This document shows, one piece after another, positions 1 through 64,000 of a stretch of 64,000 bases of DNA. The first letter of the stretch is position 1, and every line of letters begins with the position of its first letter. The stretch is from a virus. The position numbers and the translations under genes are program-made. The notes under the pieces are model-generated. The model was given only the letters and a program-made list of their open reading frames with translations. It had not been told where the DNA came from and made no database searches. The stretch lies in the IMG/VR virus record IMGVR_UViG_3300025849_000025, positions 16,100 through 80,099 of that record. The stretch is one strand, 5' to 3'.

Positions 1-1208
1 ATAACCCCAAGATGTGAGTAAGTGTTCGTTGCACCAATTCTATTGTTATTGGCTTCTGTGATATAGCCATAGAGTAGGATATGGCGACAATGCATTTCAT
101 CAATCATGTTCCATCCATGACCACCCTTTGGAGAAAGAACTGGTCTTAGAATAGCTCTTACGTCAATAGAAATCGGGTCTTCTGGATCAAAGTCAAATGT
201 AGGATCAGTAATCGATGCTGTCACATTTGTGTAACCAGAACCTTGTTCTAGAATCAACAGAGAAGAAATGTTGCCATTTATGACATTAGGAAGCGCCTTC
301 GCACCAGTACCGTCACCTTTTATAACACACGTTGGTACGATAGTAAATGTGGAGCCATTCAACACACCATCAGCGAGAGGTGTTCCCTCAACTCCAATCT
401 TACCGTATTGAACTCCTATTTGAAATTCGTAAGAGGTGATCACGTAAAGGTTTGACGGTCCACCATCTGGGTTAGTCACATATATCGACATGCCAGTGTA
501 GAAGTTTTTGATTTGATTTATACCTGTGGCTCTTACTGTTAATGTACCATCGTTACTAGGAGCCGCCATGAGGAAGCCACTGATAGATGGGTATCCAGCA
601 TTGTCAACAGGATTTTCAACGAAAATATCACTAATTTCTGAGCCATAAACAACATTGTTAGCATCAGCATTTGGGTCTGGATTGACTACTACATCAGCCG
701 CAAGAGGAATAAAACCAACTGCGTTGTATGCTTCGAATTCTGATGGGGTGATTGCATACATAAACTTCCAAACATAATTGTCGGCTGTTCTGTATATTTG
801 CCCTTCAGTGAATGGGTTCCAGTTTGGGGGTGCTGTAGATTTTCCGTCGTTATTATTGAACAAGCATTTGAACACACGATAATCGCCAGTGTCATTGTTT
901 GTAGGTCCGACAACTGAATAGAACTTTTCGTCAGTCATATCCTTCTGGTCGTCGTACTGAACGTAAACTTGATCTTTCTGCCAAGGATGGTACTTGATCA
1001 TGAATTTAGTATCTGAACCAAGAACTTTCTTACCAAAAACTGTATTTTCTAAAAATTGATTTTTACTGCCTTGGGAGTCAGTCGCAGAGATACGATCCGT
1101 ACCTTGAAATACAGAAGATACGAATACATAAAAATCATTATCTAAAATGTCTGCATAGAACATTCTAGTTGTATCACTTTTTAATTTACTTGTCAATACC
1201 TCAGTCAT
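1..1208 (-). CDS. gp8: Baseplate wedge subunit, T4 gp8-like (runs off the left edge; not in ORF track)
   Basis: Manual translation from ATG 1208: MTEVLTSKLKSDTTRMFY...YHPWQKDQVYVQYDD...YRVFKCLFNNN...TADNYVWKFMY. The V(F/Y)KCLxNN and DxYxWKFMY motifs are typical of gp8. Late promoter at 1234-1241. Confidence 0.8.
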   Translation of the reverse strand, partial: MTEVLTSKLKSDTTRMFYADILDNDFYVFVSSVFQGTDRISATDSQGSKNQFLENTVFGKKVLGSDTKFMIKYHPWQKDQVYVQYDDQKDMTDEKFYSVVGPTNNDTGDYRVFKCLFNNNDGKSTAPPNWNPFTEGQIYRTADNYVWKFMYAITPSEFEAYNAVGFIPLAADVVVNPDPNADANNVVYGSEISDIFVENPVDNAGYPSISGFLMAAPSNDGTLTVRATGINQIKNFYTGMSIYVTNPDGGPSNLYVITSYEFQIGVQYGKIGVEGTPLADGVLNGSTFTIVPTCVIKGDGTGAKALPNVINGNISSLLILEQGSGYTNVTASITDPTFDFDPEDPISIDVRAILRPVLSPKGGHGWNMIDEMHCRHILLYGYITEANNNRIGATNTYSHLGV

Positions 1209-1233
1209 ATCACCTGCACCTGTTCTTTTCTAA

Positions 1234-1241
1234 TATTTATA
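1234..1241 (-). promoter_or_regulatory. T4-type late promoter TATAAATA upstream of gp8
   Basis: Exact TATAAATA on the minus strand, 26 nt upstream of the ATG. Confidence 0.75.
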
Positions 1242-1251
1242 AGCAATTGCA

Positions 1252-3828
1252 TCAACCTCTTCTACGAATACGTGGACGTGGGTGTGTTTTTCCAGAAGTT
1301 GGTCTTTTTCTAAAGTTTTTTTGGGGAAAAGTTGTTCCAGTAATTGCTCTTTGGTTAATCCATCTCAAGTATTTATTCGGAGCGCCTTGAAGACTATCTC
1401 TATCCATTGGATCATCTGCTTCAGTGTCAGCCATTTGATCTGAATTGGCGTTATCTATAAGCCATTGCTGAGCCTCTGCTTGTGTCATATTAGGCCAACT
1501 CTCTGCCAAAATAGCAACAACACCAGCAACCTGAGGTCCTGACATACTCGTTCCTTGATACTTACCAAGATCATAATTGTCATCTCTAGGATCATCGACA
1601 CCACCAGACAACAAACTACTTTGGATGCCTTCACCAGCAGCGAAAATATCTACCTGATTACCACAGTTACTAAAGTTAGCCTTGTCTTCATTGACATCAT
1701 TCGATGTTGCGCCAACGTTAATTACAGGGGCATAACCTGCACCAGAACCAGTACCTCTGTGCAAATTCCAAGTATAATCAAAGCCATTGAAAACCATGTT
1801 ATATGTATTATTATAATCTTGATCAGATGAGTTTACTGTCTTCCAAGAAGCATTACCAGCAGATGCAACAATAATAATGCCATCATCAATAGCATCTTGC
1901 ATATCAGCATTGCGAGAGGTGAAGTAGTTTGGGATGTCCATCTGTAGAGTTGGAGCGTAAAACCCACGATCACGTAATTCTTGCGTTGTCAAAGAACGAC
2001 CTGGGTTAAAGTCAGTCCCACGATAGTTTGCCCTTGTAACTTGACCTGTTGTGTAACTACCATTGTAATTTGTCGTGATAGTAGAGCCATAACTGTTGTT
2101 TGTAACAGTAGGATTTCTACGACCAGTCTCTGGATTAATAGGTTTGCTATTATGCCAAGCACGTATATAATCCCACATAAGCGACGATGAGAGCGAGTTT
2201 GGGTTAGTACCATACGGACTTATATTATAGATGTCTGCGTCTCTAGCCCACCCCTGTGAGTTCCCAGCGACTGTTCCTGCGCAGTGTGTGCCATGGTTGT
2301 TATCACCTGTTCTTTCAGCGTTGCCACTGTCAATGTAAGGTGTATATGTGTAAGTCCCATTACTACCACCAGTCACTGAATTTGTCAATGAGAACCAGTT
2401 GAATTGTTTTACACGAGATGACACAGCATAACCAGAAACGCCTGCATCGTTATCTTGGAATATACTTCTTAATGTAGTGAAGTTTGGCTTTGTCAACACT
2501 GGATCGATGTATGTATTAAACAGAGCATATCCTAATGGGTTGTACGTCTGAATATTACTTGGCGTTCTCATAGTGTCAGCCCATTCTGGTGCGAGACTAC
2601 CCCCATCCCAGAATTCACTCATCTCCCACATATTAAAGTTAAGAAGATATAGATATTCTTTGTAAGCTACTTCTGCTTGTTCAGCATTTGTATTCCAGTT
2701 AGGTGCATAATCTGTAGGATCAAAGTAACTACCATTAATAGCTTCTGACATAGCAAGATGTAAAGCTGTATTAGCAAAACCAGAGTTTTCAGATGCAACC
2801 CAATTCAATGCTACGTCTGAACCATCAACCGCACCTGGCAAACCAAATAAATGGATTGTGTGCATAAGGTGTTCTACGATTTCTTCCACATCAGTATCAC
2901 CAACAGATGGTGACGGACCAGAAACGTTTCTATACCAAACCATATCGTTATGAACGTGTGTATCTAAGAAATTTTGATACCCCACATAAGAGTTAATGTT
3001 TTCATCAAGCAAGAAGTTTGGTTCATACTGTCCACCGCCGCCATAAGCAACACGTTGTGCTGTAGGTAAACCTGCATGCGTAGTGCCTGGCTCTCCTTTT
3101 AGAGTGGATATTAATTTCTTTTGAGCATCTAAGTTGACATTGTTGCCATCTGGATCGATCATTAGATCGACAACCCTTGCTGTCTTTCTAGCCCATTCAT
3201 CTGGTACAGCAATTTGACCACCAGCAGCACCTGCAATAACAATTTTTAACCCATTGACAGTAACTGACCTATCAAATAATGCACTGTTTGTGTTGTCGTT
3301 TACTAAGTTGCCTTTGAAGTGTGCTGTCTCTCTTGGTTTAAATTCTGGATGTGCTGGGTCGATGTGTCCATCAACAATAACAACATCAACATTTTTACCT
3401 GAGGCAGTGACTGTTAGATCATCAATGTAAGTATTAGTTCCGTTAGAACCCCAATTAGCTCTGTTGGCATCTTCGCTGTGTCTCAACAATCCCCAGTTGT
3501 GGTCTGTTGCGTCTGTAAACCAATCCTTTGAGAATTTCTCGTTTACCATTTTCCAACCAGCAGGTCTTGTGGTAAGATCAATCATCTCAGCAAGTTCGAC
3601 GTCCCATACTCTAGGATCGTTCTTCAACTCTTGTGCTTCTTCGTGAGTTAGCATGTAATGCGTGTTACGGCTTATTACTCTTCTGTTTGCAACTTCAACA
3701 GCACGTTTTGGAAAAGAAGGCTCAACGTCATATACATGAGCCGCACTTTCCTGCGCTTCAATGTCACCATAGAATTCTTCGAGATCATCCTTGTTATGCA
3801 AGGTGACGATATACTCATGCAACGGCAT
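1252..3828 (-). CDS. Subtilisin-like (S8) serine protease with a ~300-aa inserted domain
   Basis: Catalytic triad motifs VIVDGHID, NHGTHCAGTVAG and GTSMSGPQVAG; oxyanion ASAGN; N-terminal propeptide-like region. Confidence 0.85.
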   Translation of the reverse strand: MPLHEYIVTLHNKDDLEEFYGDIEAQESAAHVYDVEPSFPKRAVEVANRRVISRNTHYMLTHEEAQELKNDPRVWDVELAEMIDLTTRPAGWKMVNEKFSKDWFTDATDHNWGLLRHSEDANRANWGSNGTNTYIDDLTVTASGKNVDVVIVDGHIDPAHPEFKPRETAHFKGNLVNDNTNSALFDRSVTVNGLKIVIAGAAGGQIAVPDEWARKTARVVDLMIDPDGNNVNLDAQKKLISTLKGEPGTTHAGLPTAQRVAYGGGGQYEPNFLLDENINSYVGYQNFLDTHVHNDMVWYRNVSGPSPSVGDTDVEEIVEHLMHTIHLFGLPGAVDGSDVALNWVASENSGFANTALHLAMSEAINGSYFDPTDYAPNWNTNAEQAEVAYKEYLYLLNFNMWEMSEFWDGGSLAPEWADTMRTPSNIQTYNPLGYALFNTYIDPVLTKPNFTTLRSIFQDNDAGVSGYAVSSRVKQFNWFSLTNSVTGGSNGTYTYTPYIDSGNAERTGDNNHGTHCAGTVAGNSQGWARDADIYNISPYGTNPNSLSSSLMWDYIRAWHNSKPINPETGRRNPTVTNNSYGSTITTNYNGSYTTGQVTRANYRGTDFNPGRSLTTQELRDRGFYAPTLQMDIPNYFTSRNADMQDAIDDGIIIVASAGNASWKTVNSSDQDYNNTYNMVFNGFDYTWNLHRGTGSGAGYAPVINVGATSNDVNEDKANFSNCGNQVDIFAAGEGIQSSLLSGGVDDPRDDNYDLGKYQGTSMSGPQVAGVVAILAESWPNMTQAEAQQWLIDNANSDQMADTEADDPMDRDSLQGAPNKYLRWINQRAITGTTFPQKNFRKRPTSGKTHPRPRIRRRG

Positions 3829-3829
3829 A

Positions 3830-4405
3830 TTATGCCTCCAATTGAAGTACGTTTAATGTGACAACAACCGTTCCCGCCGATCCAGATTTGTTAGTAACTG
3901 CACATGGAATATTAGTTGTTGGAGTTGCTTCCATGTTAAAACCCATTGCAGATGGAGACATCAAAACAGTCTCTGCACCTGTTGTGATTACCTCTGCGAT
4001 AACACCAGCATCTGGTGATGGGTCTGCCGTCTCAAGTCTGGATGCATCGGAAGTTCTGCTTGTACCGTTTGAATAAATTCTCACCCAAGCCGCTTTGTCA
4101 GTTGTGATCGATAGTAGTGCGTATCCTTTAAAGCCTACGATATCAAGATTGTTTGTAGCACCATCAGCCAATGAAGGTGTGGTTCCTACTTTACTTGATC
4201 TTGACTGAAGACTTGAACCTTCACTTCCACCACCGCCACCAGTAAATTCTGAACCGTTGACATAGATTGCGCCTGTAATATTCACCCCAGCGGCAGTCGT
4301 TTCCATTTTATTCACACCGCTGTGTGTCAAGATAACAGAGTTTGCCGTTGCGTTGACAATGATTTTGTCGTTATTATAGTTATTAATGTTCATTGGTTTT
4401 GCCAT
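3830..4405 (-). CDS. Virion structural or fibre-associated protein
   Basis: G/S/T-rich; KMETTAAGVNITG fibre-type motif; lies in the baseplate operon. Confidence 0.5.
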   Translation of the reverse strand: MAKPMNINNYNNDKIIVNATANSVILTHSGVNKMETTAAGVNITGAIYVNGSEFTGGGGGSEGSSLQSRSSKVGTTPSLADGATNNLDIVGFKGYALLSITTDKAAWVRIYSNGTSRTSDASRLETADPSPDAGVIAEVITTGAETVLMSPSAMGFNMEATPTTNIPCAVTNKSGSAGTVVVTLNVLQLEA

Positions 4406-4406
4406 C

Positions 4407-5156
4407 TTAGTATCCTGACGCTGTTACGAATATTGGAACACTTGTATAGGTAATTTGACCTACACATCTCACGAAAGTGTTATTAGGTATGCCTGAGTTT
4501 GGAGCCTTGACTGTAACAGTAAATGTTATTACACCATTATTAACTGTCTCTGCAACTTCTACACTATTGAATATATCTTCAGAACCTACACCCATTTCCA
4601 TGACATCATATGTTCCACCTTCTACACGGCTGAACAAAACTTCCATCGTTCTGTATTCATCGTTCCCATTAGTATTAGCTATTAGAGTTAGAAGAATTTT
4701 ACCGCCACTCGTATATCTGTCCAATATTTTGGTATACACAACACCAAGAATTTCACTGTTGGCAACGTTAGATGGTGGGATGACATCCTGTAGTGTCGCA
4801 GAAATTGTATCGTTTATGACAAAGGGGATTACTTGGTCAAGACTGTTTACCTGTCCGTATGTAAACGAACCTGTGACTGTACTATCTTGGATTGAAACCG
4901 CACCAACCTGATCAACGAAAGAGAAATTACCACTTCCGTCAGTAGCCAAAATTTGGTTGTTCGAGCCATCCGTGATACTAAAATCTTCGATGCTCGTTGG
5001 CTTATCAGACAAATCAGTATAACTACCAGAAAATGCCGCCGCATCAGCGTTATACAATTCGGTGAAGTTTGCATTTACCTTTTGGAATGCGTTTCTTAAC
5101 GGATCGCCTGTACCGTCGTTATCGGCAGTACCTGTATTTACAATTTGCTTAGCCAT
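4407..5156 (-). CDS. Baseplate wedge/tail-fibre connector with gp9/gp10-like N-terminus
   Basis: MAKQIVNTGTADNDGTGDPLRNAFQKVNANFTELY is the T4 gp9/gp10 N-terminal motif. Confidence 0.7.
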   Translation of the reverse strand: MAKQIVNTGTADNDGTGDPLRNAFQKVNANFTELYNADAAAFSGSYTDLSDKPTSIEDFSITDGSNNQILATDGSGNFSFVDQVGAVSIQDSTVTGSFTYGQVNSLDQVIPFVINDTISATLQDVIPPSNVANSEILGVVYTKILDRYTSGGKILLTLIANTNGNDEYRTMEVLFSRVEGGTYDVMEMGVGSEDIFNSVEVAETVNNGVITFTVTVKAPNSGIPNNTFVRCVGQITYTSVPIFVTASGY

Positions 5157-5191
5157 GTTTGCTCCTAAAGTCTTTTTACTTATTTATCTGT

Positions 5192-7429
5192 TTATACTAC
5201 GTCAGCTTTGAGGTTAACTGTATCTACAGAAATAGTAGTTCTATCTGATGAGTATTTAATTGCTACGTCTGGTTGGTTCGGACCCACGATCTCAGGTCCA
5301 CCAATTAGTTGGTCTTCTTTCTTAGAAACATAGAACCTATGTCCCAAACCAACTTCTGCTTTCTTCTTGTAAACGAACCTACCAAAAAGTCTCGTACCAG
5401 CAAGGTGGACGTTCTTTTTAAGAGTTTCTTCGTATACGCTAAGATCAACCGTGGATAAAATTTCATATGAGAATTCTTGGTATAGATTACTGTCGTGTAT
5501 TTTATTGCGAGAGTCGTAATATTTACCGTCTTTGTAACCGTTGATATGACTTGTTTCGCTACCCCAGAAACCTGCTGTAATGCCTTGAGAATCAGCTTTG
5601 AGTGTGCCTCTTGCTTGTTTCTCGCCAGCATCGTTTACAAGGAAAACAGTTTCGCCATCTAGGTAACCAAACCCAGAATTGTTAACCTTAACTGCCGAAA
5701 TTCTTCCTGTGGCAAACTGCGTTTTCGATCTCATATCCGCATTAGCGCCAAATGCTTCTGATGTGTAATCTCTTTCAGATGCCGTGACACTATAGCTAGT
5801 ACCCTTGTGTTGAATAGGAGTTGTTTCAAAACCATAATAAGCATAAGGTCTGACTTTAATAAAAGAACGATCTGTATCGATGCCTGTGATAACACCATTC
5901 ACTCCACTGTCAGATTGTGATATTGCATCACCAACAGAGAACGAAGCACTAAGAACTGGCATGATTAGAATTTGCTCATATCTATCAAATGCAATCATAA
6001 CTGGATCGCGCACTAACGAGAACACGTCGTTTGTATAGTCTTCGCCTGGGTTGACGTTCACAAATGAATCAATAGTACCAATTTCAAATGGCGAGAGGTT
6101 GAATGCTTGATTTAAAGGTGTGCTTAAATTAACTGGATCAGCCGTGCCGCTCATTGTTGCTGTTGCTGGGGGATCGTTATAATTCGTTGCATCAATTGCA
6201 ACTGACAAAAATGGTGACATCAAATCAGTAATTAGATTAACAGTTTCAATATTGGAAAGGCTCTCTACCTTAACATCAGTGTCTAAAGTAGTGTCTGGAT
6301 ACAAATCACCTGGAGAGCTATTGTTCTTTGCAGAAACTGTGTAGATGCCGCTGATAGTCACGTTTGGTGTTCTATCTAATGTAGTAATAGCTCTGCTAAT
6401 ATTAAACTCATCCCCATCATCCATCTTAATACCAACGGCTGATGCGTTCTGACCAATTACTGTACCTATGTTGCCACCAGTGTCAGTAAGTCTTTCCATG
6501 TTTGTAAAGCTAAAGTCTGGGTTGTCCAACACAAGAACTTGATTAGAGACTTCTAGTCTAGTATTCTGTATCGTATAACCAAAGCCCCCATCTGTCAATG
6601 TGTAATCAACGATGCCTGTAAATTCGTCTTCGGTATCAGTTACGATAACTTTACCGCCATTACCATATTCACTTTCAATAGAGAATTGATCACCGATAGC
6701 ATTACCTGTCGTACCACCATAATCCAAGTCGATGTGCATTGCCGAAGCAGAACCATTCAAAACACCAAACGAAATGTCTTGACCATCAATTCTAGCCATG
6801 ATATTATCGTACTTGGCAAACATACCTCTTACGTTAGTAAGATAGAGGATTGGAGTTAGTGTTCCGTTTAATAGAATGAAGTTAATCTTATCTACAGCCG
6901 CCTTAGCATTTGACGTAGAACCTACAATATTCTTAGCTAATAGATCACTGTACTGGTAATAGACATCATCATCTCTTCCATAGAAAACCCCACTATTAGG
7001 AACCATCTGAAGATATGTACCAGTCTGCCATTTAGAGTCGGATGGTTTCAAAACAAATTGTGCTGGATTGTTGATCTCAACATCTTCGTCATAAAAAAGT
7101 CTAAAGAATATAATGATACCACTCTCAGAACCTTTTCTTCTGTAAAGGTCTAAGATGTTCTTAACTACAATTCTTACACTAGAGTCTTCGAGCATTGGAA
7201 GATCGCTCAAGAACTTCTTCTGGAAGAAAATAATCATACTATTAAGAGTAGTCGAAATATCTCTATATTCAAACATACGTCTTGAGTTGTAGATACCCTG
7301 ATTAGGTGTAGTTTCTAAGAACTCATAGTAGTCCTGTACAAGCTGAACCAACTCAGCATTTTCCTCACGATATATCGCAGGAAACTGTTGAGGTATCTTA
7401 AATGCTATTTTCTTTTCGATTTCTGACAT
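5192..7429 (-). CDS. Baseplate wedge protein, gp7-like
   Basis: Follows gp6; LYRRKGSE near the N-terminus; C-terminal IHDSNLYQEFSYEI...VHLAGTRLFG. Confidence 0.65.
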   Translation of the reverse strand: MSEIEKKIAFKIPQQFPAIYREENAELVQLVQDYYEFLETTPNQGIYNSRRMFEYRDISTTLNSMIIFFQKKFLSDLPMLEDSSVRIVVKNILDLYRRKGSESGIIIFFRLFYDEDVEINNPAQFVLKPSDSKWQTGTYLQMVPNSGVFYGRDDDVYYQYSDLLAKNIVGSTSNAKAAVDKINFILLNGTLTPILYLTNVRGMFAKYDNIMARIDGQDISFGVLNGSASAMHIDLDYGGTTGNAIGDQFSIESEYGNGGKVIVTDTEDEFTGIVDYTLTDGGFGYTIQNTRLEVSNQVLVLDNPDFSFTNMERLTDTGGNIGTVIGQNASAVGIKMDDGDEFNISRAITTLDRTPNVTISGIYTVSAKNNSSPGDLYPDTTLDTDVKVESLSNIETVNLITDLMSPFLSVAIDATNYNDPPATATMSGTADPVNLSTPLNQAFNLSPFEIGTIDSFVNVNPGEDYTNDVFSLVRDPVMIAFDRYEQILIMPVLSASFSVGDAISQSDSGVNGVITGIDTDRSFIKVRPYAYYGFETTPIQHKGTSYSVTASERDYTSEAFGANADMRSKTQFATGRISAVKVNNSGFGYLDGETVFLVNDAGEKQARGTLKADSQGITAGFWGSETSHINGYKDGKYYDSRNKIHDSNLYQEFSYEILSTVDLSVYEETLKKNVHLAGTRLFGRFVYKKKAEVGLGHRFYVSKKEDQLIGGPEIVGPNQPDVAIKYSSDRTTISVDTVNLKADVV

Positions 7430-9219
7430 TATTTCATCTCAATTAGATTGATTGTTACGTCTGTGTCTTTCACAGTAAATATTCTACCATTCGGGGCAGT
7501 AATATCGTTCTTTACTGTACTAGCCATGAATTTAATACCAGAACCAGTATATCCGTCTGTGATGAAGCCCACCAAGTTGACTTCTCCTGTATCGTAGTCT
7601 ACAGTACCAATAGAAGGCTTAACCACTTTAGGGTTAGCAACATCACTCGTAATGATTTGAATTTTGCCAACACCATCATCTTGCAAGTAAACATTTGATC
7701 CGTTATACGAGAATACACCAGTTTTAATTGCTGGTTTGTATGTCTCAAATCCTCTTTCCTCATCAAAAGGATAAGGTTTGATCAACTTAGCAACAAATTT
7801 AAATGTTGGATTTAGAGATACGTTAGTTGCTGGAGAGTATTCGATGTAAGGCATTACAGAAATGTCGTTACTTGTCACAGAAATGTCGATATTGTCTATT
7901 GCCGCTGAAAGGGCAGAAACTCTTAACTGAGTATTGAAGTCATCAAGATACTGTGTGTTATAATCCGCAATGGCATTTCTCGCTAGTGTTTCGATGTCAC
8001 CAGAAGACTTGCGTGTTAGCTTAGGATTGTAATACAAGTCAACAACCGCACAACCATACATGAATTTAGTTGCAACGAATATAGGTTCAATTGCAAGTGG
8101 ACTTCTTTCTCTAAGATATTCAATATATGTATTTGAAAGTGTGTTAGAAAGACTTTCTTGTCCTTGTCCAAGGTATACAGAAATAGCAACCTTACCAAAC
8201 TTTGGTGGGTCAAGGTCTTCACCGCCATAAGCCGCAACTGCTTGGATTTCTGGGAATTGTGTTTTCAAAAGAATTTCGTAATCAGATGTTGTAACCGCAC
8301 GTTCTTGAATTTGCAAACTTTTGGGGGCAAAGTATCTAATGCTTTCGATGCTTTCTCTCTCAGCACCACCAGCAGCATTTTGCGTGGTTGTCACTACGGC
8401 ACTACCGAAGCTAGTAGCCATTGAGAATGACTTAGCACCGTTACCTTCAGTACCAGAAGTAATTCTGTATCTTACTCTAATGTCCTCAAACTCTTCTGGT
8501 TGGAAGCCAAAAACATTGTTTCCGAAATAAATTGTATAACGACCATCGTAATATGGTTCGATGTAGAATACTTTATCTGTTGCCCCAACACCAAAGATGT
8601 CATTCTTACGCAAGAATACGTTTTCGTTTTCTGTAGCTTCAGCGTCAACAAACACTGCAATGGATTCTGTGTCAGAATTTTCATTCGAGAGTACCACACG
8701 TAGGATACCATCTTCGTCAACAAAGAAGCCTTCACGTTCGAAACTCGCCAACATTTGACCTTCAAAGATTTCTACGTTCTCTGCTACGAATGTATTAGGC
8801 GCAGTTTTCTTAGCAACATATGCTTGATTAGTAACAAACTCAAAGTTTTCACCATTGTGTATGGTTGTAAATGGCTGATACTGTGGTATCGTAATAGATT
8901 GTCCTGTCGCTGTCGAATCTGTGAATGTAACTGCCACAACAGCTTTTGCTGATCTTCGGCTTCGTGGAAGGTAGTTCAATTCTTTGGCATGTGAAACAAC
9001 AGAGTTGCGCATCACGGCAGAGTCAAGGAACATCTCGTTAATTGCCATGTTGGTATAGAAGTTGTTTTGGAATGTGTTGTAAGCCAAGACGTCAAGCATC
9101 ACAGACATGTTCGACCCATCGAAGTTATAGTCTTTGAACTGTGTCTGAGTTTGCAGATAATCTTTGAATTGTTCCTTTACTGCTTCAAAGTCTAATTCTG
9201 AAATGTTTAGCTTAACCAT
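7429..9219 (-). CDS. gp6: Baseplate wedge subunit gp6
   Basis: LDFEAVK...FKDYNFDGSNMSVMLDVLAYNT...NEMFLDSA; QERAVTTSDY. Confidence 0.92.
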   Translation of the reverse strand: MVKLNISELDFEAVKEQFKDYLQTQTQFKDYNFDGSNMSVMLDVLAYNTFQNNFYTNMAINEMFLDSAVMRNSVVSHAKELNYLPRSRRSAKAVVAVTFTDSTATGQSITIPQYQPFTTIHNGENFEFVTNQAYVAKKTAPNTFVAENVEIFEGQMLASFEREGFFVDEDGILRVVLSNENSDTESIAVFVDAEATENENVFLRKNDIFGVGATDKVFYIEPYYDGRYTIYFGNNVFGFQPEEFEDIRVRYRITSGTEGNGAKSFSMATSFGSAVVTTTQNAAGGAERESIESIRYFAPKSLQIQERAVTTSDYEILLKTQFPEIQAVAAYGGEDLDPPKFGKVAISVYLGQGQESLSNTLSNTYIEYLRERSPLAIEPIFVATKFMYGCAVVDLYYNPKLTRKSSGDIETLARNAIADYNTQYLDDFNTQLRVSALSAAIDNIDISVTSNDISVMPYIEYSPATNVSLNPTFKFVAKLIKPYPFDEERGFETYKPAIKTGVFSYNGSNVYLQDDGVGKIQIITSDVANPKVVKPSIGTVDYDTGEVNLVGFITDGYTGSGIKFMASTVKNDITAPNGRIFTVKDTDVTINLIEMK

Positions 9220-9636
9220 TTATCTGGTCCTCTCTAAAAATACATCAACTGATATAGGTTGTTGATTATTTAAAATATAAAATTGAATTCTAATTCTGAC
9301 TACATTATCGTCTAGGTTTGACGAAACTTCCACATCAATTATCTCTGCCCTTGGTTCGTGCAACTCAAGGGTTGTGCGTACTTGGTCTTCGATTAGAGTC
9401 AAAACTCCTGGAGTGATGTTCTCGAACAACATAGCTCTAAGATTGCCGCCAATTGTTGGTTGCATAAGTCTTTCGCCACGATCAGTGAGAAGAATGTTTC
9501 GTATAGATTCCTTAACACTATCTTCATCTTTGAATACTGTTAAGTCTTGAGACAATGGGCTGATCTCAAGGTCTTTCTTGAAATCAGAATAAATTGAAAT
9601 CTTCTTCTGTCTATTTGATATTAAATTTACTACCAT
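9220..9636 (-). CDS. gp25: Baseplate wedge subunit gp25
   Basis: SIRNILLTDRGERLMQPTIG...LFE...HEPR; start codon uncertain (9636 or 9648). Confidence 0.9.
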   Translation of the reverse strand: MVVNLISNRQKKISIYSDFKKDLEISPLSQDLTVFKDEDSVKESIRNILLTDRGERLMQPTIGGNLRAMLFENITPGVLTLIEDQVRTTLELHEPRAEIIDVEVSSNLDDNVVRIRIQFYILNNQQPISVDVFLERTR

Positions 9637-11354
9637 CTTGTTCCCCAAGTTCTCGCATCACTTTGCGCTCTCCAATCTAAGTGGATGAAATTCTTGCTAC
9701 GATAGTATCCGAAACTAGTAAATCCTATTTTCCTACCTTCATTCACCAAGTCGGTTCGCATTTGTCTAGTCCAACTACTAACGCCAATATCTACAGCTTT
9801 GCCCAACAAATGTTGAGAATGTAGCGCAACGCCAGGATATTTTTTTATATCTCTCAAATACCTTTGGTATTTTTCATTTCTATAAAGGCTGTTTATTCTA
9901 AACGAACCAAACCCTGGGTGCAATTCATTCATTCTTTTATTCAGTCTCAAAATATATATCTTTGTCGTCATAGTATGTTCACCACCAGTCCAACCCAAGG
10001 AGCCAAGAATTGGTTCACTTTCGCCTGGCCAAATATTGCGCACCCAACCACCAACTGGATTGAATACAGGATGGTTATTGTTTTTAATCTCATCCCAAGT
10101 TGGTATGTACTCTCTACCATAACCTTCTTGCGAGGCTATCCAGTCTGGCACTTGCATTGGCGGTGGTCGTGTCGCGTCAGTTTCAAGATCGACATCAGGA
10201 AGTGAAGTCGTAACAATATCGTCATTTGGTGCTGTCCACACGTCATATGCTTCTCTTGTTCTTCTAGCTCTTTCTTCATCACTAAACCTAATACCACCAG
10301 CCTCAACTATTCTACTAGTTACTTGACCAGTAGCAGACCTGATTGTGTTGCGCGCAGTTTCGTATTCATCTGCAATGGCATCAAGAGGAGATTTAACTCC
10401 TTTAATAATAGCTTCTACACCAGCAGCAAAACCACAAATACGTGCCATCAAAAACATGATCTCTTCTAAGGATGGGTTATCAAACAAACCAACTGCATAA
10501 TCAATCATACCTTTTAGTTTAGATTGTATTTTATTTAAATTCTCTTCAGAAAAAAATCTACCAATCTGGTCTTTAACTGCTTCAACTTTACCGACAATCT
10601 TGTCTTGAATAAAGCTTTCTACATTACCCATAATGTCAGCCATATTAAAGTTTTGTATGGCGTCCTTGATCTTATTTATAGTACCCATAACCGCATCAGT
10701 TATTTTCTTTTTAATTGCTTCTATGAGAGCCTTTACTTTAATTGCTTCAAACAAAGCTTTGAGTGGGTCTTCGATGTTCCTAATTTTAGAGATGAAACTA
10801 AGAGCATCACCAATAAGACCCTCAACTTGACCAATAATAATAAAGAAACCGCCTATTGCGCCAAATACGTTGGGCATTAATGAACAAAATCCACCCAGAA
10901 CAGAATCTGCATAACTTCCTCTGTAGAAGTCATCAAGCTCTCTTAAAAACTTAGGGGGATTTTGATTTGCAGAGAAGTTAGCTGATATGGGCGAATAGTT
11001 ATATTCTTTAAGAAACTGTGCAAATTCAATTTGAGATATTGGACCATTTAAAATTCTTGTTTGGAGCAATGTATAATTTTGAATATTCGCAGTCACGAAG
11101 GTATTCGTGTTGATGGTATTGTTTATTAGGTTTAGGTTATCCGCAAATGTGTCGCCGTATTTATTAACCGCCAAGACAATAGGATTACTTTCAGAATCAG
11201 CAACTATATTTTTTGCGAACGAATTTTCAAAAACTTCAATTTGGGATAAAGTGAGTTCACCATTAGAATTAGCCAACGCCTGAGGCGAGGCTTTAAACAC
11301 CTTTTCTTCATCTGGACTTAAACACCAATCACGATTGGTTAAGTTCTTTTCCAT
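9630..11354 (-). CDS. Baseplate-associated protein with C-terminal peptidase M15 (Zn D-Ala-D-Ala type) domain
   Basis: INSLYR...HSQHLLGKAVDI...FIHLDWR gives the M15 SxH-x6-D and HxD zinc ligands; lies between gp5 and gp25. Confidence 0.75.
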   Translation of the reverse strand: MEKNLTNRDWCLSPDEEKVFKASPQALANSNGELTLSQIEVFENSFAKNIVADSESNPIVLAVNKYGDTFADNLNLINNTINTNTFVTANIQNYTLLQTRILNGPISQIEFAQFLKEYNYSPISANFSANQNPPKFLRELDDFYRGSYADSVLGGFCSLMPNVFGAIGGFFIIIGQVEGLIGDALSFISKIRNIEDPLKALFEAIKVKALIEAIKKKITDAVMGTINKIKDAIQNFNMADIMGNVESFIQDKIVGKVEAVKDQIGRFFSEENLNKIQSKLKGMIDYAVGLFDNPSLEEIMFLMARICGFAAGVEAIIKGVKSPLDAIADEYETARNTIRSATGQVTSRIVEAGGIRFSDEERARRTREAYDVWTAPNDDIVTTSLPDVDLETDATRPPPMQVPDWIASQEGYGREYIPTWDEIKNNNHPVFNPVGGWVRNIWPGESEPILGSLGWTGGEHTMTTKIYILRLNKRMNELHPGFGSFRINSLYRNEKYQRYLRDIKKYPGVALHSQHLLGKAVDIGVSSWTRQMRTDLVNEGRKIGFTSFGYYRSKNFIHLDWRAQSDARTWGTRW

Positions 11355-11391
11355 TACTGCTTTCCCTAGTCTCTGTTACTTATATTTATCA

Positions 11392-12786
11392 TCAAACAAG
11401 CGTCCCACCATCATCAGAACCATCATCTTGTGATGCAATTCCTTCGCCACTAGCAGAAGGAAGGTCTGCGGGGGCTACATCTGTACTTAATGTCACTGGT
11501 TCTGGTGCTTCCACCTTACTTGCACCCTTAGAAGCCTCAGCGGTTGCAATGTCGCCATCAGCATGTGCGGTATCTGCTCCACCCTCAGCCATGCGAACAA
11601 CATCATCCACGTAAACAGTTGTTCCTCTAACAGACAACTTACCGTCCGAACCAAGTGTTAGTACACCACCTCTCATATCAGTAGTGCCTGTACCAATGAT
11701 ATTAAGATCAGCCGACTTGATGTTCATTTCTGTCGTGGCAAACAAATTCATGTTATTGCCCTTGACATTCATATTTTGTGTTGCTTCTGCCCAAACGAAT
11801 GGTGCTTTGGCGTACCAACCAATACCAGCCTCAGTCTGTAGTTCTTTCTCAGCTTTAATCGACATAGTACCCACATTAGCTTCCATCTTAACATCAGCAC
11901 CACGAATTTGTACTTGGTTGCCTGCTTGCAGTGTCGATTGACCACCAACAGAAAGGAGATGATTGCCATGTACTAACTGTTGAAAGTCGCCATTTATCTC
12001 TTCGATTTTATTGCCGTTTACATGTACGTAGCTGTTGCCGTTAATTGTAACTGTACTCATGCCACCAACAACTACGTGTTGGTTCCTATCGTTTACTTCA
12101 TACTTATCACTAACTGATTTATCTGTTTTTGTACCCTGACTATCTACTTGAACATAAGACCCCGACGTGTGCCAGATCATAATTCTCTCAGAACCAGGGG
12201 TGCTATCTATTTCAATCGAGTTTGCACCAGAATGAATAACTCTGTTAAATCCATATGTTGCGTTGTATGCTGTTGGGGGTTCTGACCACGTTCTTGAATC
12301 ACTATCATCTCCACCAACTCTCACATCTCTAGTACGCATAGTTTGCTGTTGCAGAACATAAGTCTCATCAATGTACTCGCCACGAACAAGTCTGTGCTGT
12401 TGAGGTTGACCAAAACTTTCTGGGTCTGAACCTTCTGCACGTAATGCGGCATTATCTCTTGGTAACGCACCCCATCCATCCACCTCAGGGTTCATAACTT
12501 TAGTCATCTGTGATGGTATCACACCAATTATCATTGGCTGTTGTGCGCCACGTCCATCAATGAAGAAACCAAATACCCAAGAGTTTGTCTTTGGCACAAT
12601 ATTAACGTCGTAACCGCCGTGGATACATATAGCCCAAGGTAAGTCCTCTGTAGCAACATCCCTATTAGTTCCATGAATACCAAAGGCTCTTACTTTAACC
12701 CGACCCTCTTTACGTGGATCATCATTATCTTCGATAACCCCAACAAACCATAATGGGTCTTTAATTCCTAATCCATAATCAGACAT
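11392..12786 (-). CDS. gp5: Baseplate hub spike gp5 (OB fold and beta-helix; no lysozyme domain seen)
   Basis: WFVGVIEDNDDPRKEGRVKVRAFGIH...WVFGFFIDG..AQQP; EIDSTPGSERI..WHTSGS; VxG repeats. Confidence 0.88.
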   Translation of the reverse strand: MSDYGLGIKDPLWFVGVIEDNDDPRKEGRVKVRAFGIHGTNRDVATEDLPWAICIHGGYDVNIVPKTNSWVFGFFIDGRGAQQPMIIGVIPSQMTKVMNPEVDGWGALPRDNAALRAEGSDPESFGQPQQHRLVRGEYIDETYVLQQQTMRTRDVRVGGDDSDSRTWSEPPTAYNATYGFNRVIHSGANSIEIDSTPGSERIMIWHTSGSYVQVDSQGTKTDKSVSDKYEVNDRNQHVVVGGMSTVTINGNSYVHVNGNKIEEINGDFQQLVHGNHLLSVGGQSTLQAGNQVQIRGADVKMEANVGTMSIKAEKELQTEAGIGWYAKAPFVWAEATQNMNVKGNNMNLFATTEMNIKSADLNIIGTGTTDMRGGVLTLGSDGKLSVRGTTVYVDDVVRMAEGGADTAHADGDIATAEASKGASKVEAPEPVTLSTDVAPADLPSASGEGIASQDDGSDDGGTLV

Positions 12787-14164
12787 CTACTTCACCTTTA
12801 CTCCAATCAAACTTAACTAATGTAAGCGTTGCATTTAATACATTTTCATCATCACGTATATGTCGAGTTGTCTCTACCATGTATCTACCACTAAGAGTCG
12901 CATTTCTTGATAGATTGCTGATACCATCCAAAGACTTAATGTCTAAATTTACGATCATTCCTGGCATAATGTCTATTCTACCTTTCATGGAACAACTCAC
13001 TATAGTGGCGTGAAGGTGTTCGTGATATGAAAGTCTGTTTGAAATGATTTGTGGCATATACCTATCTGTATGCAAAGAACTAGGTATATCTCCAACTTGT
13101 TGGTAATCTTTGAATACAGTAAAATCTCTTGCGTTTTCTTCAGTAAATGTGTCTTCTCTGAATTGTGCTGTATGTGGGTTATCAGCAAGATTGCGTGGAT
13201 TTCCCGACATGTCGATATAGCTTGCATCTTTAGAATAATCGAATTCATTCATGACTACCTGTCTTCTCACCAGATCAAGTTCCATAACTCTATTTTTGTA
13301 ACCACCTGAGAATATATCAGAAGCAGTATCAATTCCCTTAGAGACAATTCTTATCTCTTCAACCCTATTTGTTTGATCAGTAGGTTTAGTGCCATCAACT
13401 GATGAAGCTGGGGCATAAAATAGATTAACAAGGTCTTTTCTCTGGGCAGTCTTAATGAAGTATTCATCCGACGCAAAATAAAAGTTCTTTAGTGTCTCGA
13501 AAAATTTAAACGAGTTTGAAGGTGTCTCTGGTTGGTATGCTTGCGTATATAGGAAATGCATAGCTTCAGTTGGTATCATATTTGGGATGACACATTTTAC
13601 CATGTTTGCCGTGGGCTGAACAAAGAGACTTCTATCTGGCTCTTCAGAAATAGTATGCCTTGCAGTAGCAAACTCAAGGGTTCTGTTATTATCGTCCAAA
13701 TATCTAGTGTTACCCAAACTTGCAAAATATGTATTGAAAACTTTTTTGCTAATATCACTAATGGAACTTTGGTAAGCTTTAGTAATCTTTCTTTTGGATG
13801 CGTTGTAAGAAATATTAGAAACGAAATTGATGTCATATATCACTTGACCAGAACTCTCACTGGCTTGGATGTTGTCAATTCTGAATATGTGAGTTTTCAT
13901 ATTGACTTCAGTGTTTAAATCATATCCCTTGATTTTAAGATCAAGTGTTTCTTCTGATCTCAATGGAAAGGTTTCGAGTAGACCAATGCTATCTTGCACA
14001 GTAATAGAACCATAATAGCTCATTGAGTTCATAGATTGATTAATCTCGAACTTAGTCACCATCTGTGCTATATCTGTTTTCTTATTTCCAGAATGCGAAG
14101 TTATAACTGCGTTTAAAACTTCACAGACTGATGGAGCAAAATCGCCACTACCAGTTCCTGCCAT
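12779..14164 (-). CDS. Baseplate hub protein, gp27-like
   Basis: Lies between gp53 and gp5; FKFFET and LSGRYMVETTRH hub-type motifs. Confidence 0.55.
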   Translation of the reverse strand: MAGTGSGDFAPSVCEVLNAVITSHSGNKKTDIAQMVTKFEINQSMNSMSYYGSITVQDSIGLLETFPLRSEETLDLKIKGYDLNTEVNMKTHIFRIDNIQASESSGQVIYDINFVSNISYNASKRKITKAYQSSISDISKKVFNTYFASLGNTRYLDDNNRTLEFATARHTISEEPDRSLFVQPTANMVKCVIPNMIPTEAMHFLYTQAYQPETPSNSFKFFETLKNFYFASDEYFIKTAQRKDLVNLFYAPASSVDGTKPTDQTNRVEEIRIVSKGIDTASDIFSGGYKNRVMELDLVRRQVVMNEFDYSKDASYIDMSGNPRNLADNPHTAQFREDTFTEENARDFTVFKDYQQVGDIPSSLHTDRYMPQIISNRLSYHEHLHATIVSCSMKGRIDIMPGMIVNLDIKSLDGISNLSRNATLSGRYMVETTRHIRDDENVLNATLTLVKFDWSKGEVDV

Positions 14165-14421
14165 TATCTATTACCCATTTTCTTGATGAAGTTAGCAGAT
14201 ATTTGTGGCAAGAATTGGTTATCAACTAAGAATATCTCTTTCTTATTATTGTTATCCGCGAGTTCTTGGTCGTAGATTTTCCAAGGCTTCCACTCATCTG
14301 GAATAATTCTTTTAATAATAATTTTACGACCTTGCTCAGTACGCAAGATAATACGATCCTCTTTACGAAGATAGATTGTTCTGAAGGATTCTGGGGCTAG
14401 TTTTACAATATCTACTGCCAT
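14164..14421 (-). CDS. C-terminal part of a split gp53-like baseplate wedge protein
   Basis: IYDQELADNNNKKEIFLV resembles the gp53 C-terminal YExExNxxKRxI motif; same frame as the upstream gp53 ORF; own GAGG RBS. Confidence 0.55.
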   Translation of the reverse strand: MAVDIVKLAPESFRTIYLRKEDRIILRTEQGRKIIIKRIIPDEWKPWKIYDQELADNNNKKEIFLVDNQFLPQISANFIKKMGNR

Positions 14422-14424
14422 GTC

Positions 14425-14799
14425 TTAAACCTCTTTATAATAATAAATGATGTTTTCATCATTATCGTCTCTAGTCCAGTCAACAATATCTTCGCCAACC
14501 AAACCTGATTGTTCACCATACTTATCGATCAGATAGTTATTAAAATCTGCTTCTGATTTAGGCCACTCGTGATATGGATCAGTTATGTTATTAGAATGAT
14601 ATACCAACCATGTGTAATCAGTAGACCCATAATAGAACTCAGCAATATCTTCTGGTCTTTGACCTTCTTTAATGGTGTAAGGCAAATGTAGAAGTGGGTT
14701 TGTAGAAACTTCTTTGGTAAAGCTACTTCTACGTGTAATGTCACGTACTAGCCTACCTTCGTAATTTATCAAAGGAAATTGTTCAAAATATTTAGCCAT
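14425..14799 (-). CDS. gp53: Baseplate wedge gp53, N-terminal LysM-like part
   Basis: MAKYFEQFPLINY...YTIKEGQRPEDIAEFYYGS..YTWLV..NNITDPYHEWP. Confidence 0.85.
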   Translation of the reverse strand: MAKYFEQFPLINYEGRLVRDITRRSSFTKEVSTNPLLHLPYTIKEGQRPEDIAEFYYGSTDYTWLVYHSNNITDPYHEWPKSEADFNNYLIDKYGEQSGLVGEDIVDWTRDDNDENIIYYYKEV

Positions 14800-15820
14800 T
14801 TTCGCTACCTCTACCGCCTGTTGATTGTCCCCTCAGAACCGATTGTTGTATTTCGTTAGACCCTACGCCATAATCATGTGCGGTTTCGATTTCTAGTTCT
14901 TGGAATGATAATTGGATTTGAACTCCTGCTGGCTTACCACCCTTCATGATAGCAACGCCACCACCAGAACCATAGTCAACAGTAAATTGAGTTACCATAG
15001 ATGTTTTAAATTTAATGAAATGGTCTTCATTAACACCAAGCAAATACAGATCAACTGTAGATGGGTATTGTAGGAAAGCTTTGGGTATGCCTGCCAAATC
15101 AGTGACTGTAGGCAAAGAATTCTTTTTGATCATACCAACAATGTTGCGGATACGCTCTGAGTCAGTAGCATTATTTGGATACAATTCCCAAGAAAACTGA
15201 TGACTTCTCAAATTGACACCCTCAAAGGCAAGAGTTTCACGTGGGTTCAATGTTTGGTTCGTAGCAATATCAACAGACTTCCCTACTGTACCAGACATCA
15301 ATGGACTATTTCGCAATAGATACTGAGCGCCTGATGCAACATCTTTAATGGAAGTACCCAAAAATTGACTTGCGACGTTACTAAGACCACCACCAACATT
15401 TCCACCAGATAAAGCACTCATCAAACCAGCACCTGTTGATTGTATCAAACCAGGGACATCTCCAACATCACCACCAGCAGAGAAAGATGCTAGTTTACTT
15501 GCAATTGTCTCTGTGAAGGGATCACGTTCAAAACCATTTATTCTCAAATCAGTTCCATCTGTAAGTTGTTTTGGAAACGGCAGTTCGATAGAATTAGAAG
15601 ACCTTAAACCTACGCCAGATGCTCTTCCAGAACGTGTGACGCCAGTTGCTTCTCGCCTGTTAAATCCGTTTTGAAGCTTGGCATAGTCGTATTTTTTAAA
15701 CACCATCAACATGCTATGTGGATGGGGTTGTGCTGGGAATGATTGGTATGAAGTCTTACTTTGACCAGCTTGGCGTCTTTCGAACACTTCTGGTCTATTA
15801 TGTTTTGTGCCGCCGAACAT
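14792..15820 (-). CDS. gp48: Baseplate tail-tube cap gp48
   Basis: IELPFP; NPRETLAFEGVNLRSHQFSWELYP; LSFQELE. Confidence 0.85.
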   Translation of the reverse strand: MFGGTKHNRPEVFERRQAGQSKTSYQSFPAQPHPHSMLMVFKKYDYAKLQNGFNRREATGVTRSGRASGVGLRSSNSIELPFPKQLTDGTDLRINGFERDPFTETIASKLASFSAGGDVGDVPGLIQSTGAGLMSALSGGNVGGGLSNVASQFLGTSIKDVASGAQYLLRNSPLMSGTVGKSVDIATNQTLNPRETLAFEGVNLRSHQFSWELYPNNATDSERIRNIVGMIKKNSLPTVTDLAGIPKAFLQYPSTVDLYLLGVNEDHFIKFKTSMVTQFTVDYGSGGGVAIMKGGKPAGVQIQLSFQELEIETAHDYGVGSNEIQQSVLRGQSTGGRGSENG

Positions 15821-15842
15821 TGAGAATCCCTGCCTATTTTCT

Positions 15843-15873
15843 TATAAATACTACATGTATAAGTCTATTTATA
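15843..15873. promoter_or_regulatory. Two opposed late promoters: TATAAATA on + at 15843-15850 (gp4 operon) and on - at 15866-15873 (gp48 operon)
   Basis: Two exact TATAAATA octamers on opposite strands in the 82-bp divergent intergenic region. Confidence 0.8.
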
Positions 15874-15902
15874 TTAAATCGAGAGGTTAATTTTATTATA
15901 TA

Positions 15903-16361
15903 ATGGCACATAGTGGTAGATTTCGTCCAAAAAACCCCTCTAAGTACAAGGGTGACCCCACAAAGATCATTTATAGGTCTATGTGGGAGTTTAAATTCTT
16001 TAGATATGTGGATATACACCCTGATGTGATATGGTGGCAGTCGGAAGAAGTCGTAGTTCCTTACATGTCTCCTATTGACGGAAGACGCCATAGGTACTAT
16101 CCTGATGTAATTGTCAATAAAAAGATTGGTGATGGTAAGTCTGCAACTGTAATGATTGAAATTAAACCTTATGCACAAACAAGACCACCTGATAGGTCTA
16201 AGAAGAACGCTACCAAGACTGGTAGGATATCAAGGAAGTATTTGAACGAGGTTAAGACTTGGGGTATTAATGACGCTAAATGGAAAGCCGCTAGGAAATT
16301 TTGCGCACAGCGTGGGTGGCAATTTGAAATTATGACGGAAAGAGAACTAGGAATAAAATAA
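15903..16361 (+). CDS. gp4: Head completion nuclease gp4 (TnsA-like)
   Basis: GRFRPKNPSKYKGDPTKIIYRSMWE...WQSEE...HRYYPD...IEIKP...NDAKWKAA. Confidence 0.92.
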   Translation: MAHSGRFRPKNPSKYKGDPTKIIYRSMWEFKFFRYVDIHPDVIWWQSEEVVVPYMSPIDGRRHRYYPDVIVNKKIGDGKSATVMIEIKPYAQTRPPDRSKKNATKTGRISRKYLNEVKTWGINDAKWKAARKFCAQRGWQFEIMTERELGIK

Positions 16362-16362
16362 A

Positions 16363-16980
16363 ATGGTAGCAAAAGTATTCGACGATATCCTCTTGAAAGG
16401 TATACGATCTGGACAGATGCCAGCACGTACCCAAGAAGCACGTAATTGGTATCGTGACCAAGCCAAGGCAGTTACAATGAAACAAGCTGAGGGAACCAAA
16501 CTCATCAAAGAGATGGGCAGAGATCGTTATGAAAACAGATTTAGGTTAGGTAACATGTATACGTTCATGTACGATCCTAAACACAAAGGCGATAAGTCTA
16601 AATTGCCGTATTATGACAACTATCCTCTCATTTTTCCCATAAATAAAGCAAAGGGTGGTTTCTTGGGAATCAACCTTCACTATTTACCACCTGTGTTAAG
16701 AGCAAAATTAATGGATGCTCTATACGACACAGCAAACAACAAGAATTATACGGAAGCGACTAAACTAAAAATTAATTATGATATACTATCGGGCGCGGCA
16801 AAGTTTAACATGTTTAAGCCCACAGTAAAACACTACTTGATGAGCCAAGTCAGAACAAAGTTTGTGTATATTCAACCCACAGAGTGGGATATCGCATTGT
16901 TCTTACCAAGCCAGAAGTTTGTTGGAGCAACCAAAGCACAAGTCTGGAAAGATTCCAGAGCAATTATAAAGGGCAGATAA
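16363..16980 (+). CDS. gp2: DNA end protector gp2
   Basis: MYTFMYDPKHK..LPYYDNYPLIF...GFLGINLHYLPP..RAKL. Confidence 0.92.
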   Translation: MVAKVFDDILLKGIRSGQMPARTQEARNWYRDQAKAVTMKQAEGTKLIKEMGRDRYENRFRLGNMYTFMYDPKHKGDKSKLPYYDNYPLIFPINKAKGGFLGINLHYLPPVLRAKLMDALYDTANNKNYTEATKLKINYDILSGAAKFNMFKPTVKHYLMSQVRTKFVYIQPTEWDIALFLPSQKFVGATKAQVWKDSRAIIKGR

Positions 16981-17774
16981 TGGCTTTTAGTATATCAGAT
17001 TTTAAAACCCAGATGGATCGCTTTGGCGGTCCTTCAAGAAGTTCTTTATTTGAAGTTACCATCGTAAACTTTCCATACTCCACTTCCTCAGCGGATTCAA
17101 GAGATATGACATTCTTCTGTAAGAACGTGGCAATCCCAGGAATTACGATAGGCATGGCTTCATACGAAGCAGTGGCACAACAAAGAAAGATGATGCCAAC
17201 TAGTTTAAACCCAGAACCAGTACAAGCAATCTTTATGCTAGACTCTGATGCACAGATATTGACATTCTTCCATTCGTGGGCGCAGAGAATTGTAAACTAC
17301 TCTACAGCAGGGGGTGCTTTTGCCCAAGTTGATGGCATGCTTCCATTTGAAATTGGCTACAAAGATGAATACGCTTGTCGTATCATAATTAAACACTATT
17401 CGGCTGACTATCTTGATACTGGTAGATATTACGAAACCATTTTAGATAATGCATTTCCCGGTATGATGGGAGATGTAGACTTGGCGTGGGAAAACACTGA
17501 TAGCTTTGCGGTTCTTCCAGTTAGCTTCCAATATGACAGAATACAATTTAGTGGTGAGAGAGTTGGTTCTCCTTCATCACGTTTCAACCGTGGAAATGGA
17601 CTCATAGACTTAATCGACAACATCGGTGAACTGGGTCAAATGATAGGAGCAAACCTTGTACCACGAGGTGTTCAAGACGCTGTAAACAAATTCACAAAAC
17701 TAAATAATGACTTTAACAATGTATCAAGAAAAGCCAACCAAATCGGTAATCTGGCTCAGCGTACATTTAACTGA
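16980..17774 (+). CDS. Baseplate-tail tube initiator, gp54/gp19-like
   Basis: Start reassigned to ATG 16980 (MAFSISDFK); tube-family motifs RSSLFEV, FCKNVAIPG, NAFP, VSFQYD. Confidence 0.7.
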   Translation: MAFSISDFKTQMDRFGGPSRSSLFEVTIVNFPYSTSSADSRDMTFFCKNVAIPGITIGMASYEAVAQQRKMMPTSLNPEPVQAIFMLDSDAQILTFFHSWAQRIVNYSTAGGAFAQVDGMLPFEIGYKDEYACRIIIKHYSADYLDTGRYYETILDNAFPGMMGDVDLAWENTDSFAVLPVSFQYDRIQFSGERVGSPSSRFNRGNGLIDLIDNIGELGQMIGANLVPRGVQDAVNKFTKLNNDFNNVSRKANQIGNLAQRTFN

Positions 17775-17797
17775 TAACTTAGAAGGATACCTATATC

Positions 17798-18499
17798 ATG
17801 GCACTACCCAAAATTGATCTACCTATGTTTGAGGCAAAATTGCCTTCTACAGGGGAAAAGATTACATACAGACCTTTTACTGTAAAAGAAGAAAAAATTA
17901 TGTTGGTTGCTGGAGAATCTGACGATGCAATGCAACAAGTGTTGGCAATAAAACAAATTGTTAACAACTGCGTACTCAATAAAGATATTTCTGATATCGC
18001 AATGTTTGACTTGGAATATCTTCTTCTACTACTAAGAGCAAGATCAGTAGATAATGAGGTTACCTTTGAGGTTGTTGATCCTGACACATCAGAAGAAGTA
18101 AAGCTTGTTTTAGACATTGACAAGGTGTCAATCGAACTTGATGAATTGCACACTAAAAAAGTTCCAATTAATGAAGAATACACACTACTATTAAAATACC
18201 CTAGTATTGATGAGTTTATTAAGATCACGTCAATCGACACGAACGATCCCCTAGCAAGTTACTTTATTATGATATCATGTTTAGATGCAGTTGTTTCTGA
18301 AGATGAAGTACATAGCTTTAAAGACTACACCGACAAAGAAATTGATGACTTTATGGAAAATGTTAGTGGTGAGGTTGTCAAAGGAATTCAAAAGTTCTTT
18401 GATAGCATGCCGAAACTCAGACACACTATGCCGTACAAAAACAAGAATGGTGATGATAAAACATTTGTTGTGGAGGGCATCAGAAGTTTTTTTATCTAG
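17798..18499 (+). CDS. gp26: Baseplate hub assembly protein gp26
   Basis: MALPKI...LPSTGEKITYRPFTVKEEKIML...FDLEYL..LRARSV...FFDSMPKL...EGIRSFF. Confidence 0.9.
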   Translation: MALPKIDLPMFEAKLPSTGEKITYRPFTVKEEKIMLVAGESDDAMQQVLAIKQIVNNCVLNKDISDIAMFDLEYLLLLLRARSVDNEVTFEVVDPDTSEEVKLVLDIDKVSIELDELHTKKVPINEEYTLLLKYPSIDEFIKITSIDTNDPLASYFIMISCLDAVVSEDEVHSFKDYTDKEIDDFMENVSGEVVKGIQKFFDSMPKLRHTMPYKNKNGDDKTFVVEGIRSFFI

Positions 18500-18534
18500 C
18501 GCTGTGTCACATAACGTTGGGCGATTACTATAAA

Positions 18535-18666
18535 ATGATGTTCTCCATGGCACAACATCATAAATACTCAATAACGGAGCTAGAAAGCATGCTACCTTAT
18601 GAACGCGATTTGTACTTTGGAATGTTAGTAGATTATTTAGAACAACAACAAGAGAAAAATAAGTAG
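18535..18666 (+). CDS. gp51: Baseplate hub assembly catalyst gp51 (frame open from the slippery site at 18487-18493; not in ORF track)
   Basis: YYKMMFSMAQHHKYSITELESMLPYERDLYFGMLVDYLEQ matches the gp51 signature QHHKYS..ELE.M.P.ER. Confidence 0.85.
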   Translation: MMFSMAQHHKYSITELESMLPYERDLYFGMLVDYLEQQQEKNK

Positions 18667-18673
18667 GAAAATC

Positions 18674-20608
18674 ATGGCAAGCACAGCAATATCACCAGAG
18701 ACACAAGCAATTGTTGACAAATTAAAACATGAGGGCGAACTAATTCGCAACCGTGGTGTCAATTCTGTGCGTTCCTTGAACATTAAGTTAGATAAATTTG
18801 ATGGTCTTTTTTCGTCTATTAATAAAAACATGTCTGAACAAACAGCATTACTTGAAAGACAAGCAGGTCTTGCTGATCGTGCTGATGCTAGACTTGCAAA
18901 CCAAGAACAGTTTGATGAACTTGAAAGAAAAGAAGCTCCACCTTCTGTTGATACTAGCGCCAATAAAGGACGTGATGATACCAACATTAATAAGATGGGT
19001 GATGCTATTGGAAAAGCATTTACTATGCAAAGTCTTAAGAATGTTGCAATGTTGGCTGGTGGTGCGTTTATTGGGTATAACTTAATCAAAGGTGCTATTG
19101 ATGAAAAAACTAATGGTGGGTTCTCTGCGTTTGAAAGTAATGTAGGTAATTTTGCGCGTGGAATGGGCGATATCAATTTCACCGAAATGAAAGAGACTTT
19201 CGCTACTCTAACAACATCTATTTCTGGGATAGCGGCAAGCTTAACTTCACTCACAGCTACGCTTGATAAGATTATGAGTATTGATTGGGAAACAATTGTA
19301 ACTGGCGTACTAACAAGTATTGGATTGTTGACTGCGTACAACCTAACAATGAAAGCCGCCATAATGCTAATGGGTGGAAGCGCATTGTTTGGCGGTAAAG
19401 CTAGATTCTTTAAAGCATTACTTGGGGCTGGGGTTGGCGTAGCCACTCTCAACAGCTTAGTAGATACAGATGCGGATAGACAGAGAATAACTGATGCTGA
19501 TGCAAATAAAAGAGGCAATCTTTCTCCAAACCAAAGAGCGGCATTATCTGGCACTGGTGCATATGCATATGAACCTTCACCAAAAGTAGTTACTACTTCA
19601 CCAAGACAACCAAACTTTACTTACGATCCAGATAGTGACGTTTACAGGAGCAATAAGACTGGTGGTGTATTGCATGGCAATGCAAGAACAGCGGCTGAGA
19701 ATGCAAGACTGAGAGCGATGGGACCACCTAGAATACAAATGCCAGACAGAACGCCATCAGGTGCGTTTAAAATACCCGCCGTTGCCGCTCCAACCCCAAA
19801 GATGCTTGCTGACGAATTCTTAAAGGCTAATAAAGCAACAATTGCACGAAAAGCAATCCAAAAAATTCCTGGTGTTGTGGCAAAATCATTCCCAGTTGTG
19901 GGAACACTACTTGGTTTAGGGTTTATGATTTGGAGTCTTTCAAAAGGTGATTGGACATCTGCGGCACTAGAAGGTGGCAGTCTTGCCGCCCCATCTTTGG
20001 CAGGACTTCCGCTAGACATCGCGGCTGCTGGTACTGCAATCTTCCACGAAATTACTGGGGATACTTACTTAAATACAGAAGAACATAGATTGATCGCAAA
20101 GGGTATCATAGAAGTGATGCACGATGCTTACATTGCATACATGGAAGACAAAGATACCCAAAGAAGAAGAGCATTCGACGCATTACCAGAGAGTGAACGT
20201 GCGGCAATTACCGCCGAACAAGAATATATTGCTGGTGGTGGTAGACCTGGTGGAAGAGTTCTTGAAAGAGGAAATACATCAATAGGTAGCATGTCTTTGG
20301 GTAGCTATAGTGGTCCTGATAATGTATTAAATAACAGCCCATACTTCAAAGGTAATTATTTCCAAGGTAGTGATGGTATTTACTTCCAAGCATCACCACA
20401 AAACGGTGGTGGAATGGCTCGAAGAATAGGAACAGTTGGCGAATTGAGCGCATCAAGTGGCGTAACCCTAATTAACGCACAACAGAGCAATCCAGTTACA
20501 GTAAACAACGTACAAGGTGCGCAAACACAAAATAGTCTAGCAGTTGTTGGTGGTGGCGGTAGAGATGCAGAGTTTGCACAAAACTTCCTACCTTACTTCG
20601 CAAAATAA
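18674..20608 (+). CDS. Probable tape-measure/baseplate hub protein, gp29-like
   Basis: Follows gp26/gp51; helical, Ala/Gly-rich with hydrophobic segments. Confidence 0.6.
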   Translation: MASTAISPETQAIVDKLKHEGELIRNRGVNSVRSLNIKLDKFDGLFSSINKNMSEQTALLERQAGLADRADARLANQEQFDELERKEAPPSVDTSANKGRDDTNINKMGDAIGKAFTMQSLKNVAMLAGGAFIGYNLIKGAIDEKTNGGFSAFESNVGNFARGMGDINFTEMKETFATLTTSISGIAASLTSLTATLDKIMSIDWETIVTGVLTSIGLLTAYNLTMKAAIMLMGGSALFGGKARFFKALLGAGVGVATLNSLVDTDADRQRITDADANKRGNLSPNQRAALSGTGAYAYEPSPKVVTTSPRQPNFTYDPDSDVYRSNKTGGVLHGNARTAAENARLRAMGPPRIQMPDRTPSGAFKIPAVAAPTPKMLADEFLKANKATIARKAIQKIPGVVAKSFPVVGTLLGLGFMIWSLSKGDWTSAALEGGSLAAPSLAGLPLDIAAAGTAIFHEITGDTYLNTEEHRLIAKGIIEVMHDAYIAYMEDKDTQRRRAFDALPESERAAITAEQEYIAGGGRPGGRVLERGNTSIGSMSLGSYSGPDNVLNNSPYFKGNYFQGSDGIYFQASPQNGGGMARRIGTVGELSASSGVTLINAQQSNPVTVNNVQGAQTQNSLAVVGGGGRDAEFAQNFLPYFAK

Positions 20609-20643
20609 AAAAAGGGTTGCAATTTAATAAAGCAACCCTTTTA
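20609..20643. terminator. Bidirectional intrinsic terminator between converging late and early regions
   Basis: AAAAGGGTTGC-loop-GCAACCCTTTT with A/T tails on both sides. Confidence 0.8.
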
Positions 20644-20668
20644 GGACTATCACGTATTTGAGATACGC

Positions 20669-21004
20669 TTAAGTATGAGAATTAATGTGCGCCCTAAGTT
20701 TATCTGCAATCTTGGCAAAGTATTTACCACCCGCATAGATAGTTGGTTCATCATCCCAATGTCCTTCACGGTAATCGATGTCGGCACGGTTGTCGAGATC
20801 AGCACGGAACTCTTTTAGAATATTAATGTCTACCATCGTAGACTTCTTAATGTTACCAGACAGAAATTCGTCAAGGAACTCAACGTAGCTGTCACACAGA
20901 GACTTAGGCTCAATGCCTTCAGCACACTCAATGAAGTTTGACAATTCACTATGCACATAGTCTTTCTGACCACGCATGATAATTCCAAAAGGGATTTTAC
21001 TCAT
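20669..21004 (-). CDS. Hypothetical phage protein
   Basis: 111-aa ORF with AAGGAG RBS. Confidence 0.6.
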   Translation of the reverse strand: MSKIPFGIIMRGQKDYVHSELSNFIECAEGIEPKSLCDSYVEFLDEFLSGNIKKSTMVDINILKEFRADLDNRADIDYREGHWDDEPTIYAGGKYFAKIADKLRAHINSHT

Positions 21005-21015
21005 ATATGTACTCC

Positions 21016-21309
21016 TTACCGTACTTGAATATCGATTTGATTAACAAGGTCTTCAACAAAAATGTCTGATACCTTCTTATCGGTGATTACTTTGTATTCT
21101 CCTTTTACTTTCCGCACCCGAACGAATGCGATGTCATATAGATCAGAACCGTTCAATGTGATTTGCACTTGTCCTTTCCATCCAACCATACCACTAGTTT
21201 TAAACTGAAGACCTTCACTCAAGGCAACTTTGTTCTTAGTACCCCAAGCCCAAAAGGCCATTGGGTCAAGACATTTGATTTGGTCATTGATGATATTTGC
21301 GATTGACAT
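21016..21309 (-). CDS. Hypothetical phage early protein
   Basis: 97 aa; LNGSDLYDI motif; downstream of a promoter cassette. Confidence 0.65.
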   Translation of the reverse strand: MSIANIINDQIKCLDPMAFWAWGTKNKVALSEGLQFKTSGMVGWKGQVQITLNGSDLYDIAFVRVRKVKGEYKVITDKKVSDIFVEDLVNQIDIQVR

Positions 21310-21342
21310 GTTTAGAACTCTCTCTGATTCTGTTTACTTCTT

Positions 21343-21378
21343 AAATTAACAAATTGAGAAGGGGGTGTCAACCCCCTA
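21343..21378 (-). promoter_or_regulatory. Early promoter with the -35 box inside a stem-loop
   Basis: AGGGGG-TTGACA-CCCCCT hairpin; TTGACA-N17-TAATTT. Confidence 0.6.
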
Positions 21379-21381
21379 TTT

Positions 21382-21633
21382 TTATGCCGCTTCCAACATT
21401 GAGAAAGGAACAGTGTAACGTGAGCCACGCATAGACACGACAGCTTTCTTAGGGTTCATCTTTTCGATGACGCCTTGAGTACGTTTTGTTTTCTGAACAA
21501 CCCAAACTGAGTCACCAACATTAAAAGTGGCTTGAGCGCTAATCGCTTTGATCTGTTGTGCGATGTTCATGATTTGTGACAACTCTGTTTGTGTCATTGT
21601 CATCATTGCGTTCTTGATATCTGTTACGTTCAT
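21382..21633 (-). CDS. Hypothetical protein with an SH3/KOW-like C-terminus
   Basis: FNVGDSVWV...GVIEKMNPKKAVV; start reassigned to MNVTD. Confidence 0.6.
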   Translation of the reverse strand: MNVTDIKNAMMTMTQTELSQIMNIAQQIKAISAQATFNVGDSVWVVQKTKRTQGVIEKMNPKKAVVSMRGSRYTVPFSMLEAA

Positions 21634-21664
21634 TTTGTTTTCTTTCTGATTAATTAACTTACTC

Positions 21665-21697
21665 ATATGTTATAGAATCAAAAAAGGGTGCTGTCAA
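21665..21697 (-). promoter_or_regulatory. Early sigma70 promoter cassette
   Basis: TTGACA-N17-TATAAC with TGATTC abutting the -10 box; 32/33 identical to 27425-27457. Confidence 0.8.
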
Positions 21698-21732
21698 GCA
21701 CTAAAGTAACTTTATTCTAACTTAATTAAGAT

Positions 21733-21813
21733 TGGTGTCAGTTAAGGAATTGAACCTTAATCATCCATGATATGACGCCTAGATATCCATTGGATTAGTA
21801 AACCTACCTGACA
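21733..21813 (-). ncRNA. tRNA-like RNA or degenerate tRNA with a CCA end
   Basis: TGTCAG/CTGACA acceptor-like stem plus CCA; T-arm TAAGG-TTCAATT-CCTTA; non-canonical D and anticodon arms; consensus promoter upstream. Confidence 0.55.
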
Positions 21814-21856
21814 TAAGTTCTTAAATAGAATCATTTATTATCATAAGGGATACCCT

Positions 21857-21885
21857 ATTATACCACAGATAGTGATACTTGTCAA
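21857..21885 (-). promoter_or_regulatory. Consensus sigma70 promoter upstream of the tRNA-like element
   Basis: TTGACA-N17-TATAAT with extended TG (TGTGGTATAAT). Confidence 0.75.
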
Positions 21886-21892
21886 GTCTTTT

Positions 21893-22303
21893 TTACTTAT
21901 AATTGATAAATTTATCTGGGCTTCTGAAATTCTTTTTGCGCATAATTGTTTTCATAACAACGTCGAATTCGTCATTACGTCTGTCATATGTAACTGCAAC
22001 TGGAATGTTCAAATCTTTTTGGATGTCTTTAAGAACAGCCTCAGCACCCGCAACATCTTTAATAGACTTGCCTTTCTGTGCATAAACCTTCTTGATGAAA
22101 TCAGCCAATTCTTTAAGGCTAATACAAGGAGTATTACGTTCATCGCCCATACGATCAGCAAAGTGTCGTGTGAAGTTGAAGTCAATATCGTACTTCTTAA
22201 AGAGTTGATCAACAATCTTTTCAAACTGCTTGATCTGTTTCATGCCAATCAAGTCACATGATTTAGCTTCAGCCTCAGCCAAGTGTTGTTTAAAATTTTT
22301 CAT
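21893..22303 (-). CDS. Putative internal head protein; possible BECR/RelE-like RNase fold
   Basis: Capsid-targeting-like N-terminus MKNFKQHLAE; FTRHFADRMGDER and VVMKTIMRK motifs; the fold is inferred. Confidence 0.5.
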   Translation of the reverse strand: MKNFKQHLAEAEAKSCDLIGMKQIKQFEKIVDQLFKKYDIDFNFTRHFADRMGDERNTPCISLKELADFIKKVYAQKGKSIKDVAGAEAVLKDIQKDLNIPVAVTYDRRNDEFDVVMKTIMRKKNFRSPDKFINYK

Positions 22304-22887
22304 TCTTCAAACTCCTTAAGTTTCACACGGATAGCTTTTATCATCTTCCTGTGAGTTCCAGTCAGTGTACGGTTCTTTTCCAATTCATCCATAATCTGAG
22401 TGGTTTGTTTTTTATAATTCGATGCCCATTTTTTAGTCTTTGCTGTGTTCAGATCACTTACGTTGTGAAGACGATCTGCCAACTTAACAACCAAAGCCCA
22501 ACTGCTCATGCTAGACATTTTAGCACTTAGGTAATCTGCTTTACTTGCTTTGAATTCTTTGCTTTGTTCATCAGAAGTCAGTTCTTTAACCATAGAGGCT
22601 ACCAAGCCACCAAACATCTTTGTGATGTCTTCTTGCTCAGTGTCGGTGTCTTCTACTGTATCGTGAAGGTATGCGGCACTGATCAAAGCTTCTATGTTAT
22701 GAGACTTCTTAAACTGCTTTACAATTTTAGCAACTTCTACAGGGTGGGTAATGTAAGACTTGCCATCAGTACGAGTCTGCTTCCTATGAGCATTAGCCGC
22801 AAACCTAATGGCTTTCTGTGATTGCGTCAAGCTTGCACCCTTAGCCTCTGCTAATTGCTCCGTGACGTAATCTTTGAACCTTTTCAT
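22300..22887 (-). CDS. HD-domain small alarmone hydrolase (Mesh1/SpoT-HD-like)
   Basis: AHRKQTRTDGKSYITHP, AYLHDTVEDT, FGGLVASMVKELT, VKLADRLHN; N-terminus MKRFKDYVTEQLAE. Confidence 0.88.
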   Translation of the reverse strand: MKRFKDYVTEQLAEAKGASLTQSQKAIRFAANAHRKQTRTDGKSYITHPVEVAKIVKQFKKSHNIEALISAAYLHDTVEDTDTEQEDITKMFGGLVASMVKELTSDEQSKEFKASKADYLSAKMSSMSSWALVVKLADRLHNVSDLNTAKTKKWASNYKKQTTQIMDELEKNRTLTGTHRKMIKAIRVKLKEFEE

Positions 22888-22890
22888 TTC

Positions 22891-23223
22891 TTATTCCTTG
22901 TAAAGATAGAAGCATTTATCAGCACGTTGAAAGCTGTACCCCTTAATTTGTTTTCCTGCACGTTCATACAGATTAGCACGTTTTTCATCAGTCACATCAA
23001 ACATATACCACTTTGCACGATCAGCCTTAACAAGTTCTACAAAAGCTTTTGTCAGCTTACGATACAGTCCAACAGGGTTAGGTGTATCCCCTTCAATGGT
23101 ATACACCTTGATATGTTCAATGTCACCCATCCATTCGTCTATGTCATTTTTATACATGACGATCTTGTTATCTACTGCTTCAACGCAGTATACAAAACCC
23201 TCATGATCTACTTCTATTTCCAT
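22891..23223 (-). CDS. Hypothetical protein between the synthetase and hydrolase genes
   Basis: 110-aa ORF with its own TTGACA-N17-TATCTT promoter at about 23249-23277. Confidence 0.6.
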   Translation of the reverse strand: MEIEVDHEGFVYCVEAVDNKIVMYKNDIDEWMGDIEHIKVYTIEGDTPNPVGLYRKLTKAFVELVKADRAKWYMFDVTDEKRANLYERAGKQIKGYSFQRADKCFYLYKE

Positions 23224-23285
23224 AACAAATTCTTTCTCTTACTGTAGAAAGATACTCAATGCAACCTTGGGTGTCAAGGTCTTTT

Positions 23286-24146
23286 TTACTTACCCTTCAA
23301 CTTTCTTCGTGTCTGACGATCCATTTGCGACAATCCAGAAGTCTTTATATACTTTGATTTCTGCTTATCAACATTGATTCCTGCACCACCACCTCTGGCG
23401 TTGCCTTTGTCAAATGCTCTCTTGCCGTGACGCAATAGTTTTTGAGTTTCTTTAGAACCTTTGATTTCGTCTGATGCTGATCTGAAGTCATCATACTGAC
23501 CACCCGCAATTTTCTTTGCAGAATAAAGCTTCTTAGTCATCAATTGAATTTCTGTGTTCACACCATCAACGTCAACTGAAAAGTGTACAGAACCGTAATA
23601 GCCAAACTGTTTGTCGCCACCACGTTCTTTTGGGTCAAACTCTGATACTGATTTAAATGCTTTGAAAATGTTTTTTGAAACAACACCGATATCTTTTTCG
23701 TCGTTTACTAGGATTGAACCACGCAACCAATCATTCATCTTTGATGGGTCTTTACCACGGTCAACAGTCTTGTTTACGAATGCCCTAAGCTTCTTAACAT
23801 CAACCATAATCTTCGCGTTCTGAACACCCTTGAGCGCAGTCTTCAAACCAGATTCGTATTTCTTGAGGCGGTCTTTAATGATAGGCTCATACTTTTGGTA
23901 GAGCGCAACGACTTTTTCTTTGTCGTTCTTACCAGTAAAATCTTTGATTTTTTCATCAGCCCAAAATGTCTTTTTGGCGGGCTTCAATTTTTTGCTAAGT
24001 CTTTTAATTAAGGAGTCGTCTAGGTTTTCAATCAAACCATTTTCTGCAAGAAGCTCTAAACAGATGCTTTCTAGGATTGCATCAATGTTTTCAATGTCGC
24101 CCCATTCGGCTGAATTCTCGTTAATAAAGCTTTTAAAGTTTAGCAT
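23286..24146 (-). CDS. RelA/SpoT-family small alarmone synthetase-like nucleotidyltransferase
   Basis: VKKLRAFVNK, NDWLRGSIL, GYYGSVH and EIQLMT are divergent SYNTH motifs; start reassigned to ATG 24146 (MLNFKSFINE; GAGGA RBS; late promoter upstream). Confidence 0.75.
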   Translation of the reverse strand: MLNFKSFINENSAEWGDIENIDAILESICLELLAENGLIENLDDSLIKRLSKKLKPAKKTFWADEKIKDFTGKNDKEKVVALYQKYEPIIKDRLKKYESGLKTALKGVQNAKIMVDVKKLRAFVNKTVDRGKDPSKMNDWLRGSILVNDEKDIGVVSKNIFKAFKSVSEFDPKERGGDKQFGYYGSVHFSVDVDGVNTEIQLMTKKLYSAKKIAGGQYDDFRSASDEIKGSKETQKLLRHGKRAFDKGNARGGGAGINVDKQKSKYIKTSGLSQMDRQTRRKLKGK

Positions 24147-24178
24147 ATCGTCCTCATGTGTTCTACTTAGTATAGTGT

Positions 24179-24186
24179 TATTTATA
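24179..24186 (-). promoter_or_regulatory. T4-type late promoter for the alarmone synthetase cluster
   Basis: Exact TATAAATA 33 nt upstream of ATG 24146. Confidence 0.75.
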
Positions 24187-24213
24187 CAAATAGAACACGT
24201 CGAGGGAGAACTT

Positions 24214-24648
24214 TTAAGCCGCCATGGCTTCTTGTTGAGTGCAAACGTAAGGCTTATTCCACTTGCCAACATTGATATCTACATAAAAATCAACATGGTG
24301 ATAATCTGACATTAGATCAGACTCGTCAAACCATTCGTCACCCTTCATGGCTTCTACAAGCTCATTGAAGAAATTCTTTGCCTCATCATCCCAATGAGAG
24401 TCGATGTGATATGTGTTGACTTGAATATACTTATTGGTGTTTTCGTAGTAAGGCATGCCACGACGATCAGCAATCTCTTTGTTTTTTGCGTTCTGCATAC
24501 CAACGAAATCGAAATGCGAAGCAGAGATGTTAACAACAAGTGACATATGGTGTTTGATACCAATAGTACCTTTAACGCCATACTTTTTAAGAACTGCTTT
24601 GATATTAGGAGCTAGTTGCTTTTTACGTTCTTGTGAAATATAAGCCAT
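24214..24648 (-). CDS. Hypothetical phage early protein
   Basis: 144-aa ORF directly downstream of a promoter cassette. Confidence 0.7.
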   Translation of the reverse strand: MAYISQERKKQLAPNIKAVLKKYGVKGTIGIKHHMSLVVNISASHFDFVGMQNAKNKEIADRRGMPYYENTNKYIQVNTYHIDSHWDDEAKNFFNELVEAMKGDEWFDESDLMSDYHHVDFYVDINVGKWNKPYVCTQQEAMAA

Positions 24649-24658
24649 GATTTTTTCT

Positions 24659-24709
24659 CTTTCGTTTTGATTACATATTAGTTATAGAATCAAGTTAACC
24701 TATTGTCAA
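24659..24709 (-). promoter_or_regulatory. Early sigma70 promoter cassette
   Basis: TTGACA-N17-TATAAC followed by ATATGTAATCAAAACGAAAGAG leader. Confidence 0.8.
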
Positions 24710-24718
24710 CCCTTTATT

Positions 24719-25030
24719 TTAAAGATTGGCAACTTTTTCTACCGCACGGTTAAGATCACGCACATTCCAATCAGCACCAACAATAAATTCGTGACCAACA
24801 AACTCTTCTTCTGCATCACGCAATTCTATCATAGCGGCAACCAAATCATCAGTGTTAGTGATGTCATAGTCAGCAACATTACTCCACGCACGAGACGCCC
24901 AACGAGGGTCAGCTAACATTGACACAGTACGGATCATTGCAATCTTCTTGTCTGTGATTGCTTTACGCTCAGGGTTAAATGTCATTTCAATCGACTTGAG
25001 TGCTTTTTCCATCGCGGGAGAATTTGTCAT
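24719..25030 (-). CDS. Hypothetical phage early protein
   Basis: 103-aa ORF behind a promoter cassette. Confidence 0.6.
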   Translation of the reverse strand: MTNSPAMEKALKSIEMTFNPERKAITDKKIAMIRTVSMLADPRWASRAWSNVADYDITNTDDLVAAMIELRDAEEEFVGHEFIVGADWNVRDLNRAVEKVANL

Positions 25031-25041
25031 CTGATCTGTCT

Positions 25042-25092
25042 CTTTCGTTTTGATTACATATAACTTATAGAATCAACGGTGGTTGCTGTCAA
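25042..25092 (-). repeat. Early promoter cassette; 36-bp direct repeat with 26432-26467
   Basis: ctttcgttttgattacatataacttatagaatcaac is identical at 25042-25077 and 26432-26467; TTGACA-N17-TATAAG. Confidence 0.85.
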
Positions 25093-25095
25093 GAA

Positions 25096-25449
25096 CTATT
25101 TCTTCCAAACAGCAACAAAACCAAACATTTTTCTTTTGTCTTTTTTTCTAGGATCGGTATCGACAACAGTGTTACCGTCTCTATCAATCACTAATACATG
25201 ACCATCAACTCTTGCAACAAACGCAATGATGTCTTTATCTTTAGAGGCGATTTTTCTGATCTTTGGTCTAGCGGCTCCAACAGTGGTTGCGCTACCTAAA
25301 GCAGACAAACGACTACGAACAGCAAAGCCATTACGACGTAAGGTATTGTCCCAAACGTTCTTACCTGTTCTATCGTTCCATGTAGTGCCTGTCACACCGA
25401 AGAAGTTCAAAGTAGCACTGGCACATGGGGTTTTTACTAAAACAGTCAT
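25096..25449 (-). CDS. Hypothetical protein with Cys/His/Asp motifs
   Basis: TPCASA...VDGHVLVID...VVDTDP is reminiscent of a minimal papain-like fold; weak. Confidence 0.55.
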   Translation of the reverse strand: MTVLVKTPCASATLNFFGVTGTTWNDRTGKNVWDNTLRRNGFAVRSRLSALGSATTVGAARPKIRKIASKDKDIIAFVARVDGHVLVIDRDGNTVVDTDPRKKDKRKMFGFVAVWKK

Positions 25450-25522
25450 TGATTCGTCTCTTTCTCTTGATTACACTTATTATTACCAAAAGAAGAAAGC
25501 CCAGTCAAGGGCTTTTTTGTTT

Positions 25523-25813
25523 TTAAACCAAGTTTTTCATAATAGCTTCGATCTCGCTATCTTCAATCAAACGTTCGAGATAACCAACAACTTTGATCAA
25601 CTGATCCTTTGCGCTATCAAGATCGTGTGTGGCGTCTGCAAGAGCATCTTGGAGATGATTGATCTTTTGTTCATCTTCATCTTCCATACCGTCGTACAGA
25701 TCGATATTATCATTGCTACGCTGTGACTCACGCTTTGCGGCGTCGAGGTTTGAAATTACAGTATCAACATCAGAAGTGATATTTTCAAGTTCAGTTTTCA
25801 TTTCGTCATTCAT
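25523..25813 (-). CDS. Acidic coiled-coil hypothetical protein
   Basis: 96 aa, D/E-rich; AAGGA RBS; promoter at 25841-25869. Confidence 0.6.
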   Translation of the reverse strand: MNDEMKTELENITSDVDTVISNLDAAKRESQRSNDNIDLYDGMEDEDEQKINHLQDALADATHDLDSAKDQLIKVVGYLERLIEDSEIEAIMKNLV

Positions 25814-25865
25814 AGCTTATCCTTTCAAGGTTACTCTTACTGTTTAGCGAATCGTGGTGGGGTTG

Positions 25866-26054
25866 TCAACTCTTTTTTTGGTAATCACCACAATCATTTG
25901 AAAAGTCTGACAGGGCAATTGGTGCATAATCAAGCCCAAATGACTCTGCCCAAGCGTCTGCTTCTGCACTTACTTGTGGTGAAAAGTTTCTATGACATTG
26001 TGTGTTTGTGCAATCGCTGTTGCAAAATGTTTTATCTTTATAACAAAAAGCCAT
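25866..26054 (-). CDS. Small Cys-rich hypothetical protein
   Basis: Start reassigned to MAFCYKDKTFCNSDCTNTQCHRN. Confidence 0.55.
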   Translation of the reverse strand: MAFCYKDKTFCNSDCTNTQCHRNFSPQVSAEADAWAESFGLDYAPIALSDFSNDCGDYQKKS

Positions 26055-26055
26055 A

Positions 26056-26421
26056 TTATGATCCTGTTGTGAGTTTAAGTGAACCGTCTTCTTGCATCTC
26101 AAAGTTTTCAATGTAAGCGTGATGCGTACCACTTAGTTTGATGCAAGTTTCAGCGGCTTTCCACAATGCTTTGATTGTACCGTCTACTGCCCAAGCAGTA
26201 ACTTCGATGGTAGTGCGCTTACCACGATCTTTGATGTCTGCCATCAAGTCTTCTTGCGAAGCATTAGGATCGACAGTTTCGTAAACAACCTTACGTGCTT
26301 TGTTGGTAAGAATTGCGTGATCTGAATCTTTAAGACCGACTTCGTAGATACTCCAAACAGTAGACATGTTCAGTTCATCTTTCATTGCGAAGAAGTGGTT
26401 CATTGTGGTTTCAAAAGACAT
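26056..26421 (-). CDS. Hypothetical phage early protein
   Basis: 121 aa; HHAYIENF motif; behind a promoter cassette. Confidence 0.65.
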   Translation of the reverse strand: MSFETTMNHFFAMKDELNMSTVWSIYEVGLKDSDHAILTNKARKVVYETVDPNASQEDLMADIKDRGKRTTIEVTAWAVDGTIKALWKAAETCIKLSGTHHAYIENFEMQEDGSLKLTTGS

Positions 26422-26431
26422 TCTATTCTCA

Positions 26432-26482
26432 CTTTCGTTTTGATTACATATAACTTATAGAATCAACTTAACTGGTTGTCAA
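26432..26482 (-). repeat. Early promoter cassette, second copy of the 36-bp repeat
   Basis: TTGACA-N17-TATAAG; identical leader to 25042-25077. Confidence 0.85.
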
Positions 26483-26691
26483 CAACTTTCTTCAAGAATG
26501 GTGACTTGATGACCATATGCCCAATGACCATTATCAAGATCAAAGATACAGTTGTCTTTGATTGTATTTGGAACTTTCGGGACATCCACACCATACTTAC
26601 TGCCACTGCAAATATCTTCAACAATTTCAATCGCAGTTACGTTAGCGTATCCGTGACGCATACTCCAAACCATATCACCTACATTAATCAT
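26479..26691 (-). CDS. Hypothetical phage protein
   Basis: MINVGD...DLDNGHWAYG; start reassigned. Confidence 0.6.
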   Translation of the reverse strand: MINVGDMVWSMRHGYANVTAIEIVEDICSGSKYGVDVPKVPNTIKDNCIFDLDNGHWAYGHQVTILEESC

Positions 26692-26716
26692 AATTTCAAC
26701 TTTCTCTTTGTTGCCT

Positions 26717-26974
26717 TTATTGTGGGTAAGCAACTGTTAATTCGCTGAGAACCATACTTTCCATCATTGAATTAAAAACTTGGTTAAATTCTGCAACAGT
26801 AAGTTTTCTGCCCTCATGCTCTTGGATGATGTCGATTTTCCCTAAGATAATCGCCCCCGCCCAATCGGTAGCCTCATCTTGAGTATCAAAGATGCGAACT
26901 TCTGGCTCAGACGTATCGGCTATTTTTAAAGAAACTTTATATTTTTTCATTTTAGAAACTTTATATTTTTTCAT
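26717..26974 (-). CDS. Hypothetical protein, paralog of 27030-27257
   Basis: Shares YKVS..IA...EPEVR.FDT.DEATDW with the neighbouring gene. Confidence 0.6.
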   Translation of the reverse strand: MKKYKVSKMKKYKVSLKIADTSEPEVRIFDTQDEATDWAGAIILGKIDIIQEHEGRKLTVAEFNQVFNSMMESMVLSELTVAYPQ

Positions 26975-26977
26975 TTT
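26930..26977. repeat. Perfect 24-bp tandem duplication covering a start codon
   Basis: agaaactttatattttttcatttt occurs twice, giving MKKYKVSK-MKKYKVSL. Confidence 0.85.
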
Positions 26978-27029
26978 ATCTATCCTTTTGTTTGTTACCT
27001 TTAGTGTATACCATATTGATTCGATGTTG

Positions 27030-27257
27030 TCAAGGGAAAACTTCTTCGAAACGCATTAAAGACATTACGTCATCACGAACTTCACAAATTTCTCGAACGG
27101 TAAGGTTTCCATTCGCATCATCTTGAGCAAAATCAATCTGCTCTTGGATGCACTCATCAATCCAATCGGTAGCCTCATCATGAGTATCAAAGGTGCGAAC
27201 TTCTGGCTCAGCCAAAGCGGCTATAGCATAAGAAACTTTATATCGAACATCACGCAT
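27030..27257 (-). CDS. Hypothetical protein, paralog of 26717-26974
   Basis: About 50 bp near-identical at DNA level to 26862-26910. Confidence 0.6.
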   Translation of the reverse strand: MRDVRYKVSYAIAALAEPEVRTFDTHDEATDWIDECIQEQIDFAQDDANGNLTVREICEVRDDVMSLMRFEEVFP

Positions 27258-27261
27258 ATTA

Positions 27262-27399
27262 TTAACCTTTCAATCCGTCAGTAAGACCCATCATTTCACA
27301 ATACTCAGGAAACTTTGCCCACAACTCTTTAATAACCACAGACTTATCTGCGCCTTCAGTCATATAAGCTTTTTTAAGAAGTGTTTCGAATTCTTGCAT
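27262..27399 (-). CDS. 45-aa hypothetical protein (not in ORF track)
   Basis: MQEFETLLKKAYMTEGADKSVVIKELWAKFPEYCEMMGLTDGLKG; GAGG RBS; directly behind a promoter cassette. Confidence 0.55.
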   Translation of the reverse strand: MQEFETLLKKAYMTEGADKSVVIKELWAKFPEYCEMMGLTDGLKG

Positions 27400-27424
27400 A
27401 ATGTACCTCATCATTTGATTACTA

Positions 27425-27465
27425 ATATGTTATAGAATCAAAAAAGGGGGCTGTCAACCCCCTTT
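27425..27465 (-). promoter_or_regulatory. Combined terminator and early promoter cassette
   Basis: AAAGGGGG-TTGACAG-CCCCCTTTTTT hairpin containing the -35 box; TGATTC-TATAAC. Confidence 0.8.
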
Positions 27466-27514
27466 ATGCCCTTGGTAGGGTCTTAATGCGGATACTTTCG
27501 TAGAGCCGCCACAA

Positions 27515-27736
27515 TTAATCTTTCTTTGATACGAAAGAGTACATCTCTTTGGCTTTATCCATGAGTTCATCCATAGAATACATCTTGTAGGTTTCTTTGG
27601 CTTCTTCCATGGTTTGTTTGCCTTGCTGTACCATGTTCTCCGCGAACTGGACATTCATATGGTATTGTTGATCCATATAATCTTTAGCAAGTTGTAGCAT
27701 TTCTGCACGAATTTCAAATGGGTTTTTATTAGACAT
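27515..27736 (-). CDS. Hypothetical phage protein
   Basis: MSNKNPFEIRAEMLQLAKDY...AKEMYSFVS; AAGGAG RBS. Confidence 0.7.
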   Translation of the reverse strand: MSNKNPFEIRAEMLQLAKDYMDQQYHMNVQFAENMVQQGKQTMEEAKETYKMYSMDELMDKAKEMYSFVSKKD

Positions 27737-27786
27737 AATAGTCTCCTTTGTGTGTATGTGTGATGTTACTTAATGTAACGGTTTAT

Positions 27787-28002
27787 TTATCCTCCTGGGA
27801 CAAATTCTTTTGGTGTAAACCAAACTTTCTGGTCATGTATTCTGCCAAGAAGTTGTTGTATCTCTCGCATTTCGTCTACGATCTGTTGAGATGTATGTCC
27901 TGTAGCAATTGCCAAGCCTCTACGACCAGCCTTGTTTCTTAAAGCAGATTCAATAACTTCAATGTCTCTTATGCTGAGTTCGAATTTTGTATTAGGTTTC
28001 AT
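27787..28002 (-). CDS. Hypothetical phage protein
   Basis: 71 aa; ATGA overlap with the upstream gene. Confidence 0.65.
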   Translation of the reverse strand: MKPNTKFELSIRDIEVIESALRNKAGRRGLAIATGHTSQQIVDEMREIQQLLGRIHDQKVWFTPKEFVPGG

Positions 28003-28373
28003 GCTGGATTGAAAACGTCATTTGGAATACTTGACATCTTCTTTGTCTTGAAGAAACCGATGTACTCTGGATACTTGATCATAAACAGACGTGCAAACAA
28101 TGCTACGTAATTGTTAGAAATCTTGTATTTGTCGCCAGTAGTAACAACATCAGTTTCCCAACGTACACGGTTAATAATCAACCAACCACTGAGTTGTGTG
28201 TGACCTGCTCTGATGGCTTCTTTGGTGAACTGTTCAAATAGTTCGAAGAACGCTGGGTTCTCTCTATGCCAAATTAGCCACTTTCTGCCAAGTGTATTTG
28301 CCATCATTTGATCACAATAATCTTGTTCAGTAATCTCTGAGAGCGTGTCGATATAACTTGCTTGTTCGTTCAT
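27999..28373 (-). CDS. Hypothetical phage protein
   Basis: WHRENP...IINRVRWE...YKISNNYVALFARLF; start reassigned to MNEQ (GGAG RBS). Confidence 0.65.
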   Translation of the reverse strand: MNEQASYIDTLSEITEQDYCDQMMANTLGRKWLIWHRENPAFFELFEQFTKEAIRAGHTQLSGWLIINRVRWETDVVTTGDKYKISNNYVALFARLFMIKYPEYIGFFKTKKMSSIPNDVFNPA

Positions 28374-28387
28374 AATATAAATCTCCG

Positions 28388-28609
28388 TTAGGTTTTTTTG
28401 GCTTTGTTCGATTTCCAAAGGTAATTGATATCTTCCTCAGCGGTTCTTGCTGAATCTTCATAGACTTTAATTACATTACCTTTTTTTTCTAGCCACTGTT
28501 GAATTAGAAGTTGATCGGCATCATCAGACGCACGATCTTCCATTCGTTCGATTTCTGCGCTCGACATAGGAGCCGAACGCAGATTAGTTTTGGTTTCACT
28601 TTTTACCAT
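28388..28609 (-). CDS. Hypothetical protein
   Basis: 73-aa ORF overlapping the stop of the upstream gene. Confidence 0.55.
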   Translation of the reverse strand: MVKSETKTNLRSAPMSSAEIERMEDRASDDADQLLIQQWLEKKGNVIKVYEDSARTAEEDINYLWKSNKAKKT

Positions 28610-29375
28610 AAGTTGTTTTTAGCCTTTCTTGTGAAACAAATTCTGGCTCATACATGCCATTCTCGATTTCACGTTTGATAACAACGCCAGACCACCATTC
28701 TTTATTCATCTGTCCAGCCCAACCTTCTGGTGCGCCTTTATAACAACCTGCAACTAAGCCGATTGCGCCATAAGGATGCACATCATCTCGAATTTTCATA
28801 TCACGCTTATGACTGTGACCACAAGTTGCGCTACCAAAGCGCTTAGCTAGAATACCCGCAGCATGGTTTACACCAGACATTGGACGATAACCATTAGTAA
28901 AGAAATGAGCATAACTAACACCATCATAATCATAGATAGCAGGTGCGTCATGTTCATACTCGTGGTATTCGTCGAACCAAGTGTCTGTACCAAGATGCTT
29001 GAAAGAAATACCGTACTTCTCACCTTCGATGCGAGGGTCCATTGCGATAGCTCTTCTAATCCTAGTCTCGTGATTGCCTTCAAATCCGTAATATGCAGGA
29101 CGTTTGCGTTTATTAGCTTTAAACTTAATACGCATACGATCCATTGCTTCGTTGTAGCATTCAATGTCTGCTTCATAGCTTTGGCTTACGAAATTCTTCG
29201 GAGCCTTGGCTGAATCAAAACTGTTCAGTGACCGCATATCTGCACCGTCACCTAAATCTACAACGTAGTCAGGTTTTACGTCCCAGATTAATTCGCCCAA
29301 CCAATCAAATCGCTCGTTGCTAACTTGAGGGTCACTATGGGCGCATGAAAACACAACTGCTGTTTTACCTGCCAT
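28596..29375 (-). CDS. Calcineurin-like metallophosphoesterase
   Basis: CAH in place of DxH, DLGDGAD, EGNHE, AH, GHSH; TTGACA-N17-TATAAT promoter at about 29413-29441. Confidence 0.85.
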   Translation of the reverse strand: MAGKTAVVFSCAHSDPQVSNERFDWLGELIWDVKPDYVVDLGDGADMRSLNSFDSAKAPKNFVSQSYEADIECYNEAMDRMRIKFKANKRKRPAYYGFEGNHETRIRRAIAMDPRIEGEKYGISFKHLGTDTWFDEYHEYEHDAPAIYDYDGVSYAHFFTNGYRPMSGVNHAAGILAKRFGSATCGHSHKRDMKIRDDVHPYGAIGLVAGCYKGAPEGWAGQMNKEWWSGVVIKREIENGMYEPEFVSQERLKTTYGKK

Positions 29376-29473
29376 TAGTGTTAATCTCCTTACATAATTT
29401 AAATGTACCTATATTATATCATAATGACTATAATCTGTCAAGTAAATATGGTATTAGCACATATTATAAAAAA

Positions 29474-29497
29474 ATGGGAAGGCGGTTGCCTTCCCAC
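29474..29497 (-). terminator. Intrinsic terminator after hsp20
   Basis: TGGGAAGGC-loop-GCCTTCCCA followed by a T-run on the minus strand. Confidence 0.75.
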
Positions 29498-29511
29498 TGA
29501 TGCTTAGGACA

Positions 29512-29955
29512 TCACCCCTTTAGAAGCTGAGGTTCCGCACGATTGATTTCAATTTTACGAGGTTTCTTTGCTTCTGGTATTACGTTTTCCAACTTGACGG
29601 TTAAAATACCATCAATAAGGTCAGCGCCCATCACAACAACTGTATCAGCTAATGTGAAAACTCTTGAGAAGGAACGTCCAGAAATTCCACGATGGATGTA
29701 ATGCTTCTCATCTGTGGCTTCCTGTTTACCTTCGATTGTTAGTACCCCTTCTTTGATCTGAATATCAAGATCGTCATAGGTGAACCCAGCAATTGCTAAC
29801 TGCAATTCATATTGGTCATCGTCTACCTTGACGATGTTGTAGGGTGGGTAAGCCTGTTGATTTGGGGTTGTGTCTCTCATTCTTTCAATCATTCGGTCAA
29901 AGCCGATTAAGAATGGATCATTTAAAAAATCAGTTGTAATTCTACGTGTATTCAT
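29512..29955 (-). CDS. hsp20: Small heat-shock protein (Hsp20/IbpA family)
   Basis: YPPYNIVK, LAIAGF, YIHRGISGRSF, ADLIDGILTV, PEAKKPRKIEI; start at ATG 29955. Confidence 0.93.
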   Translation of the reverse strand: MNTRRITTDFLNDPFLIGFDRMIERMRDTTPNQQAYPPYNIVKVDDDQYELQLAIAGFTYDDLDIQIKEGVLTIEGKQEATDEKHYIHRGISGRSFSRVFTLADTVVVMGADLIDGILTVKLENVIPEAKKPRKIEINRAEPQLLKG

Positions 29956-30022
29956 TTTGCTATCTCCTTTATTAAGCAAGATTAATGTGCGTGACCCATT
30001 AGGCATCACGCAATTATTTATA
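29956..30022 (-). promoter_or_regulatory. Late promoter (30015-30022) plus ROSE-like RNA thermometer leader
   Basis: TATAAATA; 5' hairpin GCGTGA...TCACGC; ATCTTGCT pairs with the SD AGGAGAT leaving a bulged G. Confidence 0.6.
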
Positions 30023-30046
30023 AAACATTTTCACCAGAATACCAAA

Positions 30047-30364
30047 TTAATTGGTATATGGCACAAAATCACTACCGTTAGCTACCATGCATGCCCAACC
30101 ATTTTGATACAACGCAACTAAAGTCCAAGTGCCTGTATCTTGATTGGTAGTGAAAATCATTTCAGAATTCACGAATTGACCACTTGCGTGTTGTTGTAAC
30201 ATCTTACCATTAAACAATATTGTTTCGCCGTATTTTGATGTTTGTTCTGCCACGTTGGCAAACGTTGCGCAAGATTGTACTGCTTGGAAAGGTGGCACTT
30301 CTTGTTCTTGAGCCACAACTACTGTTGCAGAAAGTAGGGTAATCGGTAGTAAGTATTTAAGCAT
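30047..30364 (-). CDS. Secreted/periplasmic hypothetical protein
   Basis: N-terminal signal peptide; two Cys; TGTWTLV motif. Confidence 0.65.
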   Translation of the reverse strand: MLKYLLPITLLSATVVVAQEQEVPPFQAVQSCATFANVAEQTSKYGETILFNGKMLQQHASGQFVNSEMIFTTNQDTGTWTLVALYQNGWACMVANGSDFVPYTN

Positions 30365-30367
30365 AGC

Positions 30368-30874
30368 TTATTCTCCTGTTGAACCGAAACCCCCATCGCG
30401 TTCTGTCAACTCCATTGGTTTTGTTGTTTCTGTAAATTTTTGTTGGATAACTTTTTCAACTAAACCTTGAGCTACACGATCACCATTAGTGATCTTGACA
30501 AGACTATCGGTATTGTTTTGTAACATAACAAACGTTTCTAGTGTGTAGTCTGAATCAATAATACCTGTGCCATTTGCTAATGACAAACCTTTCTTGAAGG
30601 CTGAACCAGAGCGAATGTATAGTTTCATAACATGTTTCTCTGGTACGTCGAAAATCAATCCTGTGGGTATTAGAACCCGAATTCCTGGTGGCAACTGAAA
30701 AGCATCTTTGTCGGTGGACACGCCCTTGACTGCAACATTTTGGGACTTATTCCAAGAGTTGTAACCCTTTAGCATATCACCATTCTTAAAACATGCTTTA
30801 ATATCAAAACAAGCTGAGCCTTTAGTAGCATACTCAGGTAGCTCTGCATTTTCATTCATTCTATAAATATTCAT
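30368..30874 (-). CDS. dut: Trimeric dUTPase
   Basis: SACFDI, RSG, GIIDSDY, GDRVAQ, RDGGFGSTG (motifs I-V). Confidence 0.93.
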   Translation of the reverse strand: MNIYRMNENAELPEYATKGSACFDIKACFKNGDMLKGYNSWNKSQNVAVKGVSTDKDAFQLPPGIRVLIPTGLIFDVPEKHVMKLYIRSGSAFKKGLSLANGTGIIDSDYTLETFVMLQNNTDSLVKITNGDRVAQGLVEKVIQQKFTETTKPMELTERDGGFGSTGE

Positions 30875-30875
30875 T

Positions 30876-31280
30876 TCACTTCTTTCCGATGTTATACTTG
30901 GGCTGTAAAGTCCAATTACCTTTCTCTTTATGAGATAAGATTTTGATTTGATTTAGCTGAGCTACAGGGTCTTGGGCTTTCTCTGTTTCAACAACAGCAA
31001 CCAATCCCCACTCCTCTAAAAGATTAACAATAGTATTTCTTCTTGATGCGTCTTCGTCGATAAAGGTATCTGTCTTACCATCTAGTATGAAGAGTTCCTT
31101 AAAGTGTAGTATAGCATATCTACCTTGTTTATGCAAGATATGACAAGTTTGGTACAGTGTTTTTTCTTTTCTTGACGAAATGCCAATTCGTGTGAGAGTT
31201 TCTTTTACCTTAAGGAAACTATCTGGCGTGGGGAGAGTAATCTCAATACCTACGCCTTTAAATATATCTTCTGAGTTCAT
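30876..31280 (-). CDS. regA: Translational repressor RegA
   Basis: FLKVKETLTRIGI...LYQTCHILHKQGRYAILHFKELF...RRNTI. Confidence 0.95.
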   Translation of the reverse strand: MNSEDIFKGVGIEITLPTPDSFLKVKETLTRIGISSRKEKTLYQTCHILHKQGRYAILHFKELFILDGKTDTFIDEDASRRNTIVNLLEEWGLVAVVETEKAQDPVAQLNQIKILSHKEKGNWTLQPKYNIGKK

Positions 31281-31370
31281 AATCCAAAGCACCTTTTTTT
31301 ATTATTATTATGTTATGCTGATCATCAAATTTTTCGACCATCGGATATATTTATCTAAATTAGCTTTTCT

Positions 31371-31766
31371 CTACCCCCCTGTTTCTAACTTTGCACGGAC
31401 TTGTTCAATCTGTTGAACATTAAGCGCCTTCTTGTACATTTTAGCGACAGTGCGGTTACAACCATACACTTCTTGGAGTGCATCTAGGTCTTTATCCACA
31501 TCTGGTTTGTTCCACTTAGAGAAACGTTTACGTTTACGCAAAGCCCCACGATAGTAGTCGAACTGAGCGCCATTAAACAACTCAGGGCGCATGTTCATCT
31601 CATTTGCATGTAGAATTGTATCTTCGAAGTTCGAGAAGCCACGGTTGACAATATAAGGTATGTACAGCTTTTCAGCTTGCTCTGGGATATCATGATCATT
31701 AATGAGATCGTCCTTAGAGAACGAAGCCGCATTCATGAAATCAAAAGGTGTTATTTCTTTCGGCAA
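31371..31766 (-). CDS. gp62: Clamp loader small subunit gp62
   Basis: YIPYIVNRGFS...ANEMN...QFDY...RKRKRFSKW. Confidence 0.92.
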   Translation of the reverse strand: MPKEITPFDFMNAASFSKDDLINDHDIPEQAEKLYIPYIVNRGFSNFEDTILHANEMNMRPELFNGAQFDYYRGALRKRKRFSKWNKPDVDKDLDALQEVYGCNRTVAKMYKKALNVQQIEQVRAKLETGG

Positions 31767-31950
31767 TTGTATTCTCCAAATCTTTCAACATATCATTAAA
31801 CGGTATAGCACAGGATGCGCAAAGTTTCAAGCTTAATTGTCCATCCTGTGTATCGACATTAACTGTGTTAATATCTTTTTTTGGTATTTTCTCTTTGCAC
31901 TCCCAACAGACAACTTTGCTGTCTGTTGGGAGTTTATTCCACCAACCCAT
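31741..31950 (-). CDS. Small Zn-ribbon protein between gp44 and gp62
   Basis: CWEC...CASC; overlaps both neighbours. Confidence 0.55.
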   Translation of the reverse strand: MGWWNKLPTDSKVVCWECKEKIPKKDINTVNVDTQDGQLSLKLCASCAIPFNDMLKDLENTIAERNNTF

Positions 31951-32903
31951 TACTTGTACTCAGCTTCCATCATAACTTCAGACATAAACGCAACCATATT
32001 GATTTCTAGGTCAGCGCAACGTGTAGCCTTATCCATGTAATCAGCAATAGTCACCACAAACCCTGGGAGACTACGCAACTCGACCTTATCTTGTGCCATA
32101 TCATAGATACGACGGAACATCTCATTCATGTCTTGGTCAGAGTTCTTTGCAACCCATTTACGTAGATTAGTCCAGTCTTTTACCTTCAACATACGGAATG
32201 CTTCTTCAAGAGACTCTTGCTTGAGATTAACAAAGATACCTTCATCAATTTTGCCAGCAGCCGCATATGATTGCAGTTCAGTCAGAACACGACGGAAATC
32301 AGGGAAGTGTTGTTCCACAACCTTGGCAACAACCTTGTTGTCGTAGTCTACCTGTTCGTTGTTTAAGATTTCTAGTACACGTTTGTAGAACGAAGCCGCT
32401 AGTTTTGGCTTATCACTATTCTGAATGGTAAAGTCTACTTCAGACAAACGACTACGAAGTGGCGCAATCATACGGTTCTTAAAATTACAAGTGAAGATAA
32501 ACCCACAGTTTGAAGAGTATTCTTCGATAAAGTTGCGTAGTGCTGGTTGGATTTTAGAAGCACTTAGATAGTCTGCTTCATCAAGGATCACATACTTACG
32601 ACCACCTGCAAGAGATACAGCGGATGCATATGCAGAGATATCATAACGTAGGGTGTCGATGCTCATATCCAAAGAGCCGTTCTTGATAATGTAATCACAA
32701 CCCATTTCATCAAGCATAGCTTTTGCGACAGTTGTTTTACCAACACCTGGGCCACCAGAGAGTAAAAGGTTTGGTACACTATCGTCTTCGATAAACTTCT
32801 TAAAAGTTGTCTTCAGCTTTGGGCTGAGGATCGTATCATCTACTCGCTGTGGTCTGTACTTCTCGACCCACAATACTTCATTCGTCTTTGCATCTATAGC
32901 CAT
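31950..32903 (-). CDS. gp44: Clamp loader ATPase subunit gp44
   Basis: LWVEKYRP, GGPGVGKTT, ILDEAD, PLRSR, FPDFRR. Confidence 0.95.
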   Translation of the reverse strand: MAIDAKTNEVLWVEKYRPQRVDDTILSPKLKTTFKKFIEDDSVPNLLLSGGPGVGKTTVAKAMLDEMGCDYIIKNGSLDMSIDTLRYDISAYASAVSLAGGRKYVILDEADYLSASKIQPALRNFIEEYSSNCGFIFTCNFKNRMIAPLRSRLSEVDFTIQNSDKPKLAASFYKRVLEILNNEQVDYDNKVVAKVVEQHFPDFRRVLTELQSYAAAGKIDEGIFVNLKQESLEEAFRMLKVKDWTNLRKWVAKNSDQDMNEMFRRIYDMAQDKVELRSLPGFVVTIADYMDKATRCADLEINMVAFMSEVMMEAEYK

Positions 32904-32970
32904 GTCATCACCATTCATCATAATATAAAATAAGTTGTAGGTTTATAGCGAGAGCCTACATCGCTTATTC

Positions 32971-33231
32971 TTAACTGACTACTTTGTCAGCCATTGGCGC
33001 ATCTGCTGGGACGTCTGCTGGTGCATCTGGCATGTTACCCTCAGGTGCTTCACCTTGCGGTGCGTTTTGCTGTAGGAACATCTCTAGCTTATTGCGTAGC
33101 ATACCTACACCTGCTAGTTCACGGCCTTCGATGCCACCACGACGACTCACGATGTCGATCAATTGTACCACAGTTGCAATATCTTGCAATGAAATTTGTA
33201 CAGGTTCTTGTTGTTGCTCTTGTTCACTCAT
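32971..33231 (-). CDS. Hypothetical protein
   Basis: ISLQDI...IDIVSRRG...EL..VG.LR; AAGGA RBS. Confidence 0.65.
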   Translation of the reverse strand: MSEQEQQQEPVQISLQDIATVVQLIDIVSRRGGIEGRELAGVGMLRNKLEMFLQQNAPQGEAPEGNMPDAPADVPADAPMADKVVS

Positions 33232-33236
33232 ATTAT

Positions 33237-33899
33237 CTATCCTTTATTATAAGTTGATTTGGTATCGATTGCCACATAATATGTAGCATCTGGGCTTTTA
33301 AACTCAGAAATGCCTTTTGCGCATAGAGTTACGCTATAGTCTTGAGGCAATAGCTTAAGGTTTTCTGTCTTGATGATAACCTTAAAGGTATCATTGGTTT
33401 CACCAATTTCAATACCATAATCATCAGCCCCTGTATCGGTACTGCTGATTGCCTTGAGGTAAATCTTACCTTCCTCTCCGACAAATGCCACTTCTTGGAA
33501 TTGAAGTACACCCGCCGCTTTGATTACCGATTGAAGGTCATTCCATGTAACATTCACTTCAACATCTTTAGTCGGCAATTCAATCTCCTTGGTAGGAGCC
33601 GCATGAATCATAGAGATGTCTGCGAATACATATTTAGTACGCTGTTTGCCTTGAGTAATCACGAAGTATTTATCATGGAATTCTACATCAGGATCATTAT
33701 AAAGACCCAAAATAGATAGAAATCGTGATAAATCGTAGATACACGCTTGGGACGGAATGCTATCAGCAATAGTCGCCTTTGCGATCAAGGTTTTTTCTGG
33801 CGTAATAGTCTTAAGCGTATTCCCTTGCTCCATCAAGATAGACTTGTTGATAGTGGAAAAACTCTTAAGTATCGTCAGAGTTCGTTCAGAAAATTTCAT
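33237..33899 (-). CDS. gp45: Sliding clamp gp45
   Basis: MKFSERTLTILKSFSTIN, IYDLSRFL, ENLKLLPQDY, YYVAI. Confidence 0.93.
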   Translation of the reverse strand: MKFSERTLTILKSFSTINKSILMEQGNTLKTITPEKTLIAKATIADSIPSQACIYDLSRFLSILGLYNDPDVEFHDKYFVITQGKQRTKYVFADISMIHAAPTKEIELPTKDVEVNVTWNDLQSVIKAAGVLQFQEVAFVGEEGKIYLKAISSTDTGADDYGIEIGETNDTFKVIIKTENLKLLPQDYSVTLCAKGISEFKSPDATYYVAIDTKSTYNKG

Positions 33900-33955
33900 T
33901 ATATAGTCTCCAAGTTTTGTTTATTTAACAAGATTAACACACATCATTAATCTTG

Positions 33956-34810
33956 TCAATCTTTTTTATAAGATTTCTTACTAGCTGACTTATCAGCCGT
34001 AGCTGATACACCTAGTGAACCAATAGCCGCCATGTTGCCCTTAAAGATGTAAGAGCCGATATGATTGATCTGCATCCATGGACACATCCATACTTGCATA
34101 CCAATTTCACGCGACTTTTGGCAGAAGAAATAGTCTTCGCTCAGATAGCGTTTTGTTTTAGGATCGATAATACAGTCAAAGAATGCTGTGATCTCACGTG
34201 TGCCATCGAAGTTGTCAGTTCTAATATGATCTGGCTTATAAGACAAGTATGGATATGCTTCTTTGTATTTCTCTAGTGTATCACGTGGAATACACATAAA
34301 TCCTGTCCCTGCCTCACCAACTTCCAAAGGCTCAGCAAGATTAAAACTGGCAAGTTTGTTAATTGGATTAAAAACATAATCCGCTGTATACTGATCTAGT
34401 GCAAATGGTGTATCATCTGCTTTGCCAATTTCAACTGCTTTCTTTACCTTCTCCCATGCAATAGTTTTCTTGGGATAAGGACCTGTCACAATGTTGAACT
34501 TAGGATCAGATACTTGAATTGCAATCAAACCTAGTACGTCACGAGGGTCAAATGCGATATCGGAATCAATAAAGACAAGATGTGTACAGTCAGAGCGTAA
34601 GAACTCATCAACAACGTAGTTTCTTGCTCTTTGGATTAGACTCTCATTGAACAAGTAGTAGAAGCGAACGTCGATACCATTAGCACCTGCCATCAAAGCT
34701 AGGTCAGTGCATGCCTTTGTGTACGAACCACTACAGTTGCCGCCATACATTGGTGTTCCAATAAAGATTTTGTGTTTTCGAAGTTCTTCGATGGATATTT
34801 GTAGTTTCAT
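33956..34810 (-). CDS. GT-A-fold glycosyltransferase-like protein
   Basis: IGTPMYGG, ESLIQRARN, FIDSDI (DxD), GTGFM, LSEDYFFC. Confidence 0.75.
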   Translation of the reverse strand: MKLQISIEELRKHKIFIGTPMYGGNCSGSYTKACTDLALMAGANGIDVRFYYLFNESLIQRARNYVVDEFLRSDCTHLVFIDSDIAFDPRDVLGLIAIQVSDPKFNIVTGPYPKKTIAWEKVKKAVEIGKADDTPFALDQYTADYVFNPINKLASFNLAEPLEVGEAGTGFMCIPRDTLEKYKEAYPYLSYKPDHIRTDNFDGTREITAFFDCIIDPKTKRYLSEDYFFCQKSREIGMQVWMCPWMQINHIGSYIFKGNMAAIGSLGVSATADKSASKKSYKKD

Positions 34811-35451
34811 ATTTCCGTTTGCTCCAAATCATGTTCTGCCCTAGTAATTGATTGCAACCGTAGAATATCAGCCGCCACATCATGCTTACTGTCATGAGCG
34901 TTAAAATTGTATTCCCACTTCGCTACGTCCTTAACAGGCACAAACCCATTAGGATCGATATCGAAGTTGAATTTTGCATCGATGAATGTACGAGTGTCAC
35001 GTACAGCATAATGCTTTAAGTATTGACTAAGCAAACGTTGCTTGCCTGCGTCCTCTGCAATACGATCCAAAATTATGGGATCGAATGTGTTGCCTCTTGA
35101 CCACCAACATTCGATCTTGTCACTCTTTCGTAAGTAATCTACTAGCGTTTCGATAAATCGATCTGCTTTCATGTTATCAGGCGATGGCTTCAAGTTCTTC
35201 CTCAGCGCTGCTGGTTGATCCAACCACCACTGCAAGTCACTAGCACTATATACACATCCATGGTTCTCAACTTGATCTTTAATATCAAATGTATTTTGTT
35301 CCATGCCAAGAACCAATTCTTTAAATGTGTATGGGTTCTCGGTGAACCTTCCCCATTCGAATGTGGTATAGGAAACATCAATAGCAGGGATTTTACGAGA
35401 GTTAGTACCAATAGTTTCAAAATCAAATATAAAATGCGTTGCCATTAACAT
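34807..35451 (-). CDS. dexA: 3'-5' exonuclease, DexA-like (DEDDh)
   Basis: IFDFETIG, WSRGNTFD, RDTRT, HDSKHD. Confidence 0.8.
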   Translation of the reverse strand: MLMATHFIFDFETIGTNSRKIPAIDVSYTTFEWGRFTENPYTFKELVLGMEQNTFDIKDQVENHGCVYSASDLQWWLDQPAALRKNLKPSPDNMKADRFIETLVDYLRKSDKIECWWSRGNTFDPIILDRIAEDAGKQRLLSQYLKHYAVRDTRTFIDAKFNFDIDPNGFVPVKDVAKWEYNFNAHDSKHDVAADILRLQSITRAEHDLEQTEI

Positions 35452-35489
35452 ATCTCCTTGTGGTTATTATCATTAATTATACCACATGA

Positions 35490-35681
35490 TTAAGATTTTT
35501 GCAAGCTGATTCGTTCTTGAATCATAGAAATCTCATCTTTTAATTTCAGTTTGTCAACTTTAAATTTTTTGATGTACTTATCAGGTGCTTTTTCAGCTTC
35601 TAATGCTTCAATCACAGAGTGAAGGTTCTTGTGTCGATCCTCCAATAACCCCAGTCGATGAGTGTAATCTTCTTCTTTCAT
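35490..35681 (-). CDS. YdcH/DUF465-like small coiled-coil protein
   Basis: LEDRHKNLH...KVDKLKLKDEI. Confidence 0.65.
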   Translation of the reverse strand: MKEEDYTHRLGLLEDRHKNLHSVIEALEAEKAPDKYIKKFKVDKLKLKDEISMIQERISLQKS

Positions 35682-35690
35682 ATTGACCCC

Positions 35691-38237
35691 CTATACAAAG
35701 AAATTATCTAGTGTGTTTATCTTAACTGCCGACCAACCAATCGCCTCTAGGATAGACTCTAGTGGGCTTAGGAAGACCTTTTCGAATTGCTTCTCATAGT
35801 CTATATAGTTCGCCAACTCAAACTCTGGTGGCAAACGTTGTCCTGGGAACGAGATAATATTCTCTCGAATTGGGTTTGGTGTCTTGAGATAGACAAACTT
35901 AATCTTGTCCCCACCTGCAATAGGCTCATACGTTTTGCTCAAACCTCTTTTCTTCACTTCGTGATTGTATAGAATACAGCCCCGAACGTGCATTGGACAA
36001 CCTTTGCGATAGAGTGACGTAGAATCCATATACTTGCCGATTTCTTGTGTGCCACTATTACGACCAATATCTTCTGGTGGTAACTCAAAGAACTTTTTAC
36101 GGAATTCTTCGATAAACTCTTGTACAGTCTCTTCGTTACCATTCATGATAACTGAGAAAGACTCTTTAAGCTTATCACGACACACCTCAGGTGTTGACGA
36201 ACGTACAGACTCAAGACCAGTCACGGAAACCTTTGGCTTATCGTAATGTACACCCTCAGAGTTCAAGGTGTTCATGATATAACGCTTCTTAGCAATAAAG
36301 ATGGACTTGTCTGTAATCTTCTCACGCTTCATGAACATCGCTTGGCGATACGCACCCATTTCCTTGGCAAGCTTTTCATAACCAGCATCAATAACAGGTT
36401 CGATCTTCATCTGGCAGACCTTATCAAGAAAATCTTCGCCCTTCTTACGATCAACATCCACCGTACCAAATGCGTTCTCAACAATTGGAGCCATGTCAAC
36501 ATAGATAGAGTCAGTATCAATATACACAATGTAATCCTTATCGGTTTTAAGGATACGGTTTAGGTAATCATTCACTGACTTCTGTGCGTATCGAATAGAC
36601 AACTGACCAGATGTCGTAATTGCTTCAGCCATGTCGTTAATATAGTATAGGAAGTACACGTTAGCAGTCGCACCATAAAGGCTGTTCATAGCAATTTTAA
36701 TAGCCATCTGAGAGTTGTGTAGCTGTGTAGCTTCACGCTTAAGACGTGTCTTCTCAGCCCCATCAGTCGCATCTTCTAGTTGTTGTTCTACCTTAAGCAT
36801 GTTCTGCTTGATGACTTTACGGTTGTTGTAGTATTCATCAATGATGCTAGGAATAACACCTTTAAACTTGTTACTAAAACAAGCGCCATTAGCACCAACA
36901 GACATAGTTGGATCATCATTTTGGAAACGTCCTTCCAAAACCATATCCTGTGACACTTGCTTGCGCTCATCTTCTAGGTACGTCTCTGGTGACATATTGT
37001 ATTGCAACATGAGGTGTGGATACAGAGAGTTAAGGTCAAACGACACGATCCATGGATGCATGCCAACCTTTGGGTCTTTCACAAAGCCACCAACAAGTTC
37101 ACCAGCACGTTGACCTGGTTCACCCTTAACTGGTGGAACCTTGCCATCTTTCATAAGGCGTCGATATAGAGTTGTCTCCCAAATACCCACAGTACCAAAT
37201 GCATCTTGATAGTTCACACCGCCGCCATAAGCAACAGTCATGACAAGAGACAACAATCCTGTTTCGTCTTCAAAACGTTGGATCAGTTCTGTATCTTTAA
37301 GGTTATAGTCGAGATATAGCTGCGGGTTTTGTTCGTACAATGCGTTTAGGTTGCCATACTCAGAATAGTCGAGTTTCTTCTCACCAAGAACAGTATATGC
37401 GATATGATCAAGCTTATAGCTTTCTTGTGTGCCATACTTGTATCCAAACTTCTTGAACGCATCCATATAGTCAACAACAGTCATCCCACCGATCTGATAC
37501 GTACCTTGCATCTTACCGAACATCTCACGCTCTTTATGACGGACATTGCGCCATGGGCTTAAGTCCTTCACCCATTCTTCACCGAATAAATGTTTCATGC
37601 GAGTAATAATGTACTGCACGTCAAAGTATTCTACGTTCCATCCAGTGATGATATCGGGATAACGGTTAACCCATAGCTCCTTGAAACGCTTCAATAGAGC
37701 CTCTTCACTGTCGAACTTCATAAAGTGAATGTTATCGGGGTGTAGATCAAGCAAAGTCTTGTTCTTGTCATAGTCCTTAAGACCAAGCAAGTGGTAATCA
37801 GAAGACTTGGATGACTTGTAAGCAATAGATGTAATTGCTTTGTCAGCCGTATTAACATCAGGATAGCCATCAGCAATGTCAACCTCAATATCAAAAGATA
37901 CGATGTTGATCAGGCTTGAATCAAACTTAATTTCATTAGGATACTTCTCTTGGATAAACTGGGACACATAGTTTGTGTTACCAGCAATCTCAAGACCATG
38001 AACATCTTTATAGCGCTCTACAAAGTCTTTGGCTTCTTTCATACTATCAAGTTGATGTGGCACGAGTGGCTTGTCAGTCGTAAGACTTCTAAACTTTGAT
38101 TCAGTAACGTCTTTCTTGCCATTCGTGAAAAGTGTTGGTTGGAATTTAACCTTGCGAGAGAACTGTTTGCCGTTCTCATAACCACGCCACAGAATGTTAT
38201 TACCGAAGCGCTCTACCGATGTATAAAAGTTAGTCAT
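35691..38237 (-). CDS. gp43: Family B DNA polymerase gp43
   Basis: [29 protein letters not shown]; uninterrupted. Confidence 0.97.
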
Positions 38238-38275
38238 GACAATCCTTAATTTGTGTTCCTACTATGATAACACAG

Positions 38276-38725
38276 TTATTCGTCTTCGTCAACTACTTCT
38301 TCAACTTCTACACCGTTACTGATGTATGTTTCGATGTAGTCTGACTGATACCCAACCTCTTCTAAAAATTCAAGCCTGTCAAAGAAGTCATCTGATTGAG
38401 CTTCCCAGTCTTCTTCAAGTTTCTCTTTTTCTTCTTCTGTCCACCCAGAATGGAATACAAAGTAACTATGACCAGAAGTTGTTGTCTGGATATCACACTC
38501 TTCGAAGTCACTATGGCAAAGTTCTACTGCATCATCGACGATTTCTTGTAGCATGTTTGCTTCTTCTTCGTTTTTGACTGTGACGTATAGTTCACCAGAC
38601 TTCCATTCAGTTTGAATGTTCACACCCTTTAGGCCATCATTCAGTGGGGTAAACACTTCCACATCCACATAGTCCCAACGATTTTTGTTTATCAATGAAT
38701 AGGTTTTTCCAACTTCAATTTTCAT
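38276..38725 (-). CDS. Highly acidic hypothetical protein, related to 55085-55606
   Basis: D/E-rich 149 aa. Confidence 0.65.
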   Translation of the reverse strand: MKIEVGKTYSLINKNRWDYVDVEVFTPLNDGLKGVNIQTEWKSGELYVTVKNEEEANMLQEIVDDAVELCHSDFEECDIQTTTSGHSYFVFHSGWTEEEKEKLEEDWEAQSDDFFDRLEFLEEVGYQSDYIETYISNGVEVEEVVDEDE

Positions 38726-38943
38726 TTCTTGTACTCCATCTCAGTAATTACATCAATCCCTTCTTTATCATTAGCGATACCAAGTGCCAGTGCTTGAATA
38801 TCATCAATTAGGTTTTGACAAGCCTTTTTATCATATTCTTTGTAAGAAATCTCAGCAAATTCATTACGGACACGGTGTAACAGAATAGCCTTGTCGTGCA
38901 TTGCATTTATTCTTCTGATTAAGTCTTCGATTGAATGTTGCAT
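38722..38943 (-). CDS. Hypothetical protein
   Basis: Start reassigned to MQHSIED (GAGGAG RBS). Confidence 0.65.
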   Translation of the reverse strand: MQHSIEDLIRRINAMHDKAILLHRVRNEFAEISYKEYDKKACQNLIDDIQALALGIANDKEGIDVITEMEYKK

Positions 38944-38956
38944 TACGTTCTCCTCA

Positions 38957-40666
38957 TTAAACAATTTCGCTAAAGTTTTTAACCTTCTGAAAGGTAATGT
39001 TAGAATCAAACTTATCGCCAAACTGCAAGCCCCTGTGGCTGATTACGAATATGTTATCATCTGCGTTCAAGTTGTGTAGTTGGTCGATCAAGTTCTCAAT
39101 ACCTACTGCGTCTAAAGCGCCATCTAGCGTTTCGTCCAACAATAGCAAGTTTGTTGACACGCTGTTGCGTAGTTTGGCAACAGAACGCCATGCCAACATG
39201 ATTGACAATGTAATGCGTAACTTCTCACCCTCAGAGAATGACGCATATGAAAAAGCATCACGGAACCTTGACTTGATAACCTCATTGAAGTTCTCATCTA
39301 ATTGGAAGTCAACAAACAAGTCAAAAGCACCTAGATATGTATTAATCAATTTGTTCATCACTGGGATGTACTGTTTGATGATACGTGTTTTGATGCCACC
39401 GTCCTTTAGGATGGCTTGCACTACAGAAAGAGTTTCTTTGTCTTTATGTAGGACTTCTTGATCAGACTTTGTGGTGCGAAGTGTTTCGTTTAGGCTATTC
39501 AACTTTGTTGTATCGATAGCTTCGACGTCTTTCTCTGCCCTGTCTAATTCGTTTTTATAAGACATTAGAGCGCTTTTAGCCATCTTGATGGTGGCTCTGT
39601 GATCACCGATCTTTAAGTTTCCATCACGAATTTGATCTTCAAGTACAGATATAGCTTCAAGACGATCCGTATAGACCTTATTCTTAATTGCTAATTGCTT
39701 CAACCCTTCTTCCAACTCAACAATCTTTTTGTCTTTATCTGCGATGATACTGGTTTTGAATTCATGCTCAATGCCTTGCTTACACGTAGGACAATCATCG
39801 TGATCGTGGTAGAATGACAATTCTTTCTTATGGTTCGCCATAGTAATTTCTATATTGCGACGAAGTTCATCTGCCTTGTAGTTCTTAGCTTTCATGTCAG
39901 CTTTGTCAGAAATATCATCTACAATCACTTGTATTGTATCTTGAGTAGCTTCGATTTTAGTCTGTGCCTCACTAATACTGTCAAGGTGACCTTTCATCTT
40001 CTCTTTGATCTTATCAACTTCTTCTGTTTTGATAGCACGAATAGATGCGTTGTGTTCCTTCGCTGACTGTAGCTGTGTTTCAACTAAGTCTATCTTGTAA
40101 GTGTTCTCGTTAATCTCAGTCTTGTTATCCGACACACGAGTTTTCAGTAGAGTGTTCATAGTGGAGAAAACTTGAATATCTAATAGGTCTTCAATAATCT
40201 CACGACGTGCCTGTGCTGTAAGTTCCATAAATGGGACATAGGTGGCAGAGCCAAGCACAACGATTTGGTTAAATGACTTGTAGTTAAGATTAAGAATAGT
40301 TTGCTCAAGATATGCTTGATAGTCTTTACTAGCCGCTTCTTGGTCAACAAGTTCACCGTTCTTCCAAATCTCGAATACGTTAGGTTTAATCCCACGGACG
40401 ATCTTGTAATAGTTTTGTGCAATCTTAAAGACCACCTCAACCATAGTCTCACGACCATTAATACTGTTTACCAGTTGTGCTTTGTTAATCTTACGAAATG
40501 CCTTGCCGTAAAGAGCAAACACAATAGCATCCAACAGCGTAGACTTACCACTGCCGTTAGTACCACTGATAAGAGTGGTTCTACTTTTGTCTAGTTGTAT
40601 CTCTGTCCAAGCATTGCCAGATGACAATAGATTTTTGTATCTCACGCTCTGGAATTGAATTTTCAT
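38957..40666 (-). CDS. gp46: Recombination endonuclease ATPase subunit gp46 (Rad50-like)
   Basis: GTNGSGKST, CPTC zinc hook, FSEGE, LLDE, ISH. Confidence 0.96.
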   Translation of the reverse strand: MKIQFQSVRYKNLLSSGNAWTEIQLDKSRTTLISGTNGSGKSTLLDAIVFALYGKAFRKINKAQLVNSINGRETMVEVVFKIAQNYYKIVRGIKPNVFEIWKNGELVDQEAASKDYQAYLEQTILNLNYKSFNQIVVLGSATYVPFMELTAQARREIIEDLLDIQVFSTMNTLLKTRVSDNKTEINENTYKIDLVETQLQSAKEHNASIRAIKTEEVDKIKEKMKGHLDSISEAQTKIEATQDTIQVIVDDISDKADMKAKNYKADELRRNIEITMANHKKELSFYHDHDDCPTCKQGIEHEFKTSIIADKDKKIVELEEGLKQLAIKNKVYTDRLEAISVLEDQIRDGNLKIGDHRATIKMAKSALMSYKNELDRAEKDVEAIDTTKLNSLNETLRTTKSDQEVLHKDKETLSVVQAILKDGGIKTRIIKQYIPVMNKLINTYLGAFDLFVDFQLDENFNEVIKSRFRDAFSYASFSEGEKLRITLSIMLAWRSVAKLRNSVSTNLLLLDETLDGALDAVGIENLIDQLHNLNADDNIFVISHRGLQFGDKFDSNITFQKVKNFSEIV

Positions 40667-41724
40667 AGACTTAATGCCTCATTATATAGTTCATCAACGA
40701 TCTGTTTAATCGCTTGTTTGTTAGCCGATGTGTCAAGAGTTTCGATATATCCATGTAAGATATCCTTAGTATCAGCACTCTCATCAAGAATTTCCTCAAC
40801 ACCACTGTCTTCTAGGTTCAACGAATCTTCGATAGACTTAACATCTGATGCACCACTATCGGATAGTTTGTCAAGGAATAAATCATACACATACGGATTA
40901 GTTCTATTCTTGACGATGACTTTAATGAAAGCATTGTTGATGTTAGAGATATCAAGAGCCTCAACATCCTCAACTGTCATGTCAGCATCATCGTATTCTA
41001 TCTTGTGGTATATAGGTGTGGGGTTAAGTACCCATTCTAAATTGCGTGTCTCAGTATCAAGAACTCTAAAACCACGCTTCCCACCATGATCACTCCACGT
41101 CATCTCATAGGGCGCACCAAGGTAATTGATGTTACCATACTCAGAAGGATGGTGGAAGTGACCAGAGTAAACAGACTCAAAGTGTGAAAATGTTTCTTTG
41201 TTTAAACCATGAGAACACAAGGTTCCCTTCAACATCTCAAAACCTACGATATCAAAGTGACCCATGCAAATGTTTGCAGTAGATGTTTTCAAAATATCTA
41301 ATGACTGTTGGCTATTGGTCTTCGTCAACCATGGAACCATAATTATATCAGTAGAGCCGAAGGTAAGTTCCTTTGGTGTATCCTGATATACATGAAAGTT
41401 GTCATACTCATTCAACAACAAGTCCATTGAGTTGATCTCATTGGTGTTCGAATAGTAGACAGAGTGGTTGCCAACAATAGCATGATATTCAATATTACGA
41501 TTCTGCATCTGATCAAAGAACATCTTCTTTGCTCTGGATAGAGTAACGTAATTAACATATTTACGACGATCAAAGGTATCACCAAGATCAAGAACAATTT
41601 TGATATCATGTTCATCAATATAAGGAAAGAATACCTCAGAGAAAAACTTTTCTTGATGATCCAAGAATACCTTAGTGTCTCCACGTACACCAAGGTGCAT
41701 ATCAGTGATAATTGCTATCTTCAT
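40663..41724 (-). CDS. gp47: Recombination nuclease subunit gp47 (Mre11-like)
   Basis: TDMHLG, LGDTFD, VGNH, GH, SGHFH. Confidence 0.95.
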   Translation of the reverse strand: MKIAIITDMHLGVRGDTKVFLDHQEKFFSEVFFPYIDEHDIKIVLDLGDTFDRRKYVNYVTLSRAKKMFFDQMQNRNIEYHAIVGNHSVYYSNTNEINSMDLLLNEYDNFHVYQDTPKELTFGSTDIIMVPWLTKTNSQQSLDILKTSTANICMGHFDIVGFEMLKGTLCSHGLNKETFSHFESVYSGHFHHPSEYGNINYLGAPYEMTWSDHGGKRGFRVLDTETRNLEWVLNPTPIYHKIEYDDADMTVEDVEALDISNINNAFIKVIVKNRTNPYVYDLFLDKLSDSGASDVKSIEDSLNLEDSGVEEILDESADTKDILHGYIETLDTSANKQAIKQIVDELYNEALSL

Positions 41725-41729
41725 GAAGA

Positions 41730-42257
41730 TTAATCCTTTTTCTTGACGTCTTCTTTTTTCTTAGCTTTATCACGTTCAATCTTGTCTTCAAAGTCTTGAA
41801 CAAATGTATTCATATAATCAGCATTGGTATATAGGTTCAGAACTTCTTCCCCACCCTCATATGTGCCACCTGTTGAAATCATTTGCTGACTTGACTTAAA
41901 CCTAATATACATCTGCTTCTTCTCTTTGGCAATACGACGGAGAAACGCATACCAAATGATCTGTGTAAAGTACGCAAATGGATTAGATGATTTCTCAGAG
42001 TTGAAGTTGCCAATATACAATAGACAATTCTCAATCCCATCAGAGATCATATCATCTTTATACGTGTAGCCACTGAAGTTTGGTTTGGTTGATAGTCGTG
42101 TTGCAATCTGGAAGATACAAGTTCCAATGTAATCTGGGACACGAGGCTTCAAGTCTTCACCCGCCTCTTCAGCTTCTTTACAATCGGCTTGATACTTGAT
42201 CAAGGCTTCCAATAAATCTCTGTTGTTTACATAATTCTTTTTAGCTCGACGTGCCAT
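41730..42257 (-). CDS. gp55: Late transcription sigma factor gp55
   Basis: NYVNN, PNFSGYTYKDDMISDGIEN, NPFAYFTQI..AFLRRI.KEKK. Confidence 0.95.
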   Translation of the reverse strand: MARRAKKNYVNNRDLLEALIKYQADCKEAEEAGEDLKPRVPDYIGTCIFQIATRLSTKPNFSGYTYKDDMISDGIENCLLYIGNFNSEKSSNPFAYFTQIIWYAFLRRIAKEKKQMYIRFKSSQQMISTGGTYEGGEEVLNLYTNADYMNTFVQDFEDKIERDKAKKKEDVKKKD

Positions 42258-42281
42258 AAATGCCTCCTCATAATTTTATTA

Positions 42282-42353
42282 ATTATACCACAGATATCTT
42301 AATTTGTCAACTATGCATTTTTTACTTGACAAGCTTTTCAAGTCGTGTATAAT
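42282..42353. promoter_or_regulatory. Back-to-back consensus sigma70 promoters: minus for gp55, plus pointing antisense into uvsW
   Basis: Minus TTGACA-N17-TATAAT at 42282-42310; plus TTGACA-N16-TATAAT at 42326-42353. Confidence 0.7.
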
Positions 42354-42411
42354 AGGCGTATGCCTTATAAGAACAATAATGATTCTTTAATGCTATTAAG
42401 GATAATTAAGA

Positions 42412-43905
42412 TTATATTTCTACAGTAAAGATTTTAGTCTTAAACTGTTGCTCTCCATACATGTCGATCCTTTTACGAAAATGATCAAGAGTATAGTTGT
42501 TATAAGAACCAGAAGATAGATCATCACTAACATCATAAAGAACAGCTTTATCTGAACCATTACCTTTTCTTAGTGAACGACCAACAGACTGGAATACTTT
42601 AATCTCAGATTTACCACCAAAAGCAAAGATAACATTATCCAATCTCTTAAGGTTAACACCAGTAGAATAAGTGCCAAAGGAAGCAAGGATATTATGTTTC
42701 TTCTCAGGATCATTCTCAACAAGATGTCTAATCCTTTCACGTTCTTCACCTTTAACCCCACCATGAATAAAATGCAGTTCTCTCCCCTCTTTTTGAAAGA
42801 GGGGTTCTAAAACCTTACCATGTTTCTCAACCAAATCAAATAAGACTAAGTTGTTTTGACCTTCTAAAGACCACAATAGATTTCTTAGGAATATGTTTCT
42901 TCTTTCACAATTAACCAAGAACTCTCGCTCAGCACTAAACTTTCTACTGGCGTCAAGTTTATTGATAGCTTTCTTGAAGCCCTTTCTTATCTCTTGACTA
43001 TGTGAAAGAACAATCGCTTTAACTTCGAAGTCAGCAACAGTACCATCATCAATAAGGTTCTTGGTTGTTACATGCTGTCTAACAGAACCAAAACACCCTT
43101 CAAGAACAAGTCGGTGTGTCTTACTCTCTTCTGTTTTCAATGTACCAGTAAACCCATGTCTATAATAACAATCAGGCAACATACCCATAATCGTCTGAAG
43201 TGACTTAGCTTGGAATTGATGTGCTTCGTCACCAAGAACTACTTTAAATTGAGCAAACCATTCTTTAGGTAACTTAACCAATGACTGCCATGTAGATACA
43301 ACAACAGGCTTATCTGTATTTTTCTCAGCACCACCTTTAATCTTGTGGATTGCCTCAGGATCACAGCCATAATCAATGAAGTCACCTTCCATCTGGTGGA
43401 CAAGTGAGATTGTAGGGACAATGATAAGTGTTCTGTGGTTAAACTTTTTATAATAATGCTGCTGGATTAGATAAATGATCAGAGACTTACCAGATGATGT
43501 TGGCGACAAAGATAACGATCTACTATCACGCAAAGCATCTACAATGTATTGGTTTTGGTAATCTCTAGGAATAAACTTACAGTTCACTTCCTTAGCTAAC
43601 TGGATACCATAATCATCAGGGATATCATCTTCGCCATGGATCAAATGGTCAGGAGCATCGATGTCATAACCACGGTCTTCACAGAAAATAATCAACTTCT
43701 TCATCAGACCAACCATCAAGGTAGGACGCATTGGGGAGTAGAGTCTGATAAAACCGTCCCAGATTTTATTCTTGTAAGAAGGTGTGAACATGTAATTTGC
43801 AGGTCTAAACGAAAAGAATTCTTGTATCTCTTGTCGTATGCCTGGATCGGCAGTTACTTTTAGATTGATAGCATCCAGTTGTTCTACAGTAATTACGTCT
43901 GCCAT
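42412..43905 (-). CDS. uvsW: SF2 helicase UvsW
   Basis: PRDYQ, PTSSGKS, DEAH, GFTGT, QSVGRSLR; late promoter TATAAATA at 43938-43945. Confidence 0.95.
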   Translation of the reverse strand: MADVITVEQLDAINLKVTADPGIRQEIQEFFSFRPANYMFTPSYKNKIWDGFIRLYSPMRPTLMVGLMKKLIIFCEDRGYDIDAPDHLIHGEDDIPDDYGIQLAKEVNCKFIPRDYQNQYIVDALRDSRSLSLSPTSSGKSLIIYLIQQHYYKKFNHRTLIIVPTISLVHQMEGDFIDYGCDPEAIHKIKGGAEKNTDKPVVVSTWQSLVKLPKEWFAQFKVVLGDEAHQFQAKSLQTIMGMLPDCYYRHGFTGTLKTEESKTHRLVLEGCFGSVRQHVTTKNLIDDGTVADFEVKAIVLSHSQEIRKGFKKAINKLDASRKFSAEREFLVNCERRNIFLRNLLWSLEGQNNLVLFDLVEKHGKVLEPLFQKEGRELHFIHGGVKGEERERIRHLVENDPEKKHNILASFGTYSTGVNLKRLDNVIFAFGGKSEIKVFQSVGRSLRKGNGSDKAVLYDVSDDLSSGSYNNYTLDHFRKRIDMYGEQQFKTKIFTVEI

Positions 43906-43960
43906 GATAACCTCACATTGTTCATAGTATATGCTACTATTTATACAATGTGGCTAAGGC

Positions 43961-44395
43961 TTAATATTCGCCTGCTTGGAACTTAATCACGTCTACCATA
44001 GACTTAATAATGAAGTTTCGGCTGTGGATAGTCTTGATAATGCTCTCAAGATAGTTAGCATTCTCTGAGTGGTAATCAATTTTAAGACTTAGATTAATAA
44101 TATCTCTATCTGCTTGGATGTGTTTATCCAAGTCAGCACGTATAATCTTTCTTTGGCATGGCTTCCAACCACGAATACGCAAGTCTTCTTCAGCCATTTC
44201 ACCACCGTAGTAGTCACGCTTATCCATCTCAAGTTCTTTATAGTCGCCCTTGAGCTTCTTAACACGCAAAGCTTCTGTGTAATACATGTTGTAATACTTA
44301 CTGTGCAACGAAGGAATGTTTCGAAGTTCGTTCATCAAGTCGTTTTCGTTGATTTTAGAATCTTTACTCCAAATCTCACTGATTTTATTTTCCAA
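43961..44395 (-). CDS. uvsY: Recombination mediator UvsY
   Basis: WSKDSKI, IPSLHSKY, RNFIIK...KFQAG; TTG start with GAGG RBS; TTGACA-N17-TATAAT at 44425-44453. Confidence 0.9.
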   Translation of the reverse strand: MENKISEIWSKDSKINENDLMNELRNIPSLHSKYYNMYYTEALRVKKLKGDYKELEMDKRDYYGGEMAEEDLRIRGWKPCQRKIIRADLDKHIQADRDIINLSLKIDYHSENANYLESIIKTIHSRNFIIKSMVDVIKFQAGEY

Positions 44396-44449
44396 AACAT
44401 AATCCTCTCTATATTAATGAAAGGATTATACCACAAATATTAGAGAGTG

Positions 44450-44938
44450 TCAACCAACTTTTTCGAAGGTATATCTGTCATATCGGAAAGACATGTTAAC
44501 TTCTGGGTAGAATACGTCAGTTCCAGTTATGTCAAGATTTACAGCACTTAGAGATACTGGTGTACAGTTTAGGAAGTTGAACTTCACGTTTAGATTCTTG
44601 TTGCTGTTCAAGATCAGAATGCTGATATCACTGTCAAGACCTTCGACCCCATCTTTCAATGGTTTGTAATCATCAAACTTTTCTGGGCTTGCAAGAGCTT
44701 TCATCCAATTGTAACATTCCATATAGTTGTTCATGTTTTCGTCTACAAGGAAACTGAAGTCTAAATCTTGGTACGCCAATCTGTCGCCAGCAACAAACAA
44801 GTTTCCCATAGGGTTCACTAGCTGTGGAGCTTCTAATGTGACACCTGGGATAAACGCTTTCTGTGTGAAGAACTCTACGTTAGGTAAACGTGATACAGAC
44901 ACGGTAAAACCAATAGGTGATAAGTAATTAGTGTTCAT
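44450..44938 (-). CDS. gp3: Tail tube terminator gp3
   Basis: NYLSPIGF, PNVEFF, IPG, FLVDENMNNY, ILNS; late promoter at 44982-44989. Confidence 0.88.
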   Translation of the reverse strand: MNTNYLSPIGFTVSVSRLPNVEFFTQKAFIPGVTLEAPQLVNPMGNLFVAGDRLAYQDLDFSFLVDENMNNYMECYNWMKALASPEKFDDYKPLKDGVEGLDSDISILILNSNKNLNVKFNFLNCTPVSLSAVNLDITGTDVFYPEVNMSFRYDRYTFEKVG

Positions 44939-45087
44939 TTTCAAAACTTTCCTGTTTGACAATCATTGTTTTCTATGTTATTATTTATAAATGTTACTAA
45001 ATAAGGATTACACAAGTTTGGACAAACAAGACGATCCATGTGATGACGTTACACATTGGTGTGGCTATTTGAAAGGTAAAAGACAGA

Positions 45088-46923
45088 ATGGCTGAAGATT
45101 TTAAAATTTTAACTGCACGTCAACACGTTAGAGAACGTATTGGTATGTATATGGGGTCAAGTTCTCTTGAGGAAGTTGAGCGATTCGTCATGGGTGAATG
45201 GAAAACTGCAAAGTACGTTCCTGCACTATCCAAAATGGTTGATGAAATTCTCGACAACTCAATTGACGAAGCGATTCGTACAAACTTTAAACATGCCAAC
45301 AAGATCGATGTTTCGGTCAAGATGGATAACTCCATCACTATTACTGATAATGGTCGTGGCATTCCACATGAAGACGTCTTCGATGCAACCACCAAGAAAA
45401 CTATAGCAAGAGCTACAGCGGCTTGGACACGTGTTAATGCAGGCACATCATTCGATGATGAGCGTGTGACTATTGGCACTAACGGTGTTGGTTCGTCTGC
45501 TACCAACTTCCTGTCAACTAAGTTCGTTGGTAAAACGTGGTCTAATGGAACTATCCTTCAAGTATCTTGTACTAATGGTGCGGAAAAGATACGTGAGACA
45601 AAGAAAGAGAAAACTGGTAATGGTACTGAGGTGTCATTCGTACCAGACTTTGATTTGTTTGAGGTAAACAATCTTAACGATCTTGACACACTTGCTCTGA
45701 TTGAAGATCGTTTGATTTCATTACAAATGGCTTTCCCTGAGATTACATTCTCTTTCAACAAGAAACGTATCAAGGTGAACAACCTAAAGAAATATTCTGA
45801 TATGTTTATTCAAGAAGGCGAAGCTTCTATTATCGAAAAGAGCGATAACCTTTCTTTCTTCATTGCGTCATCTGAGGATGGATTTAGATCAAACTCATAT
45901 ATTAACGGTGTGAACACACGCCAAGGCGGCACATACGTTGACTTCGTGATGAATGGTATTGTCGATGAACTTGTTGTTAAGATTAAACGCAAGCATAAGA
46001 TCGAAATGGCTAAGATCACAATTAAGAGTGGGCTATCGTTCGTGATGTTCAGCCGTAACTTTGTCAATCCAAAGTTTGATTCACAAACAAAAGAGCGTCT
46101 GACGAATCCAATGGGTAACGTTAAAGCACATTACCTTGAGTCTGGTGTTAAAGACTTTGTGTTCTATGCACAAAAGATCATGAATACACCTTCGATCATT
46201 GATCCAATCATTGAGGCTCAGTTAGCTAAGAAGTTGGCGCAAGACAAACGTGCCGCTACCCTAGCTCAAAAGAACCTTCGTAAGGTAAAGGTAGCAAAGC
46301 ACATTGCCGCTAACAAGCCCTCAGCGACCCTTAAGATCGTCGAAGGAGATTCTGCAATGGGGTTCCTACTGAAAGTTCGTAACGCTGATAAGGTGGGCGC
46401 TATGCCGCTCAGAGGCGTTATTATGAATACATGGGATATGAAGCCAGCAGATGTGCTAAAGAATAAAGAGTTGTCTGAGTTGGTTGCTGTTCTTGGATTG
46501 AACATCAATGATCCTGATAGTGTGGACAATATGCAGTATGAGAACATCGCAACTCTTACAGATGCTGACCACGATGGCATCGGACACATTAGTCCATTGC
46601 TGATTGCTTTCTTCTACAAGTTTTGGCCTAGACTATTAAAAGAACGTAAAGTTAAGATCACTCGAACCCCAATTATGATTTCTTCTAAAGATAAGAAGGT
46701 GAAGTGGTTCTACGGATACGAAGAAGCATCGAAGTTCAAAGCAGAAAATCCTTCTGGTTGGAAGCATCGTTACATTAAGGGTTTGGGATCACTTACCGAA
46801 GATGAGTATGATGTGATCATCAACAAACCTGTTTACGACACTGTTACGGTTGACGATGCGTCTATGTTCCAGATGATGTTTGGAAAAGATTCGGCATTAC
46901 GTAAACAGTTCATGTTTTCATAG
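45088..46923 (+). CDS. gp39: Type II topoisomerase large subunit (gp39 and gp60 fused)
   Basis: EILDNSIDE, DNGRGIP, GTNGVG, EGDSA, PLRG, TDADHDG, YIKGLGS. Confidence 0.95.
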   Translation: MAEDFKILTARQHVRERIGMYMGSSSLEEVERFVMGEWKTAKYVPALSKMVDEILDNSIDEAIRTNFKHANKIDVSVKMDNSITITDNGRGIPHEDVFDATTKKTIARATAAWTRVNAGTSFDDERVTIGTNGVGSSATNFLSTKFVGKTWSNGTILQVSCTNGAEKIRETKKEKTGNGTEVSFVPDFDLFEVNNLNDLDTLALIEDRLISLQMAFPEITFSFNKKRIKVNNLKKYSDMFIQEGEASIIEKSDNLSFFIASSEDGFRSNSYINGVNTRQGGTYVDFVMNGIVDELVVKIKRKHKIEMAKITIKSGLSFVMFSRNFVNPKFDSQTKERLTNPMGNVKAHYLESGVKDFVFYAQKIMNTPSIIDPIIEAQLAKKLAQDKRAATLAQKNLRKVKVAKHIAANKPSATLKIVEGDSAMGFLLKVRNADKVGAMPLRGVIMNTWDMKPADVLKNKELSELVAVLGLNINDPDSVDNMQYENIATLTDADHDGIGHISPLLIAFFYKFWPRLLKERKVKITRTPIMISSKDKKVKWFYGYEEASKFKAENPSGWKHRYIKGLGSLTEDEYDVIINKPVYDTVTVDDASMFQMMFGKDSALRKQFMFS

Positions 46924-47070
46924 GGGTTGACACCAATTGGAAAGACTGGTAAGATTCAGATTGTGGTATAAGAAGCTAAGAGCGCAACCATTTGGTTATA
47001 AGTGGTACAACTGCATACAGTGGGCAATGCACAACAGTAAGTATTATAATATAGATGGGAAAAATCTGAA

Positions 47071-47190
47071 ATGAGTAAAATTGGAAACTACGTGGTAGAA
47101 CTTCAAGAGCAAATGACCGAAGAAGAAGCACAAGCCCAATACGAAGATGAGCATGAGCCTTATTGGGAATCAGATGAGGATGGAAGATGA
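47071..47190 (+). CDS. 39-aa acidic peptide (not in ORF track)
   Basis: MSKIGNYVVELQEQMTEEEAQAQYEDEHEPYWESDEDGR; ATGA overlap with gp52. Confidence 0.5.
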   Translation: MSKIGNYVVELQEQMTEEEAQAQYEDEHEPYWESDEDGR

Positions 47191-48533
47191 GTTTACTAGA
47201 ATTCACAAAAGACGATAAGTCCACTACGGACTATCCTATTAGTAAAGTCGCTAAGAACGAATGGTTAGACTTTGCTATGTATACAGTTGAGTCTCGTGCT
47301 ATCCCTAATATGATCGATGGGCTAAAACCAGTTCAGAGGTTCTATCTATATTCATCACTGCTAAACTCAAAGCGTGACTTTAAGAAGGTATCGGCTGTTG
47401 CGGGTATTATCTCAGATTATGGCTACAATCATGGCGAAACATCAGCCGCAGGTGCAGGCCAACTTATGGCGGCATCTTGGAATAACAATGTCTGCCTTGT
47501 AGAAGGTAGGGGTTCGTTCGGTACTAGGCTTGTGCAACAAGCGGGTGCGGCACGTTATGTATATACACGTGTGCATAAAAACTTTGAGACATATATCAAA
47601 GATATCCAACTCTCTCCTGTACATGATGATCCAGAGCATGAGCCACCATCATTTTACTTGCCTGTACTACCTTTAGTATTGGCTAATGGTGCTAAGGGTA
47701 TTGCTACTGGCTTTGCTACTAGTATCTTGCCAAGAAGCACGAAGCATCTTGCCAAGGCTGTAAAAGAATATCTTGCGAAAGGTTCGATTGCACGAAAGCT
47801 TCCCATCACCTTCCCAGACTTTAGTGGATCGGTTGTATACAACAAGGAAGAAGACAAATACCAAGTCATTGGTACTTTTGAGCGTAAGAGTAAAACAGTA
47901 ATGATTATTACTGAAGTTCCTTATGGATATGATCGTGAAGGTTACATCAAGGTACTAGACGCATTGGAAGACAACAACGATATTGTGTCCTACGAAGATC
48001 AATGTGACAAGACTGGGTTTCGTTTTGAAATCAAATTGAAGTTGGCTTCTGCCAATGCTTGGACTGACGAACGTATCATTCGTAAGTTTAAATTGAGCAA
48101 ACCTCTGACTGAGAACCTTACTGTGATCGATCAGAATGGTAAGTTACGTGAATATAAAGATGAGCGTGACTTAATTAAAGATTTTACAGATTACCGATTG
48201 ACAGTCTTACAAGAAAGAATTAACCTTCGAAAGAAAGAAGAAGTTGAAGAATCACGTTGGCTTAAGGTTAAGATGCAGTTCATCAAAGCCGTGCTAGACG
48301 GATCAGTTCAATTCAAAAATAAAAAGAAAGATGTTGTTGCGGCTCAGATACTAAAAGTTACAGATGCATTAGAATTAGATGTTGACAAACTTCTCAGAAT
48401 CAATATGCTATCACTGACGGACGAAATGGTTAAAGACCTTCAAAAGCAAATTGCTGAATGTAAGGAGCGCCTAACGTTCTGGTCAAAAACAACGCCTAGA
48501 GAACAATTCGAAAGCGACTTATCGGAGATTTAA
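47187..48533 (+). CDS. gp52: Type II topoisomerase medium subunit gp52
   Basis: RAIPNMIDGLKPVQR, YNHGE, AARY (catalytic Tyr), GIATGF. Confidence 0.95.
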   Translation: MSLLEFTKDDKSTTDYPISKVAKNEWLDFAMYTVESRAIPNMIDGLKPVQRFYLYSSLLNSKRDFKKVSAVAGIISDYGYNHGETSAAGAGQLMAASWNNNVCLVEGRGSFGTRLVQQAGAARYVYTRVHKNFETYIKDIQLSPVHDDPEHEPPSFYLPVLPLVLANGAKGIATGFATSILPRSTKHLAKAVKEYLAKGSIARKLPITFPDFSGSVVYNKEEDKYQVIGTFERKSKTVMIITEVPYGYDREGYIKVLDALEDNNDIVSYEDQCDKTGFRFEIKLKLASANAWTDERIIRKFKLSKPLTENLTVIDQNGKLREYKDERDLIKDFTDYRLTVLQERINLRKKEEVEESRWLKVKMQFIKAVLDGSVQFKNKKKDVVAAQILKVTDALELDVDKLLRINMLSLTDEMVKDLQKQIAECKERLTFWSKTTPREQFESDLSEI

Positions 48534-48929
48534 ATGTACTACACTGCCTATGCCAAACCAAAGAAGTTATCAAGCAAGTTAATGGACAAAGTTGTTGTCT
48601 TTGCTTGTGACTTCCTTGAACTTGATGTTGACCTAGAGATAGAGTTCGATGAGGTAGAGAACGGTGGATACGTGGACTATGAAGAAGGTGAGGACATCGT
48701 TGTTGCTGTTAATCCAAAGCAAACTAAGAACGAATTGATCCGTACCATCTTCCATGAAATGGTTCACGTTAAGCAGTATGTTGAAGGTGATTTATCTCAC
48801 CAAGACTCAAACAACCTTTGGAAAGGTGCAGTCGTTGATGTTCCTTATATGGATCGTCCATGGGAAAAGGAAGCTTATGAGCAAGAAGAAGCTATGTGGC
48901 ACATCTTTTCAAAAGAGGTTGGGGTATGA
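48534..48929 (+). CDS. Small HExxH zinc metallopeptidase-like protein
   Basis: TIFHEMVHVKQY...PYMDRPWEKEAY. Confidence 0.75.
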   Translation: MYYTAYAKPKKLSSKLMDKVVVFACDFLELDVDLEIEFDEVENGGYVDYEEGEDIVVAVNPKQTKNELIRTIFHEMVHVKQYVEGDLSHQDSNNLWKGAVVDVPYMDRPWEKEAYEQEEAMWHIFSKEVGV

Positions 48930-49309
48930 TAATCGACATTGCAGTTATGGAAGACTATGATGCTTTGATTGATGACTTTGTTTATTATATCTGCAAGCAT
49001 TTTGGAATTCTCCCACGTAGGATTTCTATCGAAAGTGCTGAACTTGTTGGCAACAGGGGTATGTGCTTTGACGATGATGTGGGTGAGTTTACAATCTTGG
49101 TAAATCGAACTGATGACGTTGGAGCAATTTTTGCAACTGTTGCGCATGAGATGATTCATGTTAAGCAGTACATGACACAAAACCTTGGTCAGATACTTGA
49201 TGAAAGTACGGAACTGCCTTATGATTCTCGTTGGTGGGAAGAAGAAGCTTTTAATGGTGCAGTCCCTCTTGTAGAAGCTTTTGCAAATAAGATTAAAAAT
49301 ATTGGTTGA
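48926..49309 (+). CDS. Second small HExxH metallopeptidase-like protein (paralog)
   Basis: TVAHEMIHVKQY...PYDSRWWEEEAF; ATGA overlap start at 48926. Confidence 0.75.
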   Translation: MIIDIAVMEDYDALIDDFVYYICKHFGILPRRISIESAELVGNRGMCFDDDVGEFTILVNRTDDVGAIFATVAHEMIHVKQYMTQNLGQILDESTELPYDSRWWEEEAFNGAVPLVEAFANKIKNIG

Positions 49310-49358
49310 CATTAACTATTAACTGGTGTATTATACACTTAACGAATAAGGAAACAAC

Positions 49359-49589
49359 ATGAGTATCGATTTAACATTCTTTGAGATCAACACGTCTGAT
49401 AAAGCAGACGCATCATTTGGTCGCAAGATGATGGCTTTCTCAGAAGACCATCGCAGTGGAATTGTTCCACTAGAAATTCTTAATGCGATGTCTCGTGTTG
49501 GTGAAAATCTAGCTGAGACGCCAATCGAAAAGCTGAAGCTTAGTAAGGTTGACAACATGGTAATTAAATATGCGAGGAGAGTGTTATGA
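49359..49589 (+). CDS. Hypothetical protein
   Basis: 76 aa behind TTGACA-N17-TATTAT at 49306-49334. Confidence 0.6.
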   Translation: MSIDLTFFEINTSDKADASFGRKMMAFSEDHRSGIVPLEILNAMSRVGENLAETPIEKLKLSKVDNMVIKYARRVL

Positions 49590-49837
49590 GTAATCTTAAT
49601 TTTGAAACTTCATATGAAGATGAAGTGACAGTTGAAATTATGGATTGGGCTTTGGATACAATGCCAGATGAAGTAAAAGGCATGACACTAGAAGAAGTTG
49701 CAGATAAATATTGGGAAGTACACTTGAGTAGTACGCCAGATGAAGATGCCTTTTCTGTATTACCCGACTTCGATGATGATGATGCTCTAACAGACTTAAC
49801 AAAAACATATGGGAAACAACCAGATGCAAAATTTTAA
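49586..49837 (+). CDS. Small acidic hypothetical protein
   Basis: 83 aa, D/E-rich; GAGGAG RBS. Confidence 0.6.
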   Translation: MSNLNFETSYEDEVTVEIMDWALDTMPDEVKGMTLEEVADKYWEVHLSSTPDEDAFSVLPDFDDDDALTDLTKTYGKQPDAKF

Positions 49838-50300
49838 GAAATTAGTATTGGTAGCCGCTCTGGCTACTGCAACACAGGCTACGGCAAACGAGAATGTAAC
49901 AAACATTACAGTCTTTGATCATACTAAGACCGTAGTTACCAACAACCCCATTCAAGTTCGTGAATGTCGTGACGTAGAAGTCCCAGTTTACGAAAACTAC
50001 CAAAGTGAAGGAGATGCCGCAGGTGGCGCATTTCTAGGAATGATCATTGGTGGCTTACTTGGAAAAGGTGTTACTGGTGATGATGGTGGTGCGGCGGCTG
50101 GAGCGGTGATCGGTGGATTAGTTGGTGCTGATAAAGGCGCACAAGGTTCCAATGGTCAACGTATTGTAGGCTATTCTTACGAAGAGCGTTGTAATATCGT
50201 GACTGAGAATCGTAGAGAAGAGCGAGAAGTATATAGCCACTCTACCATTCGTTTCCATCTTGGTGGTGAGCGTCACGTTCTAAAGTTTCAACGCCGATGA
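49824..50300 (+). CDS. Glycine-zipper 2TM membrane protein (YcfJ-like)
   Basis: Signal peptide; GAFLGMIIGGLLG and GAVIGGLVG; paired Cys. Confidence 0.75.
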   Translation: MQNFKKLVLVAALATATQATANENVTNITVFDHTKTVVTNNPIQVRECRDVEVPVYENYQSEGDAAGGAFLGMIIGGLLGKGVTGDDGGAAAGAVIGGLVGADKGAQGSNGQRIVGYSYEERCNIVTENRREEREVYSHSTIRFHLGGERHVLKFQRR

Positions 50301-50398
50301 TAGATATTATCGTAGCTAACCTAATCTTTTGGAGTTTGTATATTTTCATAGGTACAATTCCTTATCGTGTAATGCAGAAAGCAATTGACAATTCATGA
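50297..50398 (+). CDS. 33-aa membrane peptide (not in ORF track)
   Basis: MIDIIVANLIFWSLYIFIGTIPYRVMQKAIDNS; ATGA overlaps at both ends. Confidence 0.45.
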   Translation: MIDIIVANLIFWSLYIFIGTIPYRVMQKAIDNS

Positions 50399-50580
50399 GA
50401 TACACTTTAGAAAGAAACGGTAAAGTGGTACAACACATTGTAATGGTTGGTGCTGAGAAAAGTAACTTCAAGACCCCTACTGTGTTTGACCTTAAATTTG
50501 AAACATACGAAGCGGCTAATGAAGTAGCCGAAGTGTTAAAAGCCAAAGTTGTAGACAATAAGGCTACATTAGCGGCGTAA
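50395..50580 (+). CDS. Hypothetical protein
   Basis: 61-aa ORF coupled to the upstream peptide. Confidence 0.55.
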   Translation: MRYTLERNGKVVQHIVMVGAEKSNFKTPTVFDLKFETYEAANEVAEVLKAKVVDNKATLAA

Positions 50581-50586
50581 GAATTA

Positions 50587-50663
50587 GCTTCCGTAGCATA
50601 ACTGGATAATGCAACCGCCTTCTAAGCGGTAGAGTATAGGTTCGAGTCCTATCGGGAGCGCCA
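50587..50663 (+). tRNA. tRNA-Arg(TCT)
   Basis: Cloverleaf; anticodon arm ACCGC-CTTCTAA-GCGGT; GGTTCGAGTCC; encoded CCA. Confidence 0.93.
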
Positions 50664-50672
50664 AAATAGAGT

Positions 50673-50749
50673 ATGGGCGTGATGGAATTGGTATACATAC
50701 AACACTTAAAATGTTGGTTTTGTGGGTTCGAGTCCCACCGCCCATACCA
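50673..50749 (+). tRNA. tRNA-Leu(TAA) with a short variable loop
   Basis: ATGGGCG/CGCCCAT acceptor; CAACA-CTTAAAA-TGTTG; A73; CCA. Confidence 0.88.
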
Positions 50750-50759
50750 AGAACAGTGT

Positions 50760-50834
50760 GCGAGAGTAGCTTAGTGGTAGAGCAAGACGCTCATAACGTC
50801 CAGGTCGTAGGTTCGATCCCTACCTCTCGCACCA
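50760..50834 (+). tRNA. tRNA with CAT anticodon (elongator Met or Ile2)
   Basis: GCGAGAG/CTCTCGC acceptor; GACG-CTCATAA-CGTC; G1-C72 paired, so not an initiator; CCA. Confidence 0.9.
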
Positions 50835-50836
50835 AG

Positions 50837-51119
50837 AACGTGTTGGGTAGCACCAACTAGTATGGGTCAGCAAATCCCATATGATGAGAAGTGACGTAGC
50901 AGTCACAACAAAAGGCTTGATGGAAGTATCTCGGCAAGTGCATGTCGTGAGTCTGGTAGGGGCGGAGCCGTTGACCACTGAGATTAAACAGTGGAAGGCA
51001 TTGAAACTCCCCAGACGCACAAATTTGAATAGGTCGGCATACCTGTTGCACGTACTCTCTATACCATCGCGTGTTAATTAAAACTGCTAAGTCCTAGTCA
51101 AGACTTGAAACTGACCGTT
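50837..51119 (+). ncRNA. Candidate large structured non-coding RNA (~280 nt)
   Basis: Higher GC than flanks; many nested stems; repeated AGCA-containing loops; long-range complements; no credible ORF. Confidence 0.6.
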
Positions 51120-51142
51120 AAGAATTTATGATTGGAAGCTTG

Positions 51143-51280
51143 ATGAATATTCACGAGAAAAAAGACCTGACAATAAAAGAACTTACAAAACTATTTTCTG
51201 ATAATGGTATCGATTATTTCATCAAATCAGTAGATGGATGCGTTGCCGCAATACATTTTATCGTGAAGCCTGATGATTAG
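51143..51280 (+). CDS. 45-aa hypothetical protein (not in ORF track)
   Basis: MNIHEKKDLTIKELTKLFSDNGIDYFIKSVDGCVAAIHFIVKPDD; overlaps the galE start. Confidence 0.45.
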   Translation: MNIHEKKDLTIKELTKLFSDNGIDYFIKSVDGCVAAIHFIVKPDD

Positions 51281-52139
51281 GGTTCTTGTAACAGGAGCTA
51301 CTGGATATGTAGGTAGCCACTTAGTTAAGCGTCTTGCTGAATATGGGCATGAGGTTCATGGTATTGACATTAACTTCCACGGTGAACACAACAATGTTGA
51401 AAAGTATTGTAGCTTTAAGCTACAGGATATTCTATTAAATATGAAGTATCGCTCAGAATATGATGCTGTTGTTCATCTTGCTGGTAGAAGTGTTGTCCCA
51501 CAAAGTTTGATTGAGCCATCTGAATACTATAGAGTAAACACGATGGGAACAAACAATCTATTCAATTACATCGACACCCCTCACTTGATTTTTGCGAGTA
51601 CGAGTTCTGCATTTGAAATGGCATCTCCATATGCACGATCTAAAGTAGCGGCTGAGGATATCATAAAGGAGAAGTCCAATGGGCATACTATTTTCCGCTT
51701 TTTTAATGTCTCTGGTTCTGATGGTATTCATAGGCAACTTGGCTCTGCCTCTCATCTTATTCGTCGTTGTGCTATGGTTGCTGCTGGAAAGCTTTCCCAC
51801 ATTGATATATTTGGCGTGGATTATCCTACTCGTGACGGTACTTGTATACGTGATTACATACATGTCAGTGATCTTTGTTCTGCTATAGTAAAAACAATTG
51901 ACACTGGCGCACTAAATACTGATTATGAGTGTTTAGGTGGTAATGTGGGTTACAGTGTTCTTGAGGTTGTGGATGCAATGAGACGTGTGACTGGCAAGAA
52001 AATCGAGACTGTAATTCAAGGTAGAAGACAAGGTGATGCAGTATCATCAGTTGTTGACAATCTGAGTAAATGTGTTACACTTACAAAGAGTTTAGAAGAT
52101 ATGTGTTTAGACCAATATAAGTTGGAACTGACACTTTAG
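51273..52139 (+). CDS. galE: UDP-glucose 4-epimerase-like NAD-dependent epimerase
   Basis: VTGATGYVG, HLAG, YARSK (YxxxK), RFFNV, DYPTRDGTCIRDYIHV, RRQGD. Confidence 0.88.
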   Translation: MIRVLVTGATGYVGSHLVKRLAEYGHEVHGIDINFHGEHNNVEKYCSFKLQDILLNMKYRSEYDAVVHLAGRSVVPQSLIEPSEYYRVNTMGTNNLFNYIDTPHLIFASTSSAFEMASPYARSKVAAEDIIKEKSNGHTIFRFFNVSGSDGIHRQLGSASHLIRRCAMVAAGKLSHIDIFGVDYPTRDGTCIRDYIHVSDLCSAIVKTIDTGALNTDYECLGGNVGYSVLEVVDAMRRVTGKKIETVIQGRRQGDAVSSVVDNLSKCVTLTKSLEDMCLDQYKLELTL

Positions 52140-52214
52140 TGGGAAGTAGCTCAATGGTAGAGCATCTGTTTTTGGTACAGAAGGTTGTAGGTTCGAGTCC
52201 TACCTTCCCAGCCA
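52140..52214 (+). tRNA. tRNA-Gln(TTG)
   Basis: TGGGAAG/CTTCCCA acceptor (U1-A72), G73; TCTGT-TTTTGGT-ACAGA; CCA. Confidence 0.88.
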
Positions 52215-52233
52215 AATTATAAGAGGAACTTGA

Positions 52234-52749
52234 GTGGCTGATGTTTTAATGTTAAATGCTGATGGTCAACCAGTCAGTTATCTACCGCTTAGTACCATTA
52301 AATGGAAAGAAGCAATCATGTACATGTGGCACGATAAGTGTACTGTATTAGATTGGTACGACGATTGGGTTGTACGATCACCATCATGGGAAACCAAAGT
52401 TCCATCTGTTATCATATTAAAAGATTATGTTCGTAAGAAAACCCAAGTACGGTTCTCTAAGAATAATGTTTATCTAAGAGACTTGTATACTTGTCTGTAC
52501 TGCGAACAACACGTCAGTCGTTCTGTAGCAACACTTGATCATGTAATACCACTTAGCTTGGGTGGTAAAACTACATGGGAAAACATTGCTACTGCGTGTA
52601 ATAAATGTAATGGTATCAAAGCAAACAAGACAAACATGAAACCAGTATATGCGCCCTATCGTCCTGGGTATTATGAGTTAGTTCGTAAGAAGAAACAGTT
52701 TGAGATTGAAGCCACACATCCTTCTTGGGAAAAGTGGTTGACAACATAA
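52234..52749 (+). CDS. HNH endonuclease (McrA-like)
   Basis: RDLYTCLYC...TLDHVIPLSLGGKTTWENIATACNKCNGIK. Confidence 0.9.
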   Translation: MADVLMLNADGQPVSYLPLSTIKWKEAIMYMWHDKCTVLDWYDDWVVRSPSWETKVPSVIILKDYVRKKTQVRFSKNNVYLRDLYTCLYCEQHVSRSVATLDHVIPLSLGGKTTWENIATACNKCNGIKANKTNMKPVYAPYRPGYYELVRKKKQFEIEATHPSWEKWLTT

Positions 52750-52794
52750 ACGAATCGTAGTAGTTATTATTCATCAATAGCGAAAGAGAAAAAA

Positions 52795-53193
52795 ATGTTC
52801 GATTATTCAGACGATTGTATTTCAGACTTCCACAAAGAAGTTTATGGACACCGCCCCTCTTCTACTTACATGCAAGAGTGGAATGCATCTTCACCTTCAC
52901 AGAAACAAAAAGTCTGGGATGAATATGCTCGTATCAACGAAATTCAGATGAAAGAAGCCAAAGAACAAGAAGCGGTTGACATCGAAAAGTTTGAAGCACG
53001 TATCCAAGATGTTATTAATATTGGTGCGGGAAATCGTAGAACTGCTTTGAAATGGATTGCTGAAGGTGAAACTTTCTATCACAGCCAAGACGTTGAGCAT
53101 TTTGTTTGGCAACAAGGCGTATTATTTACTCCCTATGGTAGAGAACTAATCAAAGAACTTGAGATGGTTGTAAAATATGAGGATTTGGTGTGA
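52795..53193 (+). CDS. Hypothetical phage early protein
   Basis: SDFHKEVYGHRP; GAGNRRTALKW; promoter cassette at 52738-52766 with a CGAAAGAG leader. Confidence 0.7.
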   Translation: MFDYSDDCISDFHKEVYGHRPSSTYMQEWNASSPSQKQKVWDEYARINEIQMKEAKEQEAVDIEKFEARIQDVINIGAGNRRTALKWIAEGETFYHSQDVEHFVWQQGVLFTPYGRELIKELEMVVKYEDLV

Positions 53194-53663
53194 TGAAGAC
53201 GTTACGAGAAGCCAAAAAAGAATGGATAGAAATCATAAAAGGTGAGGGTGGTAATTGCCCATGCTGTGAAAGGTGGGGTAAGATTTACTCTCGTTCCATA
53301 AACAACAATATGATCAAGTCCCTTATATGGCTCAATTCTGTACACACTGAGTGGGTTGATGTGCCTAACAAAGCGCCTAAATGGTTGCTAAGATCAAATC
53401 AACTGCCGACATTGCGTTGGTGGGGTCTTGTTGAAAGGGCTACAAAAACTGATATGTCAAAGAACCACTCTGGTAATTGGAAGGTTACGGAAAAGGGAAC
53501 CGCATTTTTAGATTTTGGTCTTAGAGTACCCAAACTTGCATTTACCTACAATGGAGAAGTCGTAGGTTTTAGCGAAGAGAAGGTAGTAGCTACAGACTGT
53601 ATGAAAGACGGTTTTGACTATACACAAGTTATGAACACAGATTATGTAGGAGAAGAAGCGTGA
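53190..53663 (+). CDS. Hypothetical protein with CPCC and winged-helix-like C-terminus
   Basis: CPCC; LRWWGLVE...GNWKVTEKG. Confidence 0.6.
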   Translation: MMKTLREAKKEWIEIIKGEGGNCPCCERWGKIYSRSINNNMIKSLIWLNSVHTEWVDVPNKAPKWLLRSNQLPTLRWWGLVERATKTDMSKNHSGNWKVTEKGTAFLDFGLRVPKLAFTYNGEVVGFSEEKVVATDCMKDGFDYTQVMNTDYVGEEA

Positions 53664-53863
53664 TGGAAATTAAAGTATATAATCATAAGATCGATCTAAA
53701 CACAGTCAATGTCTTTGGCTCTTACGGATGCAACCTGTACACACCAGAAGGTGAGTTCGTAGAGGCTCGTATATTTAATAATATATCTGGTCAGATGTTT
53801 CATAATGAAATTCGTGAGATCGCTCAGTTTGAAAAGTTACGAGTGGAGTCTCTAGCATACTAA
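53660..53863 (+). CDS. Hypothetical protein
   Basis: 67 aa; AGGAG RBS. Confidence 0.55.
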   Translation: MMEIKVYNHKIDLNTVNVFGSYGCNLYTPEGEFVEARIFNNISGQMFHNEIREIAQFEKLRVESLAY

Positions 53864-54002
53864 AACTTGACAAATAACAATTTTTATGGTACTATAAATT
53901 AATACTTACTAGTAATGGAATAGATATGGATAAGAATAAGACTATAGGAGACTTGTTTATAGAGTATTTGAGATATATCTCTACTGTAGATAAGGTTAAA
54001 GA

Positions 54003-55088
54003 ATGAAAGTTACTGTTGATAATGATCAGATAACTTCTGAAGTTAGTCGCATTATGGACTATGAGTTTGATGGTACTACTACGTTCTATCCTCATGAGTT
54101 TAGTCCTATTGATCGTGAGACAACTCTTAAGGAGTTTGGTATTGGTTTGATTGTAGGTCCTTCTGGTTCTGGTAAGACTACTCTTCTTAAAGAGTTCGGT
54201 TCTGAAGTAGAACCAGAGTGGGATTCTAATAAGGCCATTGCTTCTCATTTCAAAGACATTGATGATGTTCAAGATCGTTTGGGTGCTGTTGGTTTTAATA
54301 GTATTCCTTCTTGGTTACGTCCTTATCATGTTTTGTCTAATGGAGAACAGTTTCGTGCTAGATTAGCTCGACAGTTAGATAGTAATATTGTTGTTGATGA
54401 GTTTACATCTGTTATTGATAGAGATGTTGCTAAGAGTTGTTCTAATGCAATCAGTCGTTACGTTAAAAGAAACAACTTAAAGAACATTGTCTTCTCATCC
54501 TGTCATTATGACATCATTGAGTGGTTGCAACCTGATTGGGTGTTTGATACTCATACAGGTAGGCTAACCACAAGGGGGTATCAAAGGCCAGACATTGTTT
54601 TGGAAATCTTACCTTGTACCAGAGACATCTGGACGCTCTTCAGCGACCACCACTATCTCGACGGAAACATTCACTCAGGTGCATCATGTTGGATTGCAGT
54701 CTGGAACGACAGACTTGTCGGATTTCTTTCTAGCTTAAGCATGCCTTCTGGCAGTTTGAAGAATGCTTGGCGAGGTCATCGTACCGTCGTTTTGCCAGAG
54801 TTTCAAGGTTTGGGGATTGGTGCTAGAATGACAGAAGCTATGGGAGAATTACACTTAATAGAAGGTAAAAGATATTTTACAAAAACGGCTCACCCTAGAT
54901 TGGGAGAGTTTCGGAATAATTCTGATAAATGGCGTGGTACATCTAAGAATGGTATATCCAGACAGGATTATAAGACAGGATCAATGGCAAACCCAGATAA
55001 ACCTAGTTATGGTGGATTTGCTGATAGTCATTTCAAACACGCAGATAGAGTGTGTTACTCACACGAATATATAGGAGATGAAAAATGA
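54003..55088 (+). CDS. ABC-type ATPase fused to a GNAT acetyltransferase
   Basis: GPSGSGKTT, LSNGE, VVDEFTS, SCH; then HHYL and RTVVLPEFQGLGIG (acetyl-CoA motif A). Confidence 0.85.
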   Translation: MKVTVDNDQITSEVSRIMDYEFDGTTTFYPHEFSPIDRETTLKEFGIGLIVGPSGSGKTTLLKEFGSEVEPEWDSNKAIASHFKDIDDVQDRLGAVGFNSIPSWLRPYHVLSNGEQFRARLARQLDSNIVVDEFTSVIDRDVAKSCSNAISRYVKRNNLKNIVFSSCHYDIIEWLQPDWVFDTHTGRLTTRGYQRPDIVLEILPCTRDIWTLFSDHHYLDGNIHSGASCWIAVWNDRLVGFLSSLSMPSGSLKNAWRGHRTVVLPEFQGLGIGARMTEAMGELHLIEGKRYFTKTAHPRLGEFRNNSDKWRGTSKNGISRQDYKTGSMANPDKPSYGGFADSHFKHADRVCYSHEYIGDEK

Positions 55089-55606
55089 AGTTTTACAAGA
55101 TTGAGCCAGTTCGAAAGAAAGCTGTTGTAGAGTTTGAATATTGGCGTAGGGGTAGTCAAGAAGAAGGGTTTCAATTTGCAACCAAAGAACTTGGTTGGCG
55201 TTGGGGCGAATTCACGATTCGTGTCCCAGAAACCTCTGAAGAGATTGATGCATGGATCGCAAACCGCCCCGAAGGTTGGGGAACTCGTGAAGAAGTCGAT
55301 GACATGCTTTCGCAAGGTCTTAGTGTTTTCCTACCTGATAAAGACGATGACTATATTGAGTTGGATTCATACGATTACGAAATGGACAGCACTTGGGATG
55401 GTTGTTGGGAAGAATGGGAAGTTAATGGTAAGGTTGAAGATGAACACGCTTTGATCGAAGAAATCGAAGAAGGTTACGCCGAAGAATACGAAGAGTATAT
55501 GGTTGAAAATGGTTGGGATAATTATGATTATACCATTGAAATTCATTGTGAAGTCACAATGGTTGAGATCGACGATCCATACGCAGTTGACGTAGAGACT
55601 GAATGA
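55085..55606 (+). CDS. Highly acidic hypothetical protein
   Basis: 173 aa rich in D/E and W/Y; resembles 38276-38725. Confidence 0.65.
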   Translation: MKFYKIEPVRKKAVVEFEYWRRGSQEEGFQFATKELGWRWGEFTIRVPETSEEIDAWIANRPEGWGTREEVDDMLSQGLSVFLPDKDDDYIELDSYDYEMDSTWDGCWEEWEVNGKVEDEHALIEEIEEGYAEEYEEYMVENGWDNYDYTIEIHCEVTMVEIDDPYAVDVETE

Positions 55607-55612
55607 GCTAGT

Positions 55613-55658
55613 GTAGAGGGGCTTGACCGTCCCTCTACTTGCTTCAAAAGCATAAATA
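55613..55658 (+). promoter_or_regulatory. Hairpin plus late-promoter variant CATAAATA upstream of hemE
   Basis: GTAGAGGG-GCTTGACCGT-CCCTCTAC hairpin; CATAAATA at 55651-55658. Confidence 0.45.
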
Positions 55659-55691
55659 ATCGACCAAAGAAAAAGTTTTGGAGCAAAACTA

Positions 55692-56675
55692 ATGAATACT
55701 AAATTTACAAACGCTATAAACCGCATCGAACAGTCGTGTCCACCTATTTGGATGATGCGTCAAGCTGGTAGATACCAGAGTTCTTATATGGAACTCAAAG
55801 AAAAATATAACTTCATGCAAATGTGTAAACTACCGCAAATAGCGGCTAGGGTTGCCATGATGCCTATCGATGAATTTGATTTTGATGTCGCTATCTTGTT
55901 CAGTGACATTCTTTGGCATGTTGAAGGTTTGGGTCTGCCATTGACCTTTGATCCTAGTCCAAAGTTTGAATTCCATTTATCTGAGGAAAATTACAAAAAT
56001 CACATGTGCATTGAGACAGCTATGGAACATATTAGCTTTCAAAAGACTGCATTAGAAGTTACAAGAGATAAGTTGCCCATCAGCAAAAGTTTGATTGGAT
56101 TTGTTGGCGGTCCTTGGAGCGTACTCAATTATGCGTTGGGTGAAAATAAAGCATCAGCCGAATTCAAGACAATGTATCTTAATGAAGTCGTTATCCCTCT
56201 TATGGCTAGAAGCATCAGAGCGCAGAAGTTAGCGGGTGCTGAAATAGTTATGATCTTTGACAGTGGTTTGCATAATATGACTAAAGTGTATTACGATAAC
56301 TATTACCTTCCAATGATGGAGCAATTAGCATCAATCGGAAAGGTTGGTTATTACGCACGTGATTTGCCTAATGGTTCTTTACCTAAAGTTAAGAAAATGG
56401 AATGGGCTGGTATTGGTATTGACTCTACCCAAGATTTGCCAAAGACCTTAGAAACATATACTAATGGGTTTGTTCAAGGCAACTTCGATGAGAAATACAT
56501 GTTGTTAGAGACCAAACTATTTAAGTATGAATTGGATAAATGGCTTGATACCTTGGATGGTGTTGACACCACTGGTTGGGTATGTGGATTGGGTCATGGT
56601 ATCCATAAAACCACTCCAACAGATCATGTAGAACATTTTATTAGTAGTGTGAGAAATAAATTTGATGGCATTTGA
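55692..56675 (+). CDS. hemE: Uroporphyrinogen decarboxylase
   Basis: PIWMMRQAGRY, AILFSDIL, LIGFVGGPWS, IFDS, QGNFD, GLGHGI. Confidence 0.93.
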   Translation: MNTKFTNAINRIEQSCPPIWMMRQAGRYQSSYMELKEKYNFMQMCKLPQIAARVAMMPIDEFDFDVAILFSDILWHVEGLGLPLTFDPSPKFEFHLSEENYKNHMCIETAMEHISFQKTALEVTRDKLPISKSLIGFVGGPWSVLNYALGENKASAEFKTMYLNEVVIPLMARSIRAQKLAGAEIVMIFDSGLHNMTKVYYDNYYLPMMEQLASIGKVGYYARDLPNGSLPKVKKMEWAGIGIDSTQDLPKTLETYTNGFVQGNFDEKYMLLETKLFKYELDKWLDTLDGVDTTGWVCGLGHGIHKTTPTDHVEHFISSVRNKFDGI

Positions 56676-57468
56676 TGATTATGCGGCTTGGTTTAAAACC
56701 TTACAAAATGACATCTGTGATACCATTGAGGATATAGAATTTCCTTATGCAATAGGAATGGAAAGTCATTCGGGTTCAACTAAAGAAGGTTGGACTCAAA
56801 TGCACAGAACAATTCATAATGGTGGCATCGTTGAAAAGGGTACTGTTAATTTCAGTAAGATCGTGTCTGAGTTTGACCCCAATTTTGCCAAGGAAATTCC
56901 TGGTACTGAGGAACACAATAGATATAGTGCAACTGGTATAAGCGTTGTGCTACACTTCAAAAACCCACACGTTCCAGCAATGCATTTCAACACACGATAT
57001 TTACAGACAAGCACAAAAGAGTGGTTTGGTGGTGGCATGGATATTACGCCGTGTTTAGCATTCGACACACCGTCTTACCATAAACAACTGGAAGATGTGT
57101 GTAATAAGCATGACCCAGAATACTTTCCTAAGTTCAAAAAAGCATGTGATGAATACTTCTTTATACCACATCGTAACGAGATGCGTGGCGTTGGTGGAAT
57201 ATTTTTCGAGTATCACGATCCCAAGGATATGAGTTTTGCCTTTGTTAAAGATGTTGGTCAAACCTTCAATTCCTTAATCAAGAGTATCACTAATGATCTG
57301 TCTGACCTTTCTTATACTGAGGAAGACAGGGAAACATTAGAAGTCAAGCGTGGACGCTATGTAGAGTTCAATCTTTTGTATGATAGAGGAACGCGGTTTG
57401 GTTTCAAAACAGGTGGTAATATGGATGCAATCTTAATGACCCTACCCCCAACAGTGAGGTGGAAATGA
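56665..57468 (+). CDS. hemF: Oxygen-dependent coproporphyrinogen III oxidase
   Basis: EKGTVNFS, NPHVPAMHFNTRY, WFGGGMDITP, CDEYFFIPHRNEMRGVGGIFF, RGRYVEFNLLYDRGTRFG. Confidence 0.95.
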   Translation: MAFDDYAAWFKTLQNDICDTIEDIEFPYAIGMESHSGSTKEGWTQMHRTIHNGGIVEKGTVNFSKIVSEFDPNFAKEIPGTEEHNRYSATGISVVLHFKNPHVPAMHFNTRYLQTSTKEWFGGGMDITPCLAFDTPSYHKQLEDVCNKHDPEYFPKFKKACDEYFFIPHRNEMRGVGGIFFEYHDPKDMSFAFVKDVGQTFNSLIKSITNDLSDLSYTEEDRETLEVKRGRYVEFNLLYDRGTRFGFKTGGNMDAILMTLPPTVRWK

Positions 57469-58205
57469 TGAGAGTTGGCGTAAGAGGTAGTGACCTTGCT
57501 TTGGCATATGCAAATAGAGCGTGTGATGAATTGTCCTGTGAAACTGAGATAGTTGTTATTAAAACAATGGGTGATCTTAACCCTAATGTGCCAATACATG
57601 AAATGGGCGGCAAGGGTGTTTTTTGTAGCGCAATAGAAACTGCATTAATCAACAACGAGATTGATGTAGCAGTACATAGCTTAAAAGACATGCCTGGTGA
57701 TATTCAACACCCTGATCTTGTTATTGCATCTTATCTAAAGCGCAATGATCCACATGACGTATTGATAGGTAGTGTGTTTGAAGGTTGTACAATAGGTACG
57801 AGTAGTCCAAGACGCAGAGAACAAATTCAAGAATTATATGGTCATTTGAATGTCGAGATAAAGCATATTCGAGGAAACATAGACACACGTTTACAGAAAC
57901 TCGACGATAAAGAGTACGATGCAATTATTTTAGCAAAAGCTGGATTAGATGCGCTTGATATATCTAGGATATGCAAACCATTAGATATCATACCAGCAGT
58001 TGGTCAAGGAACTACTGTATTGCAATGCAGAAAAGATGATGTCGAAACCATAGAACTTGTTTCCAAAACAAATGATGATTTGACAATGAGACAATCTTTC
58101 TTAGAGAGATCGTTGCTCAAAGGTATGATGGGTGATTGTAGTACATCAGTTGCCGCCTATGCACATGGAGATTCGCCAATTAGAATGGACGTTGTTTATT
58201 ATTGA
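57459..58205 (+). CDS. hemC: Porphobilinogen deaminase (hydroxymethylbilane synthase), C-terminally short
   Basis: RGSDLAL, GGKGVF, DVAVHSLKDMP, GTSSPRR, IRGNIDTRL, PAVGQG, cofactor Cys in MGDCSTSV. Confidence 0.92.
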   Translation: MEMMRVGVRGSDLALAYANRACDELSCETEIVVIKTMGDLNPNVPIHEMGGKGVFCSAIETALINNEIDVAVHSLKDMPGDIQHPDLVIASYLKRNDPHDVLIGSVFEGCTIGTSSPRRREQIQELYGHLNVEIKHIRGNIDTRLQKLDDKEYDAIILAKAGLDALDISRICKPLDIIPAVGQGTTVLQCRKDDVETIELVSKTNDDLTMRQSFLERSLLKGMMGDCSTSVAAYAHGDSPIRMDVVYY

Positions 58206-58281
58206 CAACTTGATATATCTGTGATATGATATGTAAATCATAAACGTAATATATGATTTGTAAGTCATAAGGAAGATTGTC

Positions 58282-58929
58282 ATGAGCGTTACGGATTACA
58301 CCGTATCACCAATAACTATACAAGAAGCTACACCGTTTGTTGTTGATTGGCATTACTCCAAGAATACGAATGGCTTGGCTACTCGTTTCTGTTTCGGTCT
58401 TTTCGATGGAACTGAAATGATTGGTGTTATGATATATGCGTATCTAGGCATGGCAAGTGTTTGGAAGAAGTATGGGGAAGTTGAAACAGACGTTGTTGAA
58501 CTAAGACGATTGTGCTGTATTGATGACACCCCTAAGAACACGGAGAGTTACTTCATAGCTCAGACTATTAATTGGTTGAGGCAGAATACAGATTGTAAAG
58601 TTGTTGTCAGTTATGCTGACAGTATGCAAGGGCATGTAGGCACTATATACTATGCATCAAACTTTTACTATTTGGGTATGACTGCTAAAGGTAGATCAAT
58701 AAAGATTAAGGGTAGTGATCGTCTGTATCACGAAAAGACAATACGGACTTATTACACACCTAAGAATGGAGAGAGGCGTCTCAAACCATACGCACAAAAA
58801 ATTAAGGAACAGCTAGAGAACGGTGAAGCAGAATACGTTCATAGTAAAGGCAAACACATATTCGTATATCCTCTCAATAAGAAGGAAAGACGGAAGTATA
58901 AAATGAAAGCAACGAATGTCAAATCTTGA
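58282..58929 (+). CDS. Mom-like (GNAT) DNA adenine modification protein
   Basis: WHYS, ELRRL, PKNTESYFI, VSYAD..QGHVGTIYYASNF.Y.G; promoter TTGACA-N17-TATGAT at 58202-58230. Confidence 0.8.
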   Translation: MSVTDYTVSPITIQEATPFVVDWHYSKNTNGLATRFCFGLFDGTEMIGVMIYAYLGMASVWKKYGEVETDVVELRRLCCIDDTPKNTESYFIAQTINWLRQNTDCKVVVSYADSMQGHVGTIYYASNFYYLGMTAKGRSIKIKGSDRLYHEKTIRTYYTPKNGERRLKPYAQKIKEQLENGEAEYVHSKGKHIFVYPLNKKERRKYKMKATNVKS

Positions 58930-59434
58930 AATGATTAAGCGAACTAGTCGTAATGCTGAGAGTGATGAGTGCTACACACCGTCTGATCAAATCATTCCTT
59001 TGTTGGACTATCTCGACAAAGATAGAACCTATTACGAAGCAACAAGCGGTATTTCTTCAAACATCTTAGAAGGAATGCATAAACATGGCTACAAGATGAT
59101 TGGCAGTGAGGGCAGAGACTTCTTTGATTGTACTGCCGATGATGTTTATGATGGTGTTATAACTAATCCACCATACAGTCTTAAAGACAAGTTCATCGAA
59201 CACTGCTATTCTCTAAAGAAGCCATTTGCTTTGTTTTTGCCTGTCGCATCGTTTCAAGGTGGTAAACGTGGACAGATGTTCATGGACTATGGGATGTCTA
59301 CACTAGTGTATAATAACAGAGTAGACTTCACAGGTGGTGGCGCACCACACTTTGGCAATGCTTGGTTTATGTGGGGCATCCTACCACCTAACACAATTTA
59401 TTGGGCTAATAACCCAAAGATGAACAGAAAGTAG
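58916..59434 (+). CDS. Small N6-adenine DNA methyltransferase
   Basis: DECYTP, DFF, ITNPPYS, KPFALFLP. Confidence 0.8.
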   Translation: MSNLEMIKRTSRNAESDECYTPSDQIIPLLDYLDKDRTYYEATSGISSNILEGMHKHGYKMIGSEGRDFFDCTADDVYDGVITNPPYSLKDKFIEHCYSLKKPFALFLPVASFQGGKRGQMFMDYGMSTLVYNNRVDFTGGGAPHFGNAWFMWGILPPNTIYWANNPKMNRK

Positions 59435-59441
59435 TTATCAA

Positions 59442-59687
59442 ATGAGCTATAGGATCGAATCTGCCAGTAAGGAAGAATGGGCTGAACGAGCAATCAACGT
59501 CGAGAAGAAGTTAGCTGTCTTAGAAAATAGTATTAAAGAACTGTTTAGTCTGCTTGACGCTACTGAAGAAACTGACGAAGGTCGTGAGTTTCATCCAGTA
59601 AGAATCGTCTGTTGTCGTAATGATATGATTGAAAAACTTGAGAACGTCTTGGCTACATTAAAAAGCAATCGCAGAGATGATGTTTAG
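59442..59687 (+). CDS. Hypothetical protein
   Basis: 81 aa; EETDEGREFHP..I.CCR. Confidence 0.6.
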   Translation: MSYRIESASKEEWAERAINVEKKLAVLENSIKELFSLLDATEETDEGREFHPVRIVCCRNDMIEKLENVLATLKSNRRDDV

Positions 59688-59968
59688 ATAGCAAAACTTT
59701 CACCGCAACCACATGAAGCTGTTGCGTTGGGATTGACTACCTTGAGGTAACTTCCTCCCAGTTCTTCAACGTAGTCAATCGTACATCCAAAGATGAACAT
59801 CTCTGCCATGGGATCAAGCCACAGATTTTCAACAGTGGGTTCCTTATCGGTAACACCCCACTCATACTGAAAACCAGAACAACCCCCACCCTTTACATTG
59901 AGTGATACGTTTGGTTTACCTGCTTTTGCTAAGTATGCTTTTGCACTATCTGTGACTTGAATATTCAT
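59684..59968 (-). CDS. iscA: A-type Fe-S cluster carrier (IscA/HesB family)
   Basis: GGGCSGFQY...NPNATASCGCGESF. Confidence 0.92.
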   Translation of the reverse strand: MNIQVTDSAKAYLAKAGKPNVSLNVKGGGCSGFQYEWGVTDKEPTVENLWLDPMAEMFIFGCTIDYVEELGGSYLKVVNPNATASCGCGESFAI

Positions 59969-60121
59969 TTATTCAGACTTCCAAATTGTCCATGCACCGT
60001 AAGCAATCATGCCATACGCTACTAAGTTAAGTGGTGCGATAATCATTGCTACGCCTGAGGCAACAAGAATAATACCATCCCAAGATGTTCTTTCTGATAG
60101 TCTTTTCATTAACCAGTTCAT
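59969..60121 (-). CDS. 50-aa two-TM membrane protein, possibly holin-like (not in ORF track)
   Basis: MNWLMKRLSERTSWDGIILVASGVAMIIAPLNLVAYGMIAYGAWTIWKSE; AAGGAG RBS. Confidence 0.6.
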   Translation of the reverse strand: MNWLMKRLSERTSWDGIILVASGVAMIIAPLNLVAYGMIAYGAWTIWKSE

Positions 60122-60131
60122 TTATTTCTCC

Positions 60132-60479
60132 TTAATAAGCAGTTATCGTTGGTGCGCCCACCGTTGGCTTGTGTAGTATTGCTACTTTGCTCTGGTGTAT
60201 TGGCTCTTCTGTAGATTTATTTACGAACTGACTGTATTTATATGGATTGTATGTAATTGCAGTTCCGTTTTCTAATCCAAATATCTCTTCGCATAATTCA
60301 CCGCGAATGAATGCGTGAACATTCTTCCTTCCTTCTGCCAATACTTTCGCACGACCAGAAGGACGAACAACATAAGTTGGATTCATGATATTCACATCGT
60401 ATGTGTGTGCAATCACTTTGCCCTTATGTCTTACACTAAACAAGTTCTTGTGTAGATTATAGTAAACCTCGACTCGCAT
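60132..60479 (-). CDS. Hypothetical phage protein
   Basis: VYYNLHK..FSV, GRAKVL.EGRKNVHAF, YNPYK. Confidence 0.7.
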   Translation of the reverse strand: MRVEVYYNLHKNLFSVRHKGKVIAHTYDVNIMNPTYVVRPSGRAKVLAEGRKNVHAFIRGELCEEIFGLENGTAITYNPYKYSQFVNKSTEEPIHQSKVAILHKPTVGAPTITAY

Positions 60480-60536
60480 TAACTCATCCTTTATTTGTTA
60501 TGAAAACACTTTAATAAGATATCGAACTAATGTCAA

Positions 60537-60594
60537 GACACCAAAAACAGCCATCCTCCATTATATAACCTAGGGAGCGGTTGTTTTTGGTGTC
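60537..60594. terminator. Long inverted repeat or terminator adjoining a -35 box
   Basis: GACACCAAAAACAGCC ... GGTTGTTTTTGGTGTC, a 16-bp stem with one G-T pair. Confidence 0.6.
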
Positions 60595-60899
60595 TACTTC
60601 TTTTTGCCACCAAGCTTCTTTGGCTCTACCGCCTCTAGTCGTTTTTCTAGTTCGTCTATCTTCTTTGTGATCTTTGGATACTTCTTACGCCAAGCATCTT
60701 CTGGTTGTTCCAACCAAGTCCAACCCCAACGTTCTACAAGAAAGTCGATTGCGTTATCTACCTTTGCGTAACCCCAAAGACCTATACGTGTTGTGCTTAT
60801 GTACGCAACAAAGATCGCGCCCAAGACTGACCCACCTAAAGCCGTGTATATCCATAGACGATCACTCGCCATTTGTTGTATCATATCAATCATCATCAT
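60594..60899 (-). CDS. Membrane-anchored hypothetical protein
   Basis: One TM segment; basic coiled-coil tail. Confidence 0.6.
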   Translation of the reverse strand: MMMIDMIQQMASDRLWIYTALGGSVLGAIFVAYISTTRIGLWGYAKVDNAIDFLVERWGWTWLEQPEDAWRKKYPKITKKIDELEKRLEAVEPKKLGGKKK

Positions 60900-61623
60900 T
60901 CTCCTTGGTGTACTTGCAATAATGGTTCATGCCATGATCATATGCACCGTCAAATGGCATTCCTTTTTTCAAGGCTCTCCATCTGCCACGCCACTTATCT
61001 TTTACTCGTTGCCACTTTGTGCAGGCTCTAATATTTCCGTAGTAATTGATGTATCGTGGGGTGGAGTTGTGTCTGTACCCCAACAAAGCAAATGGTACAC
61101 AAGTAACCATATCGTTATTATTGACATGACGATAATGAGGCGTTGTAATAGAGTTGACAAATTTCCTAGTCCCTGTTCTTGGTGATCCATACGTAAAGAG
61201 GGCATCTACTTTGCCCTGTAGTCTGCTACATGCGATTGTCGCCATAGCACCACCCAACGAGTGACCACAGATGAATAATTTTTTATCTTCAATCTTAGAG
61301 GAATTTGTGAAAGCAGAAACTTGATCCCACACCTTATTTACTTCCTCTTGAAACCCATTATGTACAAGTCCAGAACCGTTTTGCGCTTTGTCTGGTAAAG
61401 CGTTTAGGTCTGCTTTAATATCAGAGAACTCACCTGGTTCTGTCCCCCTAAAGCACAAAACATTTTCTTCTTTATTGCCTATGATGTGCAACTGAGCGCC
61501 ATCATGTTCAATAAACTTATGTCTAGTATAACCTAGTTTCTTATATTGCTTTTTAGCTTCTGCACCATCAAGGTATGCTATCTGGGCGCATTGAGCCATA
61601 ACTGCACATTTATTTATATACAT
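60886..61623 (-). CDS. Class 3 lipase (alpha/beta hydrolase)
   Basis: FRGTE, VHNGF, GHSLGGA, TYGSPR, NNNDMV, DH. Confidence 0.88.
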   Translation of the reverse strand: MYINKCAVMAQCAQIAYLDGAEAKKQYKKLGYTRHKFIEHDGAQLHIIGNKEENVLCFRGTEPGEFSDIKADLNALPDKAQNGSGLVHNGFQEEVNKVWDQVSAFTNSSKIEDKKLFICGHSLGGAMATIACSRLQGKVDALFTYGSPRTGTRKFVNSITTPHYRHVNNNDMVTCVPFALLGYRHNSTPRYINYYGNIRACTKWQRVKDKWRGRWRALKKGMPFDGAYDHGMNHYCKYTKENDDD

Positions 61624-61635
61624 TTCTTATTATCC

Positions 61636-63687
61636 CTATTTAGTTGTTGCTCTAAAAATACCGTCCCAATCAGATGGTAATTTTTGCGTTGACATATAAT
61701 TACAGCGTTCGATCCAGATGTCATAGTAATCATCCATCTTGCCGTTAAAGCATCCTTTTAGATTTTCGCATATAGTAATAGCTTCTCCAAAATTTTGTTC
61801 TCTGTAGCACTTATGCATGAAATGGTGGCTTAGTTGGTTTGAACTATTATGAGCTTTATCTGCGCCACTAAGATCAAGTGCTGTGTATATATCTAACCCC
61901 ACATTCTTACCCTTCACAGCAAGATCGTCTAGTTTTAGATAAAAGAAATCATTTTTAGTTGCTTGATATGTCGAAGGACCTACGATCAGAACAACACCAT
62001 AACTCTTACAAGCACTCTCCAATCTAGCGGCTGTGCTGACTGCATCCCCTAGAATATCATAGCTGTGTCTTGCGGTTGATCCCATCTCACCAATATACCC
62101 AAGCCCTGTGTTGATCCCTGCGCCCATAGCAACAGGCGGTTTGCCAGCAGCAACAAGCTTAGCGCTAAACTCATCAACCGCTCTAAGCATACGAAGACAT
62201 GTTTTCATACCATTTTTAGGATGCTCTGGATCATTGATAGGTGCGTTGTGGATGTGCATAGAAGCATCACCAATATACTTAATGATCATTCCGTTCGCAT
62301 CTAAAACTGGCTTAGTAATCGCATCCATGTATCCGTTCATTACATCAGTAAGACCTTTTACGTCATCACCAAAGCTTTCGCCTAATGGTGTAAAGCCACG
62401 TAGATCACTGAATACGATAGATACTTCTTTCTTCATACCTTCTTTGACAAGAGAAGGATTTTCTTGTAACAGGCGTACTACTTCTGGGGAAGCGTAGCCT
62501 GCGAATTGTTTTTTGATTGCTTGCTTCTGTAGAAACTCATCTACAAACCTGAGTACATACTGTACAAGACCAACGAGCAAGAGCATAGCAGAAATGGTAA
62601 TACCATCAATAAGAACATTCGAAGTAGTAAAGACATAAATGGAACCCCCTATAAGTCCAGTGATTGTCATGACAAAAACACCAAGACCTATAAAAGTCCA
62701 ATATGATAATAATATTATGATAAGACCACTCACAACTAATGCGGCTAACTCGCCCCATGCTTTCGCATCTGCATTTCGTGTGATGTTACTCTCATTAAAA
62801 ACTGTGCCTAGCATTGAGGCTTGTATTTCGTGTGGGAATATAGAACCCATAGCTGTGGCGACTGGTTGTGTAATACCTGATGCAGTAGTTCCTACGAATA
62901 CAACAGCACCACCAAAGTCTTCTGGCATATCCATTAGACTTACTGAGTTGTATCCTTGTGACCAGTCTATCCAAACTTCGCCAGATTCGTTGGTTGGTAT
63001 TATGCCGAATTGTGGTATTCTTAGCTTATCTACTCCTAATGGAGATAACTTGATTTGAAAACTTGGATCACCAGAAAGAACTCTTAAAACTTCCATCGTA
63101 ACGTTTGGGTATAAATTACCACCATTCTCAAAAACTAATGGTGCGCGTCTAGTAACACCATCTATTTCTGGGAAGGTGTTGATGATTCCTGACCCCACTG
63201 CATTAAACTCAATGACATCGACGTTAGCTGTAATGCCAGGTACGCTTGGAATAACATACATATAATCGCTATTAATAATAGCGGCTCCCGGATTAATTGG
63301 TTCATTTTTGTTCTCCTCAGTTCCTAGCATATTTACTATGACAGGGTAGTTTTGCAAGGTTGTTGCAAGTAGTTCATCTTCCCCTGATCTATCTTCTTCG
63401 CTCATAAGAACATTAAACACCACAAGCCCAGCGCCTCTGTTGTATAAGTCCTCTATTATATTTGCGTAATTGCCACGTGGAAAAGGCCACTGACCATATT
63501 CAGTCAAGGCTTCTTCGTCTATGTTGACAGTGTATATGTTGTTTGGGACGGTTTCTTGATTAACGATCAACTGATCAAAGTAGCGTAATCTAAGACTTTC
63601 TATGATGGATGGGTTGATGGTGTGTAGCCAAACGAACACCCCCAATAACGTGATAGCCCATATAGGAGAAAATAAAATCTTTCTCAT
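61636..63687 (-). CDS. CHASE2-domain class III adenylate cyclase
   Basis: IDEEAL..GQWPFPR and DGVTRR (CHASE2); TM helices; FSDLRGFT, KYIGD, GINTG, YDILGDAVSTAARLES. Confidence 0.9.
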   Translation of the reverse strand: MRKILFSPIWAITLLGVFVWLHTINPSIIESLRLRYFDQLIVNQETVPNNIYTVNIDEEALTEYGQWPFPRGNYANIIEDLYNRGAGLVVFNVLMSEEDRSGEDELLATTLQNYPVIVNMLGTEENKNEPINPGAAIINSDYMYVIPSVPGITANVDVIEFNAVGSGIINTFPEIDGVTRRAPLVFENGGNLYPNVTMEVLRVLSGDPSFQIKLSPLGVDKLRIPQFGIIPTNESGEVWIDWSQGYNSVSLMDMPEDFGGAVVFVGTTASGITQPVATAMGSIFPHEIQASMLGTVFNESNITRNADAKAWGELAALVVSGLIIILLSYWTFIGLGVFVMTITGLIGGSIYVFTTSNVLIDGITISAMLLLVGLVQYVLRFVDEFLQKQAIKKQFAGYASPEVVRLLQENPSLVKEGMKKEVSIVFSDLRGFTPLGESFGDDVKGLTDVMNGYMDAITKPVLDANGMIIKYIGDASMHIHNAPINDPEHPKNGMKTCLRMLRAVDEFSAKLVAAGKPPVAMGAGINTGLGYIGEMGSTARHSYDILGDAVSTAARLESACKSYGVVLIVGPSTYQATKNDFFYLKLDDLAVKGKNVGLDIYTALDLSGADKAHNSSNQLSHHFMHKCYREQNFGEAITICENLKGCFNGKMDDYYDIWIERCNYMSTQKLPSDWDGIFRATTK

Positions 63688-63848
63688 TGTGAAACCTCTG
63701 AAGAATGTGTATCGGGATTAAGGGTTTGGTTTACGTGAGGTCCTACTTTTTTCCAATACAATCTACTAGCATAAGTGACATTCAAGTACCAAGTACCAAA
63801 TGCAAATACAAAAAAGCTTAACAGAGTTATTTTAAGTAATCGTCCCAT
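63684..63848 (-). CDS. 54-aa membrane peptide (not in ORF track)
   Basis: MGRLLKITLLSFFVFAFGTWYLNV...; ATGA overlap with the cyclase start. Confidence 0.45.
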   Translation of the reverse strand: MGRLLKITLLSFFVFAFGTWYLNVTYASRLYWKKVGPHVNQTLNPDTHSSEVSQ

Positions 63849-63988
63849 GATCTAGCATCCGTTTCTGTTGAACTATTCTCTTTGCAATCACACACAGTAC
63901 ACACATCATTAACACAATCACCGCAGTCTGGTCTGTAACAATGACATTTATGACCACATTTTTTACAGGTTCTTGGTGTTCCTTGCAT
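63827..63988 (-). CDS. Metallothionein-like Cys/His-rich peptide, 53 aa (not in ORF track)
   Basis: MQGTPRTCKKCGHKCHCYRPDCGDCVNDVCTVCDCKENSSTETDARSWDDYLK; 9 Cys and 2 His in 28 residues; GGAG RBS. Confidence 0.6.
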   Translation of the reverse strand: MQGTPRTCKKCGHKCHCYRPDCGDCVNDVCTVCDCKENSSTETDARSWDDYLK

Positions 63989-64000
63989 GTATTAACTCCA

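Follow-up and report, generated by a model that had tools for sequence, protein, structure and literature searches.

The window, a 64,000-nucleotide stretch of IMG/VR record IMGVR_UViG_3300025849_000025, carries on its minus strand a cluster of four genes behind one late promoter. In order, the genes encode a divergent RelA/SpoT-type synthetase, a 110-amino-acid (aa) acidic protein, a Mesh1-like HD hydrolase, and a 136-aa protein, and all elements of the cluster were found at the following coordinates:

24179..24186, minus strand: T4-type late promoter TATAAATA, 33 nt upstream of the synthetase ATG
23286..24146, minus strand: synthetase, 286 aa (sub-cutoff Pfam RelA_SpoT match, phrog_37685, structure matches)
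24117..24146, minus strand: synthetase leader MLNFKSFINE, capsid-targeting-like, last residues I-N-E (leader pattern, homologs, T4 comparison)
23249..23277, minus strand: sigma-70-like promoter TTGACA-17-TATCTT, a consensus match in the gap before the 110-aa gene
22891..23223, minus strand: 110-aa acidic protein, leaderless (conserved synthetase partner)
22300..22887, minus strand: HD hydrolase (HD_4), Mesh1-like, 195 aa, leader MKRFKDYVTE (Pfam, MESH1 match)
21893..22303, minus strand: 136-aa basic protein, leader MKNFKQHLAE (phrog_23027, phrog_14518, fold)

The original prediction for this locus described three genes and overlooked the fourth, the leaderless 110-aa gene that sits between those of the synthetase and the hydrolase. 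The longest open reading frame (ORF) of the synthetase begins at 24272, and homolog alignment favors the MLNFKSFINE start. The start of the 136-aa gene overlaps the hydrolase stop (ATGA). The three leader-tagged proteins are basic (pI 9.3 to 9.6), and the untagged 110-aa protein is acidic (pI 5.25). The cluster lies a few kilobases or less from gp4, gp2, and a tRNA site; a tRNA-like element downstream of the cluster was recognized by neither Rfam nor ARAGORN, and its fold was no more stable than those of shuffled sequences. The source contig is an 80-kb fragment (CheckV, 37%) without head genes or protease. It comes from an uncultured marine T4-superfamily phage, the DNA polymerase of which is 43% identical to those of the nearest cultured phages, which are cyanophage-like. 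A near-identity DNA search against cultured phages gave no match.

The late promoter said to head the cluster was confirmed. The TATAAATA element is kept at the same place in two relatives (L003 and L005), the contig carries a gene for the gp55 late sigma factor, and 7 of the 13 copies of the element on the contig lie 9 to 55 nt upstream of gene starts, including those of baseplate and head-closure genes. The TTGACA of the sigma-70-like promoter is also kept in L003 and L005, with its -10 element kept only in part. From this consensus match, the partner might be expressed without the synthetase, and the hydrolase and the 136-aa protein could be made early inside the cell.

The four encoded proteins

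By its predicted structure and conserved residues, the synthetase is a divergent member of the RSH family, as originally proposed. The Pfam RelA_SpoT match was below threshold (20.2 bits versus a cutoff of 27; E value, 7e-4), two homologs have a precomputed PF04607 match, and a search of PDB sequences with the synthetase profile gave only chance-level matches with E values of >0.1. The protein is laid out as the leader, an N-terminal region in which L-x-E sites at residues 26, 35, and 40 are conserved, a core at about residues 110 to 250, and a basic disordered tail. The AF2 model had a mean pLDDT of 74 (80 to 93 in the core), and Foldseek matched it with a probability of 1.0 to CapRel, which was the top match, as well as to RelQ, Tas1, RelP, Rel, and an exported SAS (E values of about 1e-4; TM scores of 0.35 to 0.59). 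Ten residues are invariant in 11 homologs (K118, K126, R130, D139, R142, Y184, S186, H188, E199, and Q201) and align with the motifs of Mycobacterium tuberculosis Rel in what is a weak alignment (E value, 0.31). The statement that the usual motif lacks its His was incorrect, since the His is present (GYYGSVH, H188), as are the catalytic Asp and Glu positions D139 and E199. We rank (pp)pApp synthesis with ATP drain as the first candidate activity, followed by tRNA 3'-CCA pyrophosphorylation and (p)ppGpp synthesis, because (pp)pApp is the product of FaRel, Tas1, and Apk2, systems in which a protein inhibitor occurs along with a hydrolase.

Judged by its neighborhoods, the untagged 110-aa protein is the real and constant companion of the synthetase. 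The two have the same narrow distribution and occur on the same contigs. When the 110-aa profile was run against 665 ORFs, it matched ORFs directly downstream of synthetase homologs in phiM12 (2e-8), L008 (4e-5), L009 (2e-4), and L010 (0.08), which places the family beside synthetase homologs in four to five other phage lineages. In PANV1, L006, and L011, an HD hydrolase replaces the 110-aa family as the neighbor of the synthetase, and only the lineage of this contig has both beside it. The partner family is previously undescribed: a protein atlas search returned only unnamed viral clusters, and the profile gave only chance-level matches to PDB sequences, with no detectable likeness to IapK, Tis1, or other solved immunity proteins. 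Complex prediction with the synthetase core gave an ipSAE of 0.32 versus 0.12 for the best control, which the tool rates as "weak support"; among solved complexes, 58 of 80 pass its mark, compared with 2 of 110 mismatched pairs, and the range past the mark up to 0.60 holds only 7 of the 80 complexes and both passing mismatches. The runs share at least 3% of their contacts, and the pLDDT of the partner is at least 75. Together with its position beside the synthetase, the distribution of the 110-aa protein suggests that it is probably an immunity protein or antitoxin. The idea that the propeptide serves as a safety catch was set aside in favor of this dedicated partner, which we consider the more likely means of controlling the synthetase; the conserved L-x-E sites at residues 26 to 40 are compatible with a safety catch.

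The assignment of the hydrolase as Mesh1-like held up, with a Pfam HD_4 (PF13328) match of 72.3 bits against a cutoff of 27.2 (E value, 4.9e-20), a match to human MESH1/HDDC3 (3nr1; E value, 2.8e-22), and invariant HP, HD..ED, and KLADR..N motifs. The match to the (p)ppApp hydrolase 7smg was weaker than that to MESH1 (E value, 6.9e-5). Related HD hydrolases were surveyed at 80 phage loci; a synthetase lies nearby at 3 and the 136-aa gene at 5, and many of the tagged HD hydrolases stand alone. We rejected the hydrolase as the primary partner of the synthetase on the first of these counts. As far as gene neighborhoods show, the hydrolase is an independent cassette that many related phages carry without the synthetase.

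The 136-aa protein has the conserved motifs T-x-H-F-x-D-R...R-N and K-T-x-M-R-K-K, and its conserved residues H47, R51, R56, N57, K118, R122, and K123 are catalytic candidates only. A structure search with the AF2 model (pLDDT, 88) gave RelE (Z scores of 6.4 and 6.3), T4 RegB (5.4), and ParE, HigB, YafQ, and YoeB (4 to 5). Nine of the top ten matches belong to the RelE/ParE (BECR) superfamily, with Z scores of 5.0 to 6.4 that the tool considers middling; the RelE alignment covers 77 residues with a root mean square deviation of 2.9, and the RegB alignment covers 123 residues. The best Foldseek E value for the model was 0.055, a Pfam scan of all 26 members of the protein's alignment found neither DUF4258 nor any other consistent family, and the profile gave only chance-level matches against PDB sequences. 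At these modest Z scores, the model suggests a RelE/ParE/RegB-like fold and a candidate endoribonuclease. The earlier guess of an RNase gained the RelE and RegB matches, but the fold support is weak and comes without Pfam or sequence similarity. The domain occurs in 1,255 representative clusters, mostly fused to unrelated enzymes (nucleotidyltransferase, kinase, and DUF5824 among the partners) and often at the C terminus of proteins of 400 to 1,300 aa. In terms of close homologs, the 136-aa protein has 201 and the synthetase has 26.

A ten-residue leader on three of the four proteins

The synthetase, the hydrolase, and the 136-aa protein all begin with M-[KL]-x-F-K-x-x-[ILV]-x-E. A slightly wider pattern, M[KL].[FY][KQ]..[ILV].E, matches 3 of the 2,234 candidate starts on the contig (those with at least 40 codons downstream), and these are the three tagged cluster genes. 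Similar N termini on other proteins, which the original prediction had named as the case that would count against it, are absent from the remaining 2,231 starts, and the leader is also missing from the structural and replication genes, which are highly expressed. The pattern also fits T4 ipIII (MKTYQEFIAE) and ipI (MKTFKEF), whose starts we read from NC_000866.

The codons of the leader are A/T-rich and vary among the three genes, and the peptide pattern is kept, with Phe4 and Glu10 retained, position 7 aromatic or His, and position 8 aliphatic. On this codon comparison, selection on the leader acts at the peptide level. The leader is conserved across homologs of 40 to 95% identity; it is present on synthetase homologs with as little as 43 to 64% identity and on nearly all homologs of the 136-aa protein among the 120 matches listed. 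The consensus site of the T4 gp21 prohead protease is (L/I)-x-E. The leader ends of the synthetase (I-N-E) and the 136-aa protein (L-A-E) are canonical, and that of the hydrolase (V-T-E) is not the classical L/I-x-E. With respect to the shared decapeptides, then, the three starts were confirmed, resemble those of T4, and are kept in homologs, but the hydrolase site departs from the T4 form. The comparison supports the view that these decapeptides behave like T4 capsid-targeting sequences.

The complete genome of the cultured phage PANV1 (MW805361) gave a similar picture. A back-translated leader pattern matched seven sites, all of which are annotated gene starts, and the reversed pattern used as a control matched none. 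The leader-tagged genes (gp31, gp41, gp42, gp45, gp46, gp48, and gp92) include the RelA/SpoT gene gp92, the homolog of the 136-aa protein, and a SAM-lyase gene, the last within a run of tagged genes. In relative L005, the cluster recurs with an additional tagged SprT-like protein, the cassette for which sits between the hydrolase and 136-aa genes. These comparisons support a constant leader joined to changing cargo in a hyperplastic cluster. A protease of the gp21 family (Peptidase_S77) is encoded by both PANV1 (8.4e-46) and Melnitz (9.1e-33), which also encode tagged homologs, and from these relatives we assume that the contig's own phage has a gp21-type protease. Distant synthetase homologs (phiM12 and L006 to L011) have no clear leader, and the synthetase module can therefore work without packaging. 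We found no paper on a packaged alarmone synthetase or on a capsid-targeting sequence together with ppGpp.

Proposed role of the cluster and alternative explanations

We consider it reasonably likely that the locus is an internal-protein cargo cluster of a T4-superfamily phage, a reading in which we infer packaging, cleavage, injection, activities, and targets. Late transcription from TATAAATA would yield three basic proteins with a ten-residue, T4-type N-terminal leader. The leader would direct them to the prohead's scaffolding core, where a gp21-type protease would cut after Glu10 and, in the synthetase, might also cut at the conserved L-x-E sites up to residue 40. The mature enzymes would then be ejected into the next host together with the DNA, to act ahead of phage gene expression. 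The first cargo would be a RelA/SpoT-type pyrophosphokinase, divergent but with intact catalytic residues, that belongs with the toxic small alarmone synthetases. Its acidic, untagged 110-aa partner would restrain it in the cell that makes it and would remain there, like an immunity protein. The hydrolase would most likely remove host (p)ppGpp/(p)ppApp or undo toxSAS-type defense, and it may also serve as product-level immunity against the synthetase. The third cargo would be independent as well: a RelE/RegB-fold domain of very wide occurrence that is probably an RNase. Judged by their leaders, an alarmone-synthetase-type toxin, a hydrolase, and a possible RNase are thus probably injected ready-made with the DNA.

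It is not obviously sensible to co-inject a synthetase with a hydrolase that possibly undoes its product. A more far-reaching reading, which we regard as speculative and rather unlikely, is a timed, protein-only takeover before phage transcription, in which the synthetase would produce a shutoff burst, the hydrolase would end it, and the RNase would clear host mRNA. In this reading, the burst would consist of (pp)pApp synthesis with ATP drain or of tRNA 3'-end pyrophosphorylation, the hydrolase would also erase host alarmone or toxSAS defense signals, and the 110-aa protein would represent a new immunity family that remains in the producing cell.

The cluster might instead be an unpackaged intracellular toxin-antitoxin or superinfection-exclusion module, like Phrann gp29/gp30 or the FaRel operons, that would tune host metabolism or exclude other phages and whose shared N termini are a relic of cassette recombination. 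Synthetase-partner pairs in phiM12 and L008 to L010 and synthetase-HD pairs in L006 and L011 do occur without a clear leader, toxSAS toxin-antitoxin pairs of phages are established (PMC7229694), and the sigma-70-like promoter match lies inside the cluster. However, a relic would decay, and the leader peptide is kept despite differing codons, on three unrelated proteins over 40 to 95% identity and not on the partner. It also stands behind a conserved late promoter, and no more than a few PANV1 genes bear it; we judge this explanation improbable. We give less credence still to the idea that the decapeptide enhances translation initiation or is a degradation or other localization tag on cytoplasmic enzymes, for which we see very little room. 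The A/T-rich leader codons would favor initiation, but selection at the peptide level has kept Phe4, positions 7 and 8, and Glu10 with varying codons, the contig's strongly expressed genes for structure and replication lack the sequence, and it closely matches experimentally defined T4 targeting sequences (PMC3012670).

The original prediction also treated the three tagged genes as a single system, and in its strongest form this would be one co-adapted set of three enzymes that, once injected, act in a set order on one pathway, such as alarmones or pyrophosphorylated tRNA ends. The genes are neighbors, the hydrolase and 136-aa genes are coupled by ATGA, the synthetase and hydrolase adjoin again in PANV1, L006, and L011, and a tRNA-like gene adjoins the cluster. 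The neighborhood expected in relatives was found with the same order in L003 and L005, but the three genes are dispersed in PANV1, and in L005 the SprT-like insertion separates two of them. Moreover, a synthetase is found at 3 and the 136-aa gene at 5 of the 80 related HD loci, and the 136-aa family is far wider than that of the synthetase (201 versus 26 close homologs, with the domain in 1,255 clusters). These counts do not support one co-evolving system, so that the single-system claim is borne out only partly, and we consider the three-enzyme pathway quite doubtful.

For the favored reading, a cargo cluster of internal proteins, the nearest precedent is T4, in which IPI, IPII, and IPIII (and Alt) carry a capsid-targeting sequence, are cut by the gp21 prohead protease, and leave the capsid along with the DNA. 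The tagged proteins share with these a ten-residue N-terminal leader with an aliphatic-x-Glu end and a small, basic character, and, as with T4 ipI, the variable cargo cluster lies near tRNA genes and gp2/gp4. T4-type internal proteins comprise diverse defense-related cargo with only the leader in common (PMC3012670). Unlike those proteins, the cargo here consists of RelA/SpoT-family enzymes and a RelE-fold protein, which are not known as cargo of T4, and one of the cargo proteins comes with a dedicated partner that is untagged. Packaging here is a prediction, and the contig's phage is only distantly related to T4.

Known roles of alarmone-family enzymes are those of stress regulators in bacteria, toxins of toxin-antitoxin pairs, secreted toxins, and effectors against phages; phages in turn encode hydrolases that might disarm them. 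The FaRel operons encode both an SAH and a protein antitoxin, stand-alone SAHs include those of phages (PaSpo of SSU5 and PbcSpo of PVP-SE1), and all tested toxSASs are neutralized by phage SAHs (PMC7229694). Like the toxSASs FaRel, FaRel2, PhRel, PhRel2, and CapRel, the synthetase is a small single-domain RSH enzyme with a tightly linked candidate neutralizer downstream, whereas the late promoter and capsid-targeting leader set it apart from them, and its sequence similarity to solved RSHs is marginal. The Apk2-IapK-Aph1 set of MuF phage toxins encodes a pyrophosphokinase toxin, a small inhibitor, and an HD hydrolase in that order (PMC12226406). The cluster resembles it in gene order, in a putative toxin tied to a probable head-internal delivery device, and in two candidate modes of immunity; it also recalls Tas1-Tis1 of type VI secretion, Tas1 being among the structural matches of the synthetase. 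In contrast to Apk2-IapK-Aph1, delivery would use a cleavable T4-type leader and not fusion to a MuF domain, the phage is of the lytic T4 type and not temperate, the hydrolase is itself tagged and nearer to Mesh1 than to the (p)ppApp hydrolase 7smg, and the 110-aa partner does not resemble solved immunity proteins in sequence. For the 136-aa protein, the model predicts two helices and then an antiparallel sheet, a fold that may be like that of RelE/ParE and T4 RegB, but the protein lacks sequence similarity to them and a Pfam family, and an antitoxin is not evident.

If the cargo reading is true, both sides of alarmone chemistry would be ready-made injected weapons that act before gene expression, and the principle of T4 internal proteins and Alt would extend to second-messenger and tRNA-end chemistry. 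The cluster would also represent a second, independent route to the end reached by MuF toxins, with a cleavable leader in place of a fusion. The leader could then be used to look through marine metagenomes for phage effectors that are injected. PANV1 with its seven leader-tagged genes, the candidate immunity family, and the widespread RelE-like domain offer objects for tests. As a separate observation, close homologs are present on 223-kb and 97-kb contigs.

A shared leader in a four-gene cluster

The 80-kb viral contig that harbors the window has a completeness rating of 37% and carries T4-superfamily core genes: gp4 (head closure), gp2 (DNA end protector), gp55 (late sigma factor), a baseplate hub gene, and a helicase gene. 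Its DNA polymerase has just 43% identity to those of the closest cultured phages, themselves cyanophage-like. No protease gene was found on this 37%-complete fragment. To the left of the window (G000:C1 1-7500), a simple ORF caller gave nothing but short plus-strand ORFs of odd appearance over the initial 7 to 8 kb of the contig; the likely cause is a very long gene on the minus strand that extends past the contig end. The cluster lies between a gp4/gp2/baseplate block on one side and a run of small genes on the other, with its four genes head to tail.

Genes of the cluster (window coordinates, strand, product, and basis of assignment; tagged, leader bearing)
24146..23286, minus, RSH synthetase, 286 aa, tagged; Foldseek and catalytic residues
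23223..22891, minus, 110-aa acidic protein, untagged; profile matches beside synthetase homologues
22887..22300, minus, HD hydrolase, 195 aa, tagged; Pfam HD_4
22303..21893, minus, 136-aa basic protein, tagged; structure comparison

The original prediction described three tagged genes, which we confirm, and overlooked the untagged fourth. All but the second gene start with a ten-residue leader (in gene order, MLNFKSFINE, MKRFKDYVTE, and MKNFKQHLAE), and the three products are basic (pI 9.3 to 9.6). These leaders follow the pattern M[KL].[FY][KQ]..[ILV].E, as does T4 ipIII (MKTYQEFIAE); T4 ipI has the first seven positions in common (MKTFKEF), and its first aliphatic-x-Glu site comes later, at I-T-E (both read from NC_000866). 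On the contig, the pattern occurs at 3 of 2234 candidate starts, only those of the cluster genes, and the codons encoding it differ among the three, which argues for selection on the peptide. The leader is kept on synthetase homologues with 43 to 95% identity and on almost all of 120 listed homologues of the 136-aa protein, and MKxFK-type leaders occur on many related HD hydrolases (best 80 related loci in IMG/VR). In L005, a relative with 64% identity, an extra tagged gene (leader MKSFKSHLAE; L005:3197-3958) lies between the hydrolase and 136-aa genes and encodes a SprT-like metalloprotease (PF10263, E = 1.7e-8).

The back-translated leader pattern matched seven places in the 151-kb genome of the cultured Paraglaciecola phage PANV1 (MW805361), all of them annotated gene starts, and a reversed control pattern matched none. 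Five of these tagged genes form one cluster, which includes a 136-aa homologue and a SAM-lyase-family protein; the others are gp31 and the RelA/SpoT gene gp92. PANV1 and Melnitz, a further phage with tagged homologues, encode a Peptidase_S77 of the T4 gp21 family. The SAM-lyase-family protein of the PANV1 cluster is gp48 (L013:6835-7413; MW805361 26618-27196; leader MKTFSEFLGE). Its match to the S-adenosylmethionine lyase family (PF23780, E = 4.7e-18) makes it a candidate for an anti-restriction enzyme that a cultured phage injects.

A TATAAATA octamer lies 33 nt upstream of the synthetase gene, the first of the cluster, and is kept there in two relatives; 7 of the 13 copies on the contig stand 9 to 55 nt before gene starts, structural genes among them. 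Two back-to-back TATAAATA late promoters (window 15843-15873) separate the baseplate tail-tube-cap gene (minus strand) from head-closure gp4 (plus strand). The RelA/SpoT gene of Sinorhizobium phage phiM12 (SmphiM12_365) has ATAAATA, a late-promoter core variant, upstream (L002:3690-3760), so the untagged synthetase there may likewise be a late gene.

Predicted activities of the tagged products

Pfam RelA_SpoT matched the synthetase below the cut-off (E = 7e-4), and two homologues have a precomputed PF04607 match. Its AlphaFold model (core pLDDT 80 to 93) matched CapRel, RelQ, Tas1, an exported Streptomyces SAS, RelP, and long Rel enzymes with a Foldseek probability of 1.0. The ATP-binding basic residues, D139, R142, G-Y-x-S-x-H with Y184 and H188, and E199-x-Q201 are invariant in the alignment and line up with Rel motifs. 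The protein is a divergent RSH family member with intact catalytic residues; the motif histidine said to be missing is H188. Residues 11 to 60, after the leader, carry a net negative charge, and three aliphatic-x-Glu sites among them (26, 35, and 40) are conserved, so a propeptide longer than the leader is possible. The last 35 residues form a basic tail with predicted disorder.

The hydrolase is, by sequence, a clear Mesh1/SpoT-type HD_4 enzyme (Pfam HD_4 E = 4.9e-20), with all catalytic motifs invariant; it matched human MESH1 with an E value of 2.8e-22 but a solved (p)ppApp hydrolase with just 6.9e-5. A synthetase lies within 4 kb at only 3 of the 80 best related HD loci in IMG/VR, two of them in the window's own close relatives. 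This scarcity and the many tagged HD proteins suggest that the tagged hydrolase is a free-standing cargo cassette.

The 136-aa protein has 201 close homologues and 1255 representative clusters in a large library, where the domain is mostly the C-terminal part of 400- to 1300-aa proteins. Pfam scans of ten of the long homologues among P0162-P0303 found cytidylyltransferase-like, DUF5824, and zeta-toxin/AAA_33 P-loop kinase domains, and HNH once; these look like a large uncharacterized family of multi-enzyme phage proteins. With the 136-aa model (pLDDT 88), Foldseek gave weak matches to RelE, HigB, and ParE. An exhaustive structural aligner placed RelE at the top (Z = 6.4 and 6.3) and T4 RegB third (Z = 5.4), followed by further RelE/ParE-superfamily toxins, all in the tool's middling range. 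Since these Z values are middling and no sequence family matched, putative RNase is a reasonable but unproven label.

The untagged partner and the cargo reading

The 110-aa protein is acidic (pI 5.25) and lacks a leader. Its homologues match those of the synthetase in their narrow distribution and share contigs with them. Among 665 ORFs, its profile picked the one that directly follows the synthetase homologue in phiM12 (2e-8) and in the metagenomic phages L008 (4e-5), L009 (2e-4), and L010 (0.08). In PANV1, L006, and L011, an HD hydrolase adjoins the synthetase instead, and only the window's lineage has both. The same logic is seen in toxSAS systems, where the neutralizer is a binding protein or an alarmone hydrolase, and in FaRel both (PMC7229694). 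The order of synthetase, 110-aa protein, and hydrolase genes is identical to that of Apk2-IapK-Aph1, which belong to MuF polymorphic toxins of temperate phages and whose toxin makes (p)ppApp (PMC12226406). When the synthetase core was modeled in complex with the 110-aa protein, the ipSAE was 0.32 versus 0.12 for the best control, which the tool rates as weak support. A partly conserved sigma-70-like promoter in the gap ahead of the 110-aa gene might allow the partner to be expressed independently of the toxin.

With moderate confidence, we consider an internal-protein cargo cluster the best explanation. A T4-type leader would direct three unrelated enzymes to the prohead, and they would then probably be injected; the synthetase among them, which resembles toxSAS or Apk enzymes, would be paired with an untagged immunity protein. 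T4 internal proteins, a diverse defense-related set with the capsid-targeting sequence as its sole common feature, show the same arrangement of varied proteins sharing such a leader (PMC3012670). Co-injection of the synthetase with the hydrolase is a puzzle for the cargo reading, and homologous modules without the leader exist in other phages. The packaging proposed in the original prediction is strengthened; its single three-part system loses ground, given that the 136-aa domain occurs mostly within larger proteins and that few HD loci have a synthetase. T4 internal proteins and Alt, MuF-fused (p)ppApp toxins, and stand-alone phage SAHs are already known; our literature search found no paper linking a capsid-targeting leader to RelA/SpoT-family enzymes.

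The stretch directly after the cluster (window 21733-21885, minus strand) holds a perfect sigma-70 promoter (TTGACA-17-TATAAT with TG) and, downstream of it, an element of roughly 80 nt that folds like a cloverleaf, has a canonical T arm, and encodes its CCA end. Neither ARAGORN nor Rfam calls this element, which may be a tRNA in degenerate or variant form, or else a stable RNA like T4 rnaC/rnaD. L005 has five ordinary tRNA genes at the matching position.

Follow-up and report, generated by a model that had tools for sequence, protein, structure and literature searches.

Within the window, i.e. the stretch of 64,000 nucleotides analysed here (positions 16,100 to 80,099 of the IMG/VR virus record IMGVR_UViG_3300025849_000025), the segment 50835-51021 on the + strand is probably the gene of a stable, folded noncoding RNA that acts in trans and is released by tRNA-processing enzymes (we put the probability of this reading at roughly 60%). 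A conserved fold with covariation in 26 distinct sequences bears out an earlier sequence-only reading of the locus, which had proposed a structured noncoding RNA here, and points to an RNA gene that is genuine and strongly constrained. Judged against Rfam 15, the RNA family is uncatalogued and new: the earlier reading could not match the RNA by eye to manA, wcaG, GOLLD or ROOL, and cmscan, the check that it had named, agreed, with only the four tRNAs passing the gathering score among 4227 Rfam 15 models and no model (wcaG, manA, GOLLD and ROOL included) matching inside 50835-51125 at E up to 10. The 8,495 unnamed candidate RNAs (29-151 nt) that a 2023 survey obtained from IMG/VR (PMC10690425) lie outside this comparison.

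The phage and its tRNA locus

The window belongs to an 80-kb IMG/VR virus record with a CheckV completeness of 37%, which corresponds to a genome of ~216 kb. Its genes encode a T4-type DNA polymerase, topoisomerase II subunits, a DNA helicase, baseplate proteins and an SbcC-like nuclease (from the PHROG family into which T4 gp46 falls), and the polymerase and topoisomerase are only ~43-44% identical to those of the nearest cultured phages. The phage carrying the window is an uncultured marine T4-like phage. Three related records, which are fragments, yielded no gp43.

Upstream of the RNA, three tRNA genes were found on the + strand by both ARAGORN and the Rfam tRNA model: tRNA-Arg(UCU) at 50587-50663, tRNA-Leu(UAA) at 50673-50749 and tRNA-Met(CAU) at 50760-50834. 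Downstream, also on the + strand, come a spacer (51022-51127), a small ORF (51128-51280, although alignment with relatives makes the ATG at 51143 the likely true start) and a nucleotide-sugar epimerase gene (51273-52139).

A tRNA-Gln(UUG) gene starts at 52140, the base right after the epimerase stop codon (52139), and an HNH endonuclease ORF (52234-52749) lies 20 nt past it, which recalls segB inside the T4 tRNA cluster. The spacer contains a sigma-70-like promoter match (TTGAAA-16-TATGAT, 51105-51132, 10/12) immediately upstream of the small ORF. In the window, tRNA-Leu(UAA) is 77 nt long and lacks the long variable arm of ~10 nt, which is kept by its orthologues in four related contigs (86-87 nt); being class-I-shaped with a leucine anticodon, it may be a pseudogene or a tRNA of altered identity.

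Extent and distribution of the RNA

Relatives were sought first at loci with an epimerase neighbour, and then by a conserved-word scan of IMG/VR and a metagenome collection and by a covariance-model screen. Three copies came from the epimerase-neighbour loci; they were ~90% identical over their first 133 nt and differed in the remainder. The final set held 26 distinct copies in ~45 contigs, which are uncultured marine or estuarine virus or metagenome material; contigs with recognisable neighbour genes were T4-like, and their flanking proteins were 29-89% identical to the homologues of the window phage. So far, then, the family has been seen only in uncultured marine contigs, and those with comparable flanks are large T4-like myoviruses.

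A blastn search of 50,697 cultured phage records with the element returned only chance matches (E about 1), and a scan of GTDB genomes with an 18-mer of the element gave nine chance matches, none of which fitted the model. When the 3'-domain motif GGCGGAG...GTTGAKAAC was used alone in a viral scan, none of the 118 new loci among the matches listed matched the family HMM. A tie to sugar epimerases, of the kind known from wcaG and manA, had also been suggested and was not sustained: only one clade of the family lies upstream of an epimerase gene, and model R2 found no additional family members at 74 other epimerase loci. Two close relatives (L002 and L003) are without the RNA element. The first of these (L002, 2811-2860) retains hairpin 1 alone behind its tRNA-Met (GUUGGG-UAUCAC-CCCAAC), with a better stem and a different loop, and the start region of the small ORF comes directly after it.

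Mapping of alignment columns to window coordinates placed the conserved core at 50835-51021 (187 nt, + strand), which begins directly past the CCA of tRNA-Met (ending at 50834). Covariance models R1 and R2 matched 50835-51031 at 198-210 bits, and all relatives stop shortly past the strand that pairs with the internal loop. The sequence-only reading had thus set the start correctly at the end of the tRNA CCA, but had made the RNA too long: its size, its 3' boundary and about half of its pairings were wrong because the 3' third of what it described is the window-specific spacer 51022-51127, outside the conserved RNA. This spacer was absent from all 25 relatives, had no homologue in 1.4 Mb of related loci and folded no better than shuffles (z +0.19). 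The pairings drawn into it must be given up, namely GATGG/CCATC, GTGCA/TGCAC, ATAGGT/ACCTGT and AAGTC/GACTT as well as the long-range complements TAGCAGT/ACTGCTA and GGTCAG/CTGACC. Extension in the 3' direction as far as 51140 likewise gave no homologue in the fetched loci and no unusual fold. Fold stability was slightly better than that of shuffles for the whole 291 nt (z -1.6), while for the conserved core the + strand folded better (z -2.58) than the - strand (z -1.44).

Covariation, strand and selection

The fold was evaluated on two alignments, both of which were fitted to a covariance model and so lean towards the structure of that model. A8 is a realignment of the 26 sequences with model R2; in it 96.7% of cells pair, and both sides changed in 22 of 48 pairs, as compared to 13.4 +/- 1.7 in shuffles (none of 500 reached 22, a control that does not amount to a probability) and 1-7 with the partners slid; the covariation score was 0.336, versus 0.177 for shuffled and at most 0.071 for slid versions. 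In A7, which carries the curated structure including the candidate helix S1 (described below), 97.0% of cells pair and 22 of 53 pairs changed on both sides, with 13.0 +/- 1.8 in shuffles (again 0/500 at 22) and 1-7 with slid partners. The copies fall into ~5-7 clades, so that independent lineages are few and a single compensatory change is counted in many related sequences. Plain MAFFT alignments had already shown the key compensations, namely those in hairpin 1, hairpin 2 and helix 6.

Conserved G.U pairs were found in 26/26 sequences at columns 136/185 and in 21/26 at columns 135/186, positions that would be A.C on the opposite strand. Thus, with many such conserved pairs, the folded strand is the + strand.

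The 5' half of the RNA (columns 1-121) is 78-96% identical among all copies, and the whole alignment has 83 invariant columns; the 3' domain is only 38-54% identical and keeps its shape. On contigs whose proteins are 29-50% identical to those of the window, the 5' half is still 79-88% identical. Such a comparison indicates purifying selection on the RNA that is much stronger than on the neighbouring proteins.

Architecture of the RNA

Four small hairpins, three of them with loops of the UAGCA type, are common to all copies, as are linkers rich in purines and a long 3' hairpin whose tip varies; each lies on the + strand. The RNA opens with the leader AGAACGU (50835-50841; family form AGRACGU), in which ACGU is invariant (columns 4-7). 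The leader resembles AGAACAGTGT, the spacer between tRNA-Leu and tRNA-Met, and may therefore be a processing spacer.

The three tandem hairpins with related loops that had been picked out by eye are present and conserved: hairpins 1 and 2 are supported by compensatory changes, and hairpin 3 is nearly invariant. Hairpin 1 (50842-50857; GUUGG, loop GUAGCA, CCAAC) has five pairs, 100% paired, three of which changed on both sides (G-C to U-A, U-A to C-G and G-C to A-U); in clade C it has 7 bp and the loop UUGCU. Hairpin 2 (50860-50882; GUAUGGG, loop UCAGCAAAU, CCCAUAU) has seven pairs, also 100% paired, with one compensatory pair (G-C to A-U) and the family loop UYAGCAARU. After a nearly invariant, single-stranded linker (GAUGAGAA, 50883-50890) comes hairpin 3 (50891-50906; GUGAC, loop GUAGCA, GUCAC), whose five pairs are 99% paired with none changed on both sides, and whose loop is (K)U-N-G-C-A in every clade (variants UAGCA, UUGCA and UCGCA). 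A second nearly invariant linker (AACAAAAGGCUUGAU, 50907-50921; family form AACAAAAGGCUYGAU) leads to hairpin 4 (50922-50931; GGA, loop AGUA, UCU), with three pairs, 100% paired, of which the middle one varies as G-C, C-G or A-U and the outer one as G.U, G-C or A-U.

The 3' domain (50951-51016; 41-79 nt across sequences) is one long hairpin, an architecture also recovered by folding each sequence alone. Its base is helix 6 (GUCUGG/CCAGAC, 50951-50956 with 51011-51016), a pairing that the sequence-only reading had listed and that proved to be a true helix with several compensatory versions. It continues in helix 6b, in which CUCC pairs as had been suggested, but with GGGG (50959-50962) as its partner and not with GGAG, which opens the next helix. 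In helices 6 and 6b together 6/10 pairs changed on both sides. The 3' bulge is AAA in the window and GAAA, GAGAA or GAUAA in the family when the preceding paired G is counted. Helix 7 (CGG-A-GCC with GGC-A-UUG; 2/6 pairs changed on both sides) runs in the order C-G, G.U, G.U, an A.R mismatch and then Watson-Crick pairs. At the tip of the hairpin the window has CCACUG/CAGUGG, which is real as the tip of this copy but specific to it and unrelated to the tips of other clades, though every relative has some hairpin there: clades A and B have a helix of 7 bp, and some clade C copies a stem of 2 bp capped by a GAAA loop. The base of the 3' hairpin is thus kept while its tip is swapped for unrelated hairpins, from 2 bp to 7 bp or more in length.

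Between hairpin 4 and the 3' domain lies the candidate helix S1 (CGGCA at 50932-50936 with UGUCG at 50943-50947; family 3' strand UGYCG), whose strands enclose a segment of 5-6 nt containing the 5' strand of a further helix, S2 (GUGC at 50938-50941). The 3' strand of S2 is GCAC(A) at 51017-51021, directly past helix 6, with GCAC at 51017-51020 pairing to 50938-50941. For S2, 4/5 pairs changed on both sides and 88% are paired (weakly in clade B1, with 3/5 pairs), and at least five complementary versions occur (GGUGC/GCACC, CGCAA/UUGCG, GUAA/UUAC, AUGA/UCAU and GUGU(A)/(U)ACAC). S1 is 100% pairable and invariant except for G.U to G-C, so that it has no covariation support. Were S1 to pair, S1 and S2 would make a classical H-type pseudoknot; since S1 is invariant, this is to be taken as a possible fold only. 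The pseudoknot potential that had been noted earlier may accordingly be realised at GUGC/GCAC, but not at the site proposed for it.

Several other features were considered and dropped. An encoded 3' ACCA/CCA end was given up because CACCA follows S2 in some clades and is absent in others. Other pairings are each possible in single clades only: between the leader and the 3' tail, in an acceptor-like stem, between the loops of hairpins 1 and 2 (kissing), and between the leader ACGU and the tip loop.

Genomic contexts and presence in RNA libraries

The element occurs in several settings: i) 0-1 nt after tRNA-Met, tRNA-Arg(UCU), tRNA-Trp or tRNA-Ser; ii) 23 nt after tRNA-Met in one clade; iii) ~6-11 nt before tRNA-Arg(UCU) or tRNA-Gln in some copies; iv) in nine contigs, flanked by protein genes and more than 1.5 kb from any tRNA. 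The same tRNA-Arg(UCU) stands directly before the element in L004 and L136 and after it in clade B1. What lies downstream also depends on the clade, being the small ORF and epimerase, tRNA-Arg, tRNA-Gln or unrelated ORFs, and phages with 80-89% identical proteins carry the element at another spot of the same variable region. One hydrophobic ORF precedes the element both in clade B1 and in L153 (8252-8542 in L086; ~1100-1267 in L153); in L086 it has 96 codons and its stop codon shares bases with the start of the RNA, and no homologue of it was seen beside the window's copy.

Exact contigs from four metatranscriptome runs (three studies) cover 50807-51399, 50800-51093, 50928-51138 and 50806-51056, and one RNA-library contig takes in part of tRNA-Met, all of the element and the start of the epimerase gene; as assembled contigs, these data speak of presence only and not of ends, strand or abundance, and DNA carry-over is possible. 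A clade C-like copy was found in a deeper contig of another run. The middle of the epimerase gene was not covered by contigs of the RNA runs, which in contig data carries no meaning.

Proposed maturation and action

The RNA would be transcribed from the + strand together with its neighbours, which are usually tRNA genes, and would then be cut out by the tRNA-processing machinery of the host. One end of the RNA would come from RNase P, which cuts where a following tRNA begins; the other would arise past the CCA of a preceding tRNA, by endonucleolytic cleavage and trimming. Copies without an adjacent tRNA exist, and therefore tRNA processing is not the sole route of maturation.

The 5' half, i.e. 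the four small hairpins (three with U-N-G-C-A loops) and the linkers GAUGAGAA and AACAAAAGGCUYGAU, would present the working surface for a partner in trans, most likely a protein. Antisense targets of the conserved linkers within the window were no more frequent than chance. The 3' half, a long hairpin tied to the internal loop by S2 and possibly forming the H-type pseudoknot, would be a structural clamp and give the RNA its compactness and resistance to nucleases. A bolder version, which we consider decidedly unlikely, sees in the RNA the founding member of a functional class, new to science, in the tRNA arrays of large marine phages, being either catalytic or a decoy that absorbs a host factor. 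As a decoy, its three U-N-G-C-A loops would imitate a feature of host RNA, e.g. a tRNA loop, and would soak up some RNA-binding factor, for instance a tRNA-directed defence nuclease of the host.

Alternative explanations

The main rivals to a trans-acting RNA are a cis-acting module and a ribozyme. As a cis-acting element of a polycistronic transcript, the RNA would be folded punctuation or a stabiliser that directs processing or protects the end of a neighbour, with no function in trans. The layout of the loci suits this: the genes on either side of the element always share its strand and the spacers are very short, in clade B1 the element begins on the stop codon of the preceding ORF, in several clades it ends ~20-40 nt ahead of the next start codon, and its leader (AGAACGU) is like an inter-tRNA spacer. 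On the other hand, the 83 invariant columns, the conserved loops and the specific loop-to-tail helix exceed what a barrier to nucleases needs, and the neighbours vary on both sides (tRNA or mRNA, upstream or downstream), which makes this explanation rather unlikely. A riboswitch or other cis-regulatory leader is not supported, as the element has no consistent class of downstream gene; the switch that had been entertained earlier is thus unlikely, the downstream genes differing between clades. Self-cleavage to free the RNA itself or the adjacent tRNAs from the precursor, or catalysis of a new class, would be in keeping with a compact fold of several helices (and possibly a pseudoknot), with junction nucleotides that are invariant while the peripheral stems vary, and with RNA ends that coincide with tRNA ends. 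Yet the element matched no Rfam ribozyme model even at E up to 10 (hammerhead, HDV-like, twister, pistol and hatchet among them), and the stretch UGAUGAG, inspected by eye, lacks a hammerhead core (no arrangement of stem II and GAAA), so we regard a ribozyme as improbable.

Two further readings would take the selection away from an RNA product. A structured mobile DNA element or the relic of a homing endonuclease, with a fold that matters as DNA or not at all, would account for the presence and absence of the element among close relatives (L002 and L003), for its different place in the same variable region of phages with 80-89% identical proteins and for an HNH endonuclease gene ~1.2 kb downstream. 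It is very improbable, however. The compensatory changes, together with G.U pairs that tie the fold to one strand, point to selection on an RNA fold; conservation of the 5' half greatly exceeds that of the neighbouring proteins; and an unsystematic look showed no terminal repeats or target duplications. A small protein gene is barely credible. Open frames do exist (50881-51081 on the + strand, 66 codons; 50820-51020 and 50857-51051 on the - strand), and in L005 and L006 the + frame continues into the downstream small ORF. The ATGATG frame nevertheless stops at differing positions in the L004-type, B1, L163 and L165 copies, there are one-nucleotide indels (in L165 a loop gains 1 nt), the three codon positions have 15/11/13 changes with no third-position bias, no Shine-Dalgarno motif was seen upstream of ATGATG and no PHROG match was found. 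Moreover, in helix 6 a triple change on one strand (AGA to TTG) is matched by a compensating one (CTG to AAG) on the other, and the strand-specific G.U pairs argue against selection on the - strand frames. A tRNA, tmRNA or tRNA-like identity found no support from ARAGORN, which reports nothing in 50835-51125; the sole weak match to YrlA (22 bits; gathering score 69) falls on tRNA-Leu/tRNA-Met at 50720-50783, outside the element.

Comparison with known RNAs

RNAs released by tRNA maturation may have functions of their own. In E. coli the 3' external transcribed spacer of glyW-cysT-leuZ, a by-product of tRNA maturation, is a sponge for sRNAs, and tRNA-linked hairpin RNAs of herpesviruses are released by tRNA maturation and then act in trans. 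These RNAs are short and weakly structured, or are miRNA precursors; unlike them, the element is an RNA of 170-200 nt with a multi-helix fold supported by covariation. The wcaG, manA, GOLLD and ROOL RNAs, which come from phages and marine metagenomes, are structured and without known function, and several of them are often near tRNA genes or sugar-nucleotide genes. The clade upstream of an epimerase gene gives the present family a likeness to wcaG- and manA-type motifs, and the element is much smaller than GOLLD or ROOL.

The tRNA cluster of T4 encodes two stable RNAs which have been known since the 1970s and whose function is still unknown (PMC3014915, PMC9697503). They are RNAD (species 2, rnaD, 119 nt) and RNAC (species 1, rnaC, 139 nt), and the T4 order on the tRNA strand is tRNA-Arg(UCU), rnaD and then rnaC. 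In T4 as in the window, the non-tRNA RNA gene begins 1-2 nt past the last tRNA of the cluster, which in T4 is tRNA-Arg(UCU). The element resembles them as a non-tRNA RNA gene on the same strand that abuts a tRNA of a phage tRNA cluster, and in both cases the cluster holds a homing-type endonuclease gene (segB in T4, the HNH gene here). It differs from them in that some of its copies have no tRNA nearby and in lacking the T-arm-like hairpin of T4 RNAC, and no similarity to them in sequence or structure was detected. Model R1, run with filters off on T4 68500-74500, gave a best E of 0.63 and only short fragments in rnaC and rnaD; none of the family's invariant motifs but a lone ACGU occurs in rnaC or rnaD, and the T4 RNAs are confined by blastn to T-even relatives. 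The element is hence best read as a counterpart of T4 RNAD and RNAC in layout, putatively analogous and not homologous.

An unrelated, deep-branching marine T4-like lineage would then keep a different and more elaborate RNA in a T4-like position. With its well-defined fold, candidate pseudoknot, invariant loops and natural minimal versions of ~170 nt, the family offers material for experiments, and the decoy or catalytic reading, if true, would provide a testable model for the 50-year-old puzzle of T4 RNAC and RNAD.

T4 RNAC contains GAGUAGCGU twice, and RNAD opens with the hairpin CCGG-GUCGCUA-CCGG (NC_000866 70908-71171). The RNAC repeat and the RNAD hairpin loosely recall the GUAGCA loops of the present family and tRNA positions 7-12, a resemblance that may be due to chance or may be a trace of tRNA ancestry.
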